Below are positions 1-64,000 of a stretch of DNA of 64,000 nucleotides, piece by piece. The notes beneath the pieces are model-generated. The model saw nothing but the letters and a program-made list of their open reading frames with translations. It was not told the origin of the DNA and made no database searches. The position numbers and the translations under genes were made by a program. The stretch is from Candidatus Aenigmatarchaeota archaeon (lineage in GTDB: Archaea; Aenigmatarchaeota; Aenigmatarchaeia; QMZP01; QMZT01), in assembly GCA_026397315.1 (NCBI GenBank), contig JAPLVC010000002.1, positions 32,001 to 96,000 of the forward strand, given 5' to 3'. How positions within the stretch are numbered: the first letter of the stretch is position 1; each line of letters begins with the position of its first letter.

Positions 1-140
1 ATCCTGGCGTCGCTCTTCTGCCTGACCAGTTCCTTAAGGCAGTTCTCAAAAACAGACATCTCGCTATCGCATGGTTTTGTCATGGCCGTGTGGTGGTGTC
101 CGTCGCTTTCGGACGTACCTTTAGTCAGTGGCAGTTTCAT
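1..140 (-). CDS. Hypothetical protein, 5' part only (runs off the window start)
   Basis: ATG at 140, open frame MKLPLTKGTSESDGHHH... to position 1; divergent from the TraB gene. Confidence 0.45.
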   Translation of the reverse strand, partial: MKLPLTKGTSESDGHHHTAMTKPCDSEMSVFENCLKELVRQKSDAR

Positions 141-187
141 GCTATTTATTTGGACGCTCGTTTTATATTCGTTTTATGGGCGTTTTC

Positions 188-862
188 ATGGATGAACGTG
201 AGGTAAATAAGGGCAGCATAATATTCGTGCCTACTTCGCATATCGCGGGGGAAAGCGTAAACCACGTGAAGGAAGCGATAGCGAAGGAAAGGCCGGATTG
301 CGTTGCCGTCGAGTTGGACGCGGGCAGATATCACGCGCTTAGCGTGCAGCATACGAAAAATACCCTCGAAACCGTCCGGCTGCTTGGGGTATCGACGTTC
401 GCTCTCTTCTGGATAATGAAGAAGCTGCAGGACTATCTGGGCAGCAGGACGGGCATACTGCCAGGCTCGGACATGCTCGCGGGAGTTGAAACGGCCAAAG
501 CGAATGGCATCACAGTCGCTCTTATAGACCAGCCCATAGGCGCCACTTTCTACAAAATAAAAAAACTGCCGGTTGCGGAGAAGATGAAGCTGCTGAAATT
601 GCTGTTTCTGGCCGTCATAGGCATAGCCGCACCACTGGGTAAGAAGGAGAAAATAGACCTTGACAGGCTGCCTCCGGGAAAACTGATAAAAGAGGCCATG
701 ACGTTCCTCGAGAACGAGCTCCCGGGCTTCTACCGCATACTGGTCAGCGAGCGCAACGCCGTGATGGCGGCCAACCTGCAGGAGCTGGCTTGCAGGTTCC
801 CGAAAACGGTCTGCGTGATAGGTGCAGCGCACGAAAGCGGCATAAAAAGTCTGCTGCGCTAG
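188..862 (+). CDS. traB: TraB/PrgY family protein
   Basis: PTSH..S, PDCVAVELD, PGSDM, LIDQPI, ERN..MA and VIGAAH motifs; start moved to ATG 188. Confidence 0.85.
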   Translation: MDEREVNKGSIIFVPTSHIAGESVNHVKEAIAKERPDCVAVELDAGRYHALSVQHTKNTLETVRLLGVSTFALFWIMKKLQDYLGSRTGILPGSDMLAGVETAKANGITVALIDQPIGATFYKIKKLPVAEKMKLLKLLFLAVIGIAAPLGKKEKIDLDRLPPGKLIKEAMTFLENELPGFYRILVSERNAVMAANLQELACRFPKTVCVIGAAHESGIKSLLR

Positions 863-866
863 CGCT

Positions 867-1190
867 TTAACTGGCCCTGTTTTTCATGGCCATAAAGTAA
901 TCGACCGTCATTTCCTGCGGCGACTTCTCCTTGTAATATGTGGGATTCATGACCACCACGTTGTCGTGGAACTGCCTTGAGGTTGCGTGGGTCGTGTCTA
1001 TTATGTCCCACCTGTGGGCCCTTTTGACGGAGGGGATGTGCTCGTATTCTTCTCCCTGGTTCAGGACCTTATAGCTGTTGTATTTAGGCTTGAGAAGGGC
1101 GAATTCTATCGTCATGAATACCCTGCCGGCTATGAAGCCTATGCCAAGATAGCACAGATACACGATAGTTGTGATGTCGACTAGCGCCAT
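867..1190 (-). CDS. Hypothetical protein with N-terminal hydrophobic helix
   Basis: 107-aa ORF filling the gap, AT-rich promoter region upstream. Confidence 0.6.
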   Translation of the reverse strand: MALVDITTIVYLCYLGIGFIAGRVFMTIEFALLKPKYNSYKVLNQGEEYEHIPSVKRAHRWDIIDTTHATSRQFHDNVVVMNPTYYKEKSPQEMTVDYFMAMKNRAS

Positions 1191-1334
1191 TATATTACCA
1201 TTTAGTTATGATAAGAAAATGCAATATAATGCTATGTTAGTTGATTTTTCTATACCAAGTATTAACATTTATTTTAGGAAATATACTTAATACGAACAAT
1301 AAATGTTTATATATACTACTATGTATTTTAATGC

Positions 1335-2171
1335 ATGGACGTCAGAAATATCCAGAAATCAGGCAACGCCTACTACGTATATCTGCCCACAAGCTGGTGC
1401 AAGCAGAACAGCGTATCCCCGAAGTCCAAGATATCTTTCGACATGTCTTCCAAAGGCAGTCTTGTCGTCTCTCCTTACATATCCGAGAGGCAGGAAAAGA
1501 CGCTAAACCTGAAGATACCAGAAAACGACATGTTCATAATCAATATGTTCATAGCGGGCGCATACATCAATCCGGTCAAGTCGTTCACGATCCAGCTGGA
1601 CAAGGAAGTCAAGTCGCTCGACATAGTGGACCACAAGAAGATATTAAGCGGCGTGGAACTGGTCGAGTTCGACAACAAGAAAATTTCTTGCGAATCGGTC
1701 GTTTCAATCGAGGATCCGGATCTCGTCATAGGCATAATGACCCGCAAGCTCATAGCCATGATAAACTCCATCATAAGCAACGAGAGCAAGGAACTGATTG
1801 AAAAATACGAGGACGAGGTCGACAGGAGCAAGATCCTGGTCTACAAGTCCGTCGTCAGCTCCATGATGTTCAAGCGCGTCTGCAAGCTCCGCCACATAGA
1901 GCTGCTCTACATCATGAACATAGCGCGCGACTTGGAAGCGATAGGCGATCATCTCATGGAAACCACAGACAAAAACAAGGTGATGTTGAAAGAGCTTCTA
2001 CTGGGCATAAAAATCCTAGGTGAGACGATAAAGAACATCAATCAGCAGAACGTCCTCAACTTCCTGCGCGAGGTGAAGAGCTTCAGCGGCAAACACAACA
2101 CAAAATACAGCAGCCACATGAAGAGCATCGGCGAGTCCCTGGTCGACTGGCTCATCACCAACATGATTTAA
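1335..2171 (+). CDS. Phosphate uptake regulator, AbrB-PhoU family
   Basis: N-terminal RNIQKSG..YYVYLPTSW (AbrB-like); EDEVDR and ARDLEAIGDH PhoU motifs. Confidence 0.85.
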   Translation: MDVRNIQKSGNAYYVYLPTSWCKQNSVSPKSKISFDMSSKGSLVVSPYISERQEKTLNLKIPENDMFIINMFIAGAYINPVKSFTIQLDKEVKSLDIVDHKKILSGVELVEFDNKKISCESVVSIEDPDLVIGIMTRKLIAMINSIISNESKELIEKYEDEVDRSKILVYKSVVSSMMFKRVCKLRHIELLYIMNIARDLEAIGDHLMETTDKNKVMLKELLLGIKILGETIKNINQQNVLNFLREVKSFSGKHNTKYSSHMKSIGESLVDWLITNMI

Positions 2172-2237
2172 TATTTTCTGATTTTAACAGCATTTAGGAC
2201 AGCATCAGTTTAAAAAATTTACCATGAAAATTATAAA

Positions 2238-2531
2238 ATGGCAACAGACAGAAAACTTTTTGAAGCCGTTGCGCATTCTGTTAAGAAGCATTACGGCTCG
2301 AACAGAACTATGGCAAGGGATGTGTACGAAGAAATAGGCGGCTATCCGACTAACGGTTCAATTGATTTGTTCTTATCCGTAATTGACCGCGAAGGGCAGG
2401 TTTTCGGCGACGCGGACGCTTTAATCGTGCATAAAACCAGGAGTCTAGGCGATGGCCTGGCGGCCGCAACCAGAGGGCTTGTTAATGGCTACAAAGAGTT
2501 CCTGACGGAAAAAAATAAAACCACACAGTAA
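2238..2531 (+). CDS. Hypothetical protein
   Basis: 97-aa ORF, TTTAAA box about 25 nt upstream, T-rich tract downstream. Confidence 0.6.
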   Translation: MATDRKLFEAVAHSVKKHYGSNRTMARDVYEEIGGYPTNGSIDLFLSVIDREGQVFGDADALIVHKTRSLGDGLAAATRGLVNGYKEFLTEKNKTTQ

Positions 2532-2558
2532 ATTTTTATTGATTTTATTATTTTTATT

Positions 2559-3746
2559 TCAAGGCTTGAACCACTCTATCTCGTAGTATTCATATTTTGA
2601 GCCGGGCAGGACTATCTTCTTCAGCTCGTAATAGGTTATGCTCGTCTCCCTGTCCGTGATCGAGAGTAACAGGTTCAGGCCCATGTCCTTGGCCATGTTG
2701 AGCAGCGAAGCGAGCTCTACGCCCCCGATGTGCTCGTCCTCCGATACCGCAATCAGCATATAGCGTGGCTTGTCCTTCGGCGTCTCGCGCACCCACGCCC
2801 CGTTGCCCATCTTCCTGCGGTAGGCGACGAAATCGACCGGCAGCTCCTTGTAGTCGCTTTTCTTCAGCTCCGGCACGCCGAGTATGAACGTCTTCTTCAC
2901 TCCATGCGCGACGCGCACCGCGCGCGACCATTCTGAAATGAGCAGCTTCTCCTCTTTCGGGAAGACGTGCAGCACGTGCTTCGAGTGTATCCACTCTTCG
3001 CCTTTTACTGGCGACGCGCCCGGGAAATAAATCCTGAAGTGAGAGCCGAACTTGAAGCCGGACTTGACCACGTATCCTTTCATCCTCCAGTCCTCATAGA
3101 CGTCGTAAAGCTGCTTGGCGTATTCGCGTTTTTTGGCGACCTCTTTAATCAGCTTCAACGGCGTGACCTTCCTGCCGTTCGCGACGTTCACTACGTCGAC
3201 TCCCAGGTGCTTGGCTAAGAATATGGTTTCGAAGAAGTCGAGCTTCGACTGTCTGCCGCGCTCCTGCTTGTAGACGCCGTATTGGCCGAGCCAGTATTTG
3301 TTGAATATCTCCAAGCCCGCTTCCTCATTGTCCAGCACCGAGAAAAGCGAGTCGGGATACCAGTACGCCTTAGCGCTTATCGCGGCGGGTTCGAATTTCT
3401 GGTCAGGGTATTTTTTGAAAGTCTTTTTTGAATGTTTGCCATGGATGCTCGGCCTGTATCTCCTCACGACGAGACCGCGGTCCCTCCAGTCGCGGTAGGC
3501 GTTGTAGCGGATGAACAGGCGCGGCTCGTCCCTGACGAAGTGTTTCGCCAGCGAGTTGAAGTCCATTTCCTTCCCTTCCGCGTCGCGCATGATGGCGTTC
3601 CTGAAAAGCATGAGATACATCGCTTCTTCCGGCATCAGGACTATGGTTTCCCCGTCCCTGTCGCCGAAGAAGTCGCTGGCCAGTTTTCCGACTGTCTCAG
3701 GTTCCGTGGCTGCAATCTTCCCGGTGTCGAATCTTAGCTCTAACAT
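2559..3746 (-). CDS. endA: tRNA-intron (splicing) endonuclease, three-unit epsilon2-like type
   Basis: Two Y.DWR..G repeats; GFKFGSHFRIY; putative catalytic Y240/H254/K285; GVYK loop at 157-160; 395 aa. Confidence 0.92.
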   Translation of the reverse strand: MLELRFDTGKIAATEPETVGKLASDFFGDRDGETIVLMPEEAMYLMLFRNAIMRDAEGKEMDFNSLAKHFVRDEPRLFIRYNAYRDWRDRGLVVRRYRPSIHGKHSKKTFKKYPDQKFEPAAISAKAYWYPDSLFSVLDNEEAGLEIFNKYWLGQYGVYKQERGRQSKLDFFETIFLAKHLGVDVVNVANGRKVTPLKLIKEVAKKREYAKQLYDVYEDWRMKGYVVKSGFKFGSHFRIYFPGASPVKGEEWIHSKHVLHVFPKEEKLLISEWSRAVRVAHGVKKTFILGVPELKKSDYKELPVDFVAYRRKMGNGAWVRETPKDKPRYMLIAVSEDEHIGGVELASLLNMAKDMGLNLLLSITDRETSITYYELKKIVLPGSKYEYYEIEWFKP

Positions 3747-3796
3747 AGTAACACATTATGGAATGCTTCCTATTAAATAAGTTGTGCGAGCCGAAA

Positions 3797-4381
3797 TTAA
3801 TAACCGGCCCTCTTGAAAGAGAACCTGCCGGTATAGCCGCCCAACGCGTTACTCAGGCCTGCGCGCTCGCCGTGGAAGTGGTTGAACATCTTGCCTCCGC
3901 ACGGGCGGCTGGCGGTTTCTTCGTAGTTCTGCGTCTTTTTGGTCGTGGTTTTCGCGGCAAGGATGTTTCCGAAATCGTCTTTATCGTTTCCCAGCCTGAT
4001 GCCGTAGAAGTTTCGATAGGCGCTGCATCCAGGACAGCCGCATCCAAGTTTGTGACCCCTGTCAAACGGGCTTACGATCTCCGTTTCTTTGGACGTCTCT
4101 TCCTTTTTTGGCGCCTCCGGCTTGGCGCTGCCATACGCTTCGCTAATGCCTTCCTTTATGATTTTCTCGTAAGCCTTGAGCTTTTCGTGATACCGTTTCA
4201 GCTCTTCCTTGAGGTCGCCGTAGCTCTCGGCATATTCCTCGTCTTCATCATCCTCTTTGTTGTCTTTGCTTTTCTCTGTCGTTTCGTCCAGCAGTTCCTT
4301 TATTTTAACCAGCTCTTCGATAAAGGAAATGCTAAGCAAGTCAAGCTCTTTCGCGCTTTCAGCCAAGTTTTTGTCAACCAT
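3797..4381 (-). CDS. Hypothetical protein (acidic coiled coil, CxCxxC motif)
   Basis: 194-aa ORF with host-like codon usage, immediately downstream of the cupin gene. Confidence 0.6.
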   Translation of the reverse strand: MVDKNLAESAKELDLLSISFIEELVKIKELLDETTEKSKDNKEDDEDEEYAESYGDLKEELKRYHEKLKAYEKIIKEGISEAYGSAKPEAPKKEETSKETEIVSPFDRGHKLGCGCPGCSAYRNFYGIRLGNDKDDFGNILAAKTTTKKTQNYEETASRPCGGKMFNHFHGERAGLSNALGGYTGRFSFKRAGY

Positions 4382-4385
4382 GCAA

Positions 4386-4667
4386 TCACTGCGGGAAGAT
4401 GCTCACGACATAAACGTATTCGACGGGCGCGTCAGAAAGGTTTTTGACGTTGTGGCTGACGCCTTCCTTTATGTAATGCGCCTCTCCTTCAACGACTCTG
4501 TGATATTTGCCGTTTTTTACCACGGCCGCCTCGCCCCTGAGAACTATTATTACTTCTTCCCTGGCGGTTGTCACGTGCTCGCCCACTTCCTCGCCAGGCA
4601 TGAGCACGACCTTGCCGCTTTTCAAGGCCCTGCTTTCGGGAGGGCGGACTATTTGAGTGTTTTTCAT
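4386..4667 (-). CDS. Cupin domain protein
   Basis: PGEEVGEH....EE..IVLRG and G....I..G..HNVKN cupin motifs. Confidence 0.85.
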   Translation of the reverse strand: MKNTQIVRPPESRALKSGKVVLMPGEEVGEHVTTAREEVIIVLRGEAAVVKNGKYHRVVEGEAHYIKEGVSHNVKNLSDAPVEYVYVVSIFPQ

Positions 4668-4747
4668 CGTGATTATTTGATTTTCTTACTAATATTTTTC
4701 GCGGCTGTCGGGCAAGTTTTTATTAGAAAAGGCATGCACTATTAAAT

Positions 4748-5575
4748 ATGGACCTGAAAGAGCTGCTCGAGAAGCGCCTGCCGGAAAGGGAATTGCAGTT
4801 TCTCAAAGGCGCTTTCGACGTCATAGGTGAAGTGGCGATAATCGAGATACCTGAAGAGCTGAGCCACAGGGAGCGCGATATAGTCGACGCCCTCCTCGAC
4901 ATGCACCCCAGACTGAAGACCATATACAGCAAGGGCAGCGAGCGCAAGGGTGTTTACCGCCTGCGCGAACTGAAGCTCATTTACGGCGAGGAAAAAGAGA
5001 CTGAACACAAGGAGCACGGATACCGCATACGCCTGGACGTCAGCAAGGTCTTCTTCTCGCCGCGCGAGGCGAACGAGCGCCAGCGCATAGCCAGGCTGGT
5101 CAGACCTAGGGAGAATGTGATGGTCATGTTCGCCGGCGCGGGGCCGTATTCCATCGCCATCGCTAAGCACCAGCCGAAAGTCGGCAAGGTTTTTTCGGTC
5201 GAGATAAACCCCGACGCCTACAAATACATGATCGAGAACGTGCGCATAAACAAGGCGGGAGACAAGGTGGTGCCGGTCCTGGGCGACGTGGATGATGTCT
5301 GCACCCCATACTTCGGCAAGTGCGATCGCGTCGTCATGCCGCTGCCGAAAGGCGCTTACGAATACATCAAGCTGGCTGCCAAATGCCTCAAGAAAGGCGG
5401 AGGTGTTATCCATTATTATTTCCTGTCATCACCTGACGCGCTGGACGAAATAAAGGAGATAGTGAGCGTCGATATTCAATCGGTTGGCAGGAAAGTCAAG
5501 GCCGTTAAAACAGCGAAAGTCTCCGAATACGCCCCGAAGACGCTAAAGTTCTGCATGGACATAAGAGTAAAGTAG
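4748..5575 (+). CDS. Trm5/Tyw2-family SAM-dependent tRNA modification transferase
   Basis: FDVIGEVAI, HKEHG, KVFFSPR...ER, MFAGAGP, EINP and DRVVMPLP motifs. Confidence 0.88.
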   Translation: MDLKELLEKRLPERELQFLKGAFDVIGEVAIIEIPEELSHRERDIVDALLDMHPRLKTIYSKGSERKGVYRLRELKLIYGEEKETEHKEHGYRIRLDVSKVFFSPREANERQRIARLVRPRENVMVMFAGAGPYSIAIAKHQPKVGKVFSVEINPDAYKYMIENVRINKAGDKVVPVLGDVDDVCTPYFGKCDRVVMPLPKGAYEYIKLAAKCLKKGGGVIHYYFLSSPDALDEIKEIVSVDIQSVGRKVKAVKTAKVSEYAPKTLKFCMDIRVK

Positions 5576-5632
5576 CGCGCAGGATGGACGATTGGGTCAA
5601 AGCTGACTCTGGACGTTCGCAAATGGAAAGAA

Positions 5633-5950
5633 TCAGACGTCGTCAAGGAACCTGAGCTTGTCTCTTATCTTTTCATCGTTGGGTTTCGGGACTTCAGGCC
5701 CGGCGGCGAACTCGCTTCTCGGCATGCCTGGAGCGGGCTTCCATTCCTTGGACTTCGTCTCTCTGGCAGCGACTCTGGGCTTTGCCGCGGCTTCGACGTC
5801 GTCTATGTTCACTCGTGTGAACTTCTCGCTGCACGCCTTGCAGATGTAGGTGATTTTCATTATCACCTTTGGCGGCGACGCGTTTTCGAGGACGTTCACC
5901 ACTTCCTCTTCCGACACGTAAGCTCCGCCGTCGCACTTGGGACAGTTCAT
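5633..5950 (-). CDS. Zinc-ribbon protein
   Basis: CPKC and CKAC pairs followed by a disordered tail. Confidence 0.7.
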   Translation of the reverse strand: MNCPKCDGGAYVSEEEVVNVLENASPPKVIMKITYICKACSEKFTRVNIDDVEAAAKPRVAARETKSKEWKPAPGMPRSEFAAGPEVPKPNDEKIRDKLRFLDDV

Positions 5951-6010
5951 AAGAAATAATTGGCGTGCTGTGTATAAATTTATTCATATAGCGGCGATGG
6001 CAATGACCGT

Positions 6011-6463
6011 ATGACTTATAATGCTTTTTTTCAACCATTAAGCATGGCCATATTGCATGCGATGAAAAGAAATCGCAGCGTTGTCGGTGCTGGGGACGCT
6101 TACACCGCCGGGTCAAAAGTAAGATTCCTGGTATTTTATAACAATTCATCCGATGAAATGTCACAAATATACAGGGATGCCAGGGAAAATTTTTCGGATA
6201 TGCCGGACATGCGCTTTTTGCATTCAGAATTGTCTGATGTTTTGGGTATTGACAGGGAAGAAAAATTCCAGCCTGATTATCGTTCGGCTCAGACACTTTC
6301 AGTTTTTCAGGATAAAGGCGTGCCTGTATTGGAACGTTTTATACAAAAATACAGGAGCGTTCTTATTGAAAAAGGAATCCGCCACGACGAGATAAGATAT
6401 GAGTTTACAAAAAAAACTCTCGAGGCATTTGATGCTGCAATAAACAGACAAACGAATGAATAG
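6011..6463 (+). CDS. Hypothetical protein, lower GC than flanks
   Basis: 150-aa ORF in the gap before mcm; start uncertain. Confidence 0.5.
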   Translation: MTYNAFFQPLSMAILHAMKRNRSVVGAGDAYTAGSKVRFLVFYNNSSDEMSQIYRDARENFSDMPDMRFLHSELSDVLGIDREEKFQPDYRSAQTLSVFQDKGVPVLERFIQKYRSVLIEKGIRHDEIRYEFTKKTLEAFDAAINRQTNE

Positions 6464-6468
6464 AACTA

Positions 6469-8481
6469 TCACACTTTCTGCACGTAGTTGGGGCTGGGCT
6501 CGAAAAGCAGGCCCTCGCGCTTGAGCTTGTCTATTATCTCGTCGACCTCGTCATCATTTTCGATGCCCTCGTTCCTGGCGAGCCTGTGAATCTCGGCTAT
6601 GGGAACCTCTTTCGACTTCTCGGAAAGCTGCCTGATTATGTCAAGGACCGTGCGTATTCTGGAGCGGTCGCTCGACGTCGTCGAAGCGCCTTCGGCCTTG
6701 TCTATATCGATCTCGCCGGTCTTCGTGTCAAGGCCGAGCTGCTCCAGCGAGAAGCGCATCAGGCGTATCGCGCGCAACGAGTCTTCTCTGCGGACTATGT
6801 CGCTGAGCTGGACCTTGGCCGAAGCCTCGGCAATACGGATGAGCGCCTCGAACTGACGGAGCGTTATGGACACCGTCCCGCTGCCGCCACCACGTTCTTC
6901 AGCGCGCTTTCTCATACTTATGTAGAATTTCCTGAGCGTTTTCCCGGCTTCCTGCGTCAATGTCGGGCTGCAGTTCTTCTTGCAGTAAGCGACGTACTTC
7001 CTGACGAAATCCGGCGCTATGATGGGCTTCGACGCCTCGTAATCATCTTCCCTCGACCTCAGGACGTGGTCGACTATCTTTTTGTCCATCTCGTTGTCCG
7101 GGACGTCGCGCAGCGCGAACTTCAGGTCGAAACGTGTCAGCAGCGTGTCGGAAATCGTAATCTGTTTGGCTATGGGCATGTAAGGGTCGAACCTCGAGAA
7201 CTTCGGATTGCCGCCTGCAAGGACAGACGTCTGCGCCGGTAGCGTGGCGACTATCGACGCCTTCGCTATCGATATCGTGCCCTGCTCGAGCGCCTCGTGC
7301 ATGGCAACTTGGTCCTCCTGGGACATCTTCTCGAACTCGTCTATCGCGAGCAAGCCGCCGTTCGTCAGGACCAGCGCTCCGGCCTCGAGAACCCAGCCGC
7401 CCATGAACTGTTCGTCTTTGACGACGGTCGCCGTAAGACCTGCGCCGGTCACTCCCTTGCCCGAAACGTATTTGCCTCTCGGCACGATTTTTGGCGCCAG
7501 CTTCAGCAGCTGTGATTTACCTGAAGACGGGTCGCCTATCAGCAGGAGGTGTATGTCTCCCCTGAAATGCATGCCGTCTTTCATCGTGCGCGCCATGCCT
7601 CCGAACATCTGCAGAATTATCGATTCCTTTATTTCCCTGAGGCCGTAAAGCGACGGCGCCATCGAGTCGATGAGCTTTTCGTATATGAGCGGGTCCTTTG
7701 ACATTTCCTTTATTTTGTCCTCATCGGCTTTGCTTATCTCCAGGTGGCGCCAGCCCAGCTCTGTCGGCTCTATGTGGTTAGAGTCGAGATAGAAATCCAG
7801 CTTCACCGAAGACTTGCCTTTCGGCACCTCGCGAAGCACGCCTGTCATTCTAAGGCGGTTTCCGGGATCGGTTATGCGACGACCTTCCGGCGATACTAAG
7901 TCTTCTGTCAGGAATATGTTCAGCTGCGACGGGCGCTCGCCTTCCGTAAGCTCGAACGGCTCGTCGACCGTGACCCATCGCGTGTCAATCATCTTCTTGT
8001 CGGCTTCCTGGAAGCCCTGCTTGTTCCTGCACTTGGGGCAGGTGTAAGGTTCAGAAACGAAGTTCGCTTTTCTTGGCTGGGAAATGAGCGCGCCGCAGTC
8101 GGGGCACTTCCATATCGTTTCCGTGACTTCCGGGCGTATCTCACTGGCCCGCCTGACCAGGCCTTCTATGCATATGAACTTGCCTATGTGTCTCGAGCGC
8201 AGGTCGCGTATGTTGACGAGCTCCATGCCACGGAAGCGGATCTTGACTTTGTTGGGCAGGTCTTTCTGCTCTATCGCCTCCTGGCATATCTCCAGGAAGT
8301 CGTCCGGTTTCTTGGAAAGCATGTCAGTAAGGTCGGGACTGAACTTGTCGAGCTTCTCCATTTCCAGTACCAGCGGCAGTCCTTCATTCGCAGCCTTGGC
8401 CAGCTCTTTGCTGTATACCTTCTCCAGAAATTCGCTGAACTTCCCCACCATCTCTTCTTTAGGCATCCTTGTCTTCGTCAT
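6469..8481 (-). CDS. mcm: Replicative helicase MCM
   Basis: Zn finger CPDC/CPKC, Walker A GDPSSGKS, IDEFEKM, HEALEQGTISIAKA, TRFD arginine finger, C-terminal winged helix; no intein. Confidence 0.97.
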   Translation of the reverse strand: MTKTRMPKEEMVGKFSEFLEKVYSKELAKAANEGLPLVLEMEKLDKFSPDLTDMLSKKPDDFLEICQEAIEQKDLPNKVKIRFRGMELVNIRDLRSRHIGKFICIEGLVRRASEIRPEVTETIWKCPDCGALISQPRKANFVSEPYTCPKCRNKQGFQEADKKMIDTRWVTVDEPFELTEGERPSQLNIFLTEDLVSPEGRRITDPGNRLRMTGVLREVPKGKSSVKLDFYLDSNHIEPTELGWRHLEISKADEDKIKEMSKDPLIYEKLIDSMAPSLYGLREIKESIILQMFGGMARTMKDGMHFRGDIHLLLIGDPSSGKSQLLKLAPKIVPRGKYVSGKGVTGAGLTATVVKDEQFMGGWVLEAGALVLTNGGLLAIDEFEKMSQEDQVAMHEALEQGTISIAKASIVATLPAQTSVLAGGNPKFSRFDPYMPIAKQITISDTLLTRFDLKFALRDVPDNEMDKKIVDHVLRSREDDYEASKPIIAPDFVRKYVAYCKKNCSPTLTQEAGKTLRKFYISMRKRAEERGGGSGTVSITLRQFEALIRIAEASAKVQLSDIVRREDSLRAIRLMRFSLEQLGLDTKTGEIDIDKAEGASTTSSDRSRIRTVLDIIRQLSEKSKEVPIAEIHRLARNEGIENDDEVDEIIDKLKREGLLFEPSPNYVQKV

Positions 8482-8564
8482 GGCATCCCCTGAACCCTGC
8501 GCGGTAAATAAAAAAATCATTTCTAGGCTTAAAAAAGGTTATTGCGCCGGGATTCTGCATGTTC

Positions 8565-9524
8565 TCAGTATTTGAGGCCGAGCCTCGCGCTCAGCTTCTC
8601 GAGCATGTCCTGGGTCATTTTCTTCAGGTCATATGTGTGTTTCCAACCCCAGTCCTTCCTGGCACGCGAGTCGTCTATCGATCTTGGCCAGGAATCCGCA
8701 ATCGCCTGCCTGAAGTCGGGCTCGTAAGTGCACTCGAACGCGTGGATGTGTTTCTTTATCTCGGCCGCTACCTCTTTCGGAGAGAAGCTGACCGCGGCCA
8801 GGTTGTAGCTGGTGCGGATTTTTATCGACGCCGGATCGGATTCCATCAGGTCGACGGTCGCCTTTATCGCGTCGGACATGTACATCATGGGAAGAGTCGA
8901 ATCGTCGCGCAGGTAGCACTTGTATTTCTGGTGCTTCAGCGCCTCGTAGAATATCTCGACCGCGTAGTCGGTCGTCCCGCCGCCCGGCAGCGCGTTGTTG
9001 CTTATGATGCCGGGATAGCGGAGGCTTCGCACGTCGACGCCGTATTTCTTGTGATAATAATTGCACATCAGCTCGCCGGCGACTTTCGTGACGCCGTACA
9101 TCGTGTTCGGCTCAAGCACGGTGTCCTGGGGCGTGTTGTCTCTGGGAGTGGTCGGGCCGAACGCCGCTATCGAGCTGGGCCAGAATATCCTTTTTATGCC
9201 GTGCTCTCTCGCCAGGTCCAGCATTATCTTCAGGCCGCCCATGTTGACGTTCCACGCGAGGTCGGGGTTCTTTTCCCCGGTCGCGGAAAGCAGAGAAACG
9301 AGATGGTAGACCGTGTCAATCCCGTATTTGTTAATTATCTCGGCCATCGCCTCTTTGTTGGTCGCGTCGGCTATCTCGAAAGGCCCGGCGTTTATGAACG
9401 CCTCGTCGGGCATCTTTCTGTGGCCGATGGCTATGACATTCGAGTTGCCGTGCTTTCTCCTCAGCTCAGGCACTAGGCTCATGCCTATTTGGCCCGTCGC
9501 CCCAGTCACAAGAATTCTGGTCAT
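8565..9524 (-). CDS. tdh: L-threonine 3-dehydrogenase (extended SDR type)
   Basis: TGATGQIG, LLSATGE, YGVTK and PGGGTTDYAV motifs; adjacent to kbl. Confidence 0.9.
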   Translation of the reverse strand: MTRILVTGATGQIGMSLVPELRRKHGNSNVIAIGHRKMPDEAFINAGPFEIADATNKEAMAEIINKYGIDTVYHLVSLLSATGEKNPDLAWNVNMGGLKIMLDLAREHGIKRIFWPSSIAAFGPTTPRDNTPQDTVLEPNTMYGVTKVAGELMCNYYHKKYGVDVRSLRYPGIISNNALPGGGTTDYAVEIFYEALKHQKYKCYLRDDSTLPMMYMSDAIKATVDLMESDPASIKIRTSYNLAAVSFSPKEVAAEIKKHIHAFECTYEPDFRQAIADSWPRSIDDSRARKDWGWKHTYDLKKMTQDMLEKLSARLGLKY

Positions 9525-9571
9525 AGCATCCACCCCTCGAAATTTCGTTCATTGTAATGTTAAAGGTATTA

Positions 9572-9691
9572 TGGGCCGGGCAGGAATCGAACCTGCGGCC
9601 TTCGCGTTGTAAGCGCGACGTCATCTGCGGAACTTTTCCGTAAACGCTTTTGCGCGCACGCAAAAGGGTTTAACCGCTAGACTACCGGCCC
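9572..9691 (-). tRNA. tRNA-Val(TAC) with 47-nt D-loop intron (9625-9671)
   Basis: Acceptor GGGCCGG/CCGGCCC, anticodon arm TCGCG-CTTACAA-CGCGA, T arm GCAGG-TTCGATT-CCTGC; BHB GCGG-TTA-AAC...GTT-CCGC-AGA; 73 nt after splicing. Confidence 0.93.
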
Positions 9692-9715
9692 GATAAAACC
9701 AATATTATATTCAAT

Positions 9716-10906
9716 TTATATAAGTTTCATCTCTTTGCCTACTTTTTTGTAGACGTCGAGAGCGAACTGCAGGTCCTCCGTCGTGTGTTCAGCGGTCACG
9801 ATGTTCCTTATGCGCGCGGCGTCTTTAGCGACCAGCGGGAAGACTATCGGCTTGGCGAAAATGCCGTGCTCGAAAAGCGTCCTGCTCAGTTTCTGCGCGG
9901 TCGCGCTTTCGCCTACGATAACCGGTGTTATGGGAGTCTGGCTGTGGCCGATGTTGAAACCGAGATCGCGCAATCCCTCCTTGAAGAACTTCGTGTTCTC
10001 CCATAAGCGTTTGAGATGCTGCGGCTCGTCCTGCACAATCTTCAGCGCTTCCATTATCGCTCCCGTGACGCATGGCGGGTGCGCCGTGGTGAAGATGAAT
10101 GAGCGCGATCTGTTAATCAGGTAGTCTCTCAGCTCTTGACGACCAGCGATATAGCCTCCTAAACAACCGAACGCCTTGGAAAGCGTGCCCATGTCGATGT
10201 CGACTCTGCCGTGAAGATTGAAGTGATCCACGATGCCGCGGCCGTCCTTGCCGAGCACACCATCGCCGTGCGCGTCGTCGACCATGGTTATGGCGTCGTA
10301 TTTCTCCGCAAGCTCGACTATCTGGTCCAGCGGAGCGATATCTCCATCCATGCTGAAGACGCCGTCAGTCACGACAAGCCGGCGTTTCGCGGACTGTGTC
10401 TCTTTCAGCGCCTTCTCAAGACCTTCCATATTCATGTGCGGGTAAATCTTCTTCTCCGACTTCGTCAGTCGCACGCCATCGATTATGCTGCCGTGGTTCA
10501 GTTCATCGCTTATTATCGCGTCGCCCTCGCCCATGAGGACCTGTATCGTCCCGCGGTTCGCCGCGATGCCGGCGACGAAGATAAGCGACGCTTCAGTATG
10601 TTTGTATTTGGCGAGCATCTCTTCGGCCTCGTTGTGTATCTCCATGGTCCCGGCTATCTGGCGGACCGCTCCTGTTCCGAAGCCCCACTTGTCCATCGCT
10701 TTCTTCGCAGCCGCGGCGAGCCTCGGGTGGTTGGCGAAGCCGAGGTAGTTGTTCGTCGAAAGCGTAATCACTTTCTTGCCGTTGAGAGTGACGTGCGCGC
10801 CCTGCGGGCTGGTAAGCACCGGCAGCGTGGTGAAAAGATTCTCGCTTTTCAGTTTCTCCACTTCCTCCTTTAGAAAATGCAACCTGTTCTTATGGTCTGT
10901 CATCAA
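9716..10906 (-). CDS. kbl: 2-amino-3-ketobutyrate CoA ligase (glycine C-acetyltransferase)
   Basis: NNYLG, SDELNHGSIIDG, TDGVFSMDGD, VDDAH and GTLSKA (PLP lysine) motifs. Confidence 0.92.
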   Translation of the reverse strand: MMTDHKNRLHFLKEEVEKLKSENLFTTLPVLTSPQGAHVTLNGKKVITLSTNNYLGFANHPRLAAAAKKAMDKWGFGTGAVRQIAGTMEIHNEAEEMLAKYKHTEASLIFVAGIAANRGTIQVLMGEGDAIISDELNHGSIIDGVRLTKSEKKIYPHMNMEGLEKALKETQSAKRRLVVTDGVFSMDGDIAPLDQIVELAEKYDAITMVDDAHGDGVLGKDGRGIVDHFNLHGRVDIDMGTLSKAFGCLGGYIAGRQELRDYLINRSRSFIFTTAHPPCVTGAIMEALKIVQDEPQHLKRLWENTKFFKEGLRDLGFNIGHSQTPITPVIVGESATAQKLSRTLFEHGIFAKPIVFPLVAKDAARIRNIVTAEHTTEDLQFALDVYKKVGKEMKLI

Positions 10907-11096
10907 AACACCTCCGTAAACCTGAGAATAATAATTTCATTCATGGTATTAAAAAGGTGACGCTCCATTCGCTAGCGCCGCAAAAAATGTCAGCATCGAT
11001 AAATTTGCATATATTTTACGGTTGTAAAACGTCTGATTATTTAAACGTGCTTCAACATAAATATAATTATAAGAAAAATTTTAAAATCGCGGTAAC

Positions 11097-12386
11097 ATGG
11101 AAAGGAAAAAATTTCTTTTTGTCTCGATAGACGCGCTCATAGGCGACATAGCTTGGCAGGTTGTCAAGGAAGGCCACGAGGCTAAATATTTCATCGAAAC
11201 GCCCAGCGAAAAAGAGATTGCGGACGGCTTCGTGCCGAAATGCAACGACTGGAAAAAAGAGGTGGACTGGGCGGACGTCATAGTTTTCGACGACGTGCTC
11301 GGCCAGGGGACGCACGCCCAGAAGCTCAGGCAGGAAGGCAAGCTCGTCGTCGGAGGAACGCCTTACACAGACATGCTCGAGGACGACCGCGGCTTCGGCC
11401 AGGAAGAACTCAAGAAGGCGGGCGTCACTACGATTCCCAGCTGGAACTTCACTTCTTTCGACGATGCCATAGCCTTCGTCCAGGAGCATCCCGGTAAATA
11501 CGTCATCAAGCCGAGCGGCGAGGCGCAGAACATCAAGCAGCTGCTGTTCGTCGGCGAAGAGGACGATGGCAGGGACGTCATCCAGGTCCTTGAGCACTAC
11601 AAGAAAGCGTGGTCCGACCGCATCAAGGTCTTCCAGCTCCAGCGCAAGATCTCGGGCGTCGAAGTCGCAGTAGGCGCTTTCTTCAACGGCAGGGAATTCA
11701 TCTACCCGATAAACGTCAATTTCGAGCACAAGAAGCTTTTTCCGGGTAACATCGGACCGAGCACGGGCGAGATGGGCACGACCATGTTCTGGTCCATGCC
11801 CAACAAGATTTTCAACGCCACCCTCAAGAAGATGGAGCCGAAGCTCAAGGAGGAAGGGTATGTCGGCTACATAGACATCAACTGCATAGTCAACAGCTAC
11901 GGCATATATCCACTCGAGTTCACTTCGAGATTCGGCTACCCGACCATAAGCATACAACAGGAGTCGATGATAACACCCATAGGTCAGTTCCTGCACGAGA
12001 TAGCCAAGGGCAACGGCACCAAGTTCAAGGTGAGGAGCGGCTTCCAGGCCGGCGTGCGCGTCGTGACCTCGCCGTTCCCGTTCACGGACACGGAGACTTT
12101 CGAGACGAATTCCAAGGACGCGGTCGTGGTCCTGAAGAAGCCCAACATGGAAGGCATACACATCGAGGACGTCAAGCTGGTGAACGGCGAGTGGCTAATC
12201 TCCGGACATTCCGGAGTCGTGCTGATAGTCGTGGGCATGGGCTCTACCATGAGGCAGGCCCAGAACCAGGTCTACAACAGGATAAGCAACATACTCATAC
12301 CCAACATGTATTACAGGACGGACATCGGCGACCGATGGGTCGAGGACAGCGACAAGCTGCACGCATGGAGCTACCTCAGGGAGTAA
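11097..12386 (+). CDS. PurD-like ATP-grasp ligase (divergent phosphoribosylamine-glycine ligase family)
   Basis: LEDDR, YVIKP, EHKKLF..N.GPSTGEMG, LEFTSRFGYP and YRTDIG motifs. Confidence 0.8.
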   Translation: MERKKFLFVSIDALIGDIAWQVVKEGHEAKYFIETPSEKEIADGFVPKCNDWKKEVDWADVIVFDDVLGQGTHAQKLRQEGKLVVGGTPYTDMLEDDRGFGQEELKKAGVTTIPSWNFTSFDDAIAFVQEHPGKYVIKPSGEAQNIKQLLFVGEEDDGRDVIQVLEHYKKAWSDRIKVFQLQRKISGVEVAVGAFFNGREFIYPINVNFEHKKLFPGNIGPSTGEMGTTMFWSMPNKIFNATLKKMEPKLKEEGYVGYIDINCIVNSYGIYPLEFTSRFGYPTISIQQESMITPIGQFLHEIAKGNGTKFKVRSGFQAGVRVVTSPFPFTDTETFETNSKDAVVVLKKPNMEGIHIEDVKLVNGEWLISGHSGVVLIVVGMGSTMRQAQNQVYNRISNILIPNMYYRTDIGDRWVEDSDKLHAWSYLRE

Positions 12387-12412
12387 CCAGAGCAGCTTTT
12401 CGAAAAATATTT

Positions 12413-13003
12413 TTATTCTTTGTATTCCAGCCCGAACCTGAAAGCCTTTATGTCTTTTTCAGGGTCTTTGGGCACGGTTCTCTTTATGGCCTCGATTATA
12501 GATTCCTTCTTCAGCGGCAGCATGCCGCTAGCGACGGCGAGCCCGAGCATCATCGTGTTGCCGTCGAGCGGGTCGCCGAGCTTCTGGTCGCATATGTGCG
12601 ACGCGTCGATGAAGACGAAGTTCTTGGCGAAAGGCGAAATCATCTGTTTTATTTTTTCGTAGGTCGGGTATTCCTTGTCGAAGAGATTCGCGTAGACGGG
12701 CTTGACCGGGTAGGTGTCGACGATGAAGTTCGTCCTGTCCTTGTGCGCGAAGTAGCAGAATCTCGCCGCCTCGAGCGGCTCCAGGGCGAATATCAGGTCG
12801 GCCTGCGCCCTCGGGATGAGCGGCGAATCGACGGCCTTGCCGAACCTCACGTGAGTCGGAATCGCTCCTCCGCGCTGCGCCAGGCCGTGCAGCTGCGTGC
12901 CACGAACATCGAAGCCCTCGAAGTTAGCGGCCCTGGCCACGATTACCGAAGTGAACAATACTCCTTCGCCTCCGACGCCTGCTATGAGAACATTATACGT
13001 CAT
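12413..13003 (-). CDS. iorB: Indolepyruvate:ferredoxin oxidoreductase beta subunit
   Basis: GVGGEG, HGLAQRGG, HVRFG..V.SPLI motifs. Confidence 0.92.
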   Translation of the reverse strand: MTYNVLIAGVGGEGVLFTSVIVARAANFEGFDVRGTQLHGLAQRGGAIPTHVRFGKAVDSPLIPRAQADLIFALEPLEAARFCYFAHKDRTNFIVDTYPVKPVYANLFDKEYPTYEKIKQMISPFAKNFVFIDASHICDQKLGDPLDGNTMMLGLAVASGMLPLKKESIIEAIKRTVPKDPEKDIKAFRFGLEYKE

Positions 13004-14864
13004 TCTTTTTCCTCCTGGCAGCCGGGATTATCGCCCCGACCGGACAGACCTGCGCGCAGACGCCGCAGCCCCAGCAAAGGTCCTCGCGTATGTATACTTT
13101 ATCGCCCTCGTGCATGATGGCAGGGCACGCGAACTGCTTGACGCACGTCAGGCATTTCTTACACTTGCCCGGCGCGACCTGGAACTTCGAGAACTCGCCG
13201 CCCTGCTTCCTTAACAGGCGGCGCATGTAAAGCCTGCAGAGCCCGCGGGATATTATGACGCCCAGCTTGTCGGATGCAGACATCTCCTTTATCGCGGCCT
13301 GCAATTCCTTCTGGCTGAACGCGTTGACGATCTTGATGTTGGCGATGCCGAATGACCTGACGACGTCCTCGATTTTTATCGGCTCCTTTTTGTCGCCCAT
13401 GCCGGTGAAATCGCTTCCCGGATGGGGCTGGTGGCCGGTCATCGCAGTCACGCCGTTGTCGAGGATGACTATGATGGGCTTGGTGCCGTGGGCGACCGAG
13501 TTCACTAGCGGCGGCATGCCTGCGTGGAAGAATGTCGAGTCGCCGATGAAGACGACGACTTTCTGGTCGCTCACCTTCTGGATGCCGTGCGCCAGGCCGA
13601 TGCTCGAGCCCATTGAAACTATGAAGTCCTCCATCTTGTACGGCTCCTGTATGCCTAGGACGTAACATCCGATGTCGCCAGACCATACGGTCTGGTCACC
13701 CATCACTTTCTTTACTGCGTAGAAGGTCGACCTGTGCGGGCAGCCGGGGCAAAGCACCGCTTTCCTCGCTGGCAGGTCTATTTTCTTAAGATAAGCTTCG
13801 TGCATCGAGAAGTCGGGCTTCTTCGCCTTGAGGAACGGAGCTAGTGCCGATTGTATCGTCTCGGGATTGTATTCGCCGATGCGGGACAGAATGTCTTTGC
13901 CGTGTATCTCCGTGCGCGGGTTCACGTCCTTCGCGAGCGCGCGCACGAACTGCTCGACTACTGGTTCGAGTTCTTCGAGAACGAACACCCTATCGAGACC
14001 TTTCAGAAACTTGGTGACGAAGCTTCTGGAAATCGGGTACGTCATGACGAGCTTCGCTATCTTCACCCCTTTCAGGCCGTTGAGGTCTTTCTTTACTTCT
14101 TTCAGATACTGGTAGGAAACTCCGCTAGTTATTATGCCAATCTTCCCTTCGCCTTCAATCCTGTTGAGATAATCATAAGCCAGTTCTATCGTGTCTATCT
14201 TCTTGTTGAGGCGTTCGTGGAGTTGCTGCAGCGCCGGCGGCAAACAGTAGAAGCTTTCAGGGTCCTTGACGAAATTACCTTTGGTTTTCGGCTGCGGAAT
14301 TTTGCCGAGCTTGACCGTTCCAATAGAATGCGAGACCATCGTAGTCGTCCTCAGCATGACGGGAATCCTGTGCTTCTCGGAAATCTCGAAAGCAAGTTTC
14401 GTTAAATCCTTGCATTCCTGCGCGTTCGTTGGCTCGAGCGTCGGGATGAGGCCCATCCTTGCATAGAAGCGCGTGTCCTGCTCGGACTGCGCGGAACTGT
14501 GACCCAGCGGGTCGTCGGAGACCATTATGACCAGACCGCCTTTAACGCCCGTGTAAATAGTCGGCATCACAGAATCAATCGCGACATTGAGACCGAAGTG
14601 CTTCATCGCCGTGAGCGCGCGCACGCCGGAAAACGCGGCTCCGGCCGCGACTTCGTAAGCGACTTTCTCGTTCGTGCTCCACTCGAAATAGAATCCTGCT
14701 TGTTTGGCAATGGCAGAAAGCGCGATGCCGACTTCGGAGCTGGGCGTTCCCGGGTAGCATGCGGACAATCCCATGCCCGCCTCTATAGCGCCACGGGCGA
14801 TTGCTTCATTCCCCAGAAGAACGACCTTCTTCCCTTCCTTTTCCATCAAGTCCGGGTTCGCCAT
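12993..14864 (-). CDS. iorA: Indolepyruvate:ferredoxin oxidoreductase alpha subunit
   Basis: LGNEAIARGA, YPGTPSSE, NEKVA, LCPGCPH, GDSTFFH, TAMTGHQ and C-terminal 2x[4Fe-4S] motifs. Confidence 0.95.
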   Translation of the reverse strand: MANPDLMEKEGKKVVLLGNEAIARGAIEAGMGLSACYPGTPSSEVGIALSAIAKQAGFYFEWSTNEKVAYEVAAGAAFSGVRALTAMKHFGLNVAIDSVMPTIYTGVKGGLVIMVSDDPLGHSSAQSEQDTRFYARMGLIPTLEPTNAQECKDLTKLAFEISEKHRIPVMLRTTTMVSHSIGTVKLGKIPQPKTKGNFVKDPESFYCLPPALQQLHERLNKKIDTIELAYDYLNRIEGEGKIGIITSGVSYQYLKEVKKDLNGLKGVKIAKLVMTYPISRSFVTKFLKGLDRVFVLEELEPVVEQFVRALAKDVNPRTEIHGKDILSRIGEYNPETIQSALAPFLKAKKPDFSMHEAYLKKIDLPARKAVLCPGCPHRSTFYAVKKVMGDQTVWSGDIGCYVLGIQEPYKMEDFIVSMGSSIGLAHGIQKVSDQKVVVFIGDSTFFHAGMPPLVNSVAHGTKPIIVILDNGVTAMTGHQPHPGSDFTGMGDKKEPIKIEDVVRSFGIANIKIVNAFSQKELQAAIKEMSASDKLGVIISRGLCRLYMRRLLRKQGGEFSKFQVAPGKCKKCLTCVKQFACPAIMHEGDKVYIREDLCWGCGVCAQVCPVGAIIPAARRKKNDV

Positions 14865-14985
14865 ACAAACCGCCTAACCCCAAAACCAAAAGCCAGGAGC
14901 CACCCCAAGGCCCCAAACCCTCAGCAAGATTTCGATTATTATTGCTTTATGACTTTCGTGTCGAATCCTCGATAATCTCCGATAT

Positions 14986-15016
14986 AATATATTGAACAGA
15001 ACCAGTTAAATATATT
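14986..15016. promoter_or_regulatory. Inverted repeat or divergent TATA boxes between iorA and the nitroreductase gene
   Basis: AATATATTGAAC-N7-GTTAAATATATT, 11/12 symmetric. Confidence 0.45.
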
Positions 15017-15046
15017 GTAAGTCTCGAATGTTCAAGAGGTGGTGTC

Positions 15047-15640
15047 ATGAAAAATCAAATCAAACATCAGGACAAACGGCAAAACAATGATTCCGATGAT
15101 TTTCTGAAAGTCATTCACGGCAGGAAAAGCGTGCGTAACTACACGGGCGCGCCTGTCAGCAATGACGACATCGAAGACCTTTTGCGCGCAGGCATGGCCG
15201 CGCCGAGCGCGGTCGACAGGCGGCCATGGTCTTTCATCGCCGTGACCGAGCGGGAGACGCTGGACAGACTATCGAAAGCGACGCCGTTCAGCGGCATGCT
15301 GAAGAAGGCCGGCGCTGCTGTAATCGTGTGCGGCATTCCCATGAAATCGCTGGTGAAGATGAAGCTCATCAACCTCGTCGCTGGCGTTTCGAACGATTAC
15401 TGGGTGCAGGACTGCTCGGCTGCCACAGAAAATATACTATTAGCAGCCGAGGCAAAGGGGCTTGGCGCGGTATGGATAGGCATACATCCCGTAGAAGCTA
15501 AAGTAGAAACTGTCAGGAAAATTCTCAACATCCCGGACAACGTCACGCCGCTGAACATCATATCAATCGGCCATCCGCTAGGGACGGAAAAACCGAAGAA
15601 CAAGTTCGACGAGAACAATATCCACTGGGAGCATTGGTAG
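15047..15640 (+). CDS. Nitroreductase family protein
   Basis: RKSVRNY, AAPSA...PW.F, QDCSAATENILLAA..GLGAVWIG motifs. Confidence 0.92.
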   Translation: MKNQIKHQDKRQNNDSDDFLKVIHGRKSVRNYTGAPVSNDDIEDLLRAGMAAPSAVDRRPWSFIAVTERETLDRLSKATPFSGMLKKAGAAVIVCGIPMKSLVKMKLINLVAGVSNDYWVQDCSAATENILLAAEAKGLGAVWIGIHPVEAKVETVRKILNIPDNVTPLNIISIGHPLGTEKPKNKFDENNIHWEHW

Positions 15641-15644
15641 TGAT

Positions 15645-15778
15645 TCACGGTATTATCTCGCAGCCGTTGTATATGACGTGCTCGAAACGTGCGTTTCCTC
15701 CATGTCGTCCAGCGGCTTATGGTAACAGTATTCACACTTCCCGTTGCACGCGGTCGTAAGTATCACGTGATAGAACAT
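15645..15778 (-). pseudogene. Internally deleted radical SAM gene remnant (TIGR04084/AF0577-like)
   Basis: MFYHVILTTACNGKCEYCY (CxxxCxxC) joined out of frame to FEHVIYNGCEIIP-stop. Confidence 0.7.
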
Positions 15779-15814
15779 ATTCTGTGGGTGTTTCAATGAA
15801 ATAAAAATATATAT

Positions 15815-16285
15815 TCAGGCCGTTTCGGGTTGCTGTGAAAGTCGCCTTAATTCTTTCCTCGTTTTCCTCGCGTTCTTTACCACACGATCGGCTATCGGGC
15901 ACGGTGTCTCTCGCTGGTTGTTCTTCCATTCCAGCCTGTTGTATATCTCTTCTCCCGCTTCGTCCCGGATAATAAGAACAAAATCCCTGTTGTTTTCACT
16001 TTTGTCTTGCTGTGTATAGTCCCAGTGAACTATGTGGTAATGTGCCGCTCTTCCGCTCTCGTCGAGTTCCCCGATGTAGAAAAAATCCCTGGAAGGCTCG
16101 AACATCAGCGTGGCGGTTTCCGTCTTTAGTTTTCCGAGGTTGTTCCTGCTGACGGTTATTTTTTTGCCCACATACTTTTCCAGCATGTCTGAAGGATATA
16201 TTTTTCCAGCTTGTGACGCGGGCTCTTCTATATATCCATTCTTTCCGAAGATGCCTCTGAAAATCTTTAGTGGTTTATACATCAA
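15815..16285 (-). CDS. Hypothetical protein
   Basis: 156-aa ORF with TTTAAATA box upstream. Confidence 0.6.
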   Translation of the reverse strand: MMYKPLKIFRGIFGKNGYIEEPASQAGKIYPSDMLEKYVGKKITVSRNNLGKLKTETATLMFEPSRDFFYIGELDESGRAAHYHIVHWDYTQQDKSENNRDFVLIIRDEAGEEIYNRLEWKNNQRETPCPIADRVVKNARKTRKELRRLSQQPETA

Positions 16286-16379
16286 TTAAAAGTTTTTTTC
16301 TATATTTAAATACCAAGCCTTTCCACAAATTGCACCAAATTTTATAGTGATTTTACGGATTTTTCAGAAAAATAACTAA

Positions 16380-16407
16380 ATATTTATATATTTAAATAAA
16401 CAAATAT
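16380..16407. promoter_or_regulatory. Probable ArsR operator overlapping the promoter
   Basis: ATATTTATATATTTAAATAAACAAATAT, 12/14 symmetric pairs, 6 nt before the ArsR start. Confidence 0.55.
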
Positions 16408-16413
16408 GTTTAC

Positions 16414-16671
16414 ATGGATAATGTTGTGGTTTTCAGGGCGCTTGCCGACCCCACGCGGCTGAAGATACTCGAATTGCTCAGGAGCGGTGAGAGATGCGCA
16501 TGCGAACTCCCTTCGAAAGTGGGAAAGTCACAGCCCAACGTTTCGCTGCACCTCAAGATACTGAAAGACGCCGGCATAATTTCCAGCAGGAAAGACGGCA
16601 AGAAAATAATATATTCGGCCACTAAATCTGAAATTTACAAGATAATAGAAAGAGCGAAAAACATAAAGTGA
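16414..16671 (+). CDS. ArsR/SmtB family transcriptional regulator
   Basis: FRALADPTRLKIL, CACEL, SQPNVSLHL, RKDG motifs. Confidence 0.93.
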   Translation: MDNVVVFRALADPTRLKILELLRSGERCACELPSKVGKSQPNVSLHLKILKDAGIISSRKDGKKIIYSATKSEIYKIIERAKNIK

Positions 16672-16680
16672 AGTGATTGC

Positions 16681-17790
16681 ATGGAAAACCGGAATGTTTT
16701 CATTATTTTGGTTGTCGTATTTCTGGCGCTATATTTCATGCCTGTCGGCTCGCAGCTTTTCGACGGCGCCATACTCAGCGCTTTCTCGCTGCTCCACGAA
16801 TACGCGACGCAGCACGTGATAACGTGCCTCATTCCTGCGATGTTCATAGCGGGCGCGATTTCAGTTTTCATCAAAAAAGACGCCGTCATCAAATACATGG
16901 GGCCGTCCGCGAAAAAATACGTCTCATATACCATCGCCTCGGTGTCGGGAGCGATACTCGCGGTCTGCTCGTGCACCGTCCTTCCGCTATTCGCCAGCAT
17001 ACGCAAGCGCGGAGCGGGCCTGGGGCCTGCCATAGCATTTCTCTATTCCGGTCCGGCGATAAACATAACGGCAATGTTTCTCACCATAAGCGTGCTCGGG
17101 GTGCAGATAGGGATTGCCAGAATCGTAGCATCCATTTCGCTGTCAATACTGGTGGGTCTGACCATGGCCTTCATTTTCAAGGAAAAGTCCGGCACCGGCA
17201 AGTGGAAGCTCAAAAAGACCAAGGCGAAACCTGATTCGAAGCTTTTCGTCTCGCTTCTTTTCGTGTCGCTCGTAGGCGTGCTCCTGGTGAACGGGCTGCA
17301 AATCAATTTGCCGGTTAAGTATTCCATGATGGCCGCGCTTTCCGTGGCCGCGGCGCTAGTTGGTATTTTTGGCATGCAGAGGCGGTCGTCAGAGGAATGG
17401 CTGGGGCACACGTGGTTCTACGCCAGGAAGCTCATACCGCTGCTTTTCATAGGCGTCTTCATAGCAGGCGTGGTCATGTTCCTCGTACCCGACGAATTCA
17501 TCAGGTCGGTCGCTGGCGAGAACACCATCATGAGCAACGTCGCCGTCTCGATATTCGGCGCTTTCATGTATTTTTCGACGCTCACGGAAATACCGATACT
17601 GCAGGCGCTCATAGCGAAAGGGATGCATCCCGGTCCCGCCCTAACGCTACTGCTTTCCGGCCCGGCCCTTAGCCTGCCGAGCATGCTCGCGATAAGGGAG
17701 TTCCTCGGCAACAGGAAAACGATAGCCTATGTCTTATTGGTAATATTATATTCTGCCGCGGCGGGCCTTGTTTTCGGAATGCTTGTATAG
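16681..17790 (+). CDS. ArsP/DUF318-type permease
   Basis: HVITCLIPA, LAVCSCTVLPLF, GPAIN, YFSTLTEIP, GPALSLP motifs; follows ArsR. Confidence 0.88.
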   Translation: MENRNVFIILVVVFLALYFMPVGSQLFDGAILSAFSLLHEYATQHVITCLIPAMFIAGAISVFIKKDAVIKYMGPSAKKYVSYTIASVSGAILAVCSCTVLPLFASIRKRGAGLGPAIAFLYSGPAINITAMFLTISVLGVQIGIARIVASISLSILVGLTMAFIFKEKSGTGKWKLKKTKAKPDSKLFVSLLFVSLVGVLLVNGLQINLPVKYSMMAALSVAAALVGIFGMQRRSSEEWLGHTWFYARKLIPLLFIGVFIAGVVMFLVPDEFIRSVAGENTIMSNVAVSIFGAFMYFSTLTEIPILQALIAKGMHPGPALTLLLSGPALSLPSMLAIREFLGNRKTIAYVLLVILYSAAAGLVFGMLV

Positions 17791-17844
17791 CGCTTTGGCT
17801 AAAGCCTTTTGAAAATTAAAAATAAGAAAACGTGAGGCAAAAAA

Positions 17845-18285
17845 TCAAGCCTTCACAACGATCGTCCTGGCTGCCATGTCGCCGATCCTCTGCTTCTTCT
17901 GCGATACCAGGATCACTATCAGGCCGAGCACGTAAGCTCCGAGGCCGTCGATTATCCTGAGAACCGTCCTTATTATCGCGTCTGGCATGGTAAGCTTCTT
18001 GCCGTCTTCCTTGACGACCTTTATGCCCATGAATTTCTTGCCTAATGTCTGGCCGGTCGTACTTTCGAAATACGGGAAATAGACGAGCCAGATTATGGCT
18101 GAAATCACTATAAAGGTCACCCAAGAGGCAGCTGCGGCCATCGCGGCCATGGGGTTAGCTCCCATAGTCATGAAAGCACCCGAAACGCCGAAAGGCAGCG
18201 CTATTACAAAAGTTATGATTGCCAATATCACGTGGTCTATTACCGCTGCCAGTATCCTGTGCAAAACACCCGCATATTCTGCCAT
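17845..18285 (-). CDS. RDD family membrane protein
   Basis: R..A.VID, GQTLGKK..GIKV, QRIGD..A.TIVV motifs. Confidence 0.92.
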   Translation of the reverse strand: MAEYAGVLHRILAAVIDHVILAIITFVIALPFGVSGAFMTMGANPMAAMAAAASWVTFIVISAIIWLVYFPYFESTTGQTLGKKFMGIKVVKEDGKKLTMPDAIIRTVLRIIDGLGAYVLGLIVILVSQKKQRIGDMAARTIVVKA

Positions 18286-18364
18286 AGTTTACCTCCTGCA
18301 TAAAAATTGGAAGGCGGGCTAATATATCTACCTATTTATACGGACGGGAACAATTTTTATATGA

Positions 18365-19024
18365 ATGGTGGAACAGAGAGTCGTCGATTACATATTTTTT
18401 CAGATAAGGGCAGGCATGCCGTCCGAACGCATAATACAGTCGCTACTCGACTCCGGCTGGAGCAAGGAGCAGATAAAAGAAATATTCGACTTCATCCAGA
18501 ACCCTGAAAAAAAAGAGGAAACCGCTTTTCATGACCAGCCGTCATTCATAATGGATTCGCAGCCGCAGGAGCCGTTCCGTGAGGGGCAGGAGCCGGTCCA
18601 GCCGGAACCAGCGAAGCTGCAGACCTCCCAGTCGCCTCCCGAACAGCCGAAGAAAACGGGAAAAATCGGGTTCGCCCTCAGCATGATTGCGGCGCTTGCC
18701 GTGCTTTGCAGGATTCTTTTTGTAGTCGTTTTATACCTTTTCCCGATTTCCGGCATGCTTGATTTCATCGTCCCCTACATTTATTCGGTCAAGGTGGAGC
18801 AGGACATGATGTCCGTCATCATTTTCCTGTTCTTGACGTCCATGATGCTTTACGCCGCTGCAAGCACTAGGAGCCAGAAGAGGCACGGCCTGATGGGCAA
18901 GCTCGTCATAGTTTTTTCGGTTGCCATATTCCTGATAGAAGCTGTGACCAGCATCAATCCCATCGGAATCTCGCTGATGGCCTTAGGTGTGGCAGGCGGC
19001 CTGCTCGCGTGGAAAGGCAAATAG
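18365..19024 (+). CDS. Hypothetical membrane protein
   Basis: Short helical N-domain (I.QSLL.SGWS), Pro/Gln linker, four hydrophobic segments. Confidence 0.75.
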   Translation: MVEQRVVDYIFFQIRAGMPSERIIQSLLDSGWSKEQIKEIFDFIQNPEKKEETAFHDQPSFIMDSQPQEPFREGQEPVQPEPAKLQTSQSPPEQPKKTGKIGFALSMIAALAVLCRILFVVVLYLFPISGMLDFIVPYIYSVKVEQDMMSVIIFLFLTSMMLYAAASTRSQKRHGLMGKLVIVFSVAIFLIEAVTSINPIGISLMALGVAGGLLAWKGK

Positions 19025-19066
19025 CTTTAAAATTAAAAAATTATTTTTCGGTTTTAGTTTATCTTT

Positions 19067-20314
19067 TTACATCCACAGCAGTTGCAGCGCTATGTGCGCG
19101 GCCATCACGGCTAAAATCGAGAACGGCAGGCTTATCTTCAGGTATTCTTTCAGCTTTACCTTGTAGCCATGTTTCTCCAGCATGCCGCACGCGTAGACGT
19201 TCGCCGTCGCTCCGATAGGCGTTATGTTGCCTCCGATGCCGGTGCCTATGAGCATGCCGAAAAGGAACGGGAACGGGCTTATGCCCATCGTTGCCGCGAG
19301 CTGGTTGCAGACGGGTATCATGAGTATCGTGTAGGGAACGTTGTCGATGAACGACGAGGCTGCGACAGAGACCCATATTATGATTGCCAGCATCACAGAG
19401 GCGTTGCTAATGCCCATGCCGCCTATCAGGCCGACGAAATCCGACAGGAGCCCGACGGATACAATAGAGCCGACTACTATGAATATGCCACCTATGAACA
19501 GGAAAGAGTCCCAGTCGAATTCTTTCATCATTCCCTTCAGGTTTTTCCTGCCGACGATAAGCGATACGATTCCAGCTCCGACGCCTATCAGGCCGGGACT
19601 GATGTCAAAGTAAGGGCCAATGACCAGCGCCAGCGTGCCGAAGACAAAAACGAGCGTCGGTATGTAATCGAGTTTACCCCTCTCCACCACGTGCGTGATT
19701 TTCTTGTTCATCTTCCTGAATATGAAAAGCAGGCTGAGCATCGCCGCCGCGACGCCGAAGATAGTTATGACGCCTAGGCCGACCTTTCCCTGGAACCAGT
19801 AGAAGTCGAAGAACTTCATGCCCGTTTCCATTGCTAAGACGAGAGCCGGCGGGTCGGCAATCATGGTCACGGTCGTGACGACGTTGGAGCTTATCGCGAT
19901 CGCGACCATGTATGGAAACAGGCTAGATTTTAACTTCTTCGCCATCTCTATGGCGATGGGCGCGACCATGAGGACCGTGCCGACGTTCGCCATGAACGAC
20001 GATATCACGGCGGTCAGGATGCACAATGAAATCAGCGCGTATTTTTCCTTCCTTACCCGGTTTATCAGGCCGCCTGCTATGTGCGCCGGCATCCCGCTCT
20101 GCATGAAAATTATGGAGATCATCATGAAACCCCAGTAGATGCCCATGACGTTCCATTCTATCATGTCAAAAAAAGCGGCCTGGGGCGTTACTATGCCGAG
20201 CAGAATCAACGCGCCGGCCGCGGCCAGAGCCGTGTAGGCGATTTTTACCTTTCTCGTCATCGCCAGAGAATAGCACGCGATGAAAATGACAAGCGTGAGC
20301 AGTTTCTCTATCAT
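19067..20314 (-). CDS. ArsB/NhaD/SLC13 (ion transporter superfamily) permease
   Basis: Many TM segments; SSFMANV, T.IADPP, SSFIDNVP, GGNITPIGATAN motifs. Confidence 0.88.
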   Translation of the reverse strand: MIEKLLTLVIFIACYSLAMTRKVKIAYTALAAAGALILLGIVTPQAAFFDMIEWNVMGIYWGFMMISIIFMQSGMPAHIAGGLINRVRKEKYALISLCILTAVISSFMANVGTVLMVAPIAIEMAKKLKSSLFPYMVAIAISSNVVTTVTMIADPPALVLAMETGMKFFDFYWFQGKVGLGVITIFGVAAAMLSLLFIFRKMNKKITHVVERGKLDYIPTLVFVFGTLALVIGPYFDISPGLIGVGAGIVSLIVGRKNLKGMMKEFDWDSFLFIGGIFIVVGSIVSVGLLSDFVGLIGGMGISNASVMLAIIIWVSVAASSFIDNVPYTILMIPVCNQLAATMGISPFPFLFGMLIGTGIGGNITPIGATANVYACGMLEKHGYKVKLKEYLKISLPFSILAVMAAHIALQLLWM

Positions 20315-20377
20315 AAGTATATTTTATGCGGCAACCCAATAAAAGCTATTGCGGCCAAGGATTTATCGTGAGCTTTT

Positions 20378-21370
20378 ATGGAAACGGCAGTCGAGATTAA
20401 CGGTATAAAGAAATTTTACAACGGCAAGGTAAAGGCGCTGGACGGCATAGACCTTAGAGTCGGCGCCGGAAAGGTCTTCGCAGTCCTGGGGCCGAACGGG
20501 GCTGGTAAAACAACGCTCATGCGAATACTCACGACGCAGATAAAGCCAACCTCCGGGGATGCCAGCATTTTCGGCCTCGACGTCATGAAAGACGACTCAG
20601 AAACGAGAAAGCTTATCAGCTATGTGCCGCAGGAGATGAGCGTCTGGACGGACATAAGCGGCTACGAGAACCTGCTCATTTACGCGAAGATTTACGGCAT
20701 ACCGGCAGGCGAAAGGAAAAAGCTGATAAACGGCATGCTTCGTACCATGGGCATCGAGAGTTTCGCCGGCTCGCTTGTCAGGAACTATTCGGGCGGCATG
20801 ATAAGGAGGCTTGAGATAGCCTGCGCCCTGATCATAAAGCCGAAAATACTTTTCCTCGACGAGCCGACCATAGGGCTCGACCCGTCGGCAAGAAAGACGG
20901 TCTGGGAAAAGCTCATGTCCTTCAAAGACGAGAATGGCGTTACCATTTTTTTCAACACGCATTACATGGACGAGGCCGACATATATTCCGACCAGATAGC
21001 CATAATGAACGCGGGAAAAATAGTCAAACTGGGAACCGCCCAGGAACTGAAGCACTCGCTCGGAGGGGAGATTATTTCCTTCGGCATTGAAGGGAAAATT
21101 TCAGCGGGCGCCGTGAAAAAAATCAGGGGAATCAAAATAGTCACCGGTGCTACTGCGGATGAGAACGGCCTAAGGGTTTTCGCATCCGACGCAGGCGTTG
21201 CGCTCCCAAGGATAACGGACATATTGGAAAAAGGCGGCGTTTACATAAAGGAAGTCTCGATAAAAAAGCCCACGCTCGATGACGTTTTCCTGAAATACGC
21301 CGGCACAAAAATCGAAACTGCTGAAAGGGTCACGGACATCCGTTATACGAGGGACCGGATAAAAAGATGA
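20378..21370 (+). CDS. ABC exporter ATP-binding protein (DrrA-like)
   Basis: GPNGAGKTT, YSGGM, LDEPT, THYMDEA, PTLDDVF motifs. Confidence 0.94.
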   Translation: METAVEINGIKKFYNGKVKALDGIDLRVGAGKVFAVLGPNGAGKTTLMRILTTQIKPTSGDASIFGLDVMKDDSETRKLISYVPQEMSVWTDISGYENLLIYAKIYGIPAGERKKLINGMLRTMGIESFAGSLVRNYSGGMIRRLEIACALIIKPKILFLDEPTIGLDPSARKTVWEKLMSFKDENGVTIFFNTHYMDEADIYSDQIAIMNAGKIVKLGTAQELKHSLGGEIISFGIEGKISAGAVKKIRGIKIVTGATADENGLRVFASDAGVALPRITDILEKGGVYIKEVSIKKPTLDDVFLKYAGTKIETAERVTDIRYTRDRIKR

Positions 21371-22140
21371 TAGCCATGATGGACTCGCTTAGAAACATAC
21401 TTGTCATGATTGAACTGGAGGCCAGGAGAATCAGGCACGACAGGACGGAGCTTTATGTCAGGGCGGTCCAGCCGGTGCTCTGGCTTGTCATTTACGGGTC
21501 CGTCATGAGCTCGGTGAAACTGATTCCGACGGGCGGCATGTCTTACATCGCTTACATAACGCCCGGCGTGCTGCTGCAATCGACGGCGTTCGTCTCCATA
21601 TTCTTCGGGCTCACGATAGTCTGGGAGAAGGAATCCGGCATACTGAAGAAGCTGCTGGTAACCCCGGCGTCCAGATATTCGATTGTCATAGGCAGGTCAA
21701 TGGCCGCTGGCGTGAGATCGATACTTCAGGCCGTCATAATCATACCAATAGCCATGCTCATCGGGGTCGCGTTCATTCCTAATCCCGCATATTTCATCCT
21801 TGCATTCGCCCTTATTTTCCTCATATCCGCCGGCTTCGCAGCCATATCGATTTTCATAGCATCTTTTCTCAAGACGAGGGAAAGGTTCATGGGCATAGGC
21901 CAGGCCATAACATTCCCTCTGTTCTTCGCGAGCAACGCCCTCTACCCCATCGAGCTGATGCCACCGCTGCTTAAAGAATTCGCTCTTGTCAATCCGATGA
22001 GCTACGCCGTCGACGCTATAAGAGGCCTGCTCATAAGCGGTAACATATCGAACCTGGCTTTTGACATTTCGGCCATAACAATTTTCGTAGTTGTCATGCT
22101 CGCCATAGCATCGGTGAGCTTCAAGCGCATAATAGAATAA
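21367..22140 (+). CDS. ABC-2 type permease (DrrB-like)
   Basis: Six TM segments, PLFFASNALYP, NPMSYAVD; ATGA overlap with the ATPase gene. Confidence 0.92.
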   Translation: MIAMMDSLRNILVMIELEARRIRHDRTELYVRAVQPVLWLVIYGSVMSSVKLIPTGGMSYIAYITPGVLLQSTAFVSIFFGLTIVWEKESGILKKLLVTPASRYSIVIGRSMAAGVRSILQAVIIIPIAMLIGVAFIPNPAYFILAFALIFLISAGFAAISIFIASFLKTRERFMGIGQAITFPLFFASNALYPIELMPPLLKEFALVNPMSYAVDAIRGLLISGNISNLAFDISAITIFVVVMLAIASVSFKRIIE

Positions 22141-22276
22141 ATGATGCGCCGGCCGCGTCCCCGGTAAAAACCGCTATAAATTAGTTTAAAAATCCATGAT
22201 TTCTACATGGCCGTCTAAAATATATTTAGAGCTAAACGGTTCTCATTTCATCAATATTTGCACTCTTTACAATCTC

Positions 22277-22549
22277 TTATCTGAGCTCTTTTCTGAAGCT
22301 CCCGAATTCCTTCGAGATTCTTTTTTCTTCTCTGTTCAATTCGCTCAGAACCCTGTCGCGGATATCCGAAGCCCTTATCTCGTCCCTGCTCTTGAAATGT
22401 TCCTCGACGTTCCTCGCTATCCTGTCAGCAATGTCCCTCGACCTGCTGCTGTCGAGCTTGACTCTTTTCGCGGCATTTTCTACGCTTCTCCTGATCTTGT
22501 CGCGGCTGAAGTCCTCTTTTCTATTGTCTCTTTTTATCACGACTGTCAT
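22277..22549 (-). CDS. Stand-alone ATP-cone domain protein
   Basis: VIKRD.R.EDF..DKI..S and EI..SDIRD.V motifs; start reassigned to ATG 22549. Confidence 0.85.
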   Translation of the reverse strand: MTVVIKRDNRKEDFSRDKIRRSVENAAKRVKLDSSRSRDIADRIARNVEEHFKSRDEIRASDIRDRVLSELNREEKRISKEFGSFRKELR

Positions 22550-22627
22550 AACCCAACACCCCATAGGAAATTTGTGATTTGAGATTATAAAGTTAAGTTT
22601 AAACACGACTGTAGAAATTATATGTAA

Positions 22628-22688
22628 GCGGGAGTTGACCAGGTCGGGGATTGCGGCAGGATCAGGCGTTCCTGTGCCACCAACCCCA
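22628..22688 (+). ncRNA. Candidate small structured RNA
   Basis: GC-rich stretch starting 25 nt after TTTAAA, forming a GGGG...CCCC hairpin, followed by a T-rich tract. Confidence 0.3.
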
Positions 22689-23543
22689 TTCAATTTTCTC
22701 TTTTTCCGCAAAATCTATCAGTTTTTTAACGCCATCAGCGACATCTTTGTAATTCTTCAGAGGAACGTATAAACAGACGCTTTTGCGGTGCTCCCATGAT
22801 TTGATGCCGTATTTATGGGATTTTTCCTTGATATCCTTCCAGTTGTCCGTTACTTCCCCTACCATACTCACGTTGGGCTCGACCGCCCTTACGACGTTAA
22901 CGTATATATTGACCTTCGGCTTCTCGAAAAAGGCTACAAGGTCATGGTATTCCTTGCTGCTGAACTTCTGGGAGGCAAGGACCACACCATCGAAGTTTTC
23001 TTCCAGAATTCTGGCAGCCTCCCCAAGTTTCGCATGCCCAGCCTTCAAGTTTGTTATTTTCGAGAATTTGGTATTGAACCTTTCGCCATCCACATGCGAA
23101 ATCATTTCCTTCTCCGGCTTCGGATGCGCATCGAAGCTGGAAAAATCCCGGCCGTAGTTATTGACCAGGGACTCTATTATCGAGGAAATGGGTATCTTGT
23201 AATCGTGGCTCATTCGTATCAGTTCGTCCTTGGTGTTGGAAGGAAGTCGAATCGTAAGTATGTCCGTTTTGTCCACCGCCTTCGAATACTTCATGTAAGC
23301 GTTCCTGACCTTGTCAATCGCGTCCTTCAGGCTTTCGAAGGTAAATTTCCTATCCGGTATCTTCACTGAGAAGCAGCTCACGGAGTCGACGCCGAACTCC
23401 TTCCCTATGTGATTTATCATGGCACGCTTGTGAAAATTGGTCCTGCCGAACTCGGAACTCTTTACGATTATGTCCTTTCCTTCCGTCATTATATTAATCT
23501 CGTGGAAGGAATCCACTCCGGGCAAATCCATCTTGATGTCCAT
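22662..23543 (-). CDS. Hypothetical protein with central ribbon-helix-helix-like segment
   Basis: 293 aa; ILTIRLPSNTKDELIRMS..YKIPISSIIESLV resembles CopG/RHH. Confidence 0.65.
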   Translation of the reverse strand: MDIKMDLPGVDSFHEINIMTEGKDIIVKSSEFGRTNFHKRAMINHIGKEFGVDSVSCFSVKIPDRKFTFESLKDAIDKVRNAYMKYSKAVDKTDILTIRLPSNTKDELIRMSHDYKIPISSIIESLVNNYGRDFSSFDAHPKPEKEMISHVDGERFNTKFSKITNLKAGHAKLGEAARILEENFDGVVLASQKFSSKEYHDLVAFFEKPKVNIYVNVVRAVEPNVSMVGEVTDNWKDIKEKSHKYGIKSWEHRKSVCLYVPLKNYKDVADGVKKLIDFAEKEKIEWGWWHRNA

Positions 23544-23651
23544 ACCGAATCACCATTTCTTTACCGTTAAAACTTGCAGGATTTTTATCTTATTTTTCCT
23601 GAAGATACTTTGCAGAAACAGACTAGTAAAGTAAATCTTTTCCAAGATTAA

Positions 23652-23774
23652 TGCGCCGACCGGGATTTGAACCCGGGTTAGAGGCTTTTTCCATCAGTGG
23701 TTGCCGGATGCATCGAAACCCGCTGGGGTTTTGATTTGGGAAGCCCCTGTCCTACCAGGCTAGACTATCGGCGC
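23652..23774 (-). tRNA. tRNA-Gly(CCC) with canonical 37/38 intron (23687-23736, 50 nt)
   Basis: GCGCCGA/TCGGCGC acceptor, CCGGG-TTCAAAT-CCCGG T arm; strict BHB TTCC-CAA-ATCA...TGAT-GGAA-AAA. Confidence 0.95.
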
Positions 23775-23932
23775 AAACAGCGAATGACGCAGACAAGCCT
23801 GCGTCGAACTGTCGGGTGTTCTATAATATATTAGAATATAATAAAAGACTTTCAGTGCATGGAGCTGAAGCCGTGGCTATAGGGAGAAATAAAAAGAAAA
23901 AGCACTGTTTTTGTCCCAACCCTATTAAGCCT

Positions 23933-24307
23933 TTATTTTTTTCTTTTCAGTTCAGGGCTTATCAGGAGAAGGACTGCTCCTATGAGCTCCGGTGCGCCGA
24001 TGGGCGGAAGGAATGCTGATATGAGTGCGTATATGGCCACTCCCTGGTAATCCTTTGCCTTGAATTTGCCAAGGCCTTTCCAAAGGACTATCATGCCCGC
24101 TATTGCTAGCAGGCCGAAAGCGGTCAAAGCTCCTGCCAGGACCCATGTGAAAGGTGCTATTCCGAGAGTCATGCTGACATTCGTCACCGGCACAAGGCCG
24201 CCGAATATCACTATTATGCCGACTAATTTCAGCAGCAGACCCACGAGAATAAGGACCTTCGCTATCGTCGCTTCGGTACTCAACCCTTTGAAGTTGATGT
24301 CTATCAT
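23933..24307 (-). CDS. Hypothetical membrane protein
   Basis: 124 aa, 3-4 hydrophobic segments. Confidence 0.7.
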   Translation of the reverse strand: MIDINFKGLSTEATIAKVLILVGLLLKLVGIIVIFGGLVPVTNVSMTLGIAPFTWVLAGALTAFGLLAIAGMIVLWKGLGKFKAKDYQGVAIYALISAFLPPIGAPELIGAVLLLISPELKRKK

Positions 24308-24391
24308 ATTATATAATTCCCCCGATTCCCCTAATAAATCAAAAACAGTCGCTTGCTGACGTTTATTAGCGGTTTTGGCAAAATAATCATT

Positions 24392-25435
24392 ATGAAAAAA
24401 ATAAGTTTCGTTTTCGGCATATCCCTTGTTTTTGTTGTTTTTTTGTCAGGTTGCATCAACGTCAGCCCAGAAGCGCTAGCGATGGCGAACCCTCTGGTGA
24501 AACAGTTCATGGAACAATATCCAAATGCGAAAATAACCGTGAACCATTTCACCAAGGACCAGAGCGCCCAGATACTTGAGAACATAAGCGCTGAATGCGG
24601 CAACCCATACATAACCGCGAAAGAGTTTTACAGGATAAGCATCGACGACCCGGACAGCGGGCTAAAAGCGTTAGCTTGGATTGACTGGGAAACCAGGGGA
24701 ATAGAATGTGCCGTGAAATATGGCGGCGGCCTGAACAAGACGATATCCAAGCCCGGCGAAGAAAACCAGGACTGCAAGTCTCACGCTGAGATGAAATGCT
24801 ACGGCGAGCATGTATATTGGTTCGATTCGTGTGGCCACAAGGAAGAGAAGAAAGAATACTGCACATCCGGTTGCGAGAACGGCTTCTGCAAAACCAAGGA
24901 AGGCTGCACTGAGCATGCTGAGGCGAAATGTGCCGACGGGCACGTGTACTGGTATGACAGCTGCAACGGCAAGGAAGACAAAAAAGAGTACTGCCAGAAC
25001 GGCTGCGAGAACGGCGCATGCAAAGGCGGCACGGAAAAGACCTGCTTAAACGAAGGGGAAAGCAAACCCGTCATCGCGAACCCGCTGCCATGCTGCGAAG
25101 GCCTGACACTAATCCCTCCGAAGGCGGAAAACCTGGTAGGCATATACGGATACTGCACCGCGAAATGCGGCAACGGCATTTGCAATGAAATCGAGACCGC
25201 ATACAACTGCCCGTCAGACTGCGGCAATATCAATTGCACAGACTCCGACGGCGGCAGGAACTATTCCGTGAAAGGGACGGCGACAGTTGCCGGCCAGTCG
25301 CTCACGGACCATTGCAACGAAGACGGTTCGCTTACCGAGAAATACTGCGAGAACAACGAGATAAAAGCCGAGTCAGTCTCCTGCCCGACAGGCTTCAAGT
25401 GCGACGACGCGAAGTGCGTGGAAGAAACAGTATAA
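24392..25435 (+). CDS. Cys-rich secreted or lipid-anchored surface protein
   Basis: MKK + hydrophobic stretch + LSGC lipobox; two 44-aa Cys repeats; CGNGIC..ET..NCP.DC and CTDSDGG modules. Confidence 0.8.
   Translation: MKKISFVFGISLVFVVFLSGCINVSPEALAMANPLVKQFMEQYPNAKITVNHFTKDQSAQILENISAECGNPYITAKEFYRISIDDPDSGLKALAWIDWETRGIECAVKYGGGLNKTISKPGEENQDCKSHAEMKCYGEHVYWFDSCGHKEEKKEYCTSGCENGFCKTKEGCTEHAEAKCADGHVYWYDSCNGKEDKKEYCQNGCENGACKGGTEKTCLNEGESKPVIANPLPCCEGLTLIPPKAENLVGIYGYCTAKCGNGICNEIETAYNCPSDCGNINCTDSDGGRNYSVKGTATVAGQSLTDHCNEDGSLTEKYCENNEIKAESVSCPTGFKCDDAKCVEETV
24773..25030 (+). repeat. Intragenic tandem repeat, 2 copies with 132-nt period
   Basis: C..HAE.KC...HVYW.DSC..KE.KKEYC..GCENG.CK starting at 24773 and 24905. 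Confidence 0.85.
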
Positions 25436-25445
25436 AAAAGAGAAA

Positions 25446-25529
25446 CGCTGAGAGCAAGACTCGAACTTGCGCGGGCTATTCACCCACAGGGTTAGCAACC
25501 CTGCGCCTTGACCGCTCGGCCATCTCAGC
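25446..25529 (-). tRNA. tRNA-Ser(GCT), intronless
   Basis: GCTGAGA/TCTCAGC acceptor, CAGGG-TTGCTAA-CCCTG anticodon arm, long variable arm, G discriminator; 84 nt. Confidence 0.95.
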
Positions 25530-26169
25530 AGATTAATATTTCGTCCGCACTTATTTCAGCGAACTTTTTTTGTTTTGCATTATTATGTGGGTTTATCTCT
25601 TTAAAAAATCTTTCCATGTTCTTTCTGCCGGCCATGCGTATTTTCAGGTTGCTTTTTTCGAGCCAGAAATGAAAATCAAGGTCGCGCAGGATCTCCTTGA
25701 GCTGCATAAGGTGCGCGAGCGACGGGCTGGAGATTTCTAATATGGGATTCCTGTATTCCCCGGACGTGCGGCGTAGGTAGAGCGAGCCGCTCGAGTCGAA
25801 CATACCCCTCACATACGCCTTCCAGTATTCGTGGTTGTTGAAAATCAGCTTCGGCATGCGGAGCGCGTGCGCCTTCCTGCCTATAGGGAACTGGAGATAC
25901 GTATGGAAAGTCTTCACCGCCCGCCCGCCGCACGCGCGGATGCAGATCACGTATCCGTCCTGATATTTCCTTTTGACGAGCTTTAGCTCCCTGCCGAAAA
26001 TCTTTTCAAAGAGCGGTTTTACGTGGCTTCGATAATATTGCATTTCATCCTTCGTGCTCCTGATTTCCAGGATGTAGCTTCTAGCGGTTGCATAGATGCT
26101 GCCGTCGCCCGCGAATATGCCGCACGCCTCGCCCAGCGTGTCCTTGTTGAGCGAAAGTAATTCAAACAT
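25525..26169 (-). CDS. Stand-alone double-motif LAGLIDADG (DOD) endonuclease-like protein
   Basis: EACGIFAGDGS and YVRGMFDSSGS motifs with FP.GRK...RMP linker; ATG 26169 lies about 25 nt after TTTAAA. Confidence 0.8.
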   Translation of the reverse strand: MFELLSLNKDTLGEACGIFAGDGSIYATARSYILEIRSTKDEMQYYRSHVKPLFEKIFGRELKLVKRKYQDGYVICIRACGGRAVKTFHTYLQFPIGRKAHALRMPKLIFNNHEYWKAYVRGMFDSSGSLYLRRTSGEYRNPILEISSPSLAHLMQLKEILRDLDFHFWLEKSNLKIRMAGRKNMERFFKEINPHNNAKQKKFAEISADEILIC

Positions 26170-26289
26170 AATTGTTATTTGCGGGTCATGGTTTAAATAT
26201 CCGCGCCTTAAAGTCACAAACTTTATAAAGCCACCGGATGAATTAAATAACAGATAAATTTTTCAGAAAATCGATTGAGAGGTGGGTAT

Positions 26290-26592
26290 ATGGCAATAAA
26301 AGTTTCGAGCATTTCCGAGACGTACGGCAAGGACGTTTTCACGAACAGGGGTATGTTCTGCGGAAAAGTCGAGGATATCGAGTGCGACCTCAAGCGCTTC
26401 AAGGTTCGCTCACTGGTCGTGCGTGCTGCAAAGGAGTCTTACATATCCAAGATGCTCGGCAGCAAGAAGGGCGTTATCATCCCGTTCCCAATGGTAGAAT
26501 CCATAGGCGACGTGATACTGATAAAGCACATCTCGCTTCCGGTCGCGGATGAAGAGCCCGCAAAAGAGGGCGCTGCGTCAGAATCTGAATAA
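26290..26592 (+). CDS. PRC-barrel protein (archaeal CdpB-like cell division family)
   Basis: YGKDVFT..G...GKVEDI..D and IIPF.MV.SIGDVILI motifs; GAGGTG SD. Confidence 0.85.
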   Translation: MAIKVSSISETYGKDVFTNRGMFCGKVEDIECDLKRFKVRSLVVRAAKESYISKMLGSKKGVIIPFPMVESIGDVILIKHISLPVADEEPAKEGAASESE

Positions 26593-26621
26593 ATCCCGAT
26601 AAAAAAGAAAAATTTCGCAGT

Positions 26622-27647
26622 TTAGAATATAGGGATATCCTTGGACAGGACTTCTGTCCTCTTCTTCTTTATTAAAATCACGTCTTCAAGCCTTACGCCT
26701 CCGATACCTTTTATGTAAACGCCCGGCTCTATGGTCATTACAGTGTTTTCCGCGAGCGTCTCGCCCTGCGGCTCGTGGACGGAAAGTCCCAGCCCGTGGC
26801 CGAGGCCGTGCAATACCGTGTAGCTTTTTTTCGCGTAAAGTTTTTTCTGGAGATCTTCCAGCTCGCTGTAAGTCACGCCCGCGCGTGCGGCGTATATGAG
26901 TTCGTCGTGTATCTGCTTGACGTCTTCGTATATCTTCTTCTGGACTGGGCCGAGTCTCGTGAAAAACATGCGCGTTATGTCTGAGCAATAGCAGTCGACG
27001 ATACATCCCGTGTCTATGAGGACCGGGGCTTTCGCTTTCGCGAGCGTCTCGCCTGGCTTGTGGTGGACGAACGCAGCCTGTTTGCCTGCGCAGACGATGG
27101 ACTCAAACGACTCGCTAGCACCGCGCTTCCTGTATTCTATCTCTATCGCGTCCGCGATCTGCTTTTCGCTGTTGCCCCATAGAAAGCCGCCGACGTTTTG
27201 TAAGACGTCTCCCGTCAGCCTTATCGCCTCTTTAATCTGCGCTATTTCAAACTCGTCCTTCTGGATGCGCGGGATTTCCATTATCTTGCCGGCGGGCTCC
27301 AGCCTGGCCTTCAGTTTTTTCTTCATGGCCCTGAAAAGCAGGAGGCTTAGCGTCCGCTCGTCGTAGCCCATGCGCTTGAATCCGCCGAGCTGGCGGATGA
27401 AGTCGTCCTTGTCCCGGATGTATGTTATGTCAGGATATTTTGAGGCGGCATCGTTCTCAAGCGGCGAAACGAAAAGCTTCGGCCTGCCGCTGTCCTGGAA
27501 AAGCATGAAGATCCTGTCGTCCTTCAGGCCGGCATACCCAGTGTAATAGAACACGTCGTGCGGGTCGGAGGTTATTACCGCGTTCAGGCCGCTTTTCTGG
27601 ACTAACGCTTTCAGTCGCCTTTGCCTCGCCGCGAAGTCTGGCTTCAT
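26622..27647 (-). CDS. Xaa-Pro aminopeptidase/prolidase (M24)
   Basis: YYTGY, IDTG, YCSDITR, HGLGHGLGLSVHE, TIEPGVY, GVRLED motifs. Confidence 0.93.
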   Translation of the reverse strand: MKPDFAARQRRLKALVQKSGLNAVITSDPHDVFYYTGYAGLKDDRIFMLFQDSGRPKLFVSPLENDAASKYPDITYIRDKDDFIRQLGGFKRMGYDERTLSLLLFRAMKKKLKARLEPAGKIMEIPRIQKDEFEIAQIKEAIRLTGDVLQNVGGFLWGNSEKQIADAIEIEYRKRGASESFESIVCAGKQAAFVHHKPGETLAKAKAPVLIDTGCIVDCYCSDITRMFFTRLGPVQKKIYEDVKQIHDELIYAARAGVTYSELEDLQKKLYAKKSYTVLHGLGHGLGLSVHEPQGETLAENTVMTIEPGVYIKGIGGVRLEDVILIKKKRTEVLSKDIPIF

Positions 27648-27745
27648 ATAATATTCTTGGTCCAAGCCCACTAAAAAAGCATAGCGGATGCATAAAGCTT
27701 AAATTACATTAATTGAAGATATTATAATCCTTAACGTGGTGCCTC

Positions 27746-28570
27746 ATGAATTACAGCGTTCCTGATATGAAAAAGCTCGCTACCGAGATAAGAAAGGACA
27801 TAATCAGGATGACGTGCGAAGCCGGTAGCGGACACCCTGGCGGCTCTCTTTCTTCCGTGGAAATAATGGTTTCCCTTTACTTCAATGTCATGAAGCACGA
27901 CCCGAAAAACCAGGCTTGGGACGACCGTGACCGCTTCGTGCTTTCGAAAGGGCATGTCTGCCCTGTTCTTTACGCTTCTCTCGCCAGACGAGGATACTTC
28001 CCGCCGGAAGAGTTGATGACTCTCAGGAAGTTCGGCTCGCGGCTGCAAGGGCATCCGCACAGGCTCAAGCTTAGCTGCCTCGAGACTTCTTCAGGTTCGC
28101 TGGGCCAGGGCCTTTCCATCGCAAGCGGGATGGCAATCGGCCTGCGCATGGACAAGAAAAGCCCGCGCGTCTACTGCCTGATGGGCGACGGCGAGTTGCA
28201 GGAAGGCCAGGTGTGGGAAGCCGCGATGACCGGCGCTCACTACAAGCTGGACAACCTCTGCGGCATCGTCGATGTCAATGGCCTGCAGATAGACGGCAGG
28301 ACCAGCGACGTGAAGAACCTGGAGCCGCTCGCGGACAAGTGGAAGGCGTTCGGCTGGCATACTATCGAAGTGGATGGTCACAACGTCGAGGCGCTTATCA
28401 GCGCGTTCCGCGAGGCTGAGCGGACGAAGGGAAAGCCCACGGTCATACTTGCAAAGACAGTCAAAGGCAAGGGCGTCTCCTTCATGGAAAACAAAGCCGA
28501 ATGGCACGGCAAGCCGCCCAGCAAAGAAGAAGCCGCGAAAGCACTGAAAGAACTTGGAGAGACATGCTGA
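27746..28570 (+). CDS. Transketolase N-terminal subunit
   Basis: SGHPGGSLS, DRFVLSKGH, LQGHP, GSLGQG, GDGELQEG, WHG motifs. Confidence 0.95.
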   Translation: MNYSVPDMKKLATEIRKDIIRMTCEAGSGHPGGSLSSVEIMVSLYFNVMKHDPKNQAWDDRDRFVLSKGHVCPVLYASLARRGYFPPEELMTLRKFGSRLQGHPHRLKLSCLETSSGSLGQGLSIASGMAIGLRMDKKSPRVYCLMGDGELQEGQVWEAAMTGAHYKLDNLCGIVDVNGLQIDGRTSDVKNLEPLADKWKAFGWHTIEVDGHNVEALISAFREAERTKGKPTVILAKTVKGKGVSFMENKAEWHGKPPSKEEAAKALKELGETC

Positions 28571-28581
28571 AGTGATGTTTT

Positions 28582-29586
28582 ATGACAGAAAAAAAATCCG
28601 GATTGAACGAGACGCTGCACCTAGCTCCTAATATTTACGATAAGGTCGAGAAGATACCCACGAGGAACGGCTTCGGCCACGGACTAGTCGAACTGGGCCA
28701 CGCGAACAAGAACGTCGTCGCCCTTTGCGCCGACCTTTCCGATTCGACGCGCGCGCTCTGGTTTGCCGAGAAATTTCCCGACAGGTTCATAGAAGTCGGC
28801 ATTTCGGAGCAGGACATGATGGGCATCGCTGCGGGTCTCGCCGCCGTAGGCAAAATACCATTCCTAAGCACATACGGCGTCTTTTCGACAGGACGCGCGT
28901 GGGACCAGATGAGGACGACGGTCGCATACGGCGATTTCAATGTAAAAATCGCGAGTGCGCACGGCGGCATCTCGGTAGGCGCGGACGGCGCGACGCACCA
29001 GTCTCTGGAGGAGATCGCTTTGTCCCGCGTGCTGCCCAACATGAAAGTCATAGTGCCCGCGGACTACTGGGAGTCGAAGAAGGCGACTATCGCTTCCGCC
29101 TCGATTCATGGCCCCATAGTCATACGCTTCGGCCGCGAAAAAGTGCCGGTCATAACTACGGAGAAGACGCCGTTCGTTTTCGGGAAAGCCGAAACGTTCA
29201 GGTTCGGGAACGACGTCACAGTCTTCGCGTGCGGCCCGATGGTTTACGAGGCGCTCATTGCCGCGAAGGAACTTGAAAAGAAAGGCATTGACGTGCGCGT
29301 GGTCAACATGCACACGGTCAAGCCGCTCGACGAGAAGGCGATAATAGACGCGGCGAAAGAGACGGGCGCGATAGTCACGGCCGAAGAGCACCAGGTCAAC
29401 GCGGGCTTCGGCTCTGCAATCGCGGAAGTCGTGGTCGAGCACTATCCGGTGCCCATGAAACGCGTAGGTGTGATAGACCGCTTCGGCGAGTCGGGCGAGC
29501 CGGACCAGCTCATGGTGGAATTCAATCTCAAGAGCACGGACATAATAAAGGCGATAGAGGACGTGCTCAGCCGCAAGAAAAAATAA
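28582..29586 (+). CDS. Transketolase C-terminal subunit
   Basis: ADLSDST, VGISEQ, DGATHQ, KPLD, AEEH, FGESG motifs. Confidence 0.95.
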   Translation: MTEKKSGLNETLHLAPNIYDKVEKIPTRNGFGHGLVELGHANKNVVALCADLSDSTRALWFAEKFPDRFIEVGISEQDMMGIAAGLAAVGKIPFLSTYGVFSTGRAWDQMRTTVAYGDFNVKIASAHGGISVGADGATHQSLEEIALSRVLPNMKVIVPADYWESKKATIASASIHGPIVIRFGREKVPVITTEKTPFVFGKAETFRFGNDVTVFACGPMVYEALIAAKELEKKGIDVRVVNMHTVKPLDEKAIIDAAKETGAIVTAEEHQVNAGFGSAIAEVVVEHYPVPMKRVGVIDRFGESGEPDQLMVEFNLKSTDIIKAIEDVLSRKKK

Positions 29587-29623
29587 TCTTTTCGTGGATG
29601 CAACATGATTAAAAGGGATTCTT

Positions 29624-30874
29624 ATGGGCACTAATGCGAGAATAGCTGAAAGGATGTCGAGGCTTGGAACCGAAACGGCGTTTTCCGTTTCTCTCGAAGC
29701 ACGGGAGTTTGCGTGCAAGGGCAAAAAAATCTATCCTTTTCATCTCGGCGACATGAACATCAGGACACCCAAGAAGATTATTGATGCGGCTAGGAAAGCT
29801 ATGGAAGACGGCAAAACAGGCTACTGCCCCAGTGCAGGCATCCCAGAACTCAGGGAGGCGCTGGCCAAAGACATGAGCAGCTCGCGCGGCATAAAGCTCA
29901 CGGCGAAAAACGTATCGATACAGATGGGCGGCAAGCCAGTAATAATGAAGTTCGTCATGGCTTTCATGAATCCGGGGGACGAGGTGCTGTACCCGAATCC
30001 CGGATACCCGATTTACGAGTCGCAGATCCGCTTCCACGGAGGTATAGTGAAACCTTACGGTTTCAAGATGATTGACAAGGGCTTCAGCTTGGACATGGAA
30101 CAGCTCGAGACGCTTGTCACACCGAAGACCAAACTGTTCATATTCAACAACTATCACAACCCTATGGGCGCGGAATCCGACCCGTTGGAGATGAAGAGAA
30201 TCGCCGATTTCTGCAAAAGGCACGACCTGCTCGTGCTGAGCGACGAGGCGTATTTCGACATCACATACGACGGCAAGCCCAAGAGCATAGTTTCCTACCC
30301 AGGCATGGCCGAGCGCACGCTGATACTTTACACGTTCTCCAAGAAGTTCGCCATGACGGGCTGGCGGCTTGGGGCGGCTGTAGGGCCGGAATGGATGATA
30401 GAGCAGATTAACCGCCTGAACGTGAATGACGAGTCGTGTTCGAACCACTTCATCCAGTGGGCCGCTGTCGAGGCGCTCAAAAACACGCAGAAGGAAACGC
30501 AACAGATACTCGACACACTGAAAAAACGCAGGGACCTTGCGTGCAAGATGCTCAGCACCATAAAGGGCATCAGAGTTTTCAAGCCCAACTCGACTTTCTA
30601 CATCTTCCCGGACGTGACCGAGGCGATGCGCAACCTGGGTTTCAACGACGTCGAAAAGTTCAGGAGGTTCATACTGGAGACGACGGGCGTATCCTTCTGC
30701 ACGCGACGCCATTTCGGGACGCCGCTGGATGACGAGAAGCACGAGTTCATCCGCCTCGCTTATTCCGGCATCGACCTGAAGGACATCAGGGAAGGCCTGG
30801 CGAAGATGAAAAGCGCGATTGAGAACCCGGAAATTTCAAAAAGATGGGTTTCCGAAAAAAGCACAAAGCCTTGA
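29624..30874 (+). CDS. PLP-dependent aminotransferase class I/II
   Basis: GGKP, PNPGYPIY, HNPMG, SDEAY, SKKFAMTGWRLG motifs. Confidence 0.92.
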   Translation: MGTNARIAERMSRLGTETAFSVSLEAREFACKGKKIYPFHLGDMNIRTPKKIIDAARKAMEDGKTGYCPSAGIPELREALAKDMSSSRGIKLTAKNVSIQMGGKPVIMKFVMAFMNPGDEVLYPNPGYPIYESQIRFHGGIVKPYGFKMIDKGFSLDMEQLETLVTPKTKLFIFNNYHNPMGAESDPLEMKRIADFCKRHDLLVLSDEAYFDITYDGKPKSIVSYPGMAERTLILYTFSKKFAMTGWRLGAAVGPEWMIEQINRLNVNDESCSNHFIQWAAVEALKNTQKETQQILDTLKKRRDLACKMLSTIKGIRVFKPNSTFYIFPDVTEAMRNLGFNDVEKFRRFILETTGVSFCTRRHFGTPLDDEKHEFIRLAYSGIDLKDIREGLAKMKSAIENPEISKRWVSEKSTKP

Positions 30875-31062
30875 ACTGGGCATGAAAGCAATGGAGAACA
30901 ACAAGATCCCTTAAATCCGATTTTTAATTCATGATCGAAGAATCAATTATTACCCCATTTTTTTTGTAAAATCTAAAATAAATACAAATAGATAGCGTAG
31001 ATGTTTTACTTGGTCCATTTTTTTATAGGCGGTTATGCCAGTATCAACATTCCCAAGAAGTA

Positions 31063-31299
31063 ATGAAATTCGATATAAATAAATATGGTGAAAATATCGT
31101 AAAGAAAAAATTCGAGATGGAAATAGAAATCCCTAACAATTCGGAAGCCGAGTTCAACCAGATAATGGAATGGGTCAGGGACAAGAGCCACAACGACAGG
31201 TGGAAGTTCGTGAAGAGAGCCTCGGCCAACAACGATTTCCTGATGTGGAAGCTGAAGAAGAAGATGGCTGCGATCAAACCCGGCTTGGCAAAAATCTGA
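31063..31299 (+). CDS. Hypothetical protein
   Basis: 78-aa ORF with host-like codons, T-rich tract downstream. Confidence 0.6.
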   Translation: MKFDINKYGENIVKKKFEMEIEIPNNSEAEFNQIMEWVRDKSHNDRWKFVKRASANNDFLMWKLKKKMAAIKPGLAKI

Positions 31300-31389
31300 A
31301 CCCGGCCCATGCTTTTTATTTTACTATTATCTCTAGCGTAGCCTTTTGACCAAAGCTTCGCCAATCATTTTAGCGTGCAAAAAAACCAA

Positions 31390-31549
31390 TGGGGCCGCTG
31401 GGATTCTCAAAGCCATTTTCCGCAAACGCTTTTGCGCGAGGCGGAAAAGGGTTTATTTGAACCCAGGTCGCCAGCACCCCAAGCTGGAATGATCATGGCG
31501 TCAAGCTCAAAAGCTCGAGGATGACTAGACCAAGCTACACTACGGCCCC
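31390..31549 (-). tRNA. tRNA-Pro(GGG) with two non-canonical introns: D loop (31494-31526, 33 nt) and T loop 59/60 (31404-31455, 52 nt)
   Basis: GGGGCCG/CGGCCCC acceptor, CCAGC-TTGGGGT-GCTGG anticodon arm, CTGGG/CCCAG T stem; BHB-like motifs at both inserts; 75 nt after splicing. Confidence 0.9.
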
Positions 31550-31703
31550 ACGGATTGTATCTTATTATAGGGCATGAATATATTAATTATAGAGGCCGGG
31601 CAACCGGAAAAGAAAGAAGCCCCGCTGGAAAGCGGTAAAAAGTATTTAAGCGGTTCGTGGCAATACAATGTCTCATATAAAAATCGCACTTAAACCGAGT
31701 GAT

Positions 31704-31832
31704 ATGATGAAAAACCTGGACATGATAGATATCAGGAAAACGGAAAATACGGGCAGAATAATAAGGATGCCCGAAAGCACGAGAAAGAAAGTCAAGGCCT
31801 TCCTCAACGAGGGCCACCAGTTAAGCTTTTAA
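31704..31832 (+). CDS. Small hypothetical protein (42 aa)
   Basis: MMKNLDMIDIRKTENTGRIIRMPESTRKKVKAFLNEGHQLSF; GAGTGA SD-like site; upstream of rpoN. Confidence 0.45.
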   Translation: MMKNLDMIDIRKTENTGRIIRMPESTRKKVKAFLNEGHQLSF

Positions 31833-31881
31833 AGCAATTACGCGATAAATAAAGACAAACCAGCGTTTAGGGGTTTTTGAT

Positions 31882-32076
31882 ATGATAATACCGATAAGAT
31901 GCATGACTTGCGGCAAGCCAGTCGGGCACCTCTGGGAGAAATACCAGAAGGCCGTCGAGGGCGGCGCTTCGCCGAAGAGTGTTCTGGATTCGCTTGGGCT
32001 GGACAGATACTGCTGCCGCGCGCTTTTCATGACGCACGTGGACATGATTGACAAGATCGGCCAGTTCAAGAAGTAA
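31882..32076 (+). CDS. rpoN: RNA polymerase subunit Rpo10 (N)
   Basis: MIIPIRCMTCGK...LG.DRYCCR. Confidence 0.97.
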   Translation: MIIPIRCMTCGKPVGHLWEKYQKAVEGGASPKSVLDSLGLDRYCCRALFMTHVDMIDKIGQFKK

Positions 32077-32163
32077 AGCATAAAGCCTCCGGAATGTCAT
32101 CGGCTTTTAATTTTATTTTCAGTTTAGCTTCAGGCTTATTGACAGGCCTGGCTCTGTTTGGGT

Positions 32164-33078
32164 TTACTGGCCATATGGCACGTAGTTGGACAGCATTATG
32201 TCGAACGTCAGAGTCTCGCTGGCCAGCGGATGGTTGAAGTCGAGCTTCATGTGCGTTTCGTTTAAGTCCACGACCTTGCCGCTGCCGTATACCGTCACGA
32301 TGGTGCTGCCTCTTATCGGGTTTGTTGTCATGACCAGGCTATCACCCTCGAGGTTCACGGTGCCCTTGGCGTAAACGTTGCCCAAGGCGTCCTTCATGTC
32401 GAATGTCATGCCGTTCTGCGGCTCATGCACGATCTTTACAGTTCCGTTTACAATGCTCGTCACGCGCATATCCCACACCATGTCTTCGAGGCGATAAGTC
32501 TTTCCAACCACGGGTTCCTCGCCGAATGTCATGTTGAACACATCGGTTGATGTGCTTTCCGTCCTGTTCATCCTGTTGACCAGGGGGATGTCGAAAATCT
32601 TGCTCTCGTCGTAATAGCCGTACGCGTCCGCAGGCTTTATGACGACAGTCTTCTTATCGCCGACGCGCATGCCTATGACAGCTTCGTCAATGCCCTTTAT
32701 CGCTTCACCAGCTCCGGTCTTGAACGTGAAATTGCCGGCGTCGTATATCGAGCCGTTTTCTATCTTAAGAGAATATAATATCTGCACTACATCGCCGCTT
32801 TTGACGGGCCCTGCGCCGATTCTGATGAAGCCGGGAAGGGAGAGCAGTATGACAGCTCCCAGAACAGCGACTACAGCGACGATAGCGATGGCATACTTCA
32901 TGGGAATGCCTTTCTCATTGTCCTTGACTATCTCGATTCTTTTCTTCTCCGTCAACTGGGCAGCCTTGTTTATCTTTTCGCTCTTGAGCGGTTCTAGCAT
33001 TTTGTCCTTGAGCGACTCGTAATGCTTGTGCTCATCGTGAGCTTTTTCCTCATGTTTCCTGACAGACTTTTTTGCCAT
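32164..33078 (-). CDS. Membrane-anchored FKBP-type peptidyl-prolyl isomerase
   Basis: VKSGD.V...Y, G.GEAIKGIDEAVIGM.VG, P.DAYG, DFNHPLA..TL.FDI motifs; TM helix at about residues 60-82. Confidence 0.88.
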   Translation of the reverse strand: MAKKSVRKHEEKAHDEHKHYESLKDKMLEPLKSEKINKAAQLTEKKRIEIVKDNEKGIPMKYAIAIVAVVAVLGAVILLSLPGFIRIGAGPVKSGDVVQILYSLKIENGSIYDAGNFTFKTGAGEAIKGIDEAVIGMRVGDKKTVVIKPADAYGYYDESKIFDIPLVNRMNRTESTSTDVFNMTFGEEPVVGKTYRLEDMVWDMRVTSIVNGTVKIVHEPQNGMTFDMKDALGNVYAKGTVNLEGDSLVMTTNPIRGSTIVTVYGSGKVVDLNETHMKLDFNHPLASETLTFDIMLSNYVPYGQ

Positions 33079-33101
33079 AATTTCACCCTCAACATTCTGA
33101 A

Positions 33102-33234
33102 TGCCGATGGAGGGAATTGAACCCTCGACCCCCGCGTTTCCCTCTCACTGGCGCGCATAGCATGTGTCGCGTGCCTCGAATCTCATAACTTAAAAGATAT
33201 GAGCGCGGTGCTCTAACCACTGAGCCACATCGGC
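33102..33234 (-). tRNA. Elongator tRNA-Met(CAT) with 37/38 intron (33138-33197, 60 nt)
   Basis: GCCGATG/CATCGGC acceptor, CCGCG-CTCATA[intron]A-CGCGG, GAGGG-TTCAATT-CCCTC; GCC start fits archaeal elongator Met rather than initiator Met or Ile2. Confidence 0.9.
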
Positions 33235-33298
33235 ATTTTGAATAAATATAATTCTAATACTTTAATAAATAACTATTTTCACGGATAAGTGTTGTCAT

Positions 33299-33745
33299 AT
33301 GGCGCAAAAGATGATTCGCAGGGAATTCAGGGAAAGCGATTTGGCGCAGATAATCGAATTCAAGAAGCAGAGCGCCAAAACGAGCTTCAGGGGCCAGAAG
33401 CTGAAAGTGGACAGGTTCACTGCGAGGCTCACCGAAAGCGTGAAAAAGGACCCGGGCATGATACGCGTTCTAGAAAGCAACGGCACTATCGCTGGCTATA
33501 TCTGGGTGGGCTTGAGCGAAGGCGACTTCGGCAAATACGGCTTCCTGCACCAGCTTTTCATCCACCAAGATTTTCGTGGTCGTGGCCTCGCGCAGACGCT
33601 GGTGAAAGACGCTGAGAAATATCTGGCGAAGCGCGGGGCGAAGAAAATGGAGATACTGGTCACCGGTACCAATTGCCCTGCCCACAAGCTTTACAAGAAG
33701 CTGAAATACAAGGACACCAGAATCCAGATGGAGAAGATGCTGTAG
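33299..33745 (+). CDS. GNAT family N-acetyltransferase
   Basis: LFIHQDFRGRGLA acetyl-CoA motif; N.PA.KLYKKL. Confidence 0.9.
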   Translation: MAQKMIRREFRESDLAQIIEFKKQSAKTSFRGQKLKVDRFTARLTESVKKDPGMIRVLESNGTIAGYIWVGLSEGDFGKYGFLHQLFIHQDFRGRGLAQTLVKDAEKYLAKRGAKKMEILVTGTNCPAHKLYKKLKYKDTRIQMEKML

Positions 33746-33748
33746 TTT

Positions 33749-36214
33749 TCAGTCGCTCTTGAACTTCTCGAACTTCTCCTTGAGCTTGCGCTTCATCGAC
33801 TTCTTCATGAACATGTTGAGCGAGCGCTGGCTTTCGTCGTCGCTGCCCAAAACGTCTTCTTCCGAGAAACCAAGTCCATATAGAATGCGCATGGCCGCCG
33901 GCAGTACCTGGTTGTTTATGTAATAGTCGGGGTCGTAGTTCTGCGCGTATTCGAACGGCTCGGCACGGCTTGATATCGAGCCGTCTCCGCGCGTGATTAT
34001 GTAGCCGATTACAGAGCCCTCCTTGACGGCGTGACCCCGGGCCGCATATTTCCTTGCCGCGGCGACGTGCGGGCCTATCTGCTCATAAGCTTCCAGAGGA
34101 CGCGACAACTGCGTGTATATGACCAGGTCCTTGGTGTCGATGTCGCCCTTGTTGATTTTGGCTACGACGTCGCGGACGATGGCAATGGCTTTATTCTCGT
34201 CCTTGTCCCTGAGAATCGCGAACAGGATTTTCTCCTGCGTGTCTTTCGAAATTTTACACCAGTCGCGGCGGACTTTCTCGAAACCACGTATCGTTATGTT
34301 GCCATCCTTCCCCAGCAATGCGTAGCGCTTCTTCGCCGTCACGCCGCTCTTGGCAGGAACGAAGATGCCTGAAACATACATGGCGTCGAAATCGAGCTCC
34401 ATGACTCCCGGTAACGTGTCGTTAACGTCTTTCAGGAACTTGGCCGCCCGCTTCTCGGTGCACTTCGAAATGAACAGCGAATCAGTATCGCCGTAAATGA
34501 CGTTAAGACCCTGTTCCTTCGCGAAGTTTATGACCTTCTGTATGTAGTAGCGGCCGAAAGATGCGATGGACATGGCGCAAATCCTCGAATACCAGCGCGA
34601 ACCTGCGTAGGCGTAATAGCCGTAGCTGGCGTTGGCTATTATCTTGAGGGCGTATTGCATGCTGTAAAGATCCTTGTATCTTTTCGATGACGTGTCGAGG
34701 AATTCCATCTCTTTTTTCAGCGTCACTCTCTTCTTTACTACGTCTTCGAGTATTTCCGGTATGAAGCCCTTCTTCTTCGTCGAGAAGTAATGGTCGCTGT
34801 CCGGCACTTTGTTATTCGCTCCGTCGTCTTTGTCGAGCGTCTCGGGCGAGATGTTGTGCGTGATGACGGTCGTGGGATACAGGCTCGCGAAGTCGAACAG
34901 CGCTATGTCCTCGTGTATGCCCGGTTCCGGCAGCAGGACGTAACCACCGACGTACGGCGAAGCTTCCCTCCGCTTGTCAATCTCGGACTGTTCCGGACGA
35001 TTGAGCGCAGTCTCGTTTTTCTCAAACGCCTTCCGTATGAATAGCCATTCGACCAGTTGCGAATAAGTCATGCGGGAAACGTCGAATGGCGTCTGCCCCA
35101 CCAGCTTCGAGAGCTCGAATATCTGGGGCATGAGCCTGTCCGCGAGATGCAGCGTCAATTCAGAATCCTTGAGGCAGTAATCAGCGACGACCTTAATGTC
35201 GCGCTTTTCTTCCCACATCTTCTCCATGTCCTTCCATTCGAGCGCTTCCTTGCCCTCGCCGAGCAGCTCCTTGGAAACCATGTCAAGCGTGAACGTCTCC
35301 GATTGCAGCGAGTCCGCCAGTATGTTCTCTATGAACGTGTATAAGTCGAGATGTAAACGCCCGTTTATCGAAGCGGAGAACATGCGGCCGCGCTTCACGA
35401 ATTCCATGGCCTTGCCGTCTCTTCCGAGCGCCAGCGATACCTTCAGCTTTTCCGCGCGCTCCTTTATCTTCACCCAGTCGAAAAGGTCGCCGTTGTACGT
35501 GACTATCACGTCCGGGTCCTTCTCGGCAATCACCGTTGCCAGGCGTTGCAGCATCGCCTTCTCATCTTCCAGGATTTCCACGTTCTCGCTAGCGCCTGAC
35601 CAGCCGTGCGTCAGGACCTTTTTGTAAGAATGGTTGTAAAGCGATATCATGATTATTTCTTCTCCGTACGTCTCTATGTCTATCGCGAGCGTCGCAAGCT
35701 TGTGCGCATTGCCCTCCGCTTTATGAACGCTTTCGAGCTCCAGTATGTCCAGCTCGCCTTCCTTCTTCTCATCGCCCGTCGCGACAGCCCAGCCAGTTGG
35801 AATGAGGTCCTTATCAATCACATAGCGCCTGTAGAACGGGATGTCGTATTCGTAGGGCTTCTTTATCTCGTGCCAGTGTTCGGTCGCGTGCCTGATCTCG
35901 TTCACGTCGCCGGGCGCTTTGACGGTAACCTTGACGAACTTTTTCGGTTCGCCCAGCAGATTCCTTTCGACAGTCTCGGCTCTGATGAAGGCGCTGCCGT
36001 AATCCTTTATGGCGGCGAGCTTCTCCCTGAACAGGCTCAGGTTGAAATTCTCGATGTGCTTCTCGTCGAGCTCTAGATAAAAATAAGGCCTGAACTTGCG
36101 GTCGAGCGCGAGGACGGTTTTGCCGCTCTTCGTCTTGCCCCACAGGCGCGTGACGGGCTCGCCGTTCTCGATTACGTAATCAGCGTCAAAAAGGCAGAAT
36201 TCCACCCTACCCAT
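33749..36214 (-). CDS. polB: Family B DNA polymerase (PolB3-like)
   Basis: Exonuclease DIET, YNGDLFD, YCLKD; polymerase DFASLYP, KIIAN.SYGY, YGDTDS; no intein. Confidence 0.96.
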   Translation of the reverse strand: MGRVEFCLFDADYVIENGEPVTRLWGKTKSGKTVLALDRKFRPYFYLELDEKHIENFNLSLFREKLAAIKDYGSAFIRAETVERNLLGEPKKFVKVTVKAPGDVNEIRHATEHWHEIKKPYEYDIPFYRRYVIDKDLIPTGWAVATGDEKKEGELDILELESVHKAEGNAHKLATLAIDIETYGEEIIMISLYNHSYKKVLTHGWSGASENVEILEDEKAMLQRLATVIAEKDPDVIVTYNGDLFDWVKIKERAEKLKVSLALGRDGKAMEFVKRGRMFSASINGRLHLDLYTFIENILADSLQSETFTLDMVSKELLGEGKEALEWKDMEKMWEEKRDIKVVADYCLKDSELTLHLADRLMPQIFELSKLVGQTPFDVSRMTYSQLVEWLFIRKAFEKNETALNRPEQSEIDKRREASPYVGGYVLLPEPGIHEDIALFDFASLYPTTVITHNISPETLDKDDGANNKVPDSDHYFSTKKKGFIPEILEDVVKKRVTLKKEMEFLDTSSKRYKDLYSMQYALKIIANASYGYYAYAGSRWYSRICAMSIASFGRYYIQKVINFAKEQGLNVIYGDTDSLFISKCTEKRAAKFLKDVNDTLPGVMELDFDAMYVSGIFVPAKSGVTAKKRYALLGKDGNITIRGFEKVRRDWCKISKDTQEKILFAILRDKDENKAIAIVRDVVAKINKGDIDTKDLVIYTQLSRPLEAYEQIGPHVAAARKYAARGHAVKEGSVIGYIITRGDGSISSRAEPFEYAQNYDPDYYINNQVLPAAMRILYGLGFSEEDVLGSDDESQRSLNMFMKKSMKRKLKEKFEKFKSD

Positions 36215-36250
36215 AATTTAATGGTTGGTTTTCGGCTTAAAAAGAAGAAT

Positions 36251-38755
36251 TCACTGTCCGTTTTCCGCGTCTCTTATTCTGGCATAGGAAACCAGAGTGT
36301 CGCCGTCGTTGAGGCGCATGACCCTCACGCCCTGAGTAGCTCGACCAATCTCATGGACGTCCTTCGCGAATATGCGGATTACCTGGCCTTCCTTGGAGAC
36401 GAACAGTATCTGGTCGTTGTCGTGCAGCGGCACGATGCCTATGACGTTGCCGTTCTTTGCGGTGACCTTGAGGTTCTTGACACCCTTGCCTCCGCGCCTC
36501 TGCTGCCTGTAAAGCTCGAATTTCGTGCGTTTTCCATACCCCTTTTCAGTGACCGTGAAAAGCGAGCCGTGCTCGAATTTGGCGTCTCCCACGACTTCGT
36601 CCTTGCCGCGCAGGCGGATGCCGCGCACACCGTGCGAAGCGCGGCCGGTCGGCCTGACGTCCTTCTCACCGAAGCGTATGGCATAGCCGTGCTTTGTCGC
36701 TATGAGAATGTCCTCTTTACCGTTCGTCAGCCTCGCTTGTATGAGATCGTCGCCGTCGTTCAGCTTGAGCGCTATTATGCCGCAGCTTCTCGGATTCGAA
36801 TATTCGACCAGCGCTGTTTTCTTGACCAAACCTTTCTTCGTCATGAAAAATATGAATTTGCCTTCCTCGAACTTGTCCACGGGTATCATGTCTCTCAGGC
36901 GCTCGCCTTCCTCGAGGTTCAGCAGGTTGACGATGGGCTTGCCGCGCGCGTAGCGTCCGGCTTCCGGGATGCGATAAGCCTTCATCCAGTGGACCTTGCC
37001 CTTGTTGGTGAAGCAGAGCAGGTAATCATGGCTGTTCATGACGTAGATTTCCTTGACGATGTCGCCTTCCTTGTTTTTCGCGCCGATTACACCCTTGCCT
37101 CCGCGCCTCTGTTGCTTGTATTCCTCGAGCGGTATGCGCTTCGCGTAGTCGTCGCCAGAGAACGTTATGACCACGTCCTCCTTCTTTATGAGGCGGTCGT
37201 CCTCCAGGTCCTCGACGGAATCGCCGTTGCACGATATCTGCGTTTTTCTCGCGTCGCCGTATTTTTTCTTCAGTTCATGCATCTCGCTCTTGATTATGCC
37301 GTAAATCTTTTCCTCGTGCTCGAGTATTTCCTTGAGCTCCGCGATGAGCTTGATCAGCGACGCGTGCTCGTCTTTCACTTTCTGTCGCTCCATCGAAGCC
37401 AGGCGCTGCAAACGCATTTCCAGTATGGCCTGCGCCTGTTTCGGGCTGAGTTTGAAGCGCTCTATTAGATGCTTCTTCGCAGTCTCGACAGTGTCCGCCG
37501 CCCTGATGGTTTTTATCACGTTGTCGATGTCGTTGAGCGCGACCAGAAGGCCTTCGAGAATATGCGCCTTGTCGCTCGCCTCGTTGAGGTCGAACTTCGT
37601 GCGCTTCGTGATGACGTCTTTTCTGTGCTTTATGAATTCATCGATCATGTCCTTCAGGCTGAGAACGCGTGGCTGGCCGTCGACCAGCGAAAGCATGTTT
37701 ATGCCGAAAGTCGTTTGTAATTGCGTGTGCTTGTAGAGATGATTGAGAACGATGTCAGCCTGCTCGTTCTGCGACACGTCGACAATGATGCGCATGCCAT
37801 CTTTGTCAGACTCGTCGCGCAGGTTGGTAACGCCCTTTATCACCTTGTCCCTCGCAAGGCGGGCCATGTCCTCTATGAGCTTCGACTTGTTCACTTGGTA
37901 TGGAATCTCGGTGATTATGATCCTTTCCTTGTCCGCCCCCCTTTTCTCGATTTGAGCCGTCCCTCGCAACGTTATGCCGCCCCTGCCGGTGGTATAGGCC
38001 TGTATAAGGCCGGCTGTCCCCAGTATCGAGCCGCCCGTCGGGAAATCCGGGCCATGTATTATTTTCATGAGCTCGGGAAGCGTTATCTGCGGGTTGTCGA
38101 CGGTTGCAATTACGCCGTCTGCGACCTCGTTGATGTTGTGCGGCGGTATGTTCGTCGCCATGCCCACCGCTATGCCGGACGAGCCGTTGACAAGGAGATT
38201 AGGGAACTTGCTCGGCAACACTGCCGGCTCCTTTAGCGAGCCGTCAAAATTCGGGACGAACTTTATGGTTTCTTTTTCTATGTCCGCAAGGACTTCCTGT
38301 GCGGTCCTTGCCATCCGTGCCTCGGTGTAGCGCATTGCCGCCGCGCCGTCACCATCGACCGAACCGAAATTCCCTTGTCCATCGATGAGCGGGTAGCGTA
38401 ACGAGAACGTCTGCACCATGCGGACCAGTGCATCGTAGACTGACTGATCGCCGTGAGGGTGGTATTTACCCAGGACTTCTCCTACGATTCTTGCAGACTT
38501 TTTATAGGGCTTGGAATGGAGCATGCCCATCTCGTGCATGGCGTAAAGAATTCTCCTGTGCACGGGTTTCAAACCGTCGCGCACGTCGGGAAGCGCTCTG
38601 CCGACGATGACTGACATGGAATAATCTAGATAGCTCTCCTTCATCTCTTCCTCGATTATTCTCGGCTTTATGTTTTCCGGCTTTTTCTCTGCAGTTTTCT
38701 CTTCCGGTTTCTTTGCCTTAGCTGCTTCCTCTTCGACTCTCTTTCCCGCTGCCAT
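36251..38755 (-). CDS. gyrA: DNA gyrase subunit A
   Basis: [33 protein letters not shown], GyrA-box QRRGGKG, beta-pinwheel repeats. Confidence 0.97.
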
Positions 38756-38784
38756 GTTTATTTTCACCTGTCGATTATGATGAT

Positions 38785-40755
<1,971 letters not shown>

Positions 40756-40770
40756 TTAAAAGTCACTTGG

Positions 40771-40795
40771 TTAATTAATATTATATATTAATTAA
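40771..40795. promoter_or_regulatory. Perfect AT-only inverted repeat in the gyrB promoter region
   Basis: TTAATTAATAT-TAT-ATATTAATTAA. Confidence 0.5.
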
Positions 40796-40842
40796 TATAT
40801 AAAGATATATTAAAAGTCCACCTTTGCCGGTTTTCTTGTGCC

Positions 40843-41256
40843 CTAAGAGTTCAGCTTTGCGAACAGGATGCCAGCGCATATGACCTGCACGAAGATGCTC
40901 AGGCTCCAGCTCACGGTCATGAGCAGCGATATCGGGAAGCTGCTGTAGGACATTATCATCCCGGGTATCGTTATGACCCAGTAACCAAGGCCGAAATAAA
41001 CGCCCTTTTTAATGGCATCCGTCTCCTTTATCAGTCCTTTCGCCATGTTCCAGAACCATGCCATTATGACGCCCAGCACGAAAGGCTCGACGAAATAGAG
41101 CGACATAAGCGGGTCGGACCACGGACGGAAAAGCGCAGGATTGTTGTATTCCGCGGCCAGAGACGGGAACAGCGCATCGAGCGCGAATCCGAAGCCCATG
41201 CCCACCACGAGCATCGCCGCTCCGGCAATCAGACCAGGTATGATTATTTTTTTCAG
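40843..41256 (-). CDS. Four-TM membrane protein, probable CTG start
   Basis: Frame extends 14 codons upstream of ATG 41214 (LKKIIIPGLIAGAA); GGTGA SD 4 nt before CTG. Confidence 0.7.
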   Translation of the reverse strand: MKKIIIPGLIAGAAMLVVGMGFGFALDALFPSLAAEYNNPALFRPWSDPLMSLYFVEPFVLGVIMAWFWNMAKGLIKETDAIKKGVYFGLGYWVITIPGMIMSYSSFPISLLMTVSWSLSIFVQVICAGILFAKLNS

Positions 41257-41355
41257 AAGATCACCATTTTATAATTTGTCAAACCCGCCTATAAGCATTC
41301 CGGCCGCTGTGACGGACGCAGAAATTTTTTATACTACACTCTTCATTATTATGCT

Positions 41356-42429
41356 ATGAGACCAACTGGTCACCACATAATCGCCGAGTTCATATATTGT
41401 TCTAAAGACGTTCTCAACAGCAAGGAAAAAATCGAAAAGATTCTGAGCGACGGCATAGCAAGCGCAGGCCTCTCCGTCGTCAGCATACATACTCACAAGT
41501 TCAGCCCGGCAGGCATCACATGCCTCGCCATAATAAGCGAGTCGCACATCGCGATACACACTTACCCGGAGGCGAGGCACGCGTCCGTCGACATTTTCAC
41601 CTGCTCGCCAGGCCCGGAAAAACCGTTCGCGCTTCTCAATTATCTCAAGAAGCAGCTCAGGCCCAAGACGCTGCGCGTCGGCCACGTCTGCCGCGGCAAC
41701 CCGCTGGAGATAAAGTACGCGGACTGGATGGAGGGTTTTTCGACGGTCGGCTTCGAGGTGCGCTATCACGTCAAGAAAATCGTCCACAGCAGCCGCTCGA
41801 AGTTCCAGCAGATAGACATCATAGAAAACGACAACTTCGGTCGCATGCTGCTCCTCGACAAGGACGTGCAGATAGCGGAGAAGGACGCGAATGCCTACAC
41901 CAAGAACCTCGTCATGCCGCTCGTCGCGTCCGGCAACAGCCTCGAGAAAGTCATGATACTGGGCGGAGGCGACGGCGCTGCAGCCGCGGAGCTCATGCAG
42001 AACGGCGCGAAAAGGATTGCAGTCGTCGATATAGACAAGGAAGTCATAGCCGTCTCGATGAAGTATCTGAGGAAGATTAACAGGAATGTTTTCAAGAACC
42101 CGAAAGTCAAAGTCACCATAGGCGACGCCTACAGGGTCGTGGCCAGCAGCAGGAAATACGACGCAATCATCTACGACCTCACCATACACCCGGAGGCCTT
42201 CATAAAAATAGACAGGGAAGCGTATCTCTCGAAACTTTTCATGAGGATGAAGAAAAGCCTCAACAGCGGCGGCATGGTGACGGTCCAGTGCGGTCCGGAA
42301 TTCGATTATGAGACTTGCAGAATGATGAAGAGGATACTGAAGAAGCATTTCATCGACGTCAATTTCTCGTCGTCCTTCATACCATCCTACTGCGCCAACT
42401 GGGTTTTCGCCTCGGCGAAGAAGAAGTGA
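41356..42429 (+). CDS. AdoMet decarboxylase-aminopropyltransferase (SpeD-SpeE) fusion
   Basis: G.H...E, F.P.G.T, ESHIAIHTYPE, DIFTC; then SKFQ.I.I, GRMLLLD, LGGGDG, VDID, IIYD. Confidence 0.9.
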   Translation: MRPTGHHIIAEFIYCSKDVLNSKEKIEKILSDGIASAGLSVVSIHTHKFSPAGITCLAIISESHIAIHTYPEARHASVDIFTCSPGPEKPFALLNYLKKQLRPKTLRVGHVCRGNPLEIKYADWMEGFSTVGFEVRYHVKKIVHSSRSKFQQIDIIENDNFGRMLLLDKDVQIAEKDANAYTKNLVMPLVASGNSLEKVMILGGGDGAAAAELMQNGAKRIAVVDIDKEVIAVSMKYLRKINRNVFKNPKVKVTIGDAYRVVASSRKYDAIIYDLTIHPEAFIKIDREAYLSKLFMRMKKSLNSGGMVTVQCGPEFDYETCRMMKRILKKHFIDVNFSSSFIPSYCANWVFASAKKK

Positions 42430-42461
42430 GCCGTGTTTTTCAGGGTTTCTGCTTTGGCGAT

Positions 42462-43400
42462 TTACACGATTCTTGTCGTCAGCATCGTTATTATGAAGAT
42501 TACGTAGAGCAGGATGAACACTATGCCCTGCTTGTGGCCTATGCCTTCGTGCTTTACCATGCTGTAGAAAAGGAACGTGTTGGCGATGATTATGAAGGCG
42601 AGGGGGATGGTGTAGCTCATCAGCGCCATGCCGCCTATGGGCGACATGACCAGGACGGTTCCCAGTATGAGCGTCAGGTTGACGACGGTGCTGCCCAGTA
42701 TGTCGCCTATCGCCAGCGCGCACTGACCCTTTCTTATGGCGGTGAAATCGAGCGCGAGCTCAGGCAGTGTCGTGCCGAAGGATATGAGCGTCAGGCCTAT
42801 GACCGCTTCGGATACGCCGAAGAAGGCCGCTATTTCCGCTGCTGAGCCGACAACATATTGGGAGCTTGCCACGACGATGATCATGCCAAACAGGAAAAGC
42901 ATTATCGACCTTCTCCATTCCCTTTTCGTGACGCCTTCCCTTATGTTAAGGCTGAACTTGTCCTTGAAGATGAAGAAGCAGTAAAGGCAAAACACAATTA
43001 ACAGTATCATGCCTTCTATCGGGCCAACTACGCCTTTCGAGAGTATGACTGCCGGCACTATGCTTATTAGGAGCAGCAGTTCCGCGCTTTCAATCGTGTG
43101 CAATCGCTCGACACGCACCTTTCTCATCAGCGTCACGACCCCGAGCACCAGGCATATGTTCGCTATGCTAGAACCCAGCACGTCGCCGATCGCCATCGGC
43201 GCCTTCTGTATCGCGGTTGCCGTGACGGAAACAATGAAATCGGGCATCGAGACCGAGAAGGCAATCAGAATAAAGCCTATCGCCAGCTGCGAGATGCCGG
43301 TATACTCGGATATCGCTATCGCCGCGTCTATGACCCACTTGGAGGCGAATATCAGCGCCGCGAGAGCGATGATGAAAATTATGACCGCAATTATTATCAT
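42462..43400 (-). CDS. Ca2+/Na+ antiporter (CaCA, YrbG-like)
   Basis: Two alpha repeats: SVSMPD...GDVLGSSIAN and GTTLPE...GDILGSTVVN. Confidence 0.9.
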   Translation of the reverse strand: MIIIAVIIFIIALAALIFASKWVIDAAIAISEYTGISQLAIGFILIAFSVSMPDFIVSVTATAIQKAPMAIGDVLGSSIANICLVLGVVTLMRKVRVERLHTIESAELLLLISIVPAVILSKGVVGPIEGMILLIVFCLYCFFIFKDKFSLNIREGVTKREWRRSIMLFLFGMIIVVASSQYVVGSAAEIAAFFGVSEAVIGLTLISFGTTLPELALDFTAIRKGQCALAIGDILGSTVVNLTLILGTVLVMSPIGGMALMSYTIPLAFIIIANTFLFYSMVKHEGIGHKQGIVFILLYVIFIITMLTTRIV

Positions 43401-43458
43401 AATTTATTATTTGAGGCCGCCCGGATAAATGCTTAACCGCGAAAAATCAAAAGCAGAA

Positions 43459-44088
43459 TCACTCAATCTCGAAATACTCGAGCCACTCGTCCTTCGCCAA
43501 ACGCTCGGGAATTTCCCTGACCTGGTCCTTCGTCCCCTCTACAAGATAGCTCACGCTTATCTTGCCGTTCTTCTTGTCGACCTTGACGAAGACTTTCTTG
43601 AAGTTCGAGCCCAGCTCCTTCTCTATTTCCTTCTCGTCTATTATCCTGTTGGTCGTTATCGTTAGCTTGCGCTGGTAGGAGCCGACGCCGTGCGTCTTCA
43701 GCTTGCCGTCGACGGCTATTACGGCCCATATCATTATGTAGATTAGGATGCCCGTCAGGTATTCGCCCACGCCGATGATCAGGCCGAATATCGCGAAAAG
43801 CCAGACTGACGCCGCACTCGTGAAGCCGTAAATCTTGTCCGTCGTCTTTATCAGCGCGCCCGCGCCGAGGAAGCCGATGCCGCTCACTACTGCTCCGAGC
43901 AGCGAAAGTGGATTCTCGGGGTAAAGGTTCAGCGCGGTTATCGCGAGACCGCAGGAGCCTATCGCTACGAACGTGAAGGTGCCGAAGCCGACCGGCTTGT
44001 GGGCGCGCTGCCTGTGGAAGCCGAAAGCCATGGACAGGATGAATGTTATGATGAGCCTGGGGAGTATGACCAAAAATATCTCTTCCAT
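43459..44088 (-). CDS. MgtC/SapB family protein
   Basis: VVSGIGFLGAG, GFTSAASVW motifs; soluble C-terminal domain. Confidence 0.9.
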   Translation of the reverse strand: MEEIFLVILPRLIITFILSMAFGFHRQRAHKPVGFGTFTFVAIGSCGLAITALNLYPENPLSLLGAVVSGIGFLGAGALIKTTDKIYGFTSAASVWLFAIFGLIIGVGEYLTGILIYIMIWAVIAVDGKLKTHGVGSYQRKLTITTNRIIDEKEIEKELGSNFKKVFVKVDKKNGKISVSYLVEGTKDQVREIPERLAKDEWLEYFEIE

Positions 44089-44322
44089 GCTATTCTTTTG
44101 GTGCGGGCCAGTAATTAAAGTTCTTTTCTGCGAAGGCCTGTGAGGCAGTTTCTAGTCGCAAATGGCCGCCGGAAGGGATGCATTTAAATACTTTATAAAG
44201 ATATTATGACAATATGTTTATAGAAATTATAAATTCTGAAAAAGCCCAGAAGATATGTTCAAAAAAGGAGTAATTAGTTCTAAAGAAAAAGGAATTTTTT
44301 ATTAGGAGGTGGGCAAAAGCAT

Positions 44323-44682
44323 ATGAGCAATAAACCATTTGGGTGGGATTTGTGCGTAGACCTATACGGTTGCAAATACGAAAAGATAAGGAACAGGAAG
44401 TTTGTTTTGGAATTTATACGTGTATTGTGTGATGATGTTCTAAAGGTAAGACGCGAGGGCAAGCCTGTGCTGAAGCGCTATGGCAAGGAGCACCTCACGG
44501 GTTACTCGTTCATACAGTTAATTGAAGTCAGTTCTATAACCGGACATTTGTCGGAGGAGAGGCTTTCAGCCCACATAGACATTTTCAGCTGCGCGCCGTT
44601 CAACGACAAGAACGTCGAAAACTTCACCAGGGAGTTCTTCGAGGCGAAGAAATCGGTCGCTAGAAAAATCATAAGGAAATAG
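44323..44682 (+). CDS. speD: S-adenosylmethionine decarboxylase (pyruvoyl-dependent) family protein
   Basis: G..L.VDLYGC, GYSFIQLIEVSSITGH, IDIFSC motifs. Confidence 0.85.
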   Translation: MSNKPFGWDLCVDLYGCKYEKIRNRKFVLEFIRVLCDDVLKVRREGKPVLKRYGKEHLTGYSFIQLIEVSSITGHLSEERLSAHIDIFSCAPFNDKNVENFTREFFEAKKSVARKIIRK

Positions 44683-44687
44683 AGGCG

Positions 44688-45530
44688 ATGCCCGAGACGA
44701 ACGACGGCTGGTTCAGGGAGATTGATTCAAAAGACACCATTAGCGTGAGCCTCAAGGTCTCCAAGAAGCTTTTCGAGGGAAAAAGCAAGTTCCAGGACAT
44801 AAAGATAATACGCAACCCGGAGTTCGGCAACGTGCTCATCCTCGATGACGGTTTCCAGACCACGGAGTTCGACGAATTCCTTTATCACGAGATGCTGGTC
44901 CACGTCCCCATGGCGACCCACCCCAACCCCCAAGAAGTGCTGATAGTCGGAGCAGGAGACGGCGGCGCTCTCAGGGAAACGCTGAAGCATCCGGTTAAGA
45001 AAGTGGTCATGGTCGAGCTCGATGGCAAGGTCATAGACGTCTCTAAAAAATTCCTCCCTTCCCTCAGCAACGGCGCTTTCGAGGATAAGCGCGCGGAGGT
45101 CATAGTCGGCGACGGCGCGGACTACATGGCAAAATGCAAGAACAGGTTCGACGTCATAATCCTCGACCTGACCGACCCGATAATGGACGAAGCCAAGAAC
45201 CTTTACACCCCGGTTTTCTTCAAGAACCTTTTTGGCGCGCTTAAAGCCGATGGCGTGTTCTCAATGCAGGGAGGCTGCAAGTTTTTCAGGTCCGACCTGA
45301 TAAAGAACTATTCTTTCGTTCCCGTGTCGCAGTTCTTCCCCATAACCAAGGTTTACCTGTGCGACATACCAGCGTATGGCACGACGTGGCCGCTGATTAT
45401 CGGCTCCAAGAAGCACGACCCGGAGAAGCCGAGAACGCTGAAAATATCCGGCCTGAAGTGCTACAACACCGACTACCACAAAGCGGCGTTCAAGCTGCCC
45501 AATTTCCTGGCGCAGGCTCTTTACGGTTGA
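44688..45530 (+). CDS. speE: Polyamine aminopropyltransferase (spermidine synthase family)
   Basis: KSKFQ, LILDD..Q, DEF.YHEMLVH, GAGDGG, VELD, DVIILDLTDP motifs. Confidence 0.93.
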   Translation: MPETNDGWFREIDSKDTISVSLKVSKKLFEGKSKFQDIKIIRNPEFGNVLILDDGFQTTEFDEFLYHEMLVHVPMATHPNPQEVLIVGAGDGGALRETLKHPVKKVVMVELDGKVIDVSKKFLPSLSNGAFEDKRAEVIVGDGADYMAKCKNRFDVIILDLTDPIMDEAKNLYTPVFFKNLFGALKADGVFSMQGGCKFFRSDLIKNYSFVPVSQFFPITKVYLCDIPAYGTTWPLIIGSKKHDPEKPRTLKISGLKCYNTDYHKAAFKLPNFLAQALYG

Positions 45531-45613
45531 TTTTTTGGGCTGCACTTTCCTTTTCTCCGATTTCGCATCCGGGGTTTATATTTAAATACAGAGCGCACTT
45601 ATTTTATTTCATC

Positions 45614-46180
45614 ATGATACCTGCGAAAGTTTTTTTCGTAAAGGGCGTAGGAGTCCACAAGGACAAGCTTGCTTCTTTCGAAGCCGCCTTGAGGCAGGCA
45701 GGCATAGCGCCGTTTAATCTCGTGAACGTTTCAAGCATACTGCCGCCAAAATGCGAAGTGGTCACAAGGGACCATGGACTCAAGTACCTCAATCCGGGCG
45801 AAGTGGTTTTTTGCGTGATGGCGAGAACGGACACTAACGAGCCCAACAGGCTCATATCGGTGGCCATAGGCCTTGCTCTGCCCAAAGACAGGGGTCATTA
45901 CGGTTATCTTTCCGAGCACCACGGATTCGGCGAGAAGGGCGAGAAAGCCGGCGAGTATGCGGAAGATCTCGCGGCCACGATGCTTGCCACGACGCTGGGC
46001 GTTCCCTTCGATGCGGACAAGGCATGGGACGAAAGAAGGCAGCAGTACAAAACGAGCGGGCACATATTCAAGACGACGCACATCTGCCAGTCCGCGGAAG
46101 GCCACAAGGACGGCCTGTGGACGAGCGTGATATGCGCTGCAGTTTTCGTGCCGCCTGCAACGGTCGTTTCTGGGCAATAA
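45614..46180 (+). CDS. pdaD: Pyruvoyl-dependent arginine decarboxylase
   Basis: F.VKGVG, SFE.ALR.AGI..FNLV.VSSILPP (Ser-Ser self-cleavage), YGYLSEHH; start reassigned to ATG 45614. Confidence 0.92.
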   Translation: MIPAKVFFVKGVGVHKDKLASFEAALRQAGIAPFNLVNVSSILPPKCEVVTRDHGLKYLNPGEVVFCVMARTDTNEPNRLISVAIGLALPKDRGHYGYLSEHHGFGEKGEKAGEYAEDLAATMLATTLGVPFDADKAWDERRQQYKTSGHIFKTTHICQSAEGHKDGLWTSVICAAVFVPPATVVSGQ

Positions 46181-46204
46181 AAAGCTTTATTGGCAGGATG
46201 AAAT

Positions 46205-47089
46205 ATGAAAAGCGATTTTTCCGGCAAATTCATGAACCTTCCTCCGGAGTTTTCTGACTGTAAGAAATCAAAGATAGTAATCCTTCCGGTGCCTTTCGAC
46301 GGCACAAGCACATGGATGAAAGGGGCGGACAAAGGTCCTGAAGCCCTGATTTCAGCTTCTGGGTATCTTGAGTACTGCGAGCCTGAGACAAAGGCTGAGG
46401 TTTGTGAAAAGGGCATTTACACTGACAAGCCCGTCGTTTCCAAAATACCGGAAAGCATGGTAAAAGACGCGTATGGGCGGGTGAAAGCGCTGCTCGCGGA
46501 TGGCAAGTTCGTAGTCACGCTCGGCGGCGAGCATTCGGTCTCGATAGGCCCGATTCGCGCGCATGCCGAGCGCTTCGGCGGAATGAGCGTCCTCCATCTG
46601 GACGCGCACGGCGACAGGCGCGACGAATACCATGGCAGCAGATGCAACCACGGCTGCGTAATCGCGCGTGCAAAGGAACATGTCAAAAACGTCGTCTCCG
46701 TGGGCATACGCAGTTTCGACTCCTCCGAGATGGAAAGCCTGGATGAAGACAAGGTATTCTACGCACATGAAATCCACGGCAGGGACGACTGGATAAGCAA
46801 GGCAGTCAATTCGCTCTCGAATAATGTTTACATAACCATCGACTTGGACGTTTTCGAGATAGGGCTGATGCCATCCACGGGCACGCCGGAACCTGGCGGC
46901 CTCGGCTGGTACGAAGTTACCCGCCTGCTGCGAGCAGTCGCCGAGAAGAAGAACATAGTCGGCTTCGACGTCGTCGAGCTCTGCCCGGACGAGCGCAACA
47001 AGGCGCCGGATTTCCTGGCGGCGAAGCTTGTGCAGGTCCTGCTGAGCTACATATTTTTTCTGGGCAAGCACGCGGAAAAGAAAAGATAA
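46205..47089 (+). CDS. speB: Agmatinase (ureohydrolase)
   Basis: GGEHS, DAHGD, TIDLDV, TGTPEPGG, DVVEL motifs. Confidence 0.93.
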   Translation: MKSDFSGKFMNLPPEFSDCKKSKIVILPVPFDGTSTWMKGADKGPEALISASGYLEYCEPETKAEVCEKGIYTDKPVVSKIPESMVKDAYGRVKALLADGKFVVTLGGEHSVSIGPIRAHAERFGGMSVLHLDAHGDRRDEYHGSRCNHGCVIARAKEHVKNVVSVGIRSFDSSEMESLDEDKVFYAHEIHGRDDWISKAVNSLSNNVYITIDLDVFEIGLMPSTGTPEPGGLGWYEVTRLLRAVAEKKNIVGFDVVELCPDERNKAPDFLAAKLVQVLLSYIFFLGKHAEKKR

Positions 47090-47114
47090 AAGCCACGTTC
47101 TCAAATAACAACAC

Positions 47115-47777
47115 ATGGAAAAGATGGAGCAGGTTTTCCCGGGCGTGTGGAAGGACGGCAAGCACATTTTCACCAAGAACCTCCTGCCCGGCGACAAGAC
47201 ATACTGCAGGACGTTCGTTGAAGAAGACGGTCACGAGTTCAGGGAGTGGAACCCCAACCGCTCGAAACCGGCGGCCGCGATAGCGAACGGGCTGAAATTC
47301 TTCCCGCTGGCGGACAAGGCGAAAGTCCTGTATCTAGGCATCGCTAGCGGGCAGACATCGACTTTCTTTTCCGACATAATCGGTCCGGAAGGCATCATCT
47401 ACGGAGTCGAGATTTCCGAGCGCTGCGTGCGTGACCTGAATCCCGTCGCTGAAAAAAGAGGTAACATCGTGCCCATAGTCGCAGACGCGCGGAAGCCGGA
47501 GGAGTATGGCTGGATTGAGAAAGTCGACGTTGTCTTCGAAGACGTCGCTTCCGACGACCAGAGCGCCATCATGATACGCAATTGCGAGCGCTTCCTGAAG
47601 CCGGACGGCTTCGCCATGATTGCCATAAAATCGAGGTCGATTGACGTCATCAAAAACCCGGAAGAAATCTACAGGCAGGAAATCGCCAAGCTGGAGGAGC
47701 ATTTCAAAATCCTGAGCAAAGTCAGACTGGACCCGTTTGAAAAAGACCACATGTTCCTGGTCATGAAAAGAAAGTAG
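47115..47777 (+). CDS. flpA: Fibrillarin-like rRNA/tRNA 2'-O-methyltransferase
   Basis: FREWNP.RSK.AA, VLYLG.ASG.T, DARKP, IKSRSID, L.PFEKDH motifs. Confidence 0.95.
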   Translation: MEKMEQVFPGVWKDGKHIFTKNLLPGDKTYCRTFVEEDGHEFREWNPNRSKPAAAIANGLKFFPLADKAKVLYLGIASGQTSTFFSDIIGPEGIIYGVEISERCVRDLNPVAEKRGNIVPIVADARKPEEYGWIEKVDVVFEDVASDDQSAIMIRNCERFLKPDGFAMIAIKSRSIDVIKNPEEIYRQEIAKLEEHFKILSKVRLDPFEKDHMFLVMKRK

Positions 47778-47816
47778 TCTGCATTTTATTCAGAAGAAGG
47801 TTTTCGTTTTTAGTTT

Positions 47817-48830
47817 TTAGAAAAGCATGCCCGTAGCGTGCTCCGCGTTTCCGATGGCCTTGCCGAGCTCCTTTGACGTGATTTTCGTTCCACTCGCCTT
47901 GTCTTCGAGCTCGATGTCGGCTATGGTGGCCGGATACTCGTTGTAAACGAGCTTGTTAGGTATGACGCCGCGCGACTTCTTGCGGAAAGTCCATGAAGAG
48001 TGGGCGTAGGAAACGACGGAGAAGCTTATCCTTTCCTGCTCGTTTTCTCCCGTGACCCTGAAAGTCGGCAGCGCTTCTCCGGACCTTTTCACTTTTATCC
48101 TGTCGAACTTGTGCACCTCTTTCCCGTCGAAAAGCGATATGTCCTTTCTTATGGACTTCCCGAGCACCATGTGGTTCGTGTATGTCATGACGGCCCCGCG
48201 GTCGAAATGGAATATGCCCCAGTACCACGGTATGGCCGGAGCGTTGACGAAGACTCTCTGAAAATATGCGGAGCCGTTTATCTTTTCGCCGTTCACGCTT
48301 CCCGTCAGGTCCGCGTGATTGACCTTCATTATCGAATATCCCTTGTTACCTATGAAATTCCTGTTGTGGTAGCATGCCTTTCTGAAGTCGTGGCTGGCGT
48401 TCTCGATAGCGACGAATTCGAATTTATCACCTATTCTGATTACGCTTCTCTTCCCGTTGATGGAGAATGAGGTCGGTGTTCCGGACTCGGATATCAGGCC
48501 TTTGTCGTTGACCTTTATGTTGCACTGTTCGAGAAGGAAGTTGTGGTGCATCCGCTCGCCGTCGAAATACCACGTGGCAACGGCTCCGTCAAGGTTCCCC
48601 TTGTCAAGCGGCAGTTTCACGCTTATATCGAGATTGTTGCAGTTTATTTTCTTCACGTTCTTGGCGGACCACAGTATCATCAGCTGGCGGGGCTTGGACG
48701 GGTCTTTCGGGTTGTCGAAGAAGAAGAGCCAGAACCACCACCACCACGCCCCTCCGGGCATCCGCTCGTTCTTAATATCGAAGACCCTCTTTTCCAGATC
48801 AACGTGCTTGTCTTTTCTTCCGGCTTTCAT
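47817..48830 (-). CDS. Hypothetical protein (AttH/tocopherol-cyclase-like double beta-barrel suspected)
   Basis: WWWWFWLFFFD and PWYWGIFHFD half-repeats; ATGA overlap with the nop5 stop. Confidence 0.7.
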   Translation of the reverse strand: MKAGRKDKHVDLEKRVFDIKNERMPGGAWWWWFWLFFFDNPKDPSKPRQLMILWSAKNVKKINCNNLDISVKLPLDKGNLDGAVATWYFDGERMHHNFLLEQCNIKVNDKGLISESGTPTSFSINGKRSVIRIGDKFEFVAIENASHDFRKACYHNRNFIGNKGYSIMKVNHADLTGSVNGEKINGSAYFQRVFVNAPAIPWYWGIFHFDRGAVMTYTNHMVLGKSIRKDISLFDGKEVHKFDRIKVKRSGEALPTFRVTGENEQERISFSVVSYAHSSWTFRKKSRGVIPNKLVYNEYPATIADIELEDKASGTKITSKELGKAIGNAEHATGMLF

Positions 48831-49927
48831 TGGCCTTCATCTCCGCCAGAACCTTTGATGAGCGCTTTGACCTTGTTATCGAGGTCTTCTCCCATCTGCC
48901 TGCTGTCGTCGCGCTTGGAATAGAAATCCATCTTGGCCGCCAGCGAAAGCTTTGAAGCGATGAGCCTCGCGACCTTGCCCCTGAGATGCTTCGGCGCCTG
49001 CTGTATGAGCGGGTGTCCGAAAAGCACGCCGTATTTGGGCGCCCTGCCCTGCCCCTTGAGATGGCGGAACAGCGCTTTCTCAGCTCCCAGTAGTTGTATG
49101 GTCGAGCTGGGCATCTTGGCTATTTTTTCCAGGCCGCCCGCCTGGGCGACCAGTCTCGCAGCCAGCAAATGCCCGGCTATTACCGAAAGGTTGGGCATGG
49201 TCTCGGCGCAAACGAGCTCGAGATACTTGGACAGTTTTTCCCTGGTCTTCGTCATCTCAAGAACGGACTTGGCAAAAACGGAAGCGATTTGCGCGTCTTC
49301 TTCGTTAAAATTCATGCCTATCGATTTCGCAGCCAAGTTAGCCAGCTGCTCGTCGCTTATTTTGTCTCGCGAGCCGTATTTCTGCACGATTTCTGCGAAT
49401 CTCTCGTGCGACTTCATTTCCTTCGATAGCTCGGGGAAGTGCAGGCCGTACCATTCGCGCAGGCGCTCGTAAAGCGAGTTGAGGTCGTTCTCGAGCTCAT
49501 CGACTACTCCTATGACCTGAATTATGACCTTGTCCTTGCTGACGGACTTTATCTTCCTGCCGGCGAGGATGACGTTTACCTTGCTCATGAGCACGTTTAT
49601 CTGGGCAGGCGTGACTATCCATTCCGCTTCGGCTGCGAGTTTCCTGAAATCGTCGCTAGCGAGCTTCTTGCCCTTATGGTCCTGCTGCACGATTATGTTC
49701 AGCCCGTCGATGCGCGCCACCTTGTCCATGACTATCTCAACGAATCCCTTCTTCCTCAGCTCCTCGAGGACGGCGCGCTCCTCGTCTATCAGGCCGCCCG
49801 CGCGCGAGGCGTCAAGCCGCTCGGCTATCGCTTCCGCGTCTTTCGGGAAGAGACGCATGGCTATGACCTTGCCGTGCTCGTCGAACGCGAACACGCCTGC
49901 AATGTTATGCGCAACGTAGGCTTTCAT
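48827..49927 (-). CDS. nop5: Nop5 (Nop56/58) C/D sRNP protein
   Basis: REWYGLHFPEL, MPSSTIQLLGAEKALF, PKYG, RGKVAR motifs. Confidence 0.96.
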   Translation of the reverse strand: MKAYVAHNIAGVFAFDEHGKVIAMRLFPKDAEAIAERLDASRAGGLIDEERAVLEELRKKGFVEIVMDKVARIDGLNIIVQQDHKGKKLASDDFRKLAAEAEWIVTPAQINVLMSKVNVILAGRKIKSVSKDKVIIQVIGVVDELENDLNSLYERLREWYGLHFPELSKEMKSHERFAEIVQKYGSRDKISDEQLANLAAKSIGMNFNEEDAQIASVFAKSVLEMTKTREKLSKYLELVCAETMPNLSVIAGHLLAARLVAQAGGLEKIAKMPSSTIQLLGAEKALFRHLKGQGRAPKYGVLFGHPLIQQAPKHLRGKVARLIASKLSLAAKMDFYSKRDDSRQMGEDLDNKVKALIKGSGGDEGQ

Positions 49928-49998
49928 GAAAATCACTTATAGTATATTTACTGACGTTTTATAAAACCGTTTTTATAAGGGCCGCTCAAATATTTATT

Positions 49999-50826
49999 AT
50001 GGACATGCAGAAGGCGATACTCGTTCTCATAGTCGTCGTCCTGCTCGGAGGCCTGGCTTTCGAGCTCAAGTACATTGAGGAGGCGCTGGTGGGGGCGACA
50101 CTCTCCGTCGAGGAGCAGTGCAACAAGATGTGCTCGCAGAAAGGCGAAGTCGCTTACGTGACCGAGAACACCTGTTACTGCAAGGAGCCCATCACCTTTC
50201 GCAATCAATGGAGATGCTTCTGGAACGTGACATTCGAGAATGACGATGAGTTCTCGCCAAAGGTCAACACGAGCGCGGTACGCAACATAGCCGTCAAGTC
50301 AGTGGTCAAATATTCCGCTCCGAATGCGCCGGCGACAAAAGTCTTCGGCGTCTACAACGAGGTCTCCAACAGGATCTATTATGTCTCCGACCCGAGGAAA
50401 GACGAATATGTTGCAACTCCAATGGAGACGTGGGATGCGATGGGAGGCGACTGCGACGACTATTCAATCCTGCTCACCAGCATGTATGAGGCGATAGGCA
50501 TGGACGCCAGCATCGTCGAAGTTTACAGGCCGGACAAGGGACACGTTTTCATCATATTGAAGGTGGAGCAGGACCTGGACTCGTTCCTGAAGTTCTACAA
50601 GAACATACTGGAGAGGTATACGCCATACTTCAGCGAGAAGCCGTTCAACTTCGTTGTTTTCGGCGAGAACAGCAAGGAGTGCGAGACGCTCCAGAAGACG
50701 CTCGAGATGGGCAAGAACATCGACTCTTTCTATATCGTCATTGACAGCACGACCGGCGACTATCCCGGCAGCCGCGACGCTTTCGATGGCTACGACACTA
50801 CTACGTTCATAAACACGGGCGAATAG
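49999..50826 (+). CDS. Membrane-anchored transglutaminase-like Cys protease domain protein
   Basis: N-terminal TM; YVSDP, P.ETW...GGDCDDY, GHVF, IDST (Cys-His-Asp triad). Confidence 0.8.
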   Translation: MDMQKAILVLIVVVLLGGLAFELKYIEEALVGATLSVEEQCNKMCSQKGEVAYVTENTCYCKEPITFRNQWRCFWNVTFENDDEFSPKVNTSAVRNIAVKSVVKYSAPNAPATKVFGVYNEVSNRIYYVSDPRKDEYVATPMETWDAMGGDCDDYSILLTSMYEAIGMDASIVEVYRPDKGHVFIILKVEQDLDSFLKFYKNILERYTPYFSEKPFNFVVFGENSKECETLQKTLEMGKNIDSFYIVIDSTTGDYPGSRDAFDGYDTTTFINTGE

Positions 50827-50981
50827 TTCGCTAGTTCGCATAACGTTCAATGTAACAAATAGTATATTCATATAAAATTTTAAGCGGCTTTTTTCTCGCC
50901 ATAACAAACGGTTAATGTTCAGGAACGGGGGGTGGGTCTGAAAGGGGTGACTGGAAATAGTACAAACGTATGAGTATTCGC

Positions 50982-51833
50982 CTAAAAATTGAAATCCGTT
51001 GCAATGGAATTGCCGTTGTTCGAGAGCATCCACCAGCCGCGCACTTTGCTATCCTTGATGTAAAATCTGAGTTTTCTCATCTCGTTCTTGACCGTGTATA
51101 CGTCCACGTCGAACAGTTCGTCGCTTTCGCTGTAGCCGAATACTCTTCTGACTTCAGCCGCATAAATGGGGGAGTGGTCGCCGTTCATGAGATGCTCCGC
51201 AACGACGTCTCTCACGTTTTGCAGATAAGCTGGCAGCGAACGGTAATATTTGTCCAGTATTCTCTGCGGCCTTTCCCTTGTCCTGTCGTCTATGCCGCTT
51301 TGCTCTATAAGATGTGTAATGTCGCCGCTGTGGCCGCAGTCTATGGCCGAGCCGAACGCAAGAAACTGCATGTCCTCCGGCTTGAGGAGGGTTTTGCTCT
51401 TCCTCGTTTCGCGCAGGAGCTTCTGCGCGGTCTTTGGGTCGCTCAGCAGGAGTTTGTAAAGAATGCGGACATCCCCTGTATTACTGTTGACGTATTCGCC
51501 GCCGTTGTATTTCTTAATCCATGCGTATATGTTTCTCGCGACGTCTTCGGTCACGCCTTCAATGCCGTGCACTTCAGGGTTGGCCGTGGCGACGTCGTCG
51601 GGGACTGGTCCCTTGAATTCATCGATTGCCCAGACGCTGCCTTTCGGATCCATTTGCACTCTGTTAGATGTAAGCACGCCCAAAAGAATCAATGCGGGAA
51701 TGAAACCTGATTTTCTTTTTGGCGACTCTCCGGTTTCAATTTCCAAGTTCACGACTTTTTTGGCGTCCAACATGTCGGGCGTGTATTTTTCAAGGGCTGC
51801 TTTCCACGGATCCGGTTTGGCATGCTTCCACAT
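50982..51833 (-). CDS. Hypothetical protein
   Basis: 283-aa ORF with a hydrophobic segment near residue 45. Confidence 0.65.
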   Translation of the reverse strand: MWKHAKPDPWKAALEKYTPDMLDAKKVVNLEIETGESPKRKSGFIPALILLGVLTSNRVQMDPKGSVWAIDEFKGPVPDDVATANPEVHGIEGVTEDVARNIYAWIKKYNGGEYVNSNTGDVRILYKLLLSDPKTAQKLLRETRKSKTLLKPEDMQFLAFGSAIDCGHSGDITHLIEQSGIDDRTRERPQRILDKYYRSLPAYLQNVRDVVAEHLMNGDHSPIYAAEVRRVFGYSESDELFDVDVYTVKNEMRKLRFYIKDSKVRGWWMLSNNGNSIATDFNF

Positions 51834-51911
51834 AATATCACAATATGTATATTTGTCACTTGATAGTAAGAATTTATAGAAAGAGGATTTTTAAAGCCTT
51901 TCAGGATGTTT

Positions 51912-52967
51912 TCAGGCCTTCTCGATGTAAAGGAACGCGCGCTCCTTGAACGTTTCCCAGTTGTTGACCAGCGCGCCCGATGATTTCACGTGCCCGCCGC
52001 CCGAGCCTATGCCGTCAGAAGCGAATTTCGCCAGATCGCCGACGTTCACTTTGCCTTCCTGGCAGCGCAGGGATATCTTCCAAAAGTCACCGGATTTCTT
52101 TCTTATTATGATTATCGCTTCAGGGTGCTTCTCCGCGGTTATGGTCGCTATTATCGACGTGATGTTCATCTTGCTGCGTATCTCGTAGAATATGATTTTC
52201 TTGTCGGGTACGGTCTCCTTATTCTTCTCGAAATCGTCCACTATTTTCTTGACCTCGCCCTGGACTATTTCATTCCATCGTTTGAGCTCTTCCGAACTTC
52301 TAAGATCGTCGTATTTCTGGCTCCTGACTATGAGATTCAGCGACTTCCCCGCGCCTTCCGCTCCCTTGAGGGTTATAGAAGATGAGATGATATCGGACGC
52401 GCGGAAAAGCGACTCGCACGGCGGGTCCATCTTCTTCTCATCATACTCTTTCATCATCCACGCGCAGTCCTTCATGCCGTAGTCGCCTATCAGGCCGATG
52501 ATGGCAATCCACATCCAGCGGTCGACTTCGAAACCCATGCTCTTGAGCAGTTGGAACATCACGCACGACGCCGGTATGTAGGCGTCGCCATGGAACATGG
52601 GGTTTATGTGCACCAGCGTTTCGCAGTTCATGTCCTTTACGGGAATGTGGTGGTCGAGTATCATCATCTTCATGCCAGCGACGTTCTCCTGAAGTTTATG
52701 GATTTTCTTCCATTCCTGGTCCACGGGTATGTCCAGGAAGACGAGAACGTCGGGCCTTTTTTCAATCAATGACTTGAGAAAATCGTTGTCTATGACCGGC
52801 CCTTCGCGCGGCAGGGTCTCGAAGCCCGAGAAGAACTTGAGAAACAACGAAGCAGAGCATACGCCGTCGGCGTCCCTGTGGTAAACGAGAATCTTGCGTC
52901 CGCTACCGTCCATCCATGCCTTTATCCTGGCGATGTCGGGTTTGCCTATGATTTTATCTGCCCGCAT
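51912..52967 (-). CDS. DHH/DHHA1 phosphoesterase (RecJ-like)
   Basis: HRDADG, LDHH, INP, GDY, SLR, GGGH..SSG motifs. Confidence 0.9.
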   Translation of the reverse strand: MRADKIIGKPDIARIKAWMDGSGRKILVYHRDADGVCSASLFLKFFSGFETLPREGPVIDNDFLKSLIEKRPDVLVFLDIPVDQEWKKIHKLQENVAGMKMMILDHHIPVKDMNCETLVHINPMFHGDAYIPASCVMFQLLKSMGFEVDRWMWIAIIGLIGDYGMKDCAWMMKEYDEKKMDPPCESLFRASDIISSSITLKGAEGAGKSLNLIVRSQKYDDLRSSEELKRWNEIVQGEVKKIVDDFEKNKETVPDKKIIFYEIRSKMNITSIIATITAEKHPEAIIIIRKKSGDFWKISLRCQEGKVNVGDLAKFASDGIGSGGGHVKSSGALVNNWETFKERAFLYIEKA

Positions 52968-53023
52968 AAAGCATGTTCTAATTTATGATATTTAAAGGTT
53001 TTTCTGCCCTTCAGTCAATCAGT

Positions 53024-53167
53024 TTAAACGTGCGGAAAAAAGTAGACTATCAGGAAAAGTATTATGCCCAGGATGAGCATCGGTATGCCCATCTTCATGC
53101 TCTCGCGGCCGGAGCCGAGTAATAATATGCCCACGACGAAGCCCACGACTATGTATATGACCGCGAA
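53024..53167 (-). pseudogene. Two-TM membrane protein fragment overlapping the ileS 3' end
   Basis: FAVIYIVVGFVVGILLLGSGRESMKMGIPMLILGIILFLIVYFFPHV-stop with host-like codons; no ATG before the first helix (a GTG start is possible). Confidence 0.5.
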
Positions 53168-56100
53168 CCGGCGCGCTCGAAATAGACCTTGACTTTCTTG
53201 CCTTCGAACTCGAGCGTGCCCTTTATTCCGACCTTGTGCGGCAGGCCCTTGTGCAGCTTCTGCGCGCCCACTTCCCTGAGAACCATCTCTTTGCTGCGCT
53301 CTAACAACGTCTCGGCCTTGCCTTCCGCTTCGACCCAGAGCTCAATCCTTTCGTTCACGTTCAGGCCTTCCTTCTTCCTCGCCATCTGTATCGTTCTCAT
53401 GAGCTCGCGCGCGAAAGCCTTGTCTTCCAGAACGTCGCCCAACGCTAGTTCTCCGTGCTCGAACGCCAGCTTCTCTTTCTGCTCAAGACCCTTGACGAAT
53501 ACGACCTTCTCGACGTTGGCCATGTTGCGCAGAATCGGGCTCATGTTTTTCAGCGCGCTCTCGGCCGCCTCGCCATTCGCCGCGATTATCAGCTCTGACA
53601 CGGGCCACTTCAGCTTTATCTCGGTCTTCTGGCGCAGCGAATTCGCGGCCTCTATCGCCGTCTTCGCGAGAACCATGGAATCTTCGATATCCTTCTCGAC
53701 GAGCCCGTCGTCGGCTTTGGGCCACGCGCACAGGTGGACTGAAAGCGGCCTGCCTTTCGAGTAGAACAGCTTCCTGTAAATCTTTTCAGTCACGAACGGC
53801 GTGACGGGCGCCATTAGCCTGACGAGATTCTCCAGCACGTAAAGCACCGTGAACTGGGCCGTGCGCTTGTCTTCGCCTTCATACCACGGCGAAAGCCTGT
53901 CTCGAATCAGCTTGATGTACCAGCGCGAGAAATCGTTGAGTATGAAATCCTCGAAGTTCTTGCCCACGTAGTGGAGCCTGAAGTTTTCCAGGTCGTCCGT
54001 AGTGGATTTTATGAGCGAGTTGAGGCGCGAGATTATCCACTTGTCCTCCAGAGCGAGGTTCTTGAAATGTATTTTTTCCCCGGTTATCCTGGTGTCGGCG
54101 TAGCTCTCGGCGAACACGCTCGTGTTCCATAGCACGTCGAGCACGCGGCGTAGCTCCTTTGCTATTTTCAGCGAGAATAACTGCGTCTCCCACGGGGCGA
54201 CGGACCAGCAGTAGTAAAGGCGCAGCACGTCGGCTTCGACGGCCTTGAGCGCGTCATCGGCGTAAACGACGTTCCCTAGCGATTTCGACATTTTCTCCCC
54301 TTTCTCGTCCAGCGTCCATCCGGTCATGCTGACCGCGTTGTATGGCTTTTTGTCGAAAGCGCCTACGCCGCAGAACATCAGGGAATAGAACCATCCCCTT
54401 ATCTGGTCCTGCGACTCGCAAATCATGTCAACCGGCCACAACGCTTCGAACGTTTGCTTGTTCTTAAGCGGGTAGCCCAGCGAAGCCCAAGGCGAAATGC
54501 CCGAGTCGAACCAGACGTTCATGGTGTCCGGCACGCGCGTCATGTGCTTGCCGCACTGCGAACATTTGAGATGAATCTTGTCGACCGAGTTCTTGTGCAG
54601 GTCGATTTCTTCATCGACCTTTTCGACCGCCTTCTCCCTCAGCTCCTTGCGCGAGCCGATCACGTCTTTATGGCCGCACGCGTCGCATATCCAGATGGGC
54701 AACGGTATACCCCAGAATCGCTGGACTGAAACTGCCCAGTCGTTCGCGTTCTCGAGCCATTTTTCGAAGCGCTCGCCCGCGAATTCGGGAAGCCATTTCA
54801 CGCTCTTGTTTTCCTTGAGCATGCGCTCCTTTATCACGTCGACAGTCAGGAACCACTGCTTGCTGAGCCTGTAAATAAGCGGCGTCTTGCATCTCCAGCA
54901 TAACGGATACGAGTGCGTGACCTTCAGCGTTTTAAGCAGCCGGCCACGCTCTTCCAGATATTCTATTATTTTTTTGTCAGCATCCTTTACGAACAAACCA
55001 GTGAACTCGCCCGTGTCGCTGGTCAGCTTGCCTTCATCATCAACTGGCGACGGTTTTGGCAGCTTGTAATGTTCGCCGACTCGAAAGTCGGTTTCTCCGT
55101 GCCCCGGTGCAGTGTGAACACATCCGCTGCCCGTGTCCATGGTCACGAATTCCTCGACATTCTCGCCGTCATCGGCTTTCATGGCCGTCTTTGCGAGCAG
55201 CTTGCCTGAGACGCCTTTCTTGAAAAGCGGGATTGAAAGTATGACCTGGTGCGCGTTCTCGTTCTTCTTCAATTCGTCCTGCAACGGAATCTGTATGGCG
55301 GGCTCGTATTTCATGCCCGCAAGCGACGAGCCTTTCATCTTCTCCACGATTTCATATTTTTCTATCTCGGCGTCCTTCATCACGTCCTTGAGGCGCTTTT
55401 CGGCGAGAATGAGATACTCGCTTCTCACCTTGACTTTGACATACGTCTCGTCAGGATGGACGGCTATCGCCACGTTCGCCGGCAACGTCCATGGCGTCGT
55501 GGTCCATATGATTATCGAAGTGAACTCCTGGTCAACCAGCGGGAACTTTACGTAAATCGAGAAGTCCGTTATGTCAGTGTAGGAATCCGTCACCTCGTAG
55601 CCTGAAAGCGTCGTCTCACATCTCGGGCACCAGAACACTGGCTTCTCGCCCTCGACGAGCATGCCTTTCTCCCACATCTTCTTGACAGTCCACCATCCGC
55701 TTTCGAGATAATAATTCCTGTAGGTCATGTAAGGCTCGAGCCATCCTCGCCACGCGCCCAGCTGCTTGTAGGTGTCCAGCCACACGCTTTTGTTGCCTTC
55801 GGCCATGGCCTTGCACTCGGCTATGAACCTGTCTATGCCTATGCGCTCGGTTATGTCCTTCTTCGACTTCACGCCCAGATTCTTCTCGACGGCATGCTCG
55901 ATCGGCAGGCCGCCACAATCGAAACCGGGCTGCCACCAGCACTGGTGACCCTGCATGGTCTTGAACTTGGAACATATGTCCTTCGTCGTCGTCGTCTTGA
56001 CGTGGCCCACGTGCGGCACGCCGTTCACATATGGCGGGCCGTCCAGCAGGTAGTACTTCGTTCGCTTCACGTCGAGCGTCTTCATGTCGAAGTTGACTAT

Positions 56101-56175
56101 CTGGTCGGGTATTCTGTTCTCTAGCCAGAACTGCATCACTTCTTCCTGTATTTTGCGCGGGTCGTACCTTTCCAT
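53149..56175 (-). CDS. ileS: Isoleucyl-tRNA synthetase
   Basis: DGPPYVNG.PHVGH, WTTTPWTLP, DQIRGWF, KMSKS motifs. Confidence 0.97.
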   Translation of the reverse strand: MERYDPRKIQEEVMQFWLENRIPDQIVNFDMKTLDVKRTKYYLLDGPPYVNGVPHVGHVKTTTTKDICSKFKTMQGHQCWWQPGFDCGGLPIEHAVEKNLGVKSKKDITERIGIDRFIAECKAMAEGNKSVWLDTYKQLGAWRGWLEPYMTYRNYYLESGWWTVKKMWEKGMLVEGEKPVFWCPRCETTLSGYEVTDSYTDITDFSIYVKFPLVDQEFTSIIIWTTTPWTLPANVAIAVHPDETYVKVKVRSEYLILAEKRLKDVMKDAEIEKYEIVEKMKGSSLAGMKYEPAIQIPLQDELKKNENAHQVILSIPLFKKGVSGKLLAKTAMKADDGENVEEFVTMDTGSGCVHTAPGHGETDFRVGEHYKLPKPSPVDDEGKLTSDTGEFTGLFVKDADKKIIEYLEERGRLLKTLKVTHSYPLCWRCKTPLIYRLSKQWFLTVDVIKERMLKENKSVKWLPEFAGERFEKWLENANDWAVSVQRFWGIPLPIWICDACGHKDVIGSRKELREKAVEKVDEEIDLHKNSVDKIHLKCSQCGKHMTRVPDTMNVWFDSGISPWASLGYPLKNKQTFEALWPVDMICESQDQIRGWFYSLMFCGVGAFDKKPYNAVSMTGWTLDEKGEKMSKSLGNVVYADDALKAVEADVLRLYYCWSVAPWETQLFSLKIAKELRRVLDVLWNTSVFAESYADTRITGEKIHFKNLALEDKWIISRLNSLIKSTTDDLENFRLHYVGKNFEDFILNDFSRWYIKLIRDRLSPWYEGEDKRTAQFTVLYVLENLVRLMAPVTPFVTEKIYRKLFYSKGRPLSVHLCAWPKADDGLVEKDIEDSMVLAKTAIEAANSLRQKTEIKLKWPVSELIIAANGEAAESALKNMSPILRNMANVEKVVFVKGLEQKEKLAFEHGELALGDVLEDKAFARELMRTIQMARKKEGLNVNERIELWVEAEGKAETLLERSKEMVLREVGAQKLHKGLPHKVGIKGTLEFEGKKVKVYFERAGSRSYT

Positions 56176-56259
56176 TTTTTCGCCTGTTAAAAGTTGTATA
56201 AACAATATTAATTAATTTGAGAAAACAACGCTAATAAATCTAACTACCAAGAACAAATC

Positions 56260-56481
56260 ATGGAAATGGAGAAAACGGGCGTCATTGTCGCCGCTCTGGT
56301 CATATTCGCCGTCCTTGCGGTAGCGATAACGGCCAACATGACGGGCAACATCATAAGCGACGTGGAAAGCGCCACCAGCCCGGTTATCGGCCTTATTATC
56401 TTGCTGGCGTTCATCGTGGCAGGTTACTTCGTTACGAGAGGCGTTTTGTCAGAGGGCAAATATCACGTAGATGCGCAGTAA
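56260..56481 (+). CDS. Small membrane protein
   Basis: Two TM helices flanking a TGNII motif. Confidence 0.7.
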   Translation: MEMEKTGVIVAALVIFAVLAVAITANMTGNIISDVESATSPVIGLIILLAFIVAGYFVTRGVLSEGKYHVDAQ

Positions 56482-56554
56482 AACCAAAATCAAAAAAACT
56501 GTGCATGCATAATACATTTAAGAAAGTCCGAATAATTGTTAGTCAAGGTGAACT

Positions 56555-56707
56555 ATGAGAGAAGATTTCAGATGCGTTTCCTGCGGCCACACTTTTGAAT
56601 ACGACTTCAGCAGCGGCAGAGAAAAGGCGTTACACTGCCCCAAATGCAAGCAGCTGTGGAAGATAGAGCAGGGCACGGGCAGCTTCAGGCTGAGCATGTG
56701 GATTTGA
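56555..56707 (+). CDS. Small zinc-ribbon protein (50 aa)
   Basis: MREDFRCVSCGHTF...HCPKCK...; GGTGA SD; below the ORF-track cutoff. Confidence 0.75.
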   Translation: MREDFRCVSCGHTFEYDFSSGREKALHCPKCKQLWKIEQGTGSFRLSMWI

Positions 56708-56759
56708 GCACATTTCGAACAAATTCAAATTATTGGCTTTTCGGAATATATCATGCCTA

Positions 56760-57227
56760 TTAGATAACCTTGCTCAGCAGTTTGTATATCTGTTCCCCTG
56801 CTCCTATCGCTACGCCCAAATCTAGCGCGTGAGTCATAATTCTTCCAGTTATATATCCCGGTCGATAACCCTCTTTCTGCTTTAACTCATCTTTCCATTC
56901 ATTTTTCACATCTAACAGGTCGAAATTCAGGAAGTTTTTATATAGTTTTCCAAAACCAAATCTCTGAGGTAAACTCATTAGTATCCCGTCAGATATTCCT
57001 AGTCCGAGTCCTTGCATGAAAATTGGCAACTTTCTCGGTTCACCATATCTACCAGATGTTGCATTGTAAACCTCATTTAAAAATACATGTTCATCAGGCT
57101 GATCTCCGTTCACTCCCAGTAGATGCTTTTTGGTAAGTTCAACTACAGCATCCATTTCCTCTTTACTCATAATTTTTTTCTCAGTCATTTTCATCACCTC
57201 ACTTATACTCTTAATATCCCTGGCCAA
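56760..57227 (-). CDS. Hypothetical protein, AT-rich
   Basis: 155-aa ORF; may start at an internal ATG after GAGGTGA. Confidence 0.65.
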   Translation of the reverse strand: MARDIKSISEVMKMTEKKIMSKEEMDAVVELTKKHLLGVNGDQPDEHVFLNEVYNATSGRYGEPRKLPIFMQGLGLGISDGILMSLPQRFGFGKLYKNFLNFDLLDVKNEWKDELKQKEGYRPGYITGRIMTHALDLGVAIGAGEQIYKLLSKVI

Positions 57228-57649
57228 AGTTCCTCTGTTACTTTAATGTCATCGCGAAATTCAGGATCATTGTAATATCCCTTTTCTACCAGAGCTTCTT
57301 TTAATTTTTTTGTTAATCCCCGAACAACCTTGCTGCTATCAAGAAATTTGCGAGTGTCTGTTTGGTTGAAAAGACCACTAACTGTTTTTAGATATGAATT
57401 TTTTAGACCTGGATAATGCAGAAAATCAGGTTCTTCTACAACTAATTTCAAAACCTCCCTCAACGCATACACTCCGGCAGCAGCCACTTTACCTGTTGAA
57501 AGAGGAGTTTTTGTTGGAACGTCGTATCCCATTCCTGCACGACAAATGATATCGATAAGATCTTGTCCGCTACCTAGGCCATCTTTCTGCAGTCTCCTCG
57601 CAGTTGATCTATATCCATTCATGAATTCCTTTTGATATTGATTCATCAC
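57203..57649 (-). CDS. Hypothetical protein, AT-rich
   Basis: 148-aa ORF with GGGGTGA SD. Confidence 0.65.
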   Translation of the reverse strand: MMNQYQKEFMNGYRSTARRLQKDGLGSGQDLIDIICRAGMGYDVPTKTPLSTGKVAAAGVYALREVLKLVVEEPDFLHYPGLKNSYLKTVSGLFNQTDTRKFLDSSKVVRGLTKKLKEALVEKGYYNDPEFRDDIKVTEELWPGILRV

Positions 57650-57729
57650 ATCACCCCTATTTCTGAATATTTTTTATTTGTAATTTTTTATCACCTAATG
57701 ATAGTATCGTATTGGGATATAAAAATTTA

Positions 57730-57750
57730 ACCACCTACCATGGTAGTGGT
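57730..57750. promoter_or_regulatory. Palindromic operator candidate between the TrmB gene and a divergent ORF pair
   Basis: Perfect 12-bp CTACCATGGTAG (57735-57746) with ACCA/TGGT flanks. Confidence 0.55.
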
Positions 57751-57789
57751 AAAAATAACATTTAAAAACCCGCTTGGCGATATATTTTT

Positions 57790-58539
57790 ATGGATACGAA
57801 AATCCTGAACCAGCTGGGCATGGCAGATTCGGAAATAAGGGTCTATTTTGCCCTCCTCAAGCTGGAAACAAGCACGGTAGGCCCTATCATTGGTGAGGCA
57901 AAAGTCCCTGATTCAAAGATATATGCAATCCTCGAAAAACTGAAGGAAAAGGGTCTGGTGAGCTTCGTCATAAAAAACAACGTGAAACATTTCCAGGCGT
58001 CTGACCCTAAAAACCTTCTCAGAATCCTTGATGGCAAAGAACGGGAAATTCTTGAGCAGAAGAAAGAGCTTGAAGATAAAATCATCCCGCAAATAGAACA
58101 AAAGAGAAAGCTCACCGAAGAAAAACAGGAAGCGACAGTTTATGAATATTTCGAAGGTCTGAAATCGGCGTTTAATCTTATTTTGAATGCACTGAATCCT
58201 GGAGAGGAATATCAGGCTTTCATGCTAGGAAAAGCATTGGAAGAGAAGCGGGTGATAAGATTTTTCAGGAATTATCACGCAAAAAGGATTGAAAAAGGAA
58301 TCAAGGTAAGGCTTCTTTCCCAAAACATTTTCAAAGAGGTCATAAACAAATCGCACAAATATCAAGGCATGAAAATAAGGTTTTCGGATCAGAAACTTCC
58401 CGTCGGAGTTTTCATTTTCAGAAATCATGTCATGACCGTGATCTGGGAAGAAAAACCGACCGCTTTTGTCATAAAATCAAGGAAAAACTACGAGTATTAC
58501 AAAGAATTTTTTGAAGATCTTTGGTTAGCATCAAAATAA
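57790..58539 (+). CDS. TrmB family transcriptional regulator
   Basis: LG....E..VY.ALL, SKIY.IL.KL.EKGLVS, F.A.DP, YEYFEGLK motifs. Confidence 0.9.
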   Translation: MDTKILNQLGMADSEIRVYFALLKLETSTVGPIIGEAKVPDSKIYAILEKLKEKGLVSFVIKNNVKHFQASDPKNLLRILDGKEREILEQKKELEDKIIPQIEQKRKLTEEKQEATVYEYFEGLKSAFNLILNALNPGEEYQAFMLGKALEEKRVIRFFRNYHAKRIEKGIKVRLLSQNIFKEVINKSHKYQGMKIRFSDQKLPVGVFIFRNHVMTVIWEEKPTAFVIKSRKNYEYYKEFFEDLWLASK

Positions 58540-58545
58540 CGTTAG

Positions 58546-59118
58546 TTACTTGGCCAATTTCAGGACGACCTGCGCCACGTGCCTTCCGAGGTTTCTCGAC
58601 GTCTCCTGACCTTCCGCGTCCTTGGCCGCGTCTCCATAGCTCGCGCCGCCGAAATGCATGGTTTTCTCGTCTCCCACGACGAGCATGCCCTGTATCAGGA
58701 AGAAGTTATGAATCTGGCGGATGACCAGCTCCTGGCCGCCGTTGCGCGAGCCGCCCGTCGCTAGTGCGCCGCCGACCTTGTCCTTCAGTCGCTCGTTACG
58801 TCTTAGATAACGCGTCCTGTCCATGAACGCCTTGATCTGGGCGGAAACGCAGCCGAAATAGACCGGCGAGCCGATTATGACACCGTCCGCCTGTTCCAGT
58901 TTGTCGGCGACGGCCTGGAAATCGTCGTCTATGGCGCATCGTCCCTCTTTTCTGCAGCGCTCGCAGTCGACGCATGGTGCGATGTCCATCTTGCCTAGGT
59001 GAACCAGTTCCGTCTCAAGGCCGAGCTTTTTGCATTCTGCCAGCGCTAGCGTGACTAGCGTCTTGGTGTTGCGTTCCCTAGGCGAACCTACAAGGCCCAG
59101 AACTTTCATAGAAATCAT
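58546..59118 (-). CDS. Iron-sulfur flavoprotein / NADPH-dependent FMN reductase
   Basis: GSPR..NT, PC.DC..C....C, GSPVYFG, RNGGQE motifs. Confidence 0.9.
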   Translation of the reverse strand: MISMKVLGLVGSPRERNTKTLVTLALAECKKLGLETELVHLGKMDIAPCVDCERCRKEGRCAIDDDFQAVADKLEQADGVIIGSPVYFGCVSAQIKAFMDRTRYLRRNERLKDKVGGALATGGSRNGGQELVIRQIHNFFLIQGMLVVGDEKTMHFGGASYGDAAKDAEGQETSRNLGRHVAQVVLKLAK

Positions 59119-59136
59119 TTGGAACGGATATTAAAA

Positions 59137-60237
59137 TTATTTTTTTACCTTCGAGCCTGAAGTTGTGTATTTCCTCAGACTTTTGACAGAAATCTTGGCG
59201 ACGCTCCTGGCAAATTCGGATGCTTGGTTGCGTTTCTTTTTAGCGGCTTCTTTTTTCACTGTAGGTGCTTCCTTGTCTTCTTTTTTATCTTCCGTTTTCT
59301 CCTTTTCCGCAACCGCTTCCTTGATGTCTTCCGCTTCCTTTTTCACTCCCGTCGCTTCCGCGGGTTCTGCCTTGACGTCATTGCTTTCCGGCTCTGGCAG
59401 GAATTCCATCAGAACCTGCGGTATCTTTTCTATTATGTCCGTCGCCAGCAACGGGCGCTTCTCCTTTGCCGCAAGGTCTCCCGCGTATCCGCTGAGATAC
59501 GCACCTGCGCAGCCTGCCTTGAAAGGTGGAATTTTCTGCGCCATAAGCGCGCCGCATATGCCTGTCAAGACGTCGCCGGTTCCGCCGACCGTCATGAACG
59601 TGTTGCCGGTCTTGTTCATCGCCGTCTCGCGCCCATCTGAAATTATATCGATCGCTCCCTTCAGAAGGATGGTGACGCCTATCTTCCTGGCGTGCTTCCT
59701 GACCAGTTCCGCGCGGCTCATCACATCGTACTTGGGCTTGTCGCCTGTCATGCTAAAGAATTCGTAGGCGTGCGGTGTGAGAAGGAACTTGTCATCAAGC
59801 GTGCCTTTTATCGCCTTTATGGCGTCGGCGTCGATTACACAGGGCTTCTTCACCCTGTCGACAAAGCCGGTGATGAACTTTTGCGTTTCTTTTTCAAGGC
59901 CCATGCCCGTGCCTATGACCACCGCATCGAATCCCTTCGCCAGCTCGAGCGCTTTTTTCAGATGATCGTGCCTGAAAAAATCGCCATCGAAAGGCACTGT
60001 TATAAGGTTCGGGGAATATTTGGCAGCCATGTCAGCCGCTCTCTCAGGAGCCGCGACAGTCACGAGATCGACGCCTGTTCTCAGCGCGGCCATCGCTCCG
60101 TATGCCGCGAGCGCGGGCGAACCGGTGTATATTTTCGAGCCGCCGATGACCAGCAGCTTTCCGAAGTCGCCTTTATGGCTCCATTTGGCGCGTTCCCTGA
60201 AAACTTCATTCAGAATCGAGGCGTCGACTGTAATCAT
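59137..60237 (-). CDS. nnrD: ADP-dependent NAD(P)H-hydrate dehydratase with charged C-terminal tail
   Basis: HKGDFG.LLVIGGS..YTG, DADA, TPH..EF, LKG..D, GGTGDVL motifs. Confidence 0.92.
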   Translation of the reverse strand: MITVDASILNEVFRERAKWSHKGDFGKLLVIGGSKIYTGSPALAAYGAMAALRTGVDLVTVAAPERAADMAAKYSPNLITVPFDGDFFRHDHLKKALELAKGFDAVVIGTGMGLEKETQKFITGFVDRVKKPCVIDADAIKAIKGTLDDKFLLTPHAYEFFSMTGDKPKYDVMSRAELVRKHARKIGVTILLKGAIDIISDGRETAMNKTGNTFMTVGGTGDVLTGICGALMAQKIPPFKAGCAGAYLSGYAGDLAAKEKRPLLATDIIEKIPQVLMEFLPEPESNDVKAEPAEATGVKKEAEDIKEAVAEKEKTEDKKEDKEAPTVKKEAAKKKRNQASEFARSVAKISVKSLRKYTTSGSKVKK

Positions 60238-60323
60238 GCCTATCTCTTGCTTTTCATATTAATAAAAATGATAGAAAAATGCAAAGTATCTTGGCGCGAG
60301 ACTACTTCCTGACTTCCAAGCTT

Positions 60324-60413
60324 TCACACCTTGCCGCCTTTGTGCTGCATCGGATATTTCGTCCGCCTTGACAGACGCTTCGCGTCAAGTTTTTTATTTG
60401 TTTTTTTGCCCAT
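60324..60413 (-). CDS. Small basic peptide (29 aa)
   Basis: MGKKTNKKLDAKRLSRRTKYPMQHKGGKV; GGGAGTGA SD just after the gap stop. Confidence 0.45.
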   Translation of the reverse strand: MGKKTNKKLDAKRLSRRTKYPMQHKGGKV

Positions 60414-60430
60414 GCTTATCACTCCCTCGC

Positions 60431-61483
60431 TTATTTTTTTCCGAACATCTCGGTGACGTCTAGTAGTCGATTCGAATAGCCGCGCTCGTTGTCATACCAG
60501 GACCACACGACTATCTGTTTCCCATCGATTACGTTGGTCAGCGGCTTGTCGATGATGCCGGATTCGCTGCGCCCGATTATGTAGGACGAAACGATTTCCT
60601 TGTCCGTGCATGCCAGAACGCCTTTCAGCGACGAGTTGCATTCTTTATCGATAATTTTGTTCACCTCGTCGCGAGTCGTCGTTTTCCTGACGTCCGCGAT
60701 GAGCCCGACTATCGAGCCGGTCATCGCCCCGGGGACGCGCATCGAGACGGCATCAATCTTGCCCTTCAGTTCGGGAATGATCTTGGCGACGGCCTTCGCG
60801 GCGCCCGTAGAAGTGGGTATTATGTTATTGATGAGAGAGCGCGCCCTGCGTATGTCCTTGTGGCTGCCGTCGAGAATGTTCTGGTCCTCAGTCGGGGCGT
60901 GAACGGTTATGACATAACCCCTTTCTATGCCCCAGTTGTCGTTCACGATTTTGGTCACGGCCGCGATGGCGTTCGTCGTGCACGAGGCGCAGTCGATTAC
61001 AGTCTCGTTTGCTGGTATGTCCTGCCTGACCCCCATAACTATCGACGTAGTCACGTCTTCCTTGCCCGGCGCGGAGATTATGACCTTGCGCGCGCCGGCC
61101 TTTATGTGACCTTCCACTTCTTTGCGCTTCCTGAACGCGCCGGTGGATTCGATGACTATGTCTACCGCGTGCTTCTTCCATGGTAAAGTCGAAAGGTCGC
61201 CGCGGTTGTTGTAAAGATGAATCCTCTGTCCCAGGACATTGACCCATGCGGTGCCGTCGGTTTCTCTCCCGAAAGGCACGCTTTCGAAATGATGGCCGTG
61301 CGTCGAGTCGAATTTCAAAAGTTCAGTGAAGAATTCGACGTTCTTGTCTTCTTCGACTCCTCGCACGCCGTTTATGGCGACTATTTCAATATCCGTTTTA
61401 CCGTGTTTCTTCCTGTCGGCCCAGGACCATATGAAATTCCTGCCAATTCTGCCCGGACCGTTAACCGCGACTTTGATTGCCAT
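60431..61483 (-). CDS. gap: Glyceraldehyde-3-phosphate dehydrogenase, class I (bacterial-type)
   Basis: NGPGRIGR, DSTHG, ESTG.F, ASCTTN, IPTSTGAAKA, WYDNE motifs. Confidence 0.93.
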   Translation of the reverse strand: MAIKVAVNGPGRIGRNFIWSWADRKKHGKTDIEIVAINGVRGVEEDKNVEFFTELLKFDSTHGHHFESVPFGRETDGTAWVNVLGQRIHLYNNRGDLSTLPWKKHAVDIVIESTGAFRKRKEVEGHIKAGARKVIISAPGKEDVTTSIVMGVRQDIPANETVIDCASCTTNAIAAVTKIVNDNWGIERGYVITVHAPTEDQNILDGSHKDIRRARSLINNIIPTSTGAAKAVAKIIPELKGKIDAVSMRVPGAMTGSIVGLIADVRKTTTRDEVNKIIDKECNSSLKGVLACTDKEIVSSYIIGRSESGIIDKPLTNVIDGKQIVVWSWYDNERGYSNRLLDVTEMFGKK

Positions 61484-61493
61484 AACCCACCCC

Positions 61494-62702
61494 TCACTCA
61501 ACCTTCTTTTTAATAGCATGACTGTGTATCTCGTACGAGTGCTTCAGCGCCTCGATACCGGGGAACGAGTCTTTCGTTATGAAGTCCGCGAAAGCGCCGC
61601 CGCCCGTTGAAAGATGTGTCATCTTCTCCACCATGTTCAATCGCTTCATAGCCGATATGCTGTCGCCGCCGCCGACTAACGTTTTAGCGTCAAGCCCTGC
61701 CATGAAGCTAGCGATGTAAAGCGTGCCTTTCTCGTACGGTTTCTTCTCGAAGAAGCCGAGCGGCCCGGTCCAGACGACCGTTTTCGCCGGCCTGAGCACA
61801 TTCTTGTAGTGCACTATCGTCTCTGGTCCGATGTCGAGGATTTTCATGCCTTTCCTGACCTCGGATATCGGCAGGTTCTCGGGCTCGCCGCGTATCTCGA
61901 CCATCACGTCCTGCGGGAGCATTATCTTGTCGCCGCAGCTCTTGAGTATGCCTTCCGCTCGCGTTACGAGCGCCTCGTCGCATTTGGAATCGCCTATCTC
62001 ATATCCGGCAGCCTTGAGAAACGTGTTGCCTATGATGCCGCCCATGAGTATGCGGTCGACCTTCGGCAGCAGGCTCTCGATGCAGAGCATCTTGTCCTCC
62101 TTGGCGCCGCCTATTATGGCGACGTAAGGCCTGTCCGGGTTTTTCACGATGCTGTTTATCATGTTGACTTCCCTCAGAAAGCTCAGGCCGCAGCAGCTGG
62201 GCATGTATTTCGGGATGCCGGTTATGGATGCGTGGCTTCTGTGCGACGCCGCGAACGCCTCGTTGACGTATATGTCGCCGAGCCTCGCGAGCTTTTTGGC
62301 GAATTCGTCGCGTGTCGCTTCGTTCTTCTCGGTTTCCTCGCCGTAGAACCTTATGTTTTCCAGCAGCACGATGTCCCCGGGCTTCATCTTCTTGACGCAC
62401 ATCTCGACGTCGTCGCCCGAGCAGTAGTCCAACTTTTTGACAGGCACGCCGATTATGTCGGACAAACGCTCGGCTACGACGTCCATTTTCAAATGTTCTT
62501 CCCTGCTCTTGGGTCTTCCGAGATGAGAAATGAGAACGATCTTACCGCCATTATTGAGAATATAATATATCGTCTTGAGCGTCGTGCTTATGCGCGTGTG
62601 GTCCGTCACCCTGCCATTCTCGTCGAGCGGCAGGTTGTAATCGACCCTCATGATTACAGTCTTGCCTTCAACGTCCAGGTCCCTTATCGATGGGATTTCC
62701 AT
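61494..62702 (-). CDS. pgk: Phosphoglycerate kinase
   Basis: RVDYNLP, SHLGRP, LLENIRF, HR.HAS, DIGP, GGGD, STGGGA motifs. Confidence 0.96.
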   Translation of the reverse strand: MEIPSIRDLDVEGKTVIMRVDYNLPLDENGRVTDHTRISTTLKTIYYILNNGGKIVLISHLGRPKSREEHLKMDVVAERLSDIIGVPVKKLDYCSGDDVEMCVKKMKPGDIVLLENIRFYGEETEKNEATRDEFAKKLARLGDIYVNEAFAASHRSHASITGIPKYMPSCCGLSFLREVNMINSIVKNPDRPYVAIIGGAKEDKMLCIESLLPKVDRILMGGIIGNTFLKAAGYEIGDSKCDEALVTRAEGILKSCGDKIMLPQDVMVEIRGEPENLPISEVRKGMKILDIGPETIVHYKNVLRPAKTVVWTGPLGFFEKKPYEKGTLYIASFMAGLDAKTLVGGGDSISAMKRLNMVEKMTHLSTGGGAFADFITKDSFPGIEALKHSYEIHSHAIKKKVE

Positions 62703-62814
62703 GCAAAAGCACCGTTCCTAAAAGGTATGATGATGTAATATATCGTATGAAGATTTTTAAGCTTTGCGCCATGACGCATACCCGTCATCGCCGCCGAAGC
62801 GGGATGGATAGTCT

Positions 62815-63564
62815 TTATTGTGATATCTCGACTTTTATGTGTTTCTTTTCAGGCCTGGCCCTCTTTATGTAAATGAACTGCAAATCGCTGGTCACGCCGC
62901 AGTCCTGCAGGCCGGCGCATTTGACCAGCGCTTCTGCTTCACTCTTTTTATACGACGCCATGAATGAATGCTTCAGTTCGCTGTAAACCATGTCCTTTTT
63001 CAGCAGATGGGTTATCGTCTTTACAAAGGGAATCATGGCTCCGAAGGCGTCGCGTCTCAAATCGCCGATGAGAATGACGCCGTTCGCTTTCGTCACGCGC
63101 TCAATTTCGTTCAGTACCTGCACAGGGTTCTCCCAGTGGTGCATGTCGAAGCCGCTCACTACCAGGTCGAACGAGTGATCTGCGAAGGGCAGCGATTCCT
63201 GCTTACCGAGCGCCCATCTTATTTTTTCCTCGACCATGTCTTTCTCTGCGAATTTCTTGCCCGTGTTCATGAACCTGCGGCTGTCCTGGAAGCAGGTTAT
63301 GTCAAAATCAAAATCCTGTTTCGCCAGCGAAATCGCACACAGGCCGAACTGCGTGCCCAAGTCAAGCGCTTTCCCGCTCCTGACTCCGAGGTCCAGCGAG
63401 GAAAATACGAGGTTTTCGTAGAAATGGCTGAGCTTCTCGCTAGCGACTCTGGCGTAGTCGTCTGCGTTGTCCACCCTGAGAGCGATGTCTACAAGCCTGT
63501 CCTTTGTCGTGTCGAGTATTATCCTTTCGGCTTCTTTACTTAATGCCAAGCTTTTTTCTCGCAT
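62815..63564 (-). CDS. Class I SAM-dependent methyltransferase
   Basis: LDLGT..G, LPF.D.SFDLVVS, HHW..P, EI.RV.K..G motifs. Confidence 0.8.
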   Translation of the reverse strand: MREKSLALSKEAERIILDTTKDRLVDIALRVDNADDYARVASEKLSHFYENLVFSSLDLGVRSGKALDLGTQFGLCAISLAKQDFDFDITCFQDSRRFMNTGKKFAEKDMVEEKIRWALGKQESLPFADHSFDLVVSGFDMHHWENPVQVLNEIERVTKANGVILIGDLRRDAFGAMIPFVKTITHLLKKDMVYSELKHSFMASYKKSEAEALVKCAGLQDCGVTSDLQFIYIKRARPEKKHIKVEISQ

Positions 63565-63892
63565 CTTGCGTCATCCTTTCGGGCGTCCACGGCGGATCGA
63601 AAACTAATTCGACGTTGACTTTCACGTCTCCGAAAGCCATCTTTAGCGCGGATTCGACTTCGTGAGTGAACATGGAATGCATCGGGCAGCCGGGATTCGT
63701 GAGCGTCATGCGCACATGCACGTCTTTCCCCTTTACGTCGACGCCGTAGATGAAGCCCAGGTCGACTATGTCCATCCCTATCTCGGGATCTATGACGTTT
63801 TTCAGGACTTTAAGCACGCTTTCTTTCGTGATGGCGGAAGCGTTTTTCTTTGCCGCAGGACTCTTAGAAACCTTTTCCGCAGCTTTCTTCAT
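63536..63892 (-). CDS. DUF59/SufT (MIP18) Fe-S cluster assembly protein
   Basis: VIDPE.GMDIVDLG.IY, MTLT.PGCP, VFDPPW motifs. Confidence 0.93.
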   Translation of the reverse strand: MKKAAEKVSKSPAAKKNASAITKESVLKVLKNVIDPEIGMDIVDLGFIYGVDVKGKDVHVRMTLTNPGCPMHSMFTHEVESALKMAFGDVKVNVELVFDPPWTPERMTQDARKKLGIK

Positions 63893-64000
63893 GACAACAC
63901 CCCAAAACGTGTTATCTTAAATCTTTGTGCCGCGACTTTTTATATTTGCGGAAAGGTTCGCTTTCCGAACATTCGCTAGCGTCGTCCGCGGAAGCGATTC

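Follow-up and report, generated by a model that had tools for sequence, protein, structure and literature searches.

A structured hairpin core shared by tRNA-Val and tRNA-Pro introns of an Aenigmatarchaeota archaeon, a probable member of a mini-intron family proliferating among stable-RNA genes

The region considered here (the window) is a stretch of 64,000 nucleotides from the genome of a Candidatus Aenigmatarchaeota archaeon, denoted G000. Coordinates refer to the window unless prefixed; C1, C2, C3 and so on are contigs of this genome. The window contains five confirmed tRNA genes, four of which are interrupted, and one of which, tRNA-Ser, is without an intron. ARAGORN recognizes one of the six tRNA genes of the window (tRNA-Ser only; the sixth gene is a candidate at 22628-22688) and misses tRNA-Val and tRNA-Pro. 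Rfam matches tRNA-Val in part and tRNA-Pro not at all, and gives partial or no matches for multi-intron genes. Intron calls are based on a BHB-plus-cloverleaf solver that was written for this analysis; multi-intron genes at C7:84503, C2:82939, C3:149479, C7:132661, C7:139474 and C3:89558 were left unsolved or low-scoring. Two of the interrupted genes, tRNA-Met(CAU) (33102-33234) and tRNA-Gly(CCC) (23652-23774), carry introns of 60 nt and 50 nt, respectively, at the canonical position and without the module described below.

The tRNA-Val(UAC) gene (9572..9691, minus strand, 120 nt) was identified by the cloverleaf solver together with a partial Rfam tRNA match at 9580-9634, and contains a single intron of 47 nt (9625..9671, minus strand). 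The intron is located in the D-loop between mature nucleotides 20 and 21, immediately 5' of A21, and the BHB scan assigns to it a central helix with 4/4 pairs, an inner helix of 2 bp, and an outer helix of 3 bp. The junction is confirmed by the empty site in the congeneric genome G004, whose natural intron-less orthologue is identical to the predicted spliced product. A split of the same sequence into two introns, ranked level with the single intron by the solver, is spurious; the natural empty allele of G004 settles the single-intron reading. On the minus strand, the intron consists of a 5' pyrimidine-rich hairpin arm (X, 9662..9671), a G+C-rich loop-stem between the two arms (9652-9661), a 3' purine-rich hairpin arm (Y, 9642..9651), a purine tail that is nearly invariant throughout the family (Z, 9634..9641), and a site-specific tail (9627..9633), the latter obtained from direct reading and the BHB scan. 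The two arms were delimited by alignment, and their pairing is backed by covariation. Within the site-specific tail, 9631-9633 pair with intron nucleotides 2-4 to form the outer helix, and 9627-9630 pair with exon positions 9674-9677 to form the central helix; positions 9625-9626 together with the exon base A21 constitute the 3' bulge.

The tRNA-Pro(GGG) gene (31390..31549, minus strand, 160 nt) was called by the cloverleaf solver, has orthologues in G001-G004, and contains two introns. The D-arm intron (31494..31526, minus strand, 33 nt) belongs to an unrelated sequence family and is found in all five congeners. The T-loop intron (31404..31455, minus strand, 52 nt) is located at position 59/60, as given by the BHB scan and by empty sites: the predicted junction equals the sequence of the empty sites in G002 and G004. 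Its BHB motif has a central helix with 4/4 pairs, an inner helix of 5 bp, and an outer helix of 2 bp. The intron has the same organization on the minus strand, with an X arm (31445-31454), a Y arm (31424-31433), a Z tail (31416-31423), an outer-helix strand (31410-31415), and an anti-exon segment (31406-31409) that pairs with T-loop positions 31458-31461.

A local alignment of the Val intron with the T-loop intron of Pro contains 34 identities, 4 mismatches and 1 gap in 39 columns, with a score of 28. The maximal scores are 17 in 5000 dinucleotide shuffles and 21 among 20000 random genomic 52-mers. The identity of the two cores (~87%), each about 40 bases in length, lies above the 70% that is used to define transposed tRNA-intron families, with distinct tRNA genes or positions of one genome compared. 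A preliminary description, made from the sequence of the window alone, had proposed that a near-identical palindromic core occurs in both introns. Its intron coordinates and host loops are correct, the two arms indeed pair, and the resemblance holds up against shuffled controls, the kind of comparison that it had named. The further statement that only the 3' tails differ applies in part: the tails do differ, but so does the loop of the hairpin, along with a single base in the purine tail. The complementarity of each tail to its own exon is in register in both genes, with four of four central pairs each.

A third close copy of the core, detected by a fuzzy search and an HMM, is located in the D-loop of tRNA-Arg(UCG) (G000:C6:135584-135635), at the same structural position as the core in tRNA-Val; this gene also has a 15-nt canonical intron. 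Pairwise scores with the Arg intron are 26 for Val and 25 for Pro. A weaker solo copy is intergenic (C7:152676-152715) and is kept at the orthologous site in G003. Excision of the introns by the solver yields full cloverleaves with the anticodons UAC (Val), GGG (Pro) and UCG (Arg). The tail-exon pairings are GCGG with CCGC in Val, TTCA with TGAG in Pro (including one G-U pair), and CCGG with TCGG in Arg, and according to the BHB scan each of these three introns has a complete central helix (4/4) between 3-nt bulges. The Arg D-loop intron has an inner helix of 0 bp and an outer helix of 4 bp. Since the inner and outer helices comprise only 2 and 3 bp in Val, 5 and 2 bp in the Pro T-loop, and 0 and 4 bp in Arg, the motifs are relaxed rather than strict BHB motifs. 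A C/D box guide RNA or another known RNA family within the introns was considered and rejected: in the window, no Rfam family except tRNA reaches threshold, a permissive RNA-family scan of the tRNA-Arg locus (L001) and of a region of C7 (L002) returned nothing, and by reading, the 47-nt and 52-nt introns contain no C/D box motifs.

The general form of the module is a pyrimidine-rich arm, a G+C-rich loop-stem, a purine-rich arm and an eight-base purine tail, in this order, beginning at intron nucleotide 1-3 directly after the 5' splice site. The hairpin arms pair with one conserved C-C mismatch. The module is followed by a short site-specific 3' segment whose first bases pair with the start of the module (outer helix) and whose next four bases pair with the four exon bases preceding the 5' bulge (central helix); the last two intron bases and the first base of the 3' exon form the 3' bulge. 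Across 25 aligned copies, taken from more than 15 genomes, the C-C mismatch and six tail bases never change, and the loop is variable. The hairpin itself shows covariation, with 92.6% of cells paired and 6 pairs changed on both sides; none of 500 shuffles gives a value as high, and slid controls are 25-56% paired. Minimum-energy folds contain the central helices of Val and Arg. For Val and Pro, the folds join the T-run to the tail's A-run and so extend the outer helix, and in the fold of Arg the module hairpin itself forms. The alternative helix between T-run and A-run is possible in 78% of cells and exhibits zero covariation. Since the minimum-energy folds of both Val and Pro include this helix, it may represent the form competent for splicing, though not the conserved one. 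The three tracts also fit the layout of a class II intrastrand purine-motif triplex, with four T-A-A triads and one C-G-G triad in a short tract, and their run lengths change together in some copies.

A commoner sister module (the generic module) has the same architecture, a short-loop hairpin followed by a purine tail, and is found across tRNA loci of the genome. Ten introns of G000 open with a module, all in sense orientation: seven with the generic module and two with the G+C-rich core among the 29 introns that the solver called in tRNA genes with good scores, the tenth being the Val intron, which had been split in two and left untagged. The module starts at intron nucleotide 1-3, or at about nucleotide 8 in tRNA-Pro(CGG). 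The host sites are position 37/38 in tRNAs for Ala, Gln and Ser, the D-loop in Val, Arg, Glu and Pro-CGG, and T-loop position 59/60 in Pro-GGG, Arg-CCU and a Gln-like tRNA. The seven introns with the sister module contain it at C1:100279-100314, C2:54306-54338, C3:188139-188174, C6:145458-145492, C7:47355-47388, C7:157038-157070 and C7:111673-111702. The smallest case is the 33-nt T-loop intron of tRNA-Arg(CCU), which consists of the module alone, the module's own tail pairing with T-loop positions 54-57. The sister module is also found in four tRNA trailers (C6:135481-135513, C7:111529-111563, C7:71909-71942 and C3:89675-89709), 1-3 nt past the discriminator base and always in sense orientation, and at about nine further sites elsewhere. 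An HMM of the generic module retrieved none of the three G+C-rich cores, and the reverse search likewise. We treat both types as one family on the ground that orthologous introns carry either type, rather than on a profile match: the T-loop intron of the Gln-like tRNA is generic in G000 and G+C-rich in G001, and the D-loop intron of tRNA-Pro(CGG) is generic-like in G000 and G+C-rich in G002 and G004.

Several further observations concern copies outside introns and their surroundings. On visual inspection, the 5' arm mostly has a run of four T in intron copies and often five or six in trailer or solo copies, a difference that would fit avoidance of oligo-T termination within introns and a possible use as terminator behind genes. 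Solo copies outside RNA genes start on or at the TAA stop codon of a coding gene on the same strand (G003 C16:11083-11114, locus L185; G000 C4:138909, C3:100265 and C6:116296). For the copy at G003 C16:11083-11114, the orthologous site in G000 (C6:~74,300) has no hairpin. A second repeat family, consisting of a G+C-rich hairpin followed by a short T-rich/GC motif, is located directly upstream of many tRNA 5' ends and also at the 3' end of some introns. Its copies include 23775-23805 (the leader of tRNA-Gly(CCC)), the leaders of the tRNA genes at C7:151079, C3:187288, C6:6262 and C6:135656, and the 3' part of the intron at C6:6300-6381. The purine tail of the trailer module has its complement in the tail of this second family, and hence a leader could pair with a trailer, or one end of an intron with the other. 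The sequence at C7:~152,560-152,643 (L002:~1060-1143) resembles the 3' end of a tRNA, although its T-arm and acceptor strand are degenerate and Rfam gives no tRNA match; a trailer module comes next. This could be a tRNA in decay or one with several introns. On the opposite strand, 35 nt away, is the solo G+C-rich core.

The core extends far beyond this genome. A covariance model (R1), built from the 25 copies, has matches in 69 of the order's 91 genomes and in 39 of its 45 genera; when the phylum is sampled evenly, R1 is found in 50 of 151 genomes and is patchy by family. The search for further copies suggested in the preliminary description was productive at both scales, with the D-loop copy of tRNA-Arg and one solo copy in G000 and the matches throughout the order. 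The number of copies per genome (roughly 1 Mb) ranges from 0 to about 51, and G000 with three copies is at the low end. According to a census that took in part of the copies, the cores are hosted by D-, anticodon- and T-loops of many tRNAs, by 16S and 23S rRNA genes, and by a few non-RNA sites; all copies within RNA genes are in sense orientation. Copies in 16S rRNA genes are found in G018 and, three of them, in G033; copies in 23S rRNA genes are found in G032 and G033. The nearest neighbour of a copy is located in the same genome for 20 of 58 copies, compared to 8.4 expected (1 of 2000 label shuffles is as high), and in G053 the T-loops of different tRNAs hold cores that are 100% identical. 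At the same time, loop-defined sub-lineages are common to distant genomes. The Pro core of G000 is nearer to a T-loop copy of G033, a genome of another family, than to the Val core of G000. This relationship and the different loops rule out Val and Pro as direct donor and recipient; both are members of one family and belong to different sub-lineages. As a side observation, two loci of G033 (L074:1502-1700 and L078:1503-1600) contain tandem arrays of three or four partial cores within apparent tRNA introns. The partial cores consist of loop-stem, purine arm and tail without the 5' arm, and the arrays point to slippage or unequal recombination at the DNA level.

The presence and absence of individual introns can be followed in five congeneric genomes (G000-G004) with G014 as outgroup. 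A tree based on three proteins (MCM, IleRS and PolB) has the topology ((G000,G003)100,((G001,G002)99,G004)81), rooted with G014. Protein identity is 96% between G000 and G003 and ~75% between G000 and the remaining congeners. The Val gene is syntenic with MCM in six of six genomes and the Pro gene is found near PolB, which secures orthology. Every empty site corresponds exactly to the predicted spliced sequence, and the comparison of filled and empty sites reveals no target-site duplication, just a 1-nt ambiguity.

The distribution differs for each of the three genes. For tRNA-Val(UAC), G000 contains the D-loop core alone. G003 has the same D-loop intron with 100% identity and an extra module intron in the anticodon loop that is found in this genome alone. 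G002 has a D-loop core with a different loop and the same tail, in addition to an unrelated T-loop intron. The gene of G004 is intron-less with exons 100% identical to those of G000, G014 is without the D-loop intron, and G001 has only a 17-nt mini-intron in the D-stem. The latter (L007, C59:~2956-2974) resembles a rearranged duplicate of the adjacent D-arm exon, which points to a different kind of intron origin. For tRNA-Pro(GGG), the T-loop core is present in G000 and G003, whose whole genes are 97% identical. The core is nowhere in the gene of G002; in G004, and only there, it is located in the D-loop, with the T-loop site empty; and G001 has a T-loop intron with the generic module. For tRNA-Arg(UCG), the D-loop core is present in G000, G004 and G009 (another genus) and absent from G001, G002 and G014, the predicted junction being equal to the empty alleles of G001 and G002. 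In G003 the Arg core is replaced by unrelated introns. We note that the two Arg genes of this closely related pair (L047, G003 C14:40527-40659, and G000 C6:135516-135656) differ in the 5' acceptor strand and both introns, that is, in the whole 5' half, and have the 3' half and the trailer module in common. The pattern suggests replacement of half a gene through recombination between strains.

Since the D-loop intron of tRNA-Pro in G004 and the anticodon-loop intron of tRNA-Val in G003 are singletons on terminal branches, gain is the best reading for both. Two gains are about as parsimonious as one gain followed by two precise losses for the introns in the D-loops of Val and Arg and in the T-loop of Pro. 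The comparison of orthologous tRNAs that had been proposed as a check finds syntenic genes that differ in the presence or the site of the core. Identical introns fixed in distant relatives were considered as the contrary pattern, and the introns are not fixed.

With respect to enzymes, the window encodes the splicing endonuclease EndA (2559..3746, minus strand, 395 aa; Pfam tRNA_int_endo_N and tRNA_int_endo) of the epsilon2 (three-unit) type, with a full-length match to PDB 4fz2, the epsilon2 enzyme of ARMAN-2 (E = 3e-104). It is the single EndA gene in the assembly, which also encodes RtcB. A relaxed EndA had been postulated earlier, and by its Pfam domains and its match to 4fz2 the encoded enzyme is of the broad-specificity epsilon2 type. 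In the 91%-complete assembly of G000 there is no RVT_1 match for a reverse transcriptase and no Y1_Tnp match for an IS200/IS605-type transposase (Y1_Tnp being the transposase family searched). The element does not conform to two known classes of mobile elements. It lacks the marks of a MITE- or REP-like element, having no target duplication beyond 1 nt and no Y1_Tnp match in G000, and those of a retro-mobile intron (group II-type or reverse-spliced), the introns being 47-52 nt in length and ORF-less, with no RVT_1 match in the assembly and tRNA as the sole Rfam family in the window. In the absence of target-site duplications, RVT_1 and Y1 matches in this 91%-complete genome, no mobility machinery can be named.

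Taken together, the shared core most probably is a member of a structured mini-intron family that proliferates among stable-RNA genes of Aenigmatarchaeota, a reading to which we assign a probability of roughly 0.75. The earlier proposal of a short palindromic element that inserts into tRNA loops and is made spliceable by a matched tail and a relaxed EndA is supported by the outcome of each of its proposed checks made on genome sequences. These comparisons show the family itself, its conserved fold, the variety of its host sites, borders that follow the BHB rule and agree with natural empty alleles, and differences in occupancy among close relatives. The family is not specific to tRNAs, as it is also present in 16S and 23S rRNA genes and at a few non-RNA sites. 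According to the proposed mechanism, the portable 5' module and the site-specific 3' tail together would form a relaxed BHB substrate that is predicted to be cut by the epsilon2 EndA and resealed by RtcB, so that a copy landing in a tRNA or rRNA loop would be tolerated. New copies would come about when the module is copied to further sites, probably at the level of DNA, and only insertions capable of forming a BHB would survive. A loop insertion would persist only if its tail pairs with the local exon, allowing the broad-specificity EndA to excise it exactly, and insertions behind gene ends would require no such tail. The sense orientation within RNA genes fits selection for splicing and equally fits an RNA-level process. 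Insertion as such is inferred from comparative data, and some of the patterns would fit precise loss or allele replacement equally well.

A first alternative, which we consider unlikely, is that the core is a functional RNA or DNA motif under selection that does not spread, its recurrence reflecting recruitment for that function. The motif could, for example, be bound by a processing, chaperone or splicing-assisting factor, or act as a triple-helix-forming signal. The purine arm and tail are almost invariant in the 25 aligned copies while the loop varies, as expected for such a motif. The layout matches the class II intrastrand purine-motif arrangement of bacterial repeats (PMC4666352), the concerted changes in run length of the three tracts point in the same direction, and related modules are positioned exactly behind tRNA 3' ends and on stop codons. 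However, a function tied to a tRNA should keep the core at its tRNA, whereas orthologues with 95-100% identical exons carry it elsewhere or not at all, and the copy number varies from 0 to about 51 among similar genomes. The five possible canonical triads make a short tract, and the alternative Watson-Crick helix between T-run and tail A-run is without covariation. A recognised motif and mobility are not mutually exclusive.

A second alternative, clearly less probable than the first, is an introns-early scenario, in which all sites were filled in the ancestor and the present patchwork results from precise losses only, with zero new insertions. The Val D-loop intron is found with the same tail in the non-sister lineages of G000/G003 and G002, and the Arg D-loop intron is common to G000, G004 and a genome of another genus (G009); both patterns require either losses or repeated gains at one site. 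Yet the ancestor would have to bear the same core at dozens of tRNA and rRNA sites, followed by many independent exact deletions, for which no reverse transcriptase was found in the assembly. The two singletons, in the Pro D-loop of G004 and the Val anticodon loop of G003, would each need three or four losses, and the 100% identical cores at different sites of G053 indicate recent copying. Finally, a chance likeness of two A/T-run hairpins or an assembly artefact, in favour of which there is nothing more than the low complexity of the T-run and A-run, is refuted by the shuffle and genomic controls, none of which scores as high as the observed alignment, and by the same Val and Pro introns in the independently assembled G003.

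The proliferating mini-intron family has several partial counterparts among known systems. In Thermoproteales, highly similar BHB introns occur in distinct tRNA genes, by a mechanism described as unknown (Fujishima et al. 2010, as summarised in PMC4090602), and these transposed intron families have been re-measured in a recent preprint (bioRxiv 10.64898/2026.10.13.758758). The likeness includes distinct tRNA genes as hosts, canonical as well as non-canonical positions, and persistence limited to BHB-capable sites. The differences are that the host is a member of the DPANN/Aenigmatarchaeota with an epsilon2 EndA, and that the shared part is a structural module, covarying and with an invariant tail, which is found order-wide. 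In addition, the module is located also in 16S and 23S rRNA genes, at stop codons and past the ends of tRNAs, and it varies from 0 to about 51 copies per genome, with orthologous sites filled in some congeners and empty in others. In Thermoproteales, 16S rRNA genes are known to contain short (<50 nt) BHB introns that form hairpins (PMC4496867). These are likewise small and ORF-less and keep the BHB, and some Aenigmatarchaeota cores share the 16S/23S location. The Thermoproteales 16S introns, however, belong to particular rRNA loci, where co-conversion with adjacent homing-endonuclease introns is assumed, and a core shared with tRNA introns is unreported for them. ARMAN-2 (Ca. Micrarchaeum) combines non-canonical introns with a broad-specificity three-unit epsilon2 EndA (PMC3239211, PMC3488258). 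The three-unit enzyme and the D- and T-loop introns, including those at 59/60, resemble the situation described here. By their abstracts, the ARMAN reports concern the enzyme and its substrate range, whereas cleavage by the present EndA is predicted from sequence.

Bacterial BoxC, PIT and TMECO repeats are small palindromic or intrastrand-triplex repeats (PMC4666352). They resemble the module in being short and dispersed, in combining a pyrimidine and a purine arm with a purine tract that mirrors the latter, and in their conserved stems and variable loops. In contrast to the module, they are intergenic DNA repeats and not introns, whereas the element described here is transcribed within RNA genes; with only about five canonical triads, its triplex is putative. 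In Caldiarchaeum subterraneum, an integrating mobile element of 1.8 kb that encodes a recombinase is implicated in the disruption of a tRNA gene (PMC3293823). There too, population-level heterogeneity of intron content at one tRNA locus is read as recent gain linked to mobile DNA, but the unit here is 40-60 nt in length and ORF-less, and no recombinase is linked to it. Within the literature searched, no paper on tRNA introns of Aenigmatarchaeota was found. Similar introns across tRNAs in Thermoproteales, short hairpin introns in 16S rRNA genes, and non-canonical introns together with an epsilon2 EndA in ARMAN are already known. New are the lineage, the modular core common to tRNA introns, rRNA introns and extragenic copies, the copy-number range, and the filled and empty orthologous sites.

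How archaea acquire tRNA introns is an open question. A 2026 preprint surveyed the tRNA genes of Asgard archaea, put copying, mobile elements and reverse transcription to the test, and left the route of intron arrival open. In Aenigmatarchaeota, the arriving unit is recognisable by sequence and fold, there are filled and empty orthologous sites among congeners with identical exons, and the same unit is found in tRNA loops, in rRNA genes and outside genes, with recent bursts of identical copies in some genomes. Together, these properties make the question of intron arrival directly testable. Being part of a repeat family whose presence in tRNA and rRNA genes changes between close relatives, the core offers a rare direct view of how archaeal tRNA introns change. 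A practical consequence is that standard tRNA finders miss these intron-bearing genes.

The order-wide near-invariance of the purine arm and tail exceeds what a purely selfish hairpin would need and suggests a function or a recognition site. It is conceivable, and we offer this as a tentative proposal somewhat short of even odds, that the hairpin and purine tail serve as the recognition signal of an insertion system. Such a system would place copies of a 40-60 nt unit within, or directly behind, the stable-RNA genes and gene ends of Aenigmatarchaeota, with insertions in loops surviving as new BHB introns. If true, the module would be the first vehicle that can be identified for the gain of introns by archaeal tRNA and rRNA genes, acting in bursts of up to ~50 copies per 1-Mb genome.
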